The notes below the pieces were generated by a model, which was given only the letters and a program-made list of their open reading frames with translations, ran no database searches and was not told where the DNA came from. The position numbers and the translations under genes are program-made. DNA of 64,000 nucleotides from positions 10,410 to 74,409 of the forward strand of contig FR888054.1 in assembly GCA_000431335.1 (NCBI GenBank), in the 5' to 3' direction. Positions 1-64,000 of the stretch are shown piece after piece; the stretch's first letter is position 1, and every line of letters starts with the position of its first letter. The stretch is from Clostridium sp. CAG:343 (GTDB lineage Bacteria; Bacillota; Clostridia; TANB77; CAG-508).

Positions 1-1
1 T

Positions 2-190
2 TATAAATATAAAAATGAAAAAAGAAAATATGTTGTTATAAAAAATATTATTATAAAAGATACTGATTGGACTAATTTAGAAGAAAGTGATGGCAATATT
101 ATTACATTAATTACATGTGTTGAAAACCAACCAGAATATAGAAGATGTGTACAAGGAAAAGAAAAAATAGAAGAAAGAGAGGATTTTTAA
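2..190 (+). CDS. sortase, C-terminal fragment (5' end outside the window)
   Basis: The frame is open from the window edge to TAA at 188-190. ...ESDGNIITLITCVENQPEYRRCVQGKE carries the TLxTC catalytic-Cys signature. It sits directly upstream of an LPxTG protein. Confidence 0.7.
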   Translation, partial: YKYKNEKRKYVVIKNIIIKDTDWTNLEESDGNIITLITCVENQPEYRRCVQGKEKIEEREDF

Positions 191-194
191 TTTA

Positions 195-1466
195 ATGAAA
201 AAAACAAGAAAAATCAATATAGTAAAAATACTTTTAGTTATAAGTATATTATTTATAATAGATTTATTAATCGTTATTAATTCGGTTCGAGCAGAAAGTT
301 TAAATTCAGCTAATATTTATTCAATAGGAGATTGCGGAAATTTATTAACTTATAAAGGAGTAATAGTAAAAGTAAGTTATGTTCAATACACTAAAGATAA
401 TGTTAATTATCCTGCTTATTGTTTAGATAAAACAAAACCAGGAGCAGAAACTAGCCCATATGATGTGTCAATCAATAGTGCAATTAAGGATGTTGGTCTA
501 TGGAGGAGAATTATTAATGGATATCCATATAAAACAATAAAGGAATTAGGAGTAGAAAATAAGGAAGAAGCTTTTACAGCTACAAAACAAGCAATATACT
601 GTTATATTCATGGAAATAATCCAGAAGATTATGGAGCAATTGGTTCGGCTGGACAAAGAACACTAAATGCTATGAAAAATATAATTAATAATGCACAAAA
701 TTCTAATGAAACTCAAATTTCAAATACAATTACAATAAATAGAATAGATAGTGAATGGAAACAAGACAGTATAGATAAAAGTTATGCATATAAAGTTTAT
801 AGTGTACAGGCAGGTAGTAGTATAATGAATTATACTGTTGATGTAACAAAGGAAGGTTCAGAAAGTATAGGAGGAATAAAAATAACAGATGAAAACAATC
901 AAGAAAAATCGGAGTTTAGTCCAAATGAAAATTTTAAAATTTTAATTCCAATAAATAATATGAAAGAAACTGGAACTTTATATATAAAAGTAAAATCTAA
1001 AGTAGAAACAAAACCAGTATTATATGGAACTGCACCAAGTAGTTCATATCAAGATTATGCTTTAACAGTAGCAACATATGAAGATGGAATAGGTAATATT
1101 AAAGATGAATATAATAAAAATGAAACTAAAATCATTATTATAAAAAAAGATCAAGATGATGGAAAAGTACTAGAGGGCATAGAGTTTCAATTGCTAAATG
1201 ATAAAAAAGAAGTAATATATGCAGATTTAAAAACTGATTCAGATGGAAAAATAGTAATAGAAAATTTAGTTCCAGGTAATTATTATATAAAAGAAATAAA
1301 AACAATAGATGGTTATGAATTATATGAATATCCAATTCAAGTAGAAGTTGGATTTAATCAAGAGGTAAGTGTGACAGTTAATAATAAAAAAGAAGAAAAG
1401 CCACAAATAATTACTAATAAAACTGCGAGTAAAGAAATAAAAAGATTACCTGTTACAGGAATGTAA
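195..1466 (+). CDS. secreted surface adhesin/pilin-like protein: thioester-like domain, SpaA/CnaB-type domain and LPVTG motif
   Basis: N-terminal TM/signal ILLVISILFIIDLLIVINSVRA. YCLD ... TKQAIY resembles the Cys/Gln thioester-domain pair. KKDQDDGKVLEGIEFQL..DSDGKIVIENLVPGNYYIKEIKTIDGYEL is a SpaA/CnaB-type fold. The protein ends KRLPVTGM-stop. Confidence 0.65.
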   Translation: MKKTRKINIVKILLVISILFIIDLLIVINSVRAESLNSANIYSIGDCGNLLTYKGVIVKVSYVQYTKDNVNYPAYCLDKTKPGAETSPYDVSINSAIKDVGLWRRIINGYPYKTIKELGVENKEEAFTATKQAIYCYIHGNNPEDYGAIGSAGQRTLNAMKNIINNAQNSNETQISNTITINRIDSEWKQDSIDKSYAYKVYSVQAGSSIMNYTVDVTKEGSESIGGIKITDENNQEKSEFSPNENFKILIPINNMKETGTLYIKVKSKVETKPVLYGTAPSSSYQDYALTVATYEDGIGNIKDEYNKNETKIIIIKKDQDDGKVLEGIEFQLLNDKKEVIYADLKTDSDGKIVIENLVPGNYYIKEIKTIDGYELYEYPIQVEVGFNQEVSVTVNNKKEEKPQIITNKTASKEIKRLPVTGM

Positions 1467-1472
1467 TGAGAT

Positions 1473-1516
1473 AAGCAACTAGTATATAATATACATTGTA
1501 TTAGTTGCTTTTTATT
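1473..1516 (+). terminator. rho-independent terminator of the adhesin gene
   Basis: AAGCAACTA (1473-1481) pairs with TAGTTGCTT (1502-1510), followed by TTTATTT. Confidence 0.6.
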
Positions 1517-1545
1517 TATTATTTAAATTATGAATATATAAAATA

Positions 1546-1573
1546 TTGACTTTTGCATAAAAAACATTACAAT
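1546..1573 (+). promoter_or_regulatory. sigma-A-type promoter firing into the foldback
   Basis: TTGACT (1546-1551), a 16-nt spacer, then TACAAT (1568-1573). No CDS with a ribosome-binding site follows. Confidence 0.45.
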
Positions 1574-2034
1574 TCAGTAAGAAATGATTATGATGTCTAA
1601 GTTTTGGCTCACTATAACACTTAAATTTTATTTAATGACGTTTGATTGGAATGAAAAATAGAAAATCTTTTACAAGAAAATGAGTAATGTTCACGGGCAA
1701 AATTATTATTATATAAATTTAAACTTTTCTCGGTTCAATACATAATCTAAGAATTTCTAAAATAATTTAATGGCACCCTTTCACTTAGTCCGAGCTAAAG
1801 CTCGACGCGAACATTTTCCATTAAATTATTTAAGAAATTCTAAGATTACTCCAATCACATTTGAAAAGTTTAAATTTATATAATAATAATTTTGAGTCTG
1901 AGTGAAAGCGCCTTGTTTTCTTGTATTAGATTTCCTTTTTGAATGAAATGAAAAGACATTAAATAAAATCTAAGTGTTATAGTTGGAGCCAATGCTTGGA
2001 CATCATAAGCATTTTTTACTGACCTGTAACAGTA
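1564..2034. repeat. roughly 470-bp imperfect foldback (long inverted repeat); candidate hairpin RNA or MITE-like element
   Basis: 1699-1729 pairs 31/31 with 1863-1893. 1743-1773 pairs 29/31 with 1818-1848. 1564-1645 pairs with 1950-2033 at roughly 85%. Apical stem-loop CGAGC-TAAA-GCTCG at 1791-1804. A T6 run at 2035-2040 follows. Confidence 0.85.
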
Positions 2035-2070
2035 TTTTTTCAAACCTACTTTTCAAAAAACAAACTTTCT

Positions 2071-2078
2071 TGTATAAT
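2071..2078 (+). promoter_or_regulatory. extended -10 (TGTATAAT) for the transglycosylase gene
   Basis: TGTATAAT lies 23 nt upstream of ATG 2101, with RBS AAAGGGTG between them. Confidence 0.35.
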
Positions 2079-2100
2079 ATAAAAAAAGGGTGATAAATTT

Positions 2101-2787
2101 ATGAAAATACTAAAAAAATTATTAATTTTCTTATTAATTTTACTACTACTTGTTAGTACTTTTATTTTTCTAATTGGTTTTGGATATTACTCTAAAACCC
2201 TCCATGAGAAATCTCTAACATCTCGTGTAGAAGAAGTAACTAGTAAAAAACATTTTGTTCCTTTTGAACAATTACCTAAAAATTATATTAACGCAGTAAT
2301 TGCTGTAGAAGATCATCGCTACTATGAGCATGGACCTGTTGATTTTATTGGTATTGCTAGGGCCTTGTATACTAATATTAGAGATGGAGAATTTGATGAA
2401 GGTGGAAGTACTATTACACAACAAGTTGCAAAAAATATTATTTTTAATCAAGATAAAACTTTAATTAGAAAAATAGGTGAAATTTTTGGTGCTTACGATT
2501 TAGAAAAAAATTACTCTAAAGATGAAATACTAGCATTATATGTAAATTCAAATTATTTTGGTGATGGTTATTATGGAATCTATGCTGCAAGTATGGGATA
2601 TTATAAAAAAGAACCCAAAGATTTAACTTTAGAAGAAGCTTCTATGTTAGCTGGAATTCCAAATGCTCCTTCTGTTTATTCACCTTCTATAAATCCTGAC
2701 TTAGCCAAAAAAAGGCAATCTCATGTTTTAAATGCAATGGTTCAGTATGGATACATTACAGAAGAAGAAGCTAATTCAATTAAATAG
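2101..2787 (+). CDS. monofunctional peptidoglycan glycosyltransferase (GT51)
   Basis: N-terminal TM segment. EDHRYYEHGPVDFIGIARA and GGSTITQQVAKN are the GT51 transglycosylase motifs. At 228 aa there is no transpeptidase domain. Confidence 0.85.
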   Translation: MKILKKLLIFLLILLLLVSTFIFLIGFGYYSKTLHEKSLTSRVEEVTSKKHFVPFEQLPKNYINAVIAVEDHRYYEHGPVDFIGIARALYTNIRDGEFDEGGSTITQQVAKNIIFNQDKTLIRKIGEIFGAYDLEKNYSKDEILALYVNSNYFGDGYYGIYAASMGYYKKEPKDLTLEEASMLAGIPNAPSVYSPSINPDLAKKRQSHVLNAMVQYGYITEEEANSIK

Positions 2788-2792
2788 TAAAT

Positions 2793-2828
2793 AAAAGTCA
2801 TAAAAAATTTTTTATGACTTTTTTATTT
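2793..2828 (+). terminator. rho-independent terminator
   Basis: AAAAGTCATAAAAAA / TTTTTTATGACTTTT perfect palindrome (2793-2822), followed by a T run. Confidence 0.6.
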
Positions 2829-2862
2829 TCTGTTACATATATTTAAAATAAGGAGTTTAATT

Positions 2863-3645
2863 ATGAGAATTTTAATTTTTAATAAAAAGTTTTTAATTTT
2901 TATGTGCATTATATTTTTTATAATATTTTCTATGTATTTCTATTATCATAATCCATTTTCCATGGCTGTTGAGCTTTCAATAAACAATGGCTTGGATGAT
3001 AACGCAAAAGAAAAAATAATGTCTTTAACAAAAGGAACTGAAAAAATTGCATATTTAACTTTTGATGATGGACCTACTCTTAGAGCTACGCCTAGGGTAT
3101 TAGATATACTTAAAGAAGAAAATGTAAAAGCTTCATTTTTTGTTATTGGAAAGTATGTAGATAAACATCCTGAACTAGTAAAGAGAGCTTATGATGATGG
3201 TCATTATATTGCAAATCATGGTTATGATCATAGTAATAAAAAATTATACGAGAGTAATGCTAGTTTTATTAATGAAGTAAAAAAAACTGATATCGAAATT
3301 GGAAAAGCGATTGGCATTGATAATTATTGTTCTCATATATTTCGATTTCCAAATGGTTATATGTCTCCAAACAATAAATCTCAAAAAAAGGTAAGTGCCA
3401 AGCTTCTTCAAGAAATGGATTATGTATATGTAGATTGGAATTGTTTAAATAATGATTCTGTAAAAAAATATTCTAATTATCAATTATTAAACAATCTTAA
3501 AAAATCTGCTAAAAACAAAGGAACTTTAGTTGTTCTAATGCATGATACTTCTGATGTTAATGATACTCCTAGTATTTTAAAAGATTCCATAGATTATTTA
3601 AAAAGTGAAGGTTATGTATTTCAAAATTTTTATGATTTATTGTAA
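2863..3645 (+). CDS. polysaccharide deacetylase (CE4, NodB homology domain)
   Basis: N-terminal TM segment. YLTFDDGP and ANHGYDH motifs are typical of CE4 deacetylases. Confidence 0.8.
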   Translation: MRILIFNKKFLIFMCIIFFIIFSMYFYYHNPFSMAVELSINNGLDDNAKEKIMSLTKGTEKIAYLTFDDGPTLRATPRVLDILKEENVKASFFVIGKYVDKHPELVKRAYDDGHYIANHGYDHSNKKLYESNASFINEVKKTDIEIGKAIGIDNYCSHIFRFPNGYMSPNNKSQKKVSAKLLQEMDYVYVDWNCLNNDSVKKYSNYQLLNNLKKSAKNKGTLVVLMHDTSDVNDTPSILKDSIDYLKSEGYVFQNFYDLL

Positions 3646-3650
3646 TATAA

Positions 3651-3688
3651 AAAGAACAGTATAATTCAAAATAATTATACTGTTCTTT
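3651..3688. terminator. bidirectional terminator between convergent genes
   Basis: AAAGAACAGTATAATT (3651-3666) pairs with AATTATACTGTTCTTT (3673-3688). Confidence 0.6.
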
Positions 3689-3699
3689 CTATAAATGAT

Positions 3700-4188
3700 T
3701 TACATAGTCACCTCAATTTGATATATATTTCTGCTTCCATCTAATTTAATATAATTTTCTATCTTCTCGCCATTTAATTTTATCTCAGAAACTCCCATAT
3801 TCTTTCCATTTGTATTTTTTATTCTAATATTATAAATACTTTCTTTCCATTTGTATTGAATTTGGTATTCTTTCCATTCTTTTGGAATGCATGGTTCTAT
3901 CTTCATATATCCCTTTTCTATTTTTAATCCTAATATATATTCAATTCCCGCTTTATAATACCAGCTACTTGACCCTGTATACCATGTCCAACCACCTTGT
4001 CCTGCTAAATTACTTGCTCCATAAACATCTGCAGCAATAACATATGGCTCTACTTTATACTTTTTACTTGCTTCTTTTGTCCTTGCATGTTCAATCGGAT
4101 TTATCATTCTGTATAGTTCTGTTGCTTTATCTCCAAATCCTAACATTGTCTCTGCTATAATAACCCATATTGCACTATGTGTGTATTG
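3700..4188 (-). CDS. 3' segment (163 codons) of the interrupted GH94/cyclic-beta-1,2-glucan-synthase-like gene
   Basis: The frame of ORF 3700-4146 stays open upstream to 4188 and reads QYTHSAIWVIIAETMLGFGDK...GGWTWYTGSSSWYY. This continues the ...VRENGGQYTH end of the ORF at 11225-18940. Confidence 0.8.
   Translation of the reverse strand, partial: QYTHSAIWVIIAETMLGFGDKATELYRMINPIEHARTKEASKKYKVEPYVIAADVYGASNLAGQGGWTWYTGSSSWYYKAGIEYILGLKIEKGYMKIEPCIPKEWKEYQIQYKWKESIYNIRIKNTNGKNMGVSEIKLNGEKIENYIKLDGSRNIYQIEVTM
4177..4188. repeat. att core copy 1 (ATGTGTGTATTG)
   Basis: Identical to 11240-11251. Encodes QYTH on the minus strand. Confidence 0.8.
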
Positions 4189-4206
4189 TTGTTGTGGACA
4201 TTTTTT

Positions 4207-5836
4207 CTATCCTACTTTTTTCTCATATTCTTTTCTAGCACATATAAAATTATTATTTAAATCTTGTAATGGTTTAAAATTGAAATAAATATCAACTTGC
4301 TTGTCGCTATGAATTTCAATTTTTTCTATAAATTCTCTAATTATTTCTTTTGTTGGTTTTTCCATATTAAGAAACTCTTCTATCAAATTATCTAATCTAT
4401 TATCATTTTTTGTCTTATCACTTTCTCCTGATAGCTCTTGTTCAAGCTCTTTGATGTTTTGTTCATATCCTCTAACCAATTCTTTTATTCTATTTGCATT
4501 TTTCATATATTCCTCAAGTGTTATAATTCCTGCCAGTCTATCATCATACATTACTTCCAACTTTCTAGTTTCACTCTCTACCTGCTGTTTAAAAGATTCT
4601 ATTTGTTTTTTTATATCTATTTCTTTTGATTGTTTTGTTTTTGTTTGTTTTGCAATTTCTTCTAGTTTTTTTGTATTGGTATATTCTTTACAAACTTCTC
4701 TTAAAACTTCTAGCATTTGTTCTTCAAAAACTTGATAATTAAAATTGTGTGGTGAACATACATCAAATTTTCCAAACCTTCCATATCTTTGGCATCTACC
4801 ATAAATATTTCCGTTTTTATCTGGACTTCTTATTCCAATATATCCTTTGCAATCATAACATCTAAGTAATCCCTTAAATAAGTAATCATTTTGAACTACT
4901 CTTGAGCCTTTAGTTGCTTGAATTACTTTTTTTGCTCTTTCAAAATCCTCTTTACTTATAATAGCTTCGTGCATATTTTCTACTTTTATCCAATCTTCTT
5001 CTGGTAAATCTATAAATTTTTTAGATTTAAAACTTACTTTCTTTCTTTTTCCTTGTATAACTGTTCCTGTATAAATTTCATTTGAAAGAATAAATCTTAC
5101 TGTAGATTGTTGCCATAGTCCATAAGTTAAAGACTTTGTTCCCCTTTTTCTCTTGTTATAATCTGATGGAATTGGAATCTTCTTTTTACTTAAATAATCT
5201 GCTATTTGCATTGTACCAAACCCTGCTAAATATTTTTCATATATTAGTTTTACTACATTTGCTGCTTCTTCATCTATTATTAAATGGTATTTATTTTCTG
5301 GATCTTTTTTATAGCCATAAGGTGCTGTTCCTAAATATTCTCCAAGATTTCTTTTTGATTGTAATACACTATTTATTTTCTTTGATGTATCTTTTGCATA
5401 CATTTCATTTAATATTGATTTAAATGGTGCTATATCATTGTTTGATGTATTATAAGCCGTATCTATATTGTCTAATATTGCAACAAACCTTACTTCATGT
5501 TCTGGAAAATATGTTTCAATGTATAATCCTGATTGCACATAATTTCTACCTAGTCTTGATAAGTCTTTCGTGACGATCATATTGATTTTACCGAGTTTCA
5601 ATATCTGCTATCATTCTATTAAATGCAGGTCTATCAAAACTTGTACCACTTACACCATCATCAACGTATTCTGATATAAAGTTTAGTTTGTTTTCTTTGA
5701 TATATTGCATTAGCAAAGTTCTTTGGTTTCCAATACTTTCACTTTCTTGATATTTTTCTTTTTCTTCATCTTCTCTTGAAAGCCTTATATATATGCCTAC
5801 TTTATAATCAATATTATTCATTATTGTATAGCTCAC
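4207..5836 (-). CDS. large serine recombinase; reading frame requires a +1 shift at CGG 5593-5591
   Basis: The resolvase N-domain (YIRLSREDE..., ..DDGVSGTSFDRPAFNRMIADIET) continues as GKINMIVTKDLSRLGRN plus recombinase/zinc-ribbon/coiled-coil regions in the +1 frame. The span is 3n+1. Likely GTG start at 5836 after AAGGAGG. Confidence 0.8.
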
Positions 5837-5934
5837 ATTTACCTCCTTACTTGCTATGTAAAGATAATGAGATAATATTGATACTCTTTGCAAGTATTAT
5901 AACATATTATCTCACTAAATACCATTATTTTACT

Positions 5935-6072
5935 TTAATTTTTCTTCAGACAATAATTTCCAAATGCTCTTTCTATTATTTTCTCTAATGCTTCTCCTTT
6001 TTCATTAAATATAATATTTATTTTAAAATTCTTTTTCTTTTTATACTTTTTCTTTTCTTTTCTTTCTTGCAT
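5935..6072 (-). CDS. small basic protein (45 aa) upstream of the recombinase
   Basis: ATG preceded by AAAGGAGTG. MQERKEKKKYKKKKNFKINIIFNEKGEALEKIIERAFGNYCLKKN. Below the ORF-track size cutoff. End coordinates are +/-1. Confidence 0.3.
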   Translation of the reverse strand: MQERKEKKKYKKKKNFKINIIFNEKGEALEKIIERAFGNYCLKKN

Positions 6073-6497
6073 AAATCTCACTCCTTTAGTTGTAATTATT
6101 TCCAATTTTTCCTTACTTTATACAATACACTCTGCTATGTCTTATCAATTTAAAAACCACAAGTGGATTTAATCCCATATGAGATTTGCCCTCATTCCTC
6201 TTTTTAGAGAATCGCCCCTTCACATCACGTTAGCCAGACGAAAGTTTCATTATCTGTGCTTGTAGTTTGCTATTCAATTTTCAATGTGCTTTACTGTGAT
6301 AGAAAATAATTATTTACACGTGCTATTTTCTACTTGCGATTTTTATTATAAGAGCCTTAAAAAGTGTTGTAAATACTTTTTTGCAAGTCTATAGATAAAT
6401 TAAAAATTGAAATAGCTATATTCTATTTTTGAAAATGGAGGAAACATTGATATGATAACTAATTTTACACTTAAGAATAATAAAATTGTAATAAAAA

Positions 6498-7498
6498 ATG
6501 ATAGGAGAATTTTTTGGTGCTACTCATGATTTTGAATATAATATTGGAGATAAATTATATGAATTTGCAATAATGAGTTATGAATATTTTGATAAATTGA
6601 AAACAATGTATACTGGGTTAATAGAACTTGTATGTTCTGCTAAAGAAGCAAATATTATGGATGAAAAATTAGATTGTTTCTTTAAAATGTTTCAAATAGT
6701 TAGAGCGTGTTTAGAATTTTCGCCATATACTCATTTTTATACACAAGTCTTAATAGATATAATAGAAAATCTTATAAAAAAAAGACTGATTTAAAAAAGC
6801 GATTAGAATTGATAAGTAAATATTCTAATAACTCTATTGTAAAAAATTTAAGTACAGAAGAAAGACTATATTTATATGAGGCAAAAAGATTTTTTGACAT
6901 ACACTATCTTAATACTAATCCAGCACATGCAATCTTTTTAGATACCAAATTTAAAACAAAATATGTCTGTAATAAAGGATTATCACTACAAGAGAGAAGA
7001 TTAGATGTAGAAGATGTAGTTAAATTAATCAAAGAAAAACATATTGCTGTAGAAGAAGTCTATGAATTAGAAAGTTCTGAAGAACAAATTAGATTTGAGT
7101 TATTTAAAGTAATTCAAAATAATTTTACTATCAATAAATGTGAAAATTGTGGAAAATTATTTATTCCTGTAACCAGTAGTAAAAATCCAAATCAAAAAGG
7201 AAAAAATGGCCAAAAATATTGCAATAGCTTATATTTAGATACTGGAAAAACTTGTAAAGAAATTGGAGCATTAAATAAACAAAAAGAAAAAGTTCAAAAT
7301 AGTTCAATTTTAAAGGAATACAACAGAGAATATAAAAGAATGCATGGTTTACACTATAATCATACGAAAGAATTTAAAGAAAAGCAATTCAAAGAATGGT
7401 CTGAAAAAGCTAGAGAATTAAGAGATACTTATACTAATGAACAAATAGAAGATTTTAAAATAGAATTGAAGAAATTAAGTGATTTGTATTGGAAATAG
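6498..7498 (+). CDS. element-encoded Cys4 zinc-ribbon protein; two overlapping frames joined at an A8 run (6776-6783)
   Basis: ORF 6498-6794 and ORF 6707-7498 overlap. A -1 shift on ATA-AAA-AAA-G fuses ...IIENLIKKK to TDLKKRLELISKY.... CENCGKLF...CNSLYLDTGKTC is a zinc ribbon. A well-placed RBS/ATG at 6452 is in yet another frame (T6 run at 6510-6515). Confidence 0.45.
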
Positions 7499-7597
7499 AA
7501 AAGTATACATATATTCAATTTTTCAATTTACTAATACATATACTTTTATAATTCATATTTTAACACTCCAACTCCCTATTAAAAAATATATAAAAAA

Positions 7598-7634
7598 GAA
7601 GGAGGAACTCTGAAATTTCAAAGTTCTCTCCTTC
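7598..7634. terminator. bidirectional terminator between convergent genes
   Basis: GAAGGAGGAACTCTGAAATTTCAAAGTTCTCTCCTTC is an imperfect hairpin. Confidence 0.5.
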
Positions 7635-7680
7635 TATCTGTGTTTGGAAACAAATTAGGATAGTTTTACAGTGGTCAGTG

Positions 7681-8586
7681 CTACTTAATATAAAGCGTGG
7701 CACGAAAACCAGTGAAGCTATAGATGATAACATGATTGCCGAAATAGCGACAGGCGACAGGATAATTGTTCCCACTAAAGTTGCAATTGCCACCACGGAT
7801 AACACGACGTGAACTTTCGTTCTGTTCTTGTGTCCATTCATCTACATTACCTGCAAAGTCGTAGATGTTATTAGCACACCATTCTTCTCTGCTTCCTGTT
7901 TCAACTACTTTCTTCGGAGAATTCTCTGTATTCCAATGGTTGCCCCATTCAGTAGAGTCCTCTACAATTTCAGTAAGAGTTTTAACTTCCGTTTTGATAA
8001 ACCATTCCAATACCGAATCATATTCTGCACCAAAAGTCAGATGACTCTTAACTGCTTCATTATCTTCGATAGTGGATGCAACCTTCTTGGCATCATCAAA
8101 ATTGATGTTTACCCACGGCATAACGCCTTTTACCGACTGTGGTTTTCCTTCTGAACTTTTGGAAATGTTATAACGAGAAATATAAAATCCCCCATATTTC
8201 TTAACACTTTCAAGTTGCATGGCAAGTTCGCCCGTCAATGTTTCATGAAATTCGCCTTCTGAGAATTCATTGTTCCGATAATTTCTTCTTCCAAACTTCT
8301 CGGCAAATGAAACTCCATCAAGTGTTCCATTAGAATCAAGGCTCCAAACAGGAATCCAAACGAACTGACTGCCATCAGAATCTCTTTCAATTACAAAGCC
8401 GTTCTTCCAGTCTCCGCAAACATACTTGTATCCCTCCGGTATCGGCGGATTTGCATAATTTTCAGAATAAACATTAGCTGTAGCAATGTTCAGAGCTCTG
8501 ATAATTAACTCTCCACTTGTTCCCTCTGAGACTTCAAAGGTTATACCCTTTTCTGCCTCAAGCACAAATTTTTCATACCGTTTCAT
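7681..8586 (-). CDS. FGE/SUMF1-family (formylglycine-generating-enzyme-like) domain protein
   Basis: The C-terminal ...WTQEQNESSRRVIRGGNCNFSGNNYPVACRYF... matches the FGE-sulfatase fold signature (R-V-x-R-G-G). G+C is visibly higher than its surroundings. RBS is AAGGAGGAA. Confidence 0.6.
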   Translation of the reverse strand: MKRYEKFVLEAEKGITFEVSEGTSGELIIRALNIATANVYSENYANPPIPEGYKYVCGDWKNGFVIERDSDGSQFVWIPVWSLDSNGTLDGVSFAEKFGRRNYRNNEFSEGEFHETLTGELAMQLESVKKYGGFYISRYNISKSSEGKPQSVKGVMPWVNINFDDAKKVASTIEDNEAVKSHLTFGAEYDSVLEWFIKTEVKTLTEIVEDSTEWGNHWNTENSPKKVVETGSREEWCANNIYDFAGNVDEWTQEQNESSRRVIRGGNCNFSGNNYPVACRYFGNHVIIYSFTGFRATLYIK

Positions 8587-8690
8587 AGTTTATTCCTCCT
8601 TAAGTGATAATTTTATAACGGTTTCAACATGGCTATTGCCATTATGTTAATAATACCACATTTCTTGCATTTTGTAAAATTTGAATTTAT

Positions 8691-8885
8691 TTAATTTACA
8701 TATTTAATTCTTCCTTTTTTATTTTCATAACTATATTGTGGCTCTTTTAATGAATAATTTAAATATGATTTTTCTTTATCTATATTATTATTTGAATAAT
8801 TTCTGTTTCTTCTTTCGTTGTGTCTAAACATTCCTTTTAGATTTTCTCTTTTGTATTTTGTGTTTCTTATTATTGCATAACTCAT
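8691..8885 (-). pseudogene. MobV-family relaxase (Pre/Mob), N-terminal 64-aa remnant
   Basis: MSYAIIRNTKYKRENLKGMFRHNERRN..NIDKEKSYLNY matches the MobV N-terminus, including the HxxR/HNER motif. Full-length relaxases are several-fold longer. Confidence 0.65.
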
Positions 8886-18969: not shown

Positions 18970-20265
18970 TTATCTTTCTTCATCTGTTAAATCTTTTGTA
19001 CTTACATTTTTTGATTCTTGTATTTGGTTTTGTTTTTGCTCTCTTTGTTTCTTTATATCAGAATTTCTAGTTACATCAACTTCTATTTTTCCATCCACCA
19101 AATAGAAATCTTGTCCACCAACTAATCTACTAATATTATCAATTGAACCTCCAATTTTATTAATAGCTTCCTCTTTAGTGCACTTTCCTTCATCTAATTT
19201 TTTTAATAAATCTTGGTTTTCTTTTATAACTTCAATGTAGTCTGCAATTTCTTTTGGCATATTACTATTAAAACCTAGATCTAAAAAATTATCATATCTG
19301 TACTTTTCTTGATTTTCTTTTAATTTTATATAATAAGTTTTGTCATTTGGTCCATCATTTTGTTGTATATCAAATGTGATATCTTCTTCATTAGTTTTTA
19401 ATGGATCACTTAATTTTTCTTGAAGAACTTCATAACTTACTTGGTAATTATCTTTTGCCATTTTCATTACTTCTCCCATAGATATCTGAGAAAAATCTGC
19501 TTTAATCTCGTCATTTAATTCAAATAGTTTTTGTGCTGTTTCTTCGCTTATTCCCATTTGCTCTATCGTCTTTCCTTCTTCTTGAGCAACTTGCATATCT
19601 ATTGGTTTATCTATATGTCTATTTATTTCACTATATGCATATGTGGCTACTCCTGCGGTTAATGTTAACACTCCTGTAATAGCTGCAACTCTTTTTGCAA
19701 TTTTTTTTAATTTTTCATGCTTCTTTTTCTGAACTTTATAGTTTTTATGTTGCGCTCCTTTTCTCGGTGCTTTTATTTCTGGTTCTGTTGATTCTCGTAA
19801 ATGCTTTTTACCTTCATTTACAAATCTTGGCATGTCTAATGGTTTATTTTCATTTACTTGTTTGTTGTAACTTTCTAGGATTTTTTGAAATCTCTCTGCA
19901 TCTAATTCAAATCTCACTTTGCTGAATTCTTCTTCTTCATAAAGTGGATGAATCTTATACTCTTCTTTTGGACTAATTTCCATTTTTGCTTTTTTTAGAT
20001 TATTTTTAGCTATTAAATATGCTTCATATGATTTTTTAAACTTTTCACTTGCTTCCCTCAACCTTCTTACTGTCTCCACATCTACAAACGAATCACATCT
20101 ACCATTATATCTATAAGCTATTTTTAGTAATTTTTTTTCTTTTTCTAATTCGTCTTTTTCTTTATTATCCTCTAGTGGAATATCAATTGATGTATTCTTA
20201 CCATTTCCTCCTTGAATTACTTTTAATGAGGCTCTAAACTTTTCCTTTTCATCATTCATAATCAT
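18970..20265 (-). CDS. hypothetical K/E-rich protein with one TM segment
   Basis: 431-aa ORF with central TM VAAITGVLTLTAGVATYAY. No recognisable domain. Lies directly downstream of the giant gene. Confidence 0.5.
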   Translation of the reverse strand: MIMNDEKEKFRASLKVIQGGNGKNTSIDIPLEDNKEKDELEKEKKLLKIAYRYNGRCDSFVDVETVRRLREASEKFKKSYEAYLIAKNNLKKAKMEISPKEEYKIHPLYEEEEFSKVRFELDAERFQKILESYNKQVNENKPLDMPRFVNEGKKHLRESTEPEIKAPRKGAQHKNYKVQKKKHEKLKKIAKRVAAITGVLTLTAGVATYAYSEINRHIDKPIDMQVAQEEGKTIEQMGISEETAQKLFELNDEIKADFSQISMGEVMKMAKDNYQVSYEVLQEKLSDPLKTNEEDITFDIQQNDGPNDKTYYIKLKENQEKYRYDNFLDLGFNSNMPKEIADYIEVIKENQDLLKKLDEGKCTKEEAINKIGGSIDNISRLVGGQDFYLVDGKIEVDVTRNSDIKKQREQKQNQIQESKNVSTKDLTDEER

Positions 20266-20318
20266 TTCTCCTTTGAATATCTAATTATTATATATCATTT
20301 TCACAAAAAAAATGCAAC

Positions 20319-21071
20319 TCATTCATAAAAATATTCTATAATTCCATTATAAATTCCCCAAGCTAGTTTATCTTGATATGTATTTTCTAATAATTGTTTT
20401 TCTTCCTCTGGGTTAGATAAAAATCCACATTCTACTATTGATATAGGTATTTCAACATGTTTCATAATATAAACAGTATCTAATTTCATCGCTACTCTTT
20501 TGTTTTCTTTTTGTATAGATTTATTTAAATTTTCTTGCAATAACTTAGCTAATTTTATACTATTTTCATCATTTGGTTTATAAAAACATTGCCAACCATA
20601 ATACTGTTGTTGAGGTATTTTATTTAAGTGAATAGATACAAATATGTCAGCAGAACTTTCATTTCCTATTTTTACTCTATTATGAATATCAGATATTTTC
20701 TTTTGTTTAAGTGTTTGTGAATCTAAATCATAAATAGCATTTTCGTCTGAACGAGTTAATATTACATTACACCCACTTTGTTCTAATAAATTTTGTACTT
20801 TTAGTGTTATTTTTAAATTTGTTTCTGCTTCAGTCGTTCCATTGCTACTTTGTGCACCTTCATCTGGTACACCATGCCCAGCATCTAACACTACCGTTTT
20901 TCCTGACACTGGCGTAGCCGTTGTTTGTATTACACTTTCATTATTTTGATTTTTATTTTTCTCTCCTTTTTGATTATTATTTGCTATTTGCAACGAAAAT
21001 GTAAATATTCCTACTAACAATGCAGATATAATTATTTGAATTCTCTTTTTATTAATTATTACCATAATCAA
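20319..21071 (-). CDS. cwlD: N-acetylmuramoyl-L-alanine amidase, CwlD-type (Amidase_3)
   Basis: N-terminal TM segment. VVLDAGHGVPDEGAQSSNGTTEAETNL...VSIHLN...ECGFLSNPEE matches the Amidase_3/CwlD pattern and size. Confidence 0.75.
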   Translation of the reverse strand: MIMVIINKKRIQIIISALLVGIFTFSLQIANNNQKGEKNKNQNNESVIQTTATPVSGKTVVLDAGHGVPDEGAQSSNGTTEAETNLKITLKVQNLLEQSGCNVILTRSDENAIYDLDSQTLKQKKISDIHNRVKIGNESSADIFVSIHLNKIPQQQYYGWQCFYKPNDENSIKLAKLLQENLNKSIQKENKRVAMKLDTVYIMKHVEIPISIVECGFLSNPEEEKQLLENTYQDKLAWGIYNGIIEYFYE

Positions 21072-21074
21072 AAC

Positions 21075-21109
21075 TCCTAATATAAATATTTATTATATTT
21101 ATATTAGGA
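21075..21109 (-). terminator. hairpin downstream of the displaced rel fragment (probable ancestral rel terminator)
   Basis: TCCTAATATAAATA (21075-21088) pairs with TATTTATATTAGGA (21096-21109). Confidence 0.35.
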
Positions 21110-21130
21110 ATTTAATATTTTATTCTTATT

Positions 21131-21217
21131 TATTTTATTACTCTTATCATATTTGGTATTTCCATTAGCTCTTCTGATAATTTATCTACTTGCTCCATTC
21201 TTCTAATTTCTGCAACA
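21131..21217. repeat. 87-bp direct repeat, copy 1
   Basis: 100% identical to 28233-28319 by eye. Confidence 0.85.
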
Positions 21218-21393
21218 TTTCTAATTCACTTGTTATAATTTCTACAATATTTCCATCTTGCAATTTAGTAACAAGTGGCATTTCTATGCTATTTATTTTA
21301 CACCCTACCATATGATTTCCAACTTCGTCATGAATAGAATAGGCAAAATCAATTGCTGTTGCTCCTTTTGGTTATACTTTAATATTTCCTTTC
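21131..21393 (-). pseudogene. relA: displaced, decayed 3' fragment of the rel gene
   Basis: 21131-21217 is identical to 28233-28319. 21218-21393 is about 90% identical to 28553-28727. The roughly 230 bp between these blocks in the live gene is missing here. Confidence 0.8.
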
Positions 21394-21470
21394 CGAATAA
21401 CAACTAATCTTAAACAGCTATATTGATTATACAAGAAAATTTCATAAAAGGTGAATCAAAATAATAGTTA

Positions 21471-21613
21471 TTATTTTAAATATTCATCAATTTTTTCTAA
21501 CGCATATCTAACCAAAATATTATATATTTCTTCACTATTGGCATTTTCTTTTGTCCCGAGTTATGACCGTATAATCTTTACCATCTATGGTATAAATTTC
21601 TTTTTCTCCCCAT
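21471..21613 (-). CDS. small ORF (46 aa) readable only with two +1 events, one at an in-frame CGG
   Basis: GGGAGTG-6 nt-ATG. Reading ATG(G)GGA GAA ... ACT (C)GGG ACA ... gives MGEKEIYTIDGKDYTVITGTKENANSEEIYNILVRYALEKIDEYLK. The span is 3n+2. Confidence 0.3.
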
Positions 21614-21864
21614 TTAATTCACTCCCATTAAAAAATATTAGTGTGTTTTTAAAATTATTACTAATATAATCTATATTAGATAAAGTCTTATATTTATTGC
21701 TATTCAATTATAAATTTTTAGAGATTTTTTATGTCTCTATATAAATAGGCAAAATGAAATGTGCTATTTTCCCAAAAGGTAAAAATTTTTTCTTTTTGAA
21801 GCAAAAAAAGAAAGTAGCTTTCTACTTTCTTTTCAATATTATTTTATATGTCATATCTCATCTC

Positions 21865-22527
21865 TTATACTATATTCAATATTTCCTTCATTGATTTTAT
21901 TTTATAATCTGGTTCCATTAAGATTTCTTCTTTTTTCTTCCACTTATTATTTATTTCTTGTTCATACCAGATAGTTTTTACTCCTAAAATTTTCACTCCT
22001 AATAAATCTTCTAATAATTCATCACTAACAAAAGCTATCTTATTATATTCTTGTTTTGGAATATCTTCAAAAGCTTTCATATATACTTTTAAATTAGGTT
22101 TTCTTTCTTTAACAGCTTCTGAAATGATTATTTTTTTAAAATATTTTTTTATATCTTCTCTTTCTAAAATGTATTCTACATTTCTAATTGAATTATTACT
22201 TATAATACCTAGATAATATCCTTTCTCATACAATTTAATAATTGTATTTCTTGTTTCTTCATCTAAAATATGAGATTCTAATAATAACATATCAATTTCT
22301 TCTAAATCCTCTTTAGATATATTTAAGATTAATGATAAATCTTCATATATCTCTTTTTCTGTAATCTTTCCTAGTGAATTTAAAATTTGATAACTTTTCC
22401 ATTTTCTAAATATATCATCCCATTGCAAATTGTATTTTTCTAATATTTTATTTATTTTATCATCAACATTTTCAAATTTACTAATTAAAGTATACCCCCA
22501 ATCAAAAAATATGTATTTACACTCCAT
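21865..22527 (-). CDS. HAD-superfamily hydrolase
   Basis: IFFDWGYTL motif I-like start, ..GIISNN.., ..FVSDE... Last gene of the seven-gene operon. Confidence 0.6.
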   Translation of the reverse strand: MECKYIFFDWGYTLISKFENVDDKINKILEKYNLQWDDIFRKWKSYQILNSLGKITEKEIYEDLSLILNISKEDLEEIDMLLLESHILDEETRNTIIKLYEKGYYLGIISNNSIRNVEYILEREDIKKYFKKIIISEAVKERKPNLKVYMKAFEDIPKQEYNKIAFVSDELLEDLLGVKILGVKTIWYEQEINNKWKKKEEILMEPDYKIKSMKEILNIV

Positions 22528-22529
22528 AA

Positions 22530-22907
22530 CTATCTTTCTCCTTCATCTTTTATATTCTGCGTTTCCTCTATAATTATATGTTTAAAAAATCTTTCCTGAA
22601 ATTCTACTAAAGCCTCTATTTGTTCTCTGGTATATATCTTTCCCTCTGGTGCAATTATTAATTTATCATCATCATCATCTAGTCTATGTATTGCTGCTAT
22701 ACATTTTCCTTCATATTCTTCCAACGGTTCAAATACGCCTATTATATAGGCATCTAATTCAGCTCCATCACCACTGATCGTATTAGGAACATAACCGTAA
22801 TTTAATGGATATATAAAATTCCATTTTGGATGTTTTACTCCCATAGGTCTATCCATAACAATATGAACCTTTTTACCCAAAAAGTCTTTATAATTTGCTT
22901 TTTCCAT
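22530..22907 (-). CDS. small inorganic-pyrophosphatase-like protein
   Basis: YGYVPNTISGDGAELDAYIIG and RLDDDDDKLIIAP resemble family-I PPase metal-binding motifs, in a 125-aa protein. Confidence 0.5.
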   Translation of the reverse strand: MEKANYKDFLGKKVHIVMDRPMGVKHPKWNFIYPLNYGYVPNTISGDGAELDAYIIGVFEPLEEYEGKCIAAIHRLDDDDDKLIIAPEGKIYTREQIEALVEFQERFFKHIIIEETQNIKDEGER

Positions 22908-22921
22908 ACTATATATCCTTT

Positions 22922-23869
22922 CTAATATAATTTTTCATCTATCATATCTGATAATTTTTTTATATTTCCTCTAGCAGTATATATTTTTGTTTCCTCAACA
23001 AGCTTCTTCACAAAATTCATTCTTTTCATTGCTAATTCTTGATTATCAAAATTAGGAAATGGATAATCTGTACTCAAAACAATATTTCTATCAGCTCTAA
23101 TATATTCTGACACTACTTTCATAGTAGCTAATGTTGCAACATCCTCTCTCTGTTCTGTTAAATTTGTCTCTTCATCTTTCACTGGATATGTAGAAGTAAA
23201 TAATATATTTGAAAGTTTAGATGTCTTATTTACTTTTATTCCTAACTCATCAAATTCTGGATTTATATATATTTTGTTTTCCCATGGCTTTTCCATTTTT
23301 TCTTTATCGATTTTATTTACCAAACTTGGAAAATATTCATGTATTACTCCAACTCTAATATGAGTTTGAAGTGTACCACAATAAATATATGGTATTCCAT
23401 TTTCAATACCTATAATTGCTCTATCATTGCAAACAAAATTATATCCTTTTTCCATGCAAAGATACATCGCTAATGTAGTTTTTCCTGAACCTGGTTCTCC
23501 TGAAATTAATGTTGCCTTACCATCTTTCTCAACTATTGCACAATGAATAAAATATTTATCTTCTTTATTTAATTCTTTTGCAAACATTGATAATGCTAAA
23601 TATATTAAGTCAGGTAAATACAATTCACTTTCTGGTACACATATTAATGCTTGATTTAAGTCTGGATTTATTTGTACTAAATTAGGACTTTTATCTAAAT
23701 AAATCAAATAATTACCATCCAATCCTACATTCTGATCTGGTATAATTTCTATTCCTGGTATTGTCTCTGGAACTTGTTCTTCATCTGTTAAAAAATAATT
23801 ATAAATTTTTTCTGAATTAGTAGCAAAAATAATTTCTGCTGAATGACATTTCATTCTTAATTTTTTCAT
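22922..23869 (-). CDS. HPr-kinase-like P-loop protein (HprK-related kinase family)
   Basis: HCAIVEKDGKATLISGEPGSGKTTLAMYLCMEKGYNFVCNDRAII resembles the HprK C-terminal P-loop core. ATG 23869 follows AAGGAGGG. Confidence 0.5.
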   Translation of the reverse strand: MKKLRMKCHSAEIIFATNSEKIYNYFLTDEEQVPETIPGIEIIPDQNVGLDGNYLIYLDKSPNLVQINPDLNQALICVPESELYLPDLIYLALSMFAKELNKEDKYFIHCAIVEKDGKATLISGEPGSGKTTLAMYLCMEKGYNFVCNDRAIIGIENGIPYIYCGTLQTHIRVGVIHEYFPSLVNKIDKEKMEKPWENKIYINPEFDELGIKVNKTSKLSNILFTSTYPVKDEETNLTEQREDVATLATMKVVSEYIRADRNIVLSTDYPFPNFDNQELAMKRMNFVKKLVEETKIYTARGNIKKLSDMIDEKLY

Positions 23870-23891
23870 TTTAAAACCCTCCTTACTTAAT

Positions 23892-25136
23892 TTAAAAAAC
23901 ATTATCATTTTCTAGCAATTTTATTATTCTGTTCTTTTCTTGAATTATATCATATTCAATTTTACTTTCAAAACAATAATTTTTAATTATTACTTTTCCA
24001 TCTTTTATAACAATTTCGGGCTTATTTCCAGATGTATATATTAGATTTTCTATAATAGATCTATTGTATGTTAAATTCAGACTATTTCTATTATAAAATA
24101 ATATATCAGCCTTATTTCCTTCATCAATACTTCCCGAATTTATCTTCATATATCTAGCAGGATTGACAGTAATCATATCTAATAATTCACAGCTATTCAA
24201 GTTGGTTAATAACGCTGTTACTCTTAAACTATCTAATAGTGATAGTGAATCATTTGTTGCAGGTCCATCTGTTGCAATCATTACATTAATTTTATTGTCT
24301 AATAATTTTTTTACATTGCAAGGTTTATTTTTTAGCTTCAAATTACTACTGTGACATGCCACAACTGATACTTTGTTATCTTTCAATAGCTTTACATCAT
24401 CATCATCCAAATAATTGCAGTGTACTAATAAAGTATTTTCATTGAGTAATTTATATTTATTCAGCAGTTCTATTGGTGTCATTCCATATTTTTTCTTAAT
24501 GTAATCAACTTCTTCAATAGTTTCGCAAATATGCAAACTTAATTTAGTTTCTTTATTTCGATTCAAAAAATTAGAAATCTCAATTAAAGTTCCTTCATCT
24601 ATCCATTTTACAGAGTGTAGCCCTACAAAATATTCTACATTACCTATTTTTTGTAAAGAATTAAATTTTTCTTCAAAATCTATTTTATAATCTTTTAATT
24701 TTTTAGAATTCATCATAGGATAGCCTAAAAAAGCATTAACAGGAAATTTAAACACATTAGGCCATCCTCTAACTCCAAATACAGTTAATGTTCCATTTTG
24801 TATAGATTCCAAAACAACATTATTTATTGAACTATTTCTAATTTCATCATTAATTTCTTTAAATTTATCATGAAATTTTTCTCCTAATAAAATATATTCC
24901 TCTGTTGATAGATTTTCCTTATATCCTCTTAAAAAATATTCTCCAAAATGAATATGTGCATTTAAAAATGCAGGTAAAAGTATATATTCTTCTGCGTTTA
25001 TCAGTTGATTACTTGGAATTATTTCATTTCCCAAATATGTAATTATCCCATCTTTTATTCCTATATTGACTTGTTTTATTTCTCTTTTTTGATTTTGGGT
25101 TACAACTAATCCATTTATTATTAATAAATCTAACAT
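23892..25136 (-). CDS. metal-dependent amidohydrolase (chlorohydrolase/deaminase-like)
   Basis: PAFLNAHIHFGE (HxH), ..SLHICE.., ..HCNYL.., ..IATDGP.. fit the amidohydrolase_1 pattern. Confidence 0.65.
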   Translation of the reverse strand: MLDLLIINGLVVTQNQKREIKQVNIGIKDGIITYLGNEIIPSNQLINAEEYILLPAFLNAHIHFGEYFLRGYKENLSTEEYILLGEKFHDKFKEINDEIRNSSINNVVLESIQNGTLTVFGVRGWPNVFKFPVNAFLGYPMMNSKKLKDYKIDFEEKFNSLQKIGNVEYFVGLHSVKWIDEGTLIEISNFLNRNKETKLSLHICETIEEVDYIKKKYGMTPIELLNKYKLLNENTLLVHCNYLDDDDVKLLKDNKVSVVACHSSNLKLKNKPCNVKKLLDNKINVMIATDGPATNDSLSLLDSLRVTALLTNLNSCELLDMITVNPARYMKINSGSIDEGNKADILFYNRNSLNLTYNRSIIENLIYTSGNKPEIVIKDGKVIIKNYCFESKIEYDIIQEKNRIIKLLENDNVF

Positions 25137-25145
25137 TATTATCTC

Positions 25146-26282
25146 CTATTTTTTAGGTTTTCCAATCCAAGTACATAAATAGTTTTCATGTACTAATTGC
25201 TTTTCTCCCTTTTTATATTCAATATTATCATTAAAATTAATTTCTTTAAAGCAGAATGGATCTCTTGCATACAAATCCTTTTTACCTGTTTCACATTTTT
25301 TACATGTATATGCCATTGCAAAACATCCACCTCTACAGATTTCCGCCTTATCGCAATCCTTGCACCCCTCTATTTTTTCATAATTTTCCTTTCTAATTTT
25401 AAAGCTATTAAATTGTTCTGAATTAACTATATCGAATATATCATCAGTTAGCAAATCTCCTACTCTATAATCATGCATATATACACATGGAGATACGGGA
25501 ATTTTCCCATCTGGTGTTATTGAATTAATTCTCATAGAATATATACCACATGCACATCCCCTAATTTTATTATTATCAACTAAACCAGATAAAGTAGGTT
25601 CACTTAATTCTACTGTATCGCATTTTTTAAATAAATATTTGTAATTTTCAAGGACTTGCTCTTTACTAGGTATAAGTTGAAAATGCTTTGGCTGAATTGG
25701 CTTTAATAAGTTAAATCTTATGTTTGAATCATATTTTTTTGCTAACTCTAGCAAAGCATCTATACGATCTTTTGTAAAATTCCAATTCATTGCACACATT
25801 ATAATACCTGATTTAATATCATTCTTTTTACATATTTCTAGAGCTTCAATGGCATATTTATATACATCTCCACCTCTGTTTTCATTATGCTCTTTTTCAT
25901 AAGGAGAATCAAGGCTAATATCTACATCGTTTAATAATTTTAAACATTCTGGATAAACATTTTTTAGAGCAATTAAACTTATTCCTGATGTTGTTATCCC
26001 TACTTTTATGTTTCTTTTTGTTAACTCTTTCAATATATATGGTAATAAACTATCTTGAACTTTTAAACCATTGGTAAAAATTGGTTCATTACCACCTAAG
26101 TTAATAGTCTCTACTCCTATTTTTTTTACTTGTTTAATTACTTTATCAACAATTTCTTTTGTGAGATTTTTCCCTTTTTCTCTAACACTCATTGAATAAC
26201 AGTGTTTACATTTACAAGGGCAATCATTTCCTAATGTCCAACCAATGTTTTTAATTTGTTTCTCTGTTTCCTCCGCTTCCAT
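25146..26282 (-). CDS. radical SAM enzyme with C-terminal SPASM domain
   Basis: CPCKCKHC (CX3CX2C) near the N-terminus. C-terminal CACG...PC...CKDCDKAEICRGGC is SPASM-type auxiliary-cluster Cys spacing. Confidence 0.8.
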   Translation of the reverse strand: MEAEETEKQIKNIGWTLGNDCPCKCKHCYSMSVREKGKNLTKEIVDKVIKQVKKIGVETINLGGNEPIFTNGLKVQDSLLPYILKELTKRNIKVGITTSGISLIALKNVYPECLKLLNDVDISLDSPYEKEHNENRGGDVYKYAIEALEICKKNDIKSGIIMCAMNWNFTKDRIDALLELAKKYDSNIRFNLLKPIQPKHFQLIPSKEQVLENYKYLFKKCDTVELSEPTLSGLVDNNKIRGCACGIYSMRINSITPDGKIPVSPCVYMHDYRVGDLLTDDIFDIVNSEQFNSFKIRKENYEKIEGCKDCDKAEICRGGCFAMAYTCKKCETGKKDLYARDPFCFKEINFNDNIEYKKGEKQLVHENYLCTWIGKPKK

Positions 26283-26284
26283 TT

Positions 26285-26998
26285 TTAATCTCCTTTCAAA
26301 ATTTCTTTTCTTATTTTTTTCATTTGCATTTTTATATTTTCATATTTTAATAAATTTATATCTGAATTATTTTTTAGGTAATCCATATATAATTCTTCGT
26401 ATAAATTTAAGTAGACTTTATATTGTTTGTATGAATAATATTTTTCTGTAATATTCCATAACTTAAATAAATTATCTATTTCGTCTTCTACTTTAGTATT
26501 TTTTTCTTCTTCCTTTATTATATCCTTTCTATTTGCTAATATATAAAGTAAAAATTCACAATCATTTTTTTGTCTTATTCTATTAATATAATTTAAAATC
26601 ACTTTTATTTTATTATCAACTATTCCTACATTTTTTAAGCAATACTTATATTCGTTTATTCTTTCAAAATGTCCCTCATATATTTTTTTATCTATAATAT
26701 TTAAAGTATTATCTTCATAATTTATTGTAAATATTTGACCATGAATAATATGATAATTTTCAATCTGACCTTTTTCATTAATAGCTTTCATAGATTTTAT
26801 ATAATCAAATTTATTTTCATTATACTTATATATTTTTTCATTTTGTATAATTTCCTGTAATTCATCTGCTCGCATTAATTCCAAAGTTACATACTCTTCT
26901 AATTTTTTACTATTTCTTAATTTTTGAATAAATTCTTCATCATCTATTATTTCTACTTTTCCGTGATTTAAAATATTAATTTTAATATCGTTCTTCAT
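26285..26998 (-). CDS. hypothetical protein (237 aa), no recognisable domain
   Basis: Tightly packed between the PHP and radical SAM genes (17-nt overlap and 2-nt gap). Confidence 0.5.
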   Translation of the reverse strand: MKNDIKINILNHGKVEIIDDEEFIQKLRNSKKLEEYVTLELMRADELQEIIQNEKIYKYNENKFDYIKSMKAINEKGQIENYHIIHGQIFTINYEDNTLNIIDKKIYEGHFERINEYKYCLKNVGIVDNKIKVILNYINRIRQKNDCEFLLYILANRKDIIKEEEKNTKVEDEIDNLFKLWNITEKYYSYKQYKVYLNLYEELYMDYLKNNSDINLLKYENIKMQMKKIRKEILKGD

Positions 26999-27890
26999 AA
27001 TCTAAACCTCCTTGAGTTATCATTCTTGTTTTATCAATCCAAGGAGATATAATTTTTTCTGGTATATTTAAATTTCCCCTACCTATTCCTATTTCTGAAT
27101 CAGGAGTACCATGTGAATCGCTTCCTCCTGAAATATATAAATTATGTTCTTTCGCAAATTCAAGTGCAAATTTTTGTTGTTCCTGTGAATAGTATGGATA
27201 ATACCCTTCTATTCCATCCAATAATCCTTCATTTACTAAAGTCTCCAAAACACCTTTAGAATTTTCATTATACTTAAATATATGTGGCATAAAAACTTTC
27301 CCACCACATTTTCTTATTAATTCAACAACTTGTTTATAAGATGGTATAAGGCTTGAAAAATCCACAAAAAAATCGCTATTTGGATTTGCAGTATATGTTA
27401 GCAAGAACGTTCTACAATTATTCCATGCATCATCTGAAATATATTTTTTATTTTCTATATGTCTAGTGATTTCTTTAAATACCGCTCTTTTTCCTTTTTC
27501 TTTATTTACATCATATTGTATCCTTGACACATCTATTTTCAATCCCATTTCTAAGCATTTCTGAATTATTAGATTAGTTTCATATATATTATAGTCTAGC
27601 TTTGATAAATATAATTTCGATATTTCTTCTTGTGCCAAATCTGTATCAATATTATATCCTATTAACTCTATTGGAACATTGTTTACTATTGTAGAGAATT
27701 CACATCCTGGTATTATCTTTCCTTCGTAATATTTAGCTATTAATATATTATTTAATTCCTTATATGCTTCACAAGTATTATTATCCGTTATTGCTATTAT
27801 AGAAACTTTCCTTCTTTGTGCAATCTGTAATACCTCTTTTAAATTACTTTGTCCTCCAGAATAATTAGTGTGAATATGAAGATCTATCAT
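26982..27890 (-). CDS. PHP-domain phosphoesterase
   Basis: MIDLHIHTNYS start and ..GGSDSHG.. near the C-terminus are PHP metal ligands. RBS is AAAGGAGAG. Confidence 0.7.
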   Translation of the reverse strand: MIDLHIHTNYSGGQSNLKEVLQIAQRRKVSIIAITDNNTCEAYKELNNILIAKYYEGKIIPGCEFSTIVNNVPIELIGYNIDTDLAQEEISKLYLSKLDYNIYETNLIIQKCLEMGLKIDVSRIQYDVNKEKGKRAVFKEITRHIENKKYISDDAWNNCRTFLLTYTANPNSDFFVDFSSLIPSYKQVVELIRKCGGKVFMPHIFKYNENSKGVLETLVNEGLLDGIEGYYPYYSQEQQKFALEFAKEHNLYISGGSDSHGTPDSEIGIGRGNLNIPEKIISPWIDKTRMITQGGLDYEERY

Positions 27891-28183
27891 ACTTCTCTCC
27901 TTTATTTTTACATAATCGTTTTACCATATCTTTCCAGTAATTTCAATACTTATTATATAAGCAATTAATTTATTAGTTTTATTATAGAATGGAATAAAAA
28001 AATATCTTCTATTTATTTTGTTTTTATCAATATGAATATTTATTACATAATTCTCCTATTATAATTGCACATTCCACTCAAAGTTTTTTATTAAATTTTT
28101 ATTTACTATAATATATCTACTGTTTGAAAGTAGATTTGTTAATGAACTTATACTTATTCCCATATATTTATTTCTTTTAAATT

Positions 28184-28210
28184 CAAAAAAATAAAGTGCC
28201 TAAGCACTTT
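28184..28210 (-). terminator. rho-independent terminator of rel
   Basis: Minus strand: AAAGTGC-TTAG-GCACTTT followed by ATTTTTTT. Confidence 0.6.
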
Positions 28211-28231
28211 ACTTTTGCTGTATAAGATTAG

Positions 28232-38063: not shown

Positions 38064-38732
38064 ATGTTTATTAACTCATTAATTTTAGCACTTTCTAGTA
38101 GTATAGACTCTCTTGGAATTGGAATTACATATGGTATTAAAAATACAAGAATTTCTTATATGGCTAAAATTGTCTTATTTGTAATTTCATTTTTAATTTC
38201 ATTCTTATCTGTATGTTTTGGTGATATTTTAAAAAATATCTTTTCTGATTTTGCTACAAGATTAATTGGAAATATCATTTTAATTGCTATGGGAATTTTT
38301 GTATGTTTTCAAGCTATACATAAAGATAAAAAAAATACGACTCAGAATTTAGCATATTCTGAGCCTATTTGCAAAAATAATGAAAAGATTTATAGTTTTT
38401 TTATTGAATTTTTAGGTATTACTATTAAGATTATTAAAAATCCTACCTCCTCAGATTTAGATTCTTCTCATTCAATAGATAGTAAGGAAGCTTTATTTTT
38501 AGGGTTTGCTCTTTCTTTGGATTGCTTTTGCATTGGAGCTTTTGGAAGTATTATTGGTGTTAGCTCTTTTCTTTTTCCTGTATTTATATCAATTTTTCAA
38601 CTTGTTTTTTTAAGTATTGGAAATATGTTAGGAAAAAAGTTACATCGTTTAAGTAATTTGCCTGATAATATTTGGTCTGTTATCTCTGGTATTTTGCTTG
38701 TTTTAATAGGAGTAGTGAGATTTGTTGTTTAA
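38064..38732 (+). CDS. ytaF: YtaF-family sporulation membrane protein (MntP-like fold)
   Basis: LALSSSIDSLGIGITYGIKN... and a duplicated half ..FALSLDCFCIGAFG... Confidence 0.55.
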   Translation: MFINSLILALSSSIDSLGIGITYGIKNTRISYMAKIVLFVISFLISFLSVCFGDILKNIFSDFATRLIGNIILIAMGIFVCFQAIHKDKKNTTQNLAYSEPICKNNEKIYSFFIEFLGITIKIIKNPTSSDLDSSHSIDSKEALFLGFALSLDCFCIGAFGSIIGVSSFLFPVFISIFQLVFLSIGNMLGKKLHRLSNLPDNIWSVISGILLVLIGVVRFVV

Positions 38733-38744
38733 TATTAAATTTCA

Positions 38745-41700
38745 TTATTTTAATTTCATAGATAATAATTTTGAAATACCATTTTCTTCCATAGTAACTC
38801 CATATACTGTATCTGCTGCTTCCATTGTTCCCTTTCTATGTGTTATTACTAAAAATTGTGTGTCTTTTGAGAACTTCTTTAAATACTCTGCAAAACGATA
38901 AACATTTACATCGTCTAATGCTGCTTCTATTTCATCTAATACACAGAATGGCGCTGGATTTATTTTCAATATAGCAAATAATAATGCAATAGCTGTAAAT
39001 GCTTTTTCTCCTCCTGATAATAGCATCATATTTTGAAGTTTTTTTCCTGGTGGTTGAACTGTTATTTCAATTCCACATTCTAGTATATTTTCTTCATCTT
39101 CTAATTTTAACGATGCATTTCCTCCACCAAATAATTCCTTAAATACTTCTGCAAAATTCTTATTAATAATTTCAAATTGAGTTTTAAATTGTTCTTTCAT
39201 TGTTGCTGTCATATCATTAATAATCTTTCTTAGTTTTGACATTGTATCTTCTAAATCAACTCTTTGTTCACACATAAAGTCATATCTTTCCTTCATTGTT
39301 TTATATTCTTCTATTGAGTCTATATTTACACTTCCTAATTCTCGTAAATCTTTTCTCAAATTATTTACATTTTTCTGTGTTAATACTACATTTTCTGGTT
39401 TTTTATAATCTTTTACTGCATTTGGAGTTAATTCATATTCTTCCCACATTTTGTTAATTATAGTATTTATATCTTCTTCAATCTTAGTTTTCTTTACATC
39501 AATTTTAACAATTTGAGCTTTTAAATCTTCAATTGTTTTAAATTTTTCTGTAATTTCATTTTCTTGTTTCTTTAATTTTTCATTTTTTTCTACTCTTTGT
39601 GTTTTTAATTGTTCTATTTTTACTCCGCTATTTTCTACTTCTTTTTTTATGTCATTAATTTTCTCTTTTATTTCTTCTTTTGATTTTTCTAAGTTAAAGT
39701 TATCTTGTTTTATTTGCTCTATTTGTCTTTGTTTATTTTCTATACTTTTATTTGTATTTTCTATTTCTACATTTATTCTTTCTTGTATTTCCTGGATTGA
39801 AGCTTCACTTTCGTCAAAAGATGATACTGATATTTTTAAGTTTGTAATATCAAAATTTAAATCATCTGCATATTTTTGATTATCTTTATTTAAATCTGCA
39901 AATTCGCTTATTACTTTATTTAATTTATCTGTTTCTTCTGTTAAATTTTCTATTTCTTTTTGTGTTTCTTGCTTTCTTAAAATTGTTTGTTCTTTTTCTT
40001 TTTCTATATTTGCTTGTTCTTCTTTTAGTTTGTTTACTCTTTGTTCTATTTTAGCAATATTTTCTTCAATTGAAACTAATTTTTGTTTTTCTGTTGCATA
40101 TGTAATATCAATTTCTTGTAATTCTTTTTCTAAACTTGTTGCTCCTTCAAAAGTATCCTCCATTGATCTTTCATATTCCTGTTTTTCTTTTTCTAATTCT
40201 ACAACTTTTTCTCTTAACTTTTTAGTTTCTTTTTCTAATTTTTCAATTTCTCTTCCTCTTCCCAAAATATTAACATTTTTCTTTGCTACAGATCCTCCTG
40301 TAATTGCTCCTGAAGGATTAATTACATCTCCTTCAATTGTTATAATTCTAAATGTATATCCATTTTGTTTAGCCACTTTAATTGCTGTTTCCATGTTGTC
40401 TACTATAACAGTTCTTCCTAATAAGTTTAATACAATTTGTTCATATTTTTTATTAAATTTAACTATGTCTGATGCAATACCTACTACACCCTTTTCATGT
40501 CCTTTTATTTTATCTAGCTTTCTACCTCTTACAGATGTAATTGGTAAGAATGATGCTCTTCCTAAATTGTTTTTTCTTAAATGTTGTACTAATTTTTTTG
40601 CATCTTCTTCTGTTTCTGTTACTATATTTTGTAGACTTGCTCCTAAACACATTTCTATTGCTGTTTGGTATTCTTCTGGGACTTCTATTATATTAGCTAA
40701 AACTCCATGCATTCCTTTTCCTAGTTCTTTAATATTTTCACAATCTTTTAATAATGATTTTACACTTTTTATATATCCTTCTTTTTCTTTTTCTGTTTCA
40801 ATTAAGAATTTTAATCTTGATTCTTTTATTCTTATTTCACTTTGATATCTATTTATCTCATCTTCATAAGCTTTGATTTTTTTGTCAGCTTCTTCTCTTT
40901 TCTTATTAATCTCTTCTAAACTTGATACAATTTTATTTCTTTTTGAATCAATTTCATAAAATTCTTTTGCTATGTCTTCTTTCTGTAATCTTGTACTATC
41001 TAATTCTGAAATATGAGATGCTACTTCACTTTTTATTTGTGCTTGCCTTTTTTCATAATTATCAAAATTTATCTCTTTACTATTTATTTCTGATTGTAAT
41101 TCATATTTTTTGTCTATATTAGCTTCTACTTGTAATTTATAATTTTCTATTTCTAATTCTTTACTTGAAAGTTTCTTTGTAAGATTAGCTAGCTCTTCTT
41201 CTTTTTCTTTTAATTCTTTTTCAAACTTCTCTTTGTTTTGTTTTAAATTTTGTTGTTTTTCTTGTTTTTGTTCAATTTCCTTTTTTAATTCTTCTAGTCT
41301 ATTTTGTGCTTCTTCTATTTCTTTTTCAAATCTACTTTTATTTTCATTGTTGTTTAAAATTCTTGTATCAGCTACATTTATATCAGAATTTAACATTTCA
41401 ATTTCTTTTTGACTTTCAAATCCTATATTTGACATTTCTTCTATTTTGACTGTAATATCATCTATATCATTTTGTAATTCTTCTTTTAATTGTTTGATTC
41501 TTTCTAATCTGCCTTCTTCGTCATTACATTGATTTGTATAAATTTCTTCATCTTTTATAATTTCTTCTAAAGTTGATTTATATTTTTCTATGTTATATAT
41601 AAATAAGCCTATTTCAATACTTTTTAGTTCTTCTCTTAAATCTAGATATCTTTTAGCTTTTTCTGCCTGATTTTTTAATGGTTCTATATTTGTTTCTATT

Positions 41701-42291
41701 TCTGTTAAAATGTCATTAATTCTAAGTAAGTTTAGCTTTGTACGTTCTAGTTTTTTCTCTGATTCTTGCTTTCTTGTTCTATATTTTACTATTCCTGCTG
41801 CTTCTTCAAATATATTTCTTCTATCTTCTGATTTATTACTTAATATTTCATCAATTTTTCCTTGTCCTATAATTGAATATCCATCTTTTCCAATTCCTGT
41901 ATCCATAAATAATTCTAATACATCTTTTAGCCTACAAGGTACTTTATTTATATAATATCCTGTTTCTCCACTTCTATAAATCTTTCTTGTTACTGTTACT
42001 TCAGTATATTCAATTGGTAACGCTCCATCTGAATTATCAAATACTAGTGAGGCTTCTGCAAATCCTAATGATTTTCTATTTTGGGTTCCTGCAAAAATAA
42101 TGTCTAATGACTTTGTTCCTCTTAATGATTTCATGCTTTGCTCTCCGAAGCACCCATCTTATGCTGTCTGATATGTTACTTTTTCCTGATCCATTTGGTC
42201 CAATTACACTTGTAATTCCTGGCATGAATTCTAATATAGTTTTATCAGCGAAAGATTTAAATCCTTGCAATTCTAATCTTTTTAAATACAT
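38745..42291 (-). CDS. smc: chromosome partition protein Smc; reading frame requires a +1 shift at CGG 42147-42145
   Basis: [18 protein letters not shown]...[18 protein letters not shown] continues as [25 protein letters not shown]... in the +1 frame. Hinge, coiled coils and C-terminal LSGGEKA...LDEIEAALD are present. The span is 3n+1. Confidence 0.9.
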
Positions 42292-42427
42292 TTATTATCA
42301 CCTTTCTTAGCCCATTTAAAAAACAGGTATAGTTTATAAAACGGCATACCATACCTGATTTTAATAGTACTTTTCATAGAAATAGTTTATACTATTTTTA
42401 TGTTTTTGTAAAGCTTATAAATGCTTT

Positions 42428-42772
42428 CTACGCAAATTTTATACCAGATACAATTTTTGCAATATTATATATTAATCTTTGTTTATCTTTTGAGCATTTA
42501 TCTAATAATTCCTGAAATTCTTTATTTAAATAATTTTCATTTTCCATTGTTGTTCCATTTAGTATTTTTTCTATTGGAACATTTAACGCTATTGACATTT
42601 GAGATAATCTTTTTAAATTTATTTGTCCTCCTCTTTCTATTTTGCTAACATATACTGTTGTAACATCAATCATTTCTGCTAATTTTTCTTGTGATAATCC
42701 TGCTTTCCTTCTCGCTTCCTTTATTCTTTCACCTATTAATTTATAGTCAATATTTGCTTCTATTATTTTCAT
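42428..42772 (-). CDS. XRE-family HTH transcriptional regulator
   Basis: IGERIKEARRKAGLSQEKLAEMIDVTTVYVSKIERG. Confidence 0.8.
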   Translation of the reverse strand: MKIIEANIDYKLIGERIKEARRKAGLSQEKLAEMIDVTTVYVSKIERGGQINLKRLSQMSIALNVPIEKILNGTTMENENYLNKEFQELLDKCSKDKQRLIYNIAKIVSGIKFA

Positions 42773-43014
42773 TCTTTCACGTCCTTTCTCATTTGTAAAT
42801 TTATCATTATAAGTTCTAGTTGTTAAAATCTCGTTTTGTAGTATATGTAAATGTTTATTTATTAATTCTCGATTTATCTCGTTGTTTTTTGATTATTCTA
42901 TGTTTTTGAAAAATTTTAAAGTATTTATATTATAGGAAGTTCGGAGAACTTTCCTATAATATAAAAATAGCATAATTCACTTTTTTTCTAAATTGAATTA
43001 TGCTATTTTTCAGT

Positions 43015-44028
43015 TTATTTTTTTATATTTTCAGCATATTTATTGTTAACAATTTTGTCATATGGAGCATTTTGACTTAATTCTCCTGCACTTTTCATTA
43101 CTTCTTGTAATCTATTAAATGCTTCTTCTTTTAAATATGGTGTATCATTCCATGCATCTATATCTTTATAGCTTTGAATTGCCGCTGTTAACATTTCTAT
43201 ATCTGTTCCTGGGAAGAAATTTGTAATAACTTCTGCTATTTCTTTGCTTGTATGTTCTTTTGTCCATTTTTCTCCTTGATAAATTGCATCTGTAAATTTT
43301 TGTATAGTATCTTCATTATTTGCTATATAACTTTTTTTAGCGAAATATGCTGTATATGGTATTTCACCTGCTGCTTCTCCAACAGAAGCTACTACATATC
43401 CTTTTTTCTGACTTTCTGTCATAGATGCAGTTGGTTCAAATAATGTAACATAATCTGCATTACCACTTGCAAAGGCTCCAGCCATTAAGTCAAATTTAAT
43501 ACTATCATCTAAAGTTACATCTTTTTTAGGGTCAATTCCATTATTTTTTAGAACATATTCTAATGTCATATAAGGTACTCCACCTTTTCTTCCTGGTATT
43601 ATCGTTTTCCCCTTTAAATCTTTCCAATCAAAATTATCTGTATTCGTTCTTGAAACTAAAAATGATCCATCTTTTTTGGTCATTTGTGCAAATACTTGTG
43701 TATAATCTTCCTTTCCTTGATTGTATACATATATTGATGCTTCTGGTCCTGCAAATCCTATGTCAGATTGATTACTTAAAACTGCTGTCATAACAGCGTC
43801 TGCACCTTGACCTGTTGTTAATTCTATATTTAATCCCTTTTCTTTGAAATATCCATTGTTTATTGCTATATATTGCGGTGCATAAAATACTGATCGTGTT
43901 ACTTCGTTGACTTTTATAGTTTTTAGTTCTTCAGCATTTTCATTATGTTTTTTTGTTATAAATACTCCTATTGCTATTACTAGCATGATAAGTATTACTA
44001 TGATGTAAGTTATAGTTCTTTTTTTCAT
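43015..44028 (-). CDS. ABC transporter substrate-binding protein (NMT1/THI5-like, NitT/TauT family)
   Basis: N-terminal TM/lipoprotein-like anchor. SBP fold pattern, with genes for the cognate permease and ATPase adjacent. Confidence 0.7.
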   Translation of the reverse strand: MKKRTITYIIVILIMLVIAIGVFITKKHNENAEELKTIKVNEVTRSVFYAPQYIAINNGYFKEKGLNIELTTGQGADAVMTAVLSNQSDIGFAGPEASIYVYNQGKEDYTQVFAQMTKKDGSFLVSRTNTDNFDWKDLKGKTIIPGRKGGVPYMTLEYVLKNNGIDPKKDVTLDDSIKFDLMAGAFASGNADYVTLFEPTASMTESQKKGYVVASVGEAAGEIPYTAYFAKKSYIANNEDTIQKFTDAIYQGEKWTKEHTSKEIAEVITNFFPGTDIEMLTAAIQSYKDIDAWNDTPYLKEEAFNRLQEVMKSAGELSQNAPYDKIVNNKYAENIKK

Positions 44029-44093
44029 TTTAAAATTACACCTCCTTTTTATTTTATATATTTTATGTTTATAATAAAAAGGTGTGAATTTTA

Positions 44094-44901
44094 TTAAGCA
44101 TTTCTTGATTTTACTATAAATTTTTCAAGTAACAACACTGCTAAATACATTATTCCAGCTACAATTCCTAATATAATAACACTTGTCATAACTAAGTCTA
44201 ATTTGAATACTTGCCCTCCATACACAATTAAATATCCTAATCCTGCTTTTGATACTAAAAATTCTCCAGATATAACTCCAACCAAAGAAAGTCCAATATT
44301 AACTTTTAGTGAATTTATAAATGTTGATATATTGGCTGGAATAATAATTTTTGTTAGTATTTGAAATTTACTTGCCTTAAACGTTTTTGCCATTTTAATT
44401 ATTTCTTTATCAGTTCTTAAAAAGCCATTTAGGTTTTCTAATATTGTTACAATCAAAGAAATTGCTACTGCCATAACAATAATTGCTGGTGTTCCTGCTC
44501 CAACCCAAATAATAATTATTGGTCCGAAGTGCTACTTTAGGTAAACTATTTAATACAACTAAATATGGTTCTGCAACTTTTGACAAAAAATTAGACCACC
44601 ATAAAATAATTGCTATTGCTATTCCTAAAGTTGTTCCTACTAAAAATCCTACTACTGTTTCATATACTGTAACTCCTATATGTTTTAATAAATCATTTGA
44701 AGTCAAATTCATAAAGGTTGCAAATATTTTACTTGGCTGGCTTGTTATAAAACTGTCTATTATACCATTATCAGCTAAAATTTCCCATATTCCTAAAAAA
44801 GATACAAGTATTAATATTTGTGTTAATAAAATTAAATATTTTCTTTTTTTTATTTTTCTTAAATATTCTTTTCTATCTTTTGAAATTATTGTTTTATTCA
44901 T
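44094..44901 (-). CDS. ABC transporter permease; reading frame requires a +1 shift at CGG 44526-44524
   Basis: ...VVLNSLPKVAL continues as GPIIIIWVGAGTPAIIVMAVAISLIVTILEN... in the +1 frame. The span is 3n+1. Confidence 0.8.
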
Positions 44902-45661
44902 CTACTCCCAACTCCTTCCATAGAGTATTAAAGTATTGACTAAATTTTGGGCTTTCTCTACAATTTATTGGCGTTCTATTTTCTATACCAAAATTAATTT
45001 TATGAATATCTTTTATTGTCCCTGGTCTCTTGCTTAATACTAACACTCTATCTGACATACTAATTGCTTCTGAAATATCATGTGTTACAATAATTGCTGT
45101 GATTTTTTCTTTTCTTAAAATATAATAAATATCATTTGTAACCATTATTCTAGTCTGGTAATCTAAAGCTGAAAATGCTTCATCTAATAATAAGATTTTA
45201 GGTTTTACTGCAAGTGTTCTAATAAGTGCTACCCTTTGTCTCATTCCTCCTGATAATTCTGATGGATATTTATCTTTAAATTCGTATAAATTATATTTTT
45301 TTAGTAATTCTAATACATATTCTTTATTTACATTATCATTTTTTCCTTTTACCTCTAGTCCAAACATTGTATTGCTTAAAATATTTCTCCATTCTAGTAA
45401 ACAATCCCTTTGTAACATATATCCTATTTTGCTAGAAATTCCATTTACTTTTTCTCCTTCTATGTATATTTCTCCTGTTGTTTTTTCTTCTAGTCCTGCA
45501 ATAATTGATAATAGTGTGGATTTTCCACATCCACTTGGTCCTATAATACTTACAAATTCGCCCTTTTTTACTCTAAAATTTACATTTTTAAGGGCTAATA
45601 TTTCTCCTTCTTTATTTTGATATTTTTTGCCTATATTCTTTACCTCTAAAATATTTTCCAT
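44894..45661 (-). CDS. ABC transporter ATP-binding protein
   Basis: GPSGCGKST Walker A, LSGGMRQRVALIRT signature, LLLDEAFSALD Walker B. ATG 45661 follows AGGAGG. Confidence 0.85.
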   Translation of the reverse strand: MENILEVKNIGKKYQNKEGEILALKNVNFRVKKGEFVSIIGPSGCGKSTLLSIIAGLEEKTTGEIYIEGEKVNGISSKIGYMLQRDCLLEWRNILSNTMFGLEVKGKNDNVNKEYVLELLKKYNLYEFKDKYPSELSGGMRQRVALIRTLAVKPKILLLDEAFSALDYQTRIMVTNDIYYILRKEKITAIIVTHDISEAISMSDRVLVLSKRPGTIKDIHKINFGIENRTPINCRESPKFSQYFNTLWKELGVDE

Positions 45662-45833
45662 TTCATTCCTCCTCATATTTTTCTAATATATTTTATGTAA
45701 AATATATATAAGGAGTTCTTTTTTTGCTAAATTAATCTAATAGTATAAAAATAATGTCTCCTGTATGATACAGAAAACATTCTTGTTTAATATCTTGTTT
45801 TTAATTTAAATAAATTTAAAAGTGTAATTTTAT

Positions 45834-46856
45834 TTATAATACTTCTTTCTTTAGCTTTAGCAATTCTTCTTTATTAATTTCAGTACTTTCTATTATTATT
45901 TTTTCATCTATTCCTTTTTTTATTAATCTTTTTGCCACTTCTAATTTTCCCTCTATTTTGCCTTCTATTTTGCCTTCTTTTTTTCCCTTCCTTATCATTT
46001 CTCGATTTTCATTTACTAGTCTTTCATATAAATCACTCATAATATCTCCTTTCTTTATTTTAATTTCTAATTTTTCTAGTAATTCATTTTTGGTTACTTC
46101 TTCCAATGTATCATTTAGCAAATAATATATTATATCACTTATCTCATACAACTGTTTTTTATTTTTCGCATGTTTTACAATCAGCTCTAGATTTTCTTTC
46201 AGTTCTTGTTTATTCTTCGATTTTTCTATTATCATTCCATAACCAAATAAGCTTTGTTTTTGCAATAAAAATGATTTAGATAATTTGTTTATTTCAATCA
46301 AATTATATTCTAAGTCTATTTTGTAATTTTCGAATACATAATCAGATATTTGCTTTTCTTTAAAATTTTTTGGTATTTTCCATTTTTCATTTCCTGTATA
46401 AATAATAATTGGAACAATAATTGGATATCTTGTATTTTGATTTATTTTCTTTGACTTTTTCCATTCTTGGATAATATCTATACAATAATTTAGAATTCTA
46501 TATGGCATATTGTTATCAATTTTTGATTGATGTTCTACTAAAAAAAATACTTCTTTGCTTTTTAGCCTATAAACTATGTCCGCTTCTTTTGATTTATACT
46601 TTTTTGTAATATAACTATTAGTATATTTTATAAGGTCTTGACTTTGTATTTTTTCATTAGGTTCAAGAAAATCATTTATAAATTTTCTCATTTCTTTTTC
46701 ATCTTTTAGGATATTTTTTATTAATTTGTCATGTCTGTTATTAATTTTGTTTCGATTTATGTTATAATTAGCATTTTCCTCTGCTAATTGAAAAATCGCA
46801 TTTAGTCTTAAAGTATGTATACATTTAATGTAGTTTTTGTATGTAAATACTTTCAA
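45834..46856 (-). CDS. Rpn-family recombination-promoting nuclease / putative transposase (PD-(D/E)XK)
   Basis: HDKLIKNILKDEKEMRKFINDFL...ADIVYRLKSKEVFFLVEHQS...MPYRILNY. Probable TTG start at 46856 after GGGAGGAGA. Confidence 0.65.
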   Translation of the reverse strand: MKVFTYKNYIKCIHTLRLNAIFQLAEENANYNINRNKINNRHDKLIKNILKDEKEMRKFINDFLEPNEKIQSQDLIKYTNSYITKKYKSKEADIVYRLKSKEVFFLVEHQSKIDNNMPYRILNYCIDIIQEWKKSKKINQNTRYPIIVPIIIYTGNEKWKIPKNFKEKQISDYVFENYKIDLEYNLIEINKLSKSFLLQKQSLFGYGMIIEKSKNKQELKENLELIVKHAKNKKQLYEISDIIYYLLNDTLEEVTKNELLEKLEIKIKKGDIMSDLYERLVNENREMIRKGKKEGKIEGKIEGKLEVAKRLIKKGIDEKIIIESTEINKEELLKLKKEVL

Positions 46857-47069
46857 ATCTCTCCTCCCTATTATATTGTTTTTTGATGTGAATGTCAATA
46901 TTTATTAATTAGTAAAATGTATTTTTCTTATATAGCCTGTATACCACCTCCTTATTTTTTATTTCTTGGTAATTAGATTGAATTTTCGAATTTAAAAATA
47001 GAATTAAAATTTCTAAAAAAATAAATTATGATTTAAATTATTTTGAAATCACCTTAAATATATTAAACC

Positions 47070-47108
47070 ACAAAAACAGGAAAAATCCAAGCTTTTTCCT
47101 GTTTTTTC
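47070..47108 (-). terminator. bidirectional-looking terminator downstream of trmL
   Basis: ACAGGAAAAA (47076-47085) pairs with TTTTTCCTGT (47093-47102), flanked by A and T runs. Confidence 0.6.
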
Positions 47109-47171
47109 ACTAATTTTTCATCGCAAAATTCGACAATTATGTTCTATATGTATTACATTCGTACTTATATT

Positions 47172-47669
47172 TTAATCAAAATAACTGCTTATTTCTTCCA
47201 ACTGTTCAAAATCTTTTTGCCTTAAAACTTCAAATGCTACAATTGCTACTGAATTTGATAAATTTAATGAACGCAATGTATGCCTCATTGGTATTCTAAT
47301 TGTCTGATTAATATACTTTTGTAAAATATCTTCTGGCAATCCTTTTGTCTCTTTTCCAAACAATATAAACACTTCATTCATACCGCTATAATCTGGATCT
47401 GAATATACATGTTTTCCTTTAGTTGTAGCAAAAAACATATTATTTTCTTCAGGTTTATATTTCTTTAAAAACTCTTCAAAACTTTCATGTTCTTCTATCT
47501 CAACTTTATCCCAATAATCTAATCCTGCTCTTTTAACAGCCTTCTCAGATATATCAAATCCTAGTGGATGCACTAAATGTAACTTTGCTCCAATCGCTGC
47601 ACAAGTTCTTGCTATATTTCCTGTATTTTGTGGTATCTCTGGTTCTACCATTACTATATTTAACTTCAT
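47172..47669 (-). CDS. trmL: tRNA (cytidine/uridine-2'-O)-methyltransferase TrmL (SpoU family)
   Basis: MKLNIVMVEPEIPQNTGNIARTCAAIGAKLHLVHPLGF..., 165 aa. Confidence 0.8.
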   Translation of the reverse strand: MKLNIVMVEPEIPQNTGNIARTCAAIGAKLHLVHPLGFDISEKAVKRAGLDYWDKVEIEEHESFEEFLKKYKPEENNMFFATTKGKHVYSDPDYSGMNEVFILFGKETKGLPEDILQKYINQTIRIPMRHTLRSLNLSNSVAIVAFEVLRQKDFEQLEEISSYFD

Positions 47670-47693
47670 ATTTTATTCTCCTTTAAGACAGAA

Positions 47694-47819
47694 GAGACAG
47701 AAGGGACAGGTCTAAAATGTCCCATTTTCATGTCAATTTATGTCTTTTTTTGTATTATTTATAATTTTATATGATTCGACAAAATTCATGGGACATTTTA
47801 GACCTGTCCCTTCTGTCTC
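47694..47819. repeat. palindromic intergenic element, copy A (perfect 32-bp arms, 62-nt loop)
   Basis: GAGACAGAAGGGACAGGTCTAAAATGTCCCAT (47694-47725) is the exact reverse complement of 47788-47819. Confidence 0.9.
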
Positions 47820-48590
47820 ACATATTCATACAAAATAATTCCTGTTGCTACTGATGCATTTAAGCTTTCTGTTTTTCCGAATCATTGGTATTTTTATTTT
47901 CTCGTCTGCTATTTCTTGTATTTGTTGTTCCACTCCATTTGCTTCATTTCCTATAATTATTACTTTTTTATAGTAATTTATATCATATATTGTATTTTCT
48001 GTTTGAAGTGATGATACTACTATTTTAAATTTGTGTTTTTTTATTTCTTTTAAAGTTTTTTTCAAGTCCTCACATTCTATTATTTTAACTCTAAAGATTG
48101 CTCCCATTGTTGAACGTACTACTTTTGGATTATAGCTATCTGCTGTTCCTTTTGATACCAATATTTGGTTTACTCCAACACTGTCAACAGTTCTAAGGAT
48201 TGTTCCTAAATTTCCAGGATCTTGAACATCATCTAATGCTACAATAATATCTTGTGTATAATCAATTGTTTTATCCCCATTGTTTTTTTCTATAACAGCA
48301 AGCACTCCCTGAGGCTCTTGCACTTCAGATATATATTTAAAAAGTTTACTTGTTACATATATACAGTTATGTTTAGCAATTTCATACATCAAGTCTTTTG
48401 GTATACTTTCTGTTTTTTCGCAATCATCACATAAGATTATTTGTTTTATTTTAGCATTCTCTTGGATTGCTTCTTTTACTATTTTAATTCCTTCTACCAA
48501 ATATTCATTACTTGCATCTCTTTCTTTTTTTTCTTTTAGCTTTCTTATGTGTTTTATTAATTCATTATCTTTACTTGATATTACTTGCAT
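47798..48590 (-). CDS. TrmH/SpoU-family RNA 2'-O-methyltransferase; reading frame requires a +1 shift at CGG 47879-47877
   Basis: ...EKIKIPMI continues as GKTESLNASVATGIILYEYVRQKGQV-stop in the +1 frame. The span is 3n+1. The last 7 codons and the stop lie inside repeat copy A. Confidence 0.8.
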
Positions 48591-48616
48591 TATTTTTATT
48601 CCTCCAAAACATAAAT

Positions 48617-51600
48617 TTAACCTAATAAATATTTAACAAATTCTGTAGTATCATTTAAAACTTTTCTTTCACTACTTGTTCCTATATCTAATGTTATCAT
48701 TGGCTTTATTCCAGCTGAGAATTTTATCTTTGTTCCATATTTCTTTACCAATTGTGCTATATCTATTTTAAATTTATCTTCACTACTACTTGCTTTAAAT
48801 GTAAATACTACTGCATTTTTTCTACTTGCAATTTTTTCTATATCTAATTTCTTTGATATATATTTTATTCTTGCTATATCAATTAAATTTTCTAATTCTT
48901 TTGGCATGTTTCCAAATCTATCTATAATTTCATCAATGACATTTTGAATATCTTCTTCATTTCTACATAATGCAATATTTTGATATACTTCTATTTTTTG
49001 ATTTGAATCGCTTATATATTCGTCTGGAATATAACTTGTTACATTTAAATCAATTTGAATTTCTGTTTCTGGCCTTACTTCTATACCCTTCATTTCTTTT
49101 ACTACTTCATCTAGTAAATTGCAATACGTATCATAACCAACTTGCTCTAAATGTCCTGACTGTATTTCTCCTAGTAAACTTCCTGCTCCACGAATTTCTA
49201 AATCTCTCATTGCTATTTTAAATCCAGATCCGAATTCAGTAAATTCCTTGATTGCCTTTAATCTTTTATCTGCAACTTCTGAAAGTAATTTATCTCTTTT
49301 ATAAGTAATATATGCATATGCTTGCCTATCACTTCTACCTACTCTACCTCTGATTTGATACAATTGTGCTAATCCCATTCTATCGGCATTTTCTACAATT
49401 ATAGTATTAGCATTTGGAATATCAATACCTGATTCTAAAATAGTAGTACATACTAACACATTTGATTTTTTATCTATAAAATCTTGCATAATTTCTTCAA
49501 TTTTTGTCCCTGACATTTGACCATGTGCATAAGCAACATTTGCTTCTGGCACTAAATTTGAAATTTGACTTGCTTTTCTTTCTATACCTTCCACATTATT
49601 AAATAGATAAAATACCTGACCTTCCCTTTCTAATTCTTTAGTAATTGCTTCTTTTATAACTTCTTCATCATATTCTAACACATATGTTTGAACAGGTCTC
49701 CTATTACGTGGAGGTTCGTATATAACAGACATGTCTCTTATTCCTACAATTGACATATGCATAGTTCTTGGAATAGGGGTTGCTGTCATTGTTAAAACGT
49801 CTACATTAGTTTTTAATTGTTTTATTTTTTCTTTTGCTTTTACTCCAAAACGATGCTCTTCATCTATTATTAATAATCCTAAATCCTTAAATTCTACATC
49901 TTTGCTAAGTAATCTATGTGTTCCTACTACAATATCAATTTCTCCTAAAGCTAAATTCTTAACAACTTCAGATTGATATTTTTTACTTTTAAATCTATTC
50001 AATATGTCAACTTTTATTGGATAATCTTTCATTCTTTCTTTGAATTCTTGATATTGTTGTTGAGCTAAGACAGTTGTTGGAGCTAAATATGCTACTTGCT
50101 TTCCATCCATTGTGGCTTTAAATGCTGCTCTAATTGCAACTTCTGTTTTGCCATAACCAACATCACCGCAAAGTAGTCTATCCATTGGTCTTTGACTTTC
50201 CATATCTTTTTTTACTTCTTCAATACATCTTAATTGATCCTCTGTTTCTTGATATGGAAATTTTCCCTCAAATTCATTCTGCCATGGAGTATCTTTTCCA
50301 AAACAATATCCTAAAGCTTTTTCTCTTTTAGCATATAATTCTATTAAATCTTTTGCGACTTCTCTTAAATTTTTCTTTACTTTAGATTTCGTTTTTTCCC
50401 AGTCTTTACTTCCTAATTTATTAATTTTAGGTTGTATTGCATCTCCTCCAACATACTTTCTTATTGAATCCATATCGTTTGTTGGTATATATAAAATATC
50501 ATCATCTTGGTATTTTATTTTAATGTAATCTTTAATAGTTCCATCTGCTTTTATTGTATTTACTCCTATATAAATTCCAATTCCATACTTCTTATGTACA
50601 ACATAATCTCCTATTTTTAAATCTGCAAATACAACTTTTTCTCCTTCTTTATAAGCTGTTGGTATATATTTTCTTTTTGTTTTTTCTTCACTAATTAATT
50701 CATCTGCAATAATTACAATTTGATTTAATTCATGATTTTCAAATCCAGAAGATAGTTTTCCAACAGAAATTGTTATAATACTTTCTATTGATGAAACTAT
50801 TATTGTTTTATCTAGCTTTTCTTCTATTCTACAGATTATTTCTCTTTTTTTTAGTATTTGTTTTAATTTTTTAGCTTTTTCTTTTGTTTCTAATAAAATA
50901 TAAACCTTCTTTTTTTCATTAATTGCTTTTTCTAAATCTGTAAATAAGTTATCTATCTCACTTTTAAAATAATTTATTTCTCGATAATTAAATTTATATT
51001 TTTCTGCTTGTACTTTTATATTAGTATCTTGCTTTTCTATATATATCAACTGTCTTTTTTCTAAAATTTTATTTATATTTTCTATTTTTATCATATTCGA
51101 AATTGCATTTGGCACTATTTTCTTTTTTTCAATTAAAGCTATCTTTAAATTTTTATTATCTTCTTGTATATTTTTTGCTCTCTGATTAATTTTTCCTATT
51201 TCATCTAAAAATATACAATAATTATTATTTAGATAATCTAATATCGTTCCTTGCTTTTCATAGAAACTGTCAAAATATTTATCAATTTTACTAATATAAT
51301 TTCCAGCTTTTATTTGTTCTATATCTTCTTCTATTATTTCTTTATTTGCATTATCTTTTTTTATTTTATCGCAGATTTCTTCTATCCCTTTCTCTAGCAC
51401 ATATTCATGAGCAGGATATATAATTACATTTTCTTTTGTATTAATTGATCTTTGTGTAGAAATATTAAAGTCACGAATAGAGTCTATCTCATCTCCCCAA
51501 AACTCAATTCTTATTCCTGTTTTATAACTAATTGAAATATCAACAATTCCGCCTCTTATACTAAATTGTCCTCTTCCTTCAATCAATTCACATCTGGTAT

Positions 51601-52078
51601 ATCCAAGTTCTACTAATTTTTGTTTTAATTTGTCTAAATTGAAACTATCTCCTATCTTAAATTTTAGTTTATTTTTATATAGTTTATCTTTTGCTGGTAA
51701 TTTTTGCATTATTGCTTCTATGGTTGTTACTACAATTAAATTTCTTTTTGATTGTATTTCATTTAATGTCTCTATTCTTCTATATGGCAAATCTTTACTT
51801 TCTGCAATATAATCATATGTAACTATTTCTTTTTTTGGAAATAATACAACATTCTCTGTAAAATATTTGACATTTTCATATATTTTCTTAGCTTGTATTT
51901 CGTTATAAGTAATAATACAAATTGGCTTTTTCCCAAATTGATTTATAGCTGTTTCAATTTGCACTGCTCCCACGTCATTTAAGCCCGATATTGCTATCGG
52001 ACTTTGTTTATTTTCTATTTGATTTAGTAATTCTTTAAACTTTTGGCTTTTTCCAAGCTCTCCTAATATTTGATTCAT
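48617..52078 (-). CDS. mfd: transcription-repair coupling factor
   Basis: 1153 aa. GDVGYGKTEVA, IIDEEHRFGV, TATPIPRT helicase motifs, plus a UvrB-like N-terminus and a CarD-like domain. Confidence 0.9.
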   Translation of the reverse strand: MNQILGELGKSQKFKELLNQIENKQSPIAISGLNDVGAVQIETAINQFGKKPICIITYNEIQAKKIYENVKYFTENVVLFPKKEIVTYDYIAESKDLPYRRIETLNEIQSKRNLIVVTTIEAIMQKLPAKDKLYKNKLKFKIGDSFNLDKLKQKLVELGYTRCELIEGRGQFSIRGGIVDISISYKTGIRIEFWGDEIDSIRDFNISTQRSINTKENVIIYPAHEYVLEKGIEEICDKIKKDNANKEIIEEDIEQIKAGNYISKIDKYFDSFYEKQGTILDYLNNNYCIFLDEIGKINQRAKNIQEDNKNLKIALIEKKKIVPNAISNMIKIENINKILEKRQLIYIEKQDTNIKVQAEKYKFNYREINYFKSEIDNLFTDLEKAINEKKKVYILLETKEKAKKLKQILKKREIICRIEEKLDKTIIVSSIESIITISVGKLSSGFENHELNQIVIIADELISEEKTKRKYIPTAYKEGEKVVFADLKIGDYVVHKKYGIGIYIGVNTIKADGTIKDYIKIKYQDDDILYIPTNDMDSIRKYVGGDAIQPKINKLGSKDWEKTKSKVKKNLREVAKDLIELYAKREKALGYCFGKDTPWQNEFEGKFPYQETEDQLRCIEEVKKDMESQRPMDRLLCGDVGYGKTEVAIRAAFKATMDGKQVAYLAPTTVLAQQQYQEFKERMKDYPIKVDILNRFKSKKYQSEVVKNLALGEIDIVVGTHRLLSKDVEFKDLGLLIIDEEHRFGVKAKEKIKQLKTNVDVLTMTATPIPRTMHMSIVGIRDMSVIYEPPRNRRPVQTYVLEYDEEVIKEAITKELEREGQVFYLFNNVEGIERKASQISNLVPEANVAYAHGQMSGTKIEEIMQDFIDKKSNVLVCTTILESGIDIPNANTIIVENADRMGLAQLYQIRGRVGRSDRQAYAYITYKRDKLLSEVADKRLKAIKEFTEFGSGFKIAMRDLEIRGAGSLLGEIQSGHLEQVGYDTYCNLLDEVVKEMKGIEVRPETEIQIDLNVTSYIPDEYISDSNQKIEVYQNIALCRNEEDIQNVIDEIIDRFGNMPKELENLIDIARIKYISKKLDIEKIASRKNAVVFTFKASSSEDKFKIDIAQLVKKYGTKIKFSAGIKPMITLDIGTSSERKVLNDTTEFVKYLLG

Positions 52079-52150
52079 TTTTTTCTCCTAGCATAACACT
52101 TTAGATGTTTTATATTATACTACACTTTTTATAAAAAATAAAGTACTTCA

Positions 52151-52537
52151 TTATGAAGCACTTTTTTGCTCTGTTATTTCTTCTTTTTTCTTATCTACTA
52201 CTTTTTTTGACTCTTTGCCCATTTCAAAAAGAATCCATGCACAATAAGCAATAAAAAATATTCCTGCTATCATATTTGCAACATTAAATGTTAGCATATA
52301 AAGTAATCCTGTTAATACTCCTATAATTGCTCCTGATTTTTTCTTATTTAATGATAAAAGCATATATGCTAAAATTAATATAAGAAGTCCTACTGCAATA
52401 AATGATGTTTCTAACTTTGATAGTTGATTATATAAATTTGGTCTAAGTCCTACTACATCGATAAGTGCTAATGCTTGTAATGTAAGTAAAATAACTCCCC
52501 AAATTACTACAACTGACTTGTATTTTTTCTCGTTCAT
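52151..52537 (-). CDS. small membrane protein (4 TM), unknown function
   Basis: 128 aa with hydrophobic blocks and a K/E-rich tail. Confidence 0.45.
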   Translation of the reverse strand: MNEKKYKSVVVIWGVILLTLQALALIDVVGLRPNLYNQLSKLETSFIAVGLLILILAYMLLSLNKKKSGAIIGVLTGLLYMLTFNVANMIAGIFFIAYCAWILFEMGKESKKVVDKKKEEITEQKSAS

Positions 52538-52615
52538 TTTTCATTCTCCTTTCTTTTGTATACAAATTTTATATCAAATTGTTAATATTTTGTCAATTAT
52601 TTGACATTATTTTTT

Positions 52616-54587
52616 CTATATTTTTACTACTAATCTATCAAATTTTGAATAAATATACTTTTCTAATTTTCCCATAAATTCTTTAGGCTCTATTTTTTTC
52701 TTTGCTACCATATCTAATCCTTTCTCCCAGCTGGCTGTTAATTTAGGATTTAACATATCTGGCATTGATTGATATACAATATCATAAATTAATTCTCCTT
52801 TTTTAGTAGGTGTAATAATCTGAGTTTTTGTATTAATTTCTATGTATTTTATTTTTTCAAGTTTTTTCATTATTTCTGCCCTTGTAGCACTTGTTCCAAT
52901 GCCTGCACCTTTTATTTGCTCTCTTAATTCTTCTTCCTCTATTAGCTTTCCTGCATTTTCCATTGCCAATATAATAGAACCTGAATTATATCTAGTTGGT
53001 GGAGATGTTTCTGCTTCTTTTAATTCAAAGTTTCTAATCTCTACTTCCTGTCCTTTTTTTAAATTTTTTAAGATTTCTAAATCATTTTGTTTTTCTTCTT
53101 CATTTGAATTATCCACTTTTTCTCCATTTTTTGTTATTCTCTTTTCTTCCGGTTTTAATATTTCTAAAAATCCTTTATTTATACAAACTTTCCCACTACA
53201 ATTGAAGATTTCTATCGTCTTTTCATCTTCTATCTCAACTGTTACCTGAATTTTATTATATTCTGCTGGTGGATAAAAAATAGCTAAAAATCTAGATACT
53301 ATTACTTTATATACTTTTTTGTGTAATTCTGGTAAATTATTATAATTTTCATATCCTTGACCAGTTGGAATAATAGCATAATGGTCTGTTATTTTGCTAT
53401 CATTTACATATTTTGTTTTTATTATGTTAGTAGAATATTTTTCATCTACCATTTTTCTTATATATCCTTGCACTTCTTCGTCTTTATATCCTCTAGCTAT
53501 TCCATTTAAGTTCTTTGTAATTTCTTTTGCTACTGCTGTAGAAAGTACTCTAGCATCTGTTCTTGGATAAGTTACTAATTTTTTTTCATATAAATTTTGT
53601 ATTATTTCTAGCGTCTCATCTGGTTTTATCTTAAATCTTTTAGTACATTGATTTTGTATTTCAGCTAAGTTAAATAATAATGGTGCATTTTCTTTTTGTT
53701 TTGATTTTTTTAAATTTGCTATTTTCGCTATTTTGCCTTGAAGACTTTGTATAAATTGTTTTGCATCATCCTCTTTTTTAAATCCTGATTCATTGTATAA
53801 TTTATTTGATTCAAACATTTTTGATCTTTCTGTTGATTTCCACTCAGCTTGAAAAGATGATTGTTCATCTCCAAATTCTCCGAATAATTTTATAATACTT
53901 TGTTTTTACAAAGTTTCTAATTTCTCTTTCTCTTGCAACGATCATACCTAGGACACAAGTCATAACACGTCCTACTGAAATAGAAGCTCTTTCTTCATTT
54001 ATTTTACTTGCTAAATTTCTTCCATATATAATTGACAATAATCTTGAAAAATTAATTCCTATTAAATAATCCTCTTTAGCTCTTAAATATGCACTATCTG
54101 ATAAACTATCATATTCAGATAAATCTTTTGCTTCTCTAATACCTCTTAAAATTTCTTCTTCTGTTTGTGAATCAATCCATACTCTTTTCATTTTTGCATT
54201 TGGATTAGGGTGTGCCATCATAAATACTAATCTTTGAATATATTCTCCCTCTCTTCCTGAATCTCCTGCATTATAAATTTCTTCTATATCTTCTCTTTGC
54301 ATTAGTCCTTTAACTATATTAAATTGATTTTCTACTTGAGGTATAATTTCATATTTCCAATCTGAAGGGATAAATGGTAATGTGTCTAATCTCCAAAATT
54401 TTAGTTTTTCATCATATTTTTCTGGGTAGCTCATAGTTACTAAATGTCCTACACACCATGTAATTATCCATTTTTCTGATTCTAAATATCCATTTTTTCG
54501 ATTAGTTGTTATTTTTAGTGCTTTTGCAAATTCCATTGCAACTGATGGTTTTTCGGTTATTAATAATTTCTTGCCCAATTTTATCAT
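52616..54587 (-). CDS. topB: DNA topoisomerase III (type IA); reading frame requires a +1 shift at CGG 53882-53880
   Basis: LLITEKPSVAMEFAKAL Toprim start. ...FVKTKYYKII continues as GEFGDEQSSFQAEWKSTERSKMFES... in the +1 frame. ..YPRTDARVL.. contains the catalytic Tyr region. The span is 3n+1. Confidence 0.85.
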
Positions 54588-54590
54588 CCT

Positions 54591-55358
54591 TTATTTTGTT
54601 TTTTCTTTTATATATTTTTTTGCTGTATCATAAATTAAATTATATCTTTTCATTGTGTCATTATCAGTAAATGTATGTCTTTTATAAATTTTATCTAAAT
54701 ATTGTTTATTATTAACATATTCATAACTAAAGTTAAAATTAAAATCATAAATATATGCAAAATGTGCGATTACCCTGTCTACATTGGTTTGTATTTTTTC
54801 ATAATCAAGTAATTTCATTTGCATAAATTCTTCATAAATTTTATCTGTTATTTTTTCATCTGATATATCATCTTTGTTAAAGACTGTCCTTTTTTCTTCA
54901 AAAGTCATAATATAAAGTATATCTATTTTATCAGCATCTCTAATAATTTTTGAATGAAGTAATTCTTTTGGATTTAGCCCTTTTTCTATTTCTTTTCTAT
55001 TATGATTTAAAATTGCTTTTTTTATAATTTCGTCATATTTCGCAGATTCTATAAAATTTCTTATTTTTCCCTGTTTGAATAAAATTTCTACTCCAAGTTT
55101 ACCATGATCAATGCTATCTTTATCTGAAAAAGTATTGTATTGCTTTATTTGTTCAAATCTTCCTATATCATGTAACAAACCTATTAACTTTGCTAATTCT
55201 ATGTTTTCTTTATCTAAATTTAAATTTTCTGATATTATCCCTGATATTTCTGAAACCCTTTTAATATGTTCTATTTTTAAAGCAATCTTTTTATCCTCTG
55301 AGTTATAATTTTTAACATACTTATCAAATTCCTCATTAGCTTTTTTTAAATCTATCAT
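54591..55358 (-). CDS. HD-domain phosphohydrolase
   Basis: IGLLHDIGRFEQ and RDADKIDI motifs. ATG 55358 follows AGAGGTGGA. Confidence 0.7.
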   Translation of the reverse strand: MIDLKKANEEFDKYVKNYNSEDKKIALKIEHIKRVSEISGIISENLNLDKENIELAKLIGLLHDIGRFEQIKQYNTFSDKDSIDHGKLGVEILFKQGKIRNFIESAKYDEIIKKAILNHNRKEIEKGLNPKELLHSKIIRDADKIDILYIMTFEEKRTVFNKDDISDEKITDKIYEEFMQMKLLDYEKIQTNVDRVIAHFAYIYDFNFNFSYEYVNNKQYLDKIYKRHTFTDNDTMKRYNLIYDTAKKYIKEKTK

Positions 55359-55424
55359 GTTTCCACCTCTTTCAACGCATTGTATCATTTTTCATTTTTT
55401 TATTCAAGAGTCTGTTTCTTATTT

Positions 55425-56015
55425 TATGAGATGTTCATGGGTCCTTTTGATCAAACAGCTCCTTGGTCTATGGAAAGTATTAGAGGTTGTGCAAAATTTT
55501 TAGATAGAGTTTGGAATTTACAAACAATATTAATCGATGGAAATGAATATTCTGCTAAATTTGAACAAATGATGCATAAAGCTATAAAAAAAGTTTCTTC
55601 TGATATTGAAGATATGAAATTTAATACTTGTATTTCTACCTTTATGACAATGGTTAATGAATTTTATAAAGAAAAATCAATTAACAAAGCTGAATTTAAA
55701 ACATTTTTGCAATTATTAAATCCTTTTGCTCCACATATGACTGAGGAATTACTACATACTGTACTTGGTGAGTCAAATGATTTTGCTTATATGGATTGGC
55801 CTGAATATGACGAATCTAAGACTATTGCTAATGAAATAACATTGCCTATTCAATTCAATGGAAAATTAAAAGGAACTGTTCAAATTCTACTTAATGAAGA
55901 TGAAACTTCAGTTAAAGAAAAAGTTCATAATGTTGTTGATTCAAAACTTAATGGAAAAAATATTATTAAAGAAATATATGTAAAAAATAAAATTTATAAT
56001 ATTGTTGTAAAATAA
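55425..56015 (+). pseudogene. leuS: orphan C-terminal fragment (about 195 codons) of leucyl-tRNA synthetase
   Basis: YEMFMGPFDQTAPWSMESIRGCAKFLDRVWNL...FAPHMTEELLHTV...IVVK matches the LeuRS anticodon-binding/C-terminal region. The catalytic roughly 600 aa are absent; the upstream sequence is the divergent HD gene. Confidence 0.7.
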
Positions 56016-56308
56016 TAAATTTTAAATAAAATAATTAAAAGCCTATTAGATTAGAATATTTATCTTATAGGCTTTTATATAGCTTTAAGCTTATTTTTTA
56101 AATAAAAAATTTTGTAGTTTTTCTCCATGTTCTACTTCAATTTTAGCTACTGTTTTACTTATTTTTCGTAATTCAATTTTTATTTTTTCCATTTTTTCTT
56201 GTTATTTTATTTTTTGTAACTAAACTGTAATTAATATTTAATATTTCTGAAATACATTTACTTGTTATTTATAGTATAATATTGTTATATAATTAAGGAG
56301 AATAATAA

Positions 56309-57410
56309 ATGAGCGTAGAATCAGATTTAAAAAAAGATGGAATTATAATTACAAATAAATTAGATACTTTAAAAATAAATTCGATTGCAAGAAATGTTGC
56401 TGTAAAAATATGTGATACATTTCCTCAATTTTGCTTAAACCAAAATGAACTTTTTATTAAACTGTCTAGATTAAATATGTACAAAGCTAATATGCCAGAT
56501 GGAATGGCTGAGGCTAACTATTTTTATAAAAATTCTTCTATTTATTTTAATGAACACATCCAAGATGAAGATTTAGAAGAATTTGCTATTCATGAGTGTA
56601 TTCACTATATTCAAGAAGTAAAAGACAAAAAAAATTATTTAATTAGAATGGGACTTTGTGATTATACAGAATTTAAAATATACGGATTAGGACTAAATGA
56701 AGCCTCTGTACAACTTATGGCTTCAAAAATTAATGGTATTCCTAGAGATTTCGTTAAATATTTTGGAATTAGTTTTGAAACAATTAGTCCTTCTTATTAT
56801 CCTTTAGAATGTTGTCTTGTAAATCAAATGGCTTATATTACTGGTGAAGATGTTTTATTTGAGAGTACAATAAATAGTAATGATAATTTCAAAAAGAAAT
56901 TTGCTGATTTAACATCTCCTAAAATTTTTATGACAATACAAAATGCTATTGATGATATTTTTAATGATGAAGAATCTATTATAAAACTCAATAATAAAAT
57001 TGCGCGGTGTATCTGACAGAAATAAAAAAATTGATGGAATGTTAAAAAAGATTGATGAATTAAAAAGTGAGATAATGTTAACTTTTATGAGAACTCAAAA
57101 TCTAATTATTTCAAGTTATTTTGATAAAGCATTTGAAAATATTAGTAATTTGGAAGAAGTCGAAAATTATAGAAGAAAATTATATACTTTTAAAGATTAT
57201 TTGGGTTGTACTGAAGGATATACATTTTTTAATGATTACTATGTAAATAAAATGGAACAATTAGAAAATAAATATAATGCTTTAGAGAATGGCAATGTTG
57301 AAAATGCAATTAAACTTATTACTAAAAAGGAAAGTAAAATAATATCATTTTTTAAGGCTCTAAAAAAATTAATTTTTGGTGAAAAAAATGTTACTGAAAA
57401 AATAAATTAA
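56309..57410 (+). CDS. HExxH-motif protein (putative metallopeptidase-like); reading frame requires a +1 shift at CGG 57005-57007
   Basis: EEFAIHECIHYIQ (HExxH). ...KLNNKIA continues as GVSDRNKKIDGMLKKIDELK... in the +1 frame. The span is 3n+1. This is the only plus-strand example. Confidence 0.6.
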
Positions 57411-57435
57411 TGTTCACTTTAAAGTGAACATTAAT

Positions 57436-58716
57436 TTATTTTATTTTTTCTATAATCTTATTTGCAGCTTCTCTTCCTGAATATGCTGCCCATGCAACAG
57501 TTTTTCTAATACCTGCTAAATCTCCACATGCATATATTTTTGAATCTGAAGTTTGGTAATTCTCATCTATTTTAATATTTCCCCATTTATCCAATTTAAG
57601 CCCTAATTTTTGAACAAATGTTGCAGGTTCAGAACCTAAAGCCATTACAATATAATCCATACTAATTTTATAATTACTATTTTCAATATTTACTGGTACA
57701 AGCCTTGTTTCACTATCTTTTTGAATTAGCTTTGTTTCTATAAGTTCTAATTCCTTAACTTTATCATTTCCTATTATTTTTACAATATTATTTTGAAATA
57801 AAAATTTTATGCCTTCATCCATTGCATCTTTAATTTCTTTATTTTCAGCAGGCATTTGTTCTCTAGCTCTTCTATATATTACTGTAACTTCTTTTGCTCC
57901 TAGTCTCTTTATCGTTCTAGCACAATCCATAGCAACATTACCTCCACCAATTACAGCAACATACATTCCTTTATAATTAGGATGTCTATTATATTCTAAT
58001 AGCTCGTTTCCTCCAAAAACTCCTTGCAATTTTTCTCCTTCCACTCCCATTTTACAAGAAACATTGGCTCCAAATCCTAAAAGTATAGCATCATATTCTT
58101 CTTTTAAATCTTCTAAATTTAAATTTTTTCCTAATTCTTGATTATATTTTACCTCTATTCCTAACTCTAAAATGTTATTAATAGTCTTTTTTACTTCTTG
58201 TTTTGGTAATCTAAATTCTGGAATTCCATATATTAAAAGACCACCTAAATAACTATATTTTTCATATATAGTAACTTTAATACCGCTTTTGGCCAAAAAA
58301 GCACTAGCTGTTAAACCTGATGGTCCACCTCCAATTACAGCAACTCTTTTCTGTTCATTTTCTTTCTTATTTTGATTTATTTGTTTTTCCCAACATTTCT
58401 TTAAAGTTACTCCTTTTTCCATAGCTTGTTCAAATACAAATGATTCTAATTTTCCAATTGAAACCGGTTCACCTTTTATCCCTCTTATACATGATCCTTG
58501 ACATTGCTTGAAATGTGGACATATTTTTCCGCAAACCCCTGGCAATACTGTTGTCTCGCTTAAAATCTCATATGCCTTTTCGTAATTTTCTTTTTTTATT
58601 TGTTGAATAAATTCAGGTATATTATTACTTAATGGACAGCCTTTTTTTGAACATGGTTTAACCTTACAATTCAAACAGTAATTTGCTTCATCTCTTATTT
58701 TTTGAATTTTCTGCAT
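57436..58716 (-). CDS. GltD-like NAD(P)H-dependent Fe-S flavoprotein oxidoreductase (glutamate synthase small-subunit family)
   Basis: N-terminal Cys clusters (CLNCKVKPC..., CGKICPHFKQCQGSC), VAVIGGGPSGLTAS and VIGGGNVAMDCA dinucleotide folds. Confidence 0.75.
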   Translation of the reverse strand: MQKIQKIRDEANYCLNCKVKPCSKKGCPLSNNIPEFIQQIKKENYEKAYEILSETTVLPGVCGKICPHFKQCQGSCIRGIKGEPVSIGKLESFVFEQAMEKGVTLKKCWEKQINQNKKENEQKRVAVIGGGPSGLTASAFLAKSGIKVTIYEKYSYLGGLLIYGIPEFRLPKQEVKKTINNILELGIEVKYNQELGKNLNLEDLKEEYDAILLGFGANVSCKMGVEGEKLQGVFGGNELLEYNRHPNYKGMYVAVIGGGNVAMDCARTIKRLGAKEVTVIYRRAREQMPAENKEIKDAMDEGIKFLFQNNIVKIIGNDKVKELELIETKLIQKDSETRLVPVNIENSNYKISMDYIVMALGSEPATFVQKLGLKLDKWGNIKIDENYQTSDSKIYACGDLAGIRKTVAWAAYSGREAANKIIEKIK

Positions 58717-58794
58717 TTTTACTTCTCCTTTAGTAATCCTATATTTTTATGTGTATATTTTATAATAAATTTATAAATTATTCAATTTTACTGA

Positions 58795-64000: not shown

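Follow-up and report, generated by a model that had tools for sequence, protein, structure and literature searches.

Short non-autonomous repeats with stem-loop potential are known from AT-rich bacterial genomes, including RUP, BOX, and SPRITE in Streptococcus pneumoniae and bcr1 in the Bacillus cereus group. Correia and ERIC elements are approximately 100-160 bp in length, and Correia elements duplicate the dinucleotide TA. Such repeats can themselves be targets, as the IS3-family elements IS1397 and ISKpn1 insert specifically into REP or palindromic units. Both the Correia elements (CREE or nemis) of Neisseria and the ERIC/IRU elements of enterobacteria are non-coding, dispersed, and intergenic, with near-palindromic sequences and size variants. 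Correia transcripts form hairpins that are cut by RNase III, in-place inversion of Correia elements is possible, and ERIC elements alter RNase E access (PMC10969869). Among eukaryotes, Foldback and Galileo (P superfamily) elements consist mostly of very long inverted arms. Chromosomal inversions have been attributed to ectopic recombination between Galileo copies (PMC4168063).

The window analyzed here, a 64-kb stretch of DNA from Clostridium sp. CAG:343, contains at positions 1566-2030 what is very probably one 465-bp copy of a non-coding, palindromic (foldback) MITE that is scattered over at least 12 sites. The unit resembles Correia and ERIC elements in being non-coding, dispersed, intergenic, hairpin-forming, and near-palindromic over its full length, as well as in its size variants and an in-place flip. 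However, it differs from them in its length of 465 bp, an 8-bp duplication, and an unrelated sequence. RUP, BOX, SPRITE, and bcr1 are much shorter than the unit, possess other termini and target duplications, and have no sequence in common with it. In architecture and recombinogenic effect the unit is also similar to Foldback and Galileo, but these belong to another domain of life and Galileo has a known transposase; the likeness is an analogy only. The unit shares its sequence with none of the compared systems and represents a new family of foldback MITE, a kind of element already known. The features of the locus are collected in Table 1.

Table 1. Features of the foldback repeat and its flanks, in window coordinates
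Feature	Position	Strand	Remarks
Terminator-like hairpin with a trailing T-run, adhesin gene	1473-1510	+	Inverted repeat with 12-nt arms at 92%; not called in the scan demanding at least 3 G-C pairs
Promoter-like TTGACT-16-TACAAT	1546-1573	+	10/12 matches; -35 in adhesin-locus flank, -10 in element terminus
TAAAAAAC, left half of the adhesin-locus 8-bp duplication	1558-1565	.	Partner absent from the window
Repeat unit, foldback MITE copy	1566-2030	.	Homology to copies at other loci begins and ends here; folding z -17.7
Left terminal inverted repeat	1566-1596	+	Family consensus GTTACAGTTCAGTAAGAAATGATTATGATGT; window copy ATTACAATTCAG...
Interior of the foldback	1657-1946	.	97% identity between loci; missing from short allelic forms
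Apical GC stem-loop CGAGC-TAAA-GCTCG	1791-1804	.	5 pairs
Crossover interval	1878-1933	.	Switch of diagnostic positions
GTG (CAC on the other strand), trinucleotide duplicated on IS3-family insertion	1902-1904	.	L024, L127, L052
Right terminal inverted repeat	2000-2030	-	Ends ...CTGACCTGTAAC
AGTATTTT, right half of the dapF/transglycosylase-locus 8-bp duplication	2031-2038	.	On both sides in L001 and L099
Promoter-like TTTTCA-17-TATAAT beyond the element, 5' of the transglycosylase gene	2050-2078	+	Invariant in all aligned strains

A long imperfect inverted repeat had been described here in a sequence-only reading of the window, and an inverted-repeat search of the window located its arms where that reading had placed them. 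Pairing was complete between 1698-1729 and 1863-1894 (32/32), and it reached 94% between 1743-1773 and 1818-1848, 84% between 1656-1680 and 1916-1940, 83% between 1611-1658 and 1936-1983, and 78% between 1552-1610 and 1986-2044. When folded as RNA, the foldback stretch (approximately 465-500 nt) had nearly equal minimum free energies on the two strands, at -186.3 kcal/mol for the + strand and -182.7 kcal/mol for the - strand, versus a mean of -81 +/- 6 for shuffled controls (z of -17.7 and -18.3, respectively). As DNA, 1566-2030 folded at -113.7 versus -37.3 for shuffles. The folding energies of both RNA and DNA are far outside chance. The finer details of the sequence-only reading were likewise all present as read, namely the apical stem-loop, the pair formed by AGTGAAAG at 1901-1908 and CTTTCACT at 1778-1785, a T6 run, and a 25-codon ORF. 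The apical stem-loop varied little among 22 copies: one of its five pairs changed from G-C to G-U in a single copy, and the other four were invariant.

Units of 463-468 bp with the termini GTTACAG...CTGTAAC were found at many other sites in the species. They are small and non-coding, their sole ORF being unconserved, and they carry terminal inverted repeats (GTTACAGTTCAGTAAG...CTTACTGAACTGTAAC) that belong to arms pairing over the full length. The consensus of the termini, derived from an alignment of approximately 170 arm ends among the matches listed, has two matches in the window versus zero expected by chance. Target-site duplications were of a fixed length of 8 bp, with 8/8 identity at three independent native sites and 6-7/8 elsewhere. 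At the adhesin locus, TAAAAAAC is present on both sides at 8/8 in L013, L018, and L019 (L numbers designate the loci fetched for comparison), and at the dapF/transglycosylase locus, AGTATTTT is present on both sides at 8/8 in L001 and L099. At a ddl-adjacent site, the duplication ATATTTTT was found at 8/8 in L052 and at 7/8 in L046 and L116. In addition, GACACATA forms an exact cross-contig pair, flanking the element on the left in L030 and on the right in L024, and AGG(T/A)ATAA was read by eye as a second cross-contig candidate; these octamers suggest two more putative duplication sites.

The order dapF, element, transglycosylase was observed in most of the assemblies encoding an identical transglycosylase (L001-L010), and the order adhesin, element, CNNM was observed in L011-L020, which represent assemblies encoding an identical adhesin. 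A single contig of 1.75 Mb in the metagenome-assembled genome GCA_025992265.1 carries both the adhesin-locus and the transglycosylase-locus copies, with approximately 1.2 Mb between them. When metagenomes were scanned with a 20-nt core of the arm, at least 105 stretches matched. Many of the matches listed were at contig ends, which is expected because the repeat breaks short-read assemblies. Among the matches listed, the DNA outside the approximately 170 element ends clustered into at least about 34 distinct flank junctions; hence, the unit occupies at least 12-15 genomic sites in the species. A palindromic MITE was one of the possibilities raised in the sequence-only reading, which had left copy number to a search, and it is borne out by these many dispersed copies and their 8-bp target-site duplications. 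A scan of genome contigs with a 24-nt core matched only two contigs, both from one MAG of the same species (labelled 'Sebaldella sp.'), and no second copy was detected within the 64-kb window by self-BLAST.

Judging from its diagnostic positions, the window copy appears to have been joined by a single crossover from two others, with the adhesin-locus copy supplying the left part and the transglycosylase-locus copy the right. Up to 1877, every diagnostic position is of the adhesin type (18/18), as are the left 312 nt as a whole, and from 1934 on every one is of the transglycosylase type (9/9). The octamers flanking the window copy match at only 1/8 positions because the copy is a hybrid of two insertions. 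Junctions with mismatched flanks were of at least five types. Besides the adhesin/transglycosylase junction of the window, these included a reciprocal-type CNNM/dapF junction in L081, an rpsB/transglycosylase junction in L007 (on a contig present in four samples), a HemN-like/transglycosylase junction in L131, and an adhesin/ddl junction in L139. The window's own junction was found in no other assembly among the flank-junction clusters compared, and it could be an assembly chimera formed at the repeat and not a real recombinant. In the two long contigs at hand, the parental loci are in direct orientation, and a single crossover between them would therefore split the chromosome. To account for the window arrangement, the parental loci must consequently have been ordered differently, more than one event must have taken place, or the assembly must have formed a chimera at the repeat.

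Several size classes of the unit were found at the same sites, with allelic forms of approximately 467, 374, 202, 172, and 165 bp plus a 19-nt remnant. The deletion junctions are at differing short direct repeats, which are AATGAAAA in L006 and TTTGA in L072, and interior deletions are also present in L116/L046; natural alleles can do without the interior. The L018 copy has kept its flanks unchanged, but the interior between them is inverted. The interior was also considered as a nested second MITE with its own 8-bp duplication, GAATGAAA, but this was rejected as the simplest reading and seems improbable, as the deletion junctions of L006 and L072 differ and no free-standing copy of the interior was found.

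An IS3-family insertion sequence of approximately 1.45 kb has entered the repeat in three loci (L024:2802-4248, L052:4360-5806, and L127:~1930-3386). The junction is identical in all three, with one orientation in L024 and L127 and the opposite orientation in L052. The element has an orfA of 170 aa (HTH_28), an orfB of 266 aa (rve), and the ends TGAAGTGAACCC...GGGTTCAGTACA. Three to four insertions suggest that it may insert target-specifically into the foldback repeat. Like IS1397 and ISKpn1, it enters a palindromic repeat; several copies of the repeat carry it at one defined trinucleotide, and it lies there in either orientation. The repeat targeted in this low-GC gut bacterium is a MITE of 465 bp, whereas IS1397 and ISKpn1 target the 35-bp REP.

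A comparison of 22 distinct copies identified 11 pairs with double changes, nine of them in the outermost helix; the corresponding numbers were 6.3 +/- 1.3 for shuffles and 0-4 for slid controls. Most of the broken pairs inspected were in copies with mismatched flanks, the window copy included. This shows that palindromic symmetry is maintained in the family, and such co-variation is equally expected from DNA-level homogenization (arm-to-arm conversion) and from selection on RNA; exchange between DNA copies can be observed directly in the family. According to the sequence-only reading, a plain MITE, which would refute the hairpin-RNA gene, would appear as many dispersed copies with target-site duplications and no compensatory substitutions; the dispersed copies and the duplications were found, but the arms co-vary. 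Identity between copies at different loci was 97% in the interior (alignment columns 49-420; window 1612-1981) versus 81-84% in the outer 48 nt of each arm (columns 1-48 and 421-469; window 1566-1611 and 1982-2030). An interior more conserved than the arm ends is the reverse of a simple amplification-burst model. The contrast likely results from gene conversion whose tracts seldom extend to the edges of the repeat, and the conservation of the interior could also reflect selection acting on it. The 97% identity, the invariant asymmetric loops, and the IS3-family insertion site are the observations behind a reading of the 290-bp interior as a selected module carried by the MITE, be it a structured RNA or protein-bound cruciform acting on neighboring genes, or a landing pad for other mobile DNA, which we regard as improbable.

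As a separate observation, the inner right arm (window 1873-1956, with AGTGAAAGCGCC in it) has an isolated relative at L001:3132-3215 that is 70-86 nt long and 75-77% identical. This relative sits between a gene of 184 aa and an aminotransferase gene, with no outer arms nearby, and was also found in L003-L006, L008-L010, L099, and others.

The sequence-only reading had also proposed that the foldback encodes a long hairpin RNA and is equipped with a promoter of its own and a trailing U-tract. As a multi-copy structured non-coding RNA gene, the unit would produce from its own promoter a long hairpin, processed by RNase III, that acts in trans or in cis. This is consistent with the extreme folding, the compensatory changes in the outer helix, the near-invariance among loci of the interior with its asymmetric loops, and the relative of the inner right arm outside any element in L001. 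However, the unit holds no conserved promoter or terminator. The promoter-like TTGACT-16-TACAAT of Table 1 is present as described, but its -35 hexamer (1546-1551) lies outside the unit and is missing where the element adjoins dapF or rpsB; its -10 hexamer is degraded in L018 at the same insertion site. Similarly, the T6 run at 2035-2040 exists but is in the transglycosylase-locus flank, and the CNNM flank lacks it. These two signals, the -35 hexamer and the T6 run, belong to two unrelated flanks outside the repeat unit and are found together only in the window hybrid. A scan of 750 bp of this AT-rich stretch identified 8 promoter-like sites, close to the chance level given by shuffles (5.6 +/- 2.7); with at least three G-C pairs demanded, it listed no terminator-like site. 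The G:U-compatible mismatches, approximately six per copy on each strand, are as strand-symmetric as the folding energies and provide no strand-specific signature. In addition, the target-site duplications indicate that the copies arose by transposition, and the interior is lost in natural alleles. With the gathering thresholds of Rfam 15, no RNA family was found in the whole 64-kb window, including no tRNA, riboswitch, or leader, and permissive E-values over 1400-2200 yielded only chance-level hairpin matches (E 0.1-6). We consider an RNA gene unlikely, and the hairpin RNA proposed earlier was abandoned on account of the flank-borne promoter and T-run, the strand symmetry, and the empty Rfam search.

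The remaining alternatives fared less well. The flip of the L018 interior between the same flanks, together with reports that Correia elements invert in place (PMC10969869), raised the possibility of an inverton, a DNA switch whose orientation controls the neighboring genes. A flip of the near-symmetric unit alters very little, though, its interior promoter-like sites are at chance level, no invertase or recombinase gene adjoins the copies, and recombination between the element's own long arms explains the inversion; a switch of this sort is very unlikely. A type I toxin-antitoxin-like module, with the 25-codon ORF of the left arm as the toxin, had likewise been entertained from the sequence. 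The ORF does start with ATG at 1584-1661, but through indels and substitutions its length ranges from 5 to 54 codons among the copies, it lacks a clear transmembrane stretch, and its mirror image in the other arm is a plain consequence of the DNA being a palindrome. No conserved small hydrophobic ORF was found among the copies, and the toxin reading, which we judge to have next to no chance of being correct, was dropped. Long and mutually similar arms could also arise by a recent local inverted duplication of neighboring sequence that is not mobile. Nothing else alike is present in the 64-kb window, however, and the occurrence of the unit at many unrelated loci with target-site duplications refutes this reading, whose probability we put close to nil. 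A foldback MITE remains the preferred reading.

An autonomous partner with matching termini was found neither in the window nor in the approximately 1 Mb of fetched loci, nor in phage, plasmid, or viral-contig collections. Matches to the terminal inverted repeats alone, which might have marked a parent transposase, numbered zero in all fetched loci (approximately 1 Mb), a distant-mode search of the phage and plasmid collections returned no match, and two viral-contig scans gave zero matches. A search for a clean empty site, including one through variant proteins, identified none, and revealed deletion remnants and further junctions with mismatched flanks instead. Copies with GTTACAG...CTGTAAC termini were inserted into AT-rich intergenic DNA with 8-bp target duplications, and in the history that we propose for the foldback MITE they were probably moved by a transposase supplied in trans. 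Once in place, they underwent recurrent interior deletion at short direct repeats and, at one site, a flip of the interior, and arm-to-arm and copy-to-copy gene conversion may have produced the co-variation of the arms. The family provides dispersed homology, junctions with mismatched flanks are found, and a single crossover between the adhesin-locus and transglycosylase-locus copies would have generated the window hybrid. The hybrid join places a promoter-like hexamer of one flank and a T-run of the other at its ends. A read-through transcript would form a duplex of approximately 230 bp, which, by analogy with Correia and ERIC elements, would likely be a substrate of RNase III.

The adhesin to the left (TED/SpaA, window 195-1466) lacks a hydrophobic tail; two stop codons come after its terminal LPVTGM. 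An identical 423-aa adhesin was found in 3338 blocks of the assembly collection; hence, this unusual sorting signal is typical of the species and is not caused by the foldback. The sequence-only reading was correct about this ending, but what it took for a truncated signal is normal for the species, and the element is inserted 91 bp past the adhesin stop codon, beyond the terminator-like hairpin. The adhesin 3' end contains CTGTTACAGGAATGTAA, which is similar to the element terminus; a link between the two was considered but the similarity was judged coincidental, as GTT-ACA-GGA are the usual AT-rich codons for the V-T-G of LPVTG, and it is also disfavored by the hairpin and the 91 bp between the stop codon and the element. 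The locus, with a sortase and an LPxTG-type TED/SpaA adhesin, is typical of Gram-positive bacteria, and the 'Sebaldella sp.' (Fusobacteriota) label of the MAG may be unreliable.

Elsewhere in the window, a GH94-family gene of 2710 aa, intact in L002, L009, L132, and L133, is split into two pieces (3700-4146 and 11225-18940, - strand), which match positions 1-340 and 350-420 of the Pfam GH94 profile. The insert of approximately 7 kb between them (~4147-11224) encodes a large serine recombinase, a DUF6076 protein, and a Mob_Pre relaxase. The serine recombinase (4207-5893, - strand) is represented by two overlapping ORFs, the first (101 aa) carrying the beginning of the Resolvase domain and the second (464 aa) the remainder, and it is also split in other strains (82 aa + 457 aa). 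Judging from these ORFs, it could be frameshifted and possibly immobilized.

The look of a promoter, a hairpin, and a terminator in the window came about by chance in a repeat copy of hybrid origin, and the locus should not be annotated as an RNA gene. The host is a widespread uncultured bacterium of the human and primate gut, for which single contigs of up to approximately 1.75 Mb are available. In this species, the foldback family marks metagenome-assembly breaks and gene-order differences between assemblies, and the repeat matters for judging assemblies and strain-level structural variation. The family also represents a natural case of palindrome dynamics, with interior deletion, flipping, and arm co-variation, and it hints at a target-specific IS3-family element.
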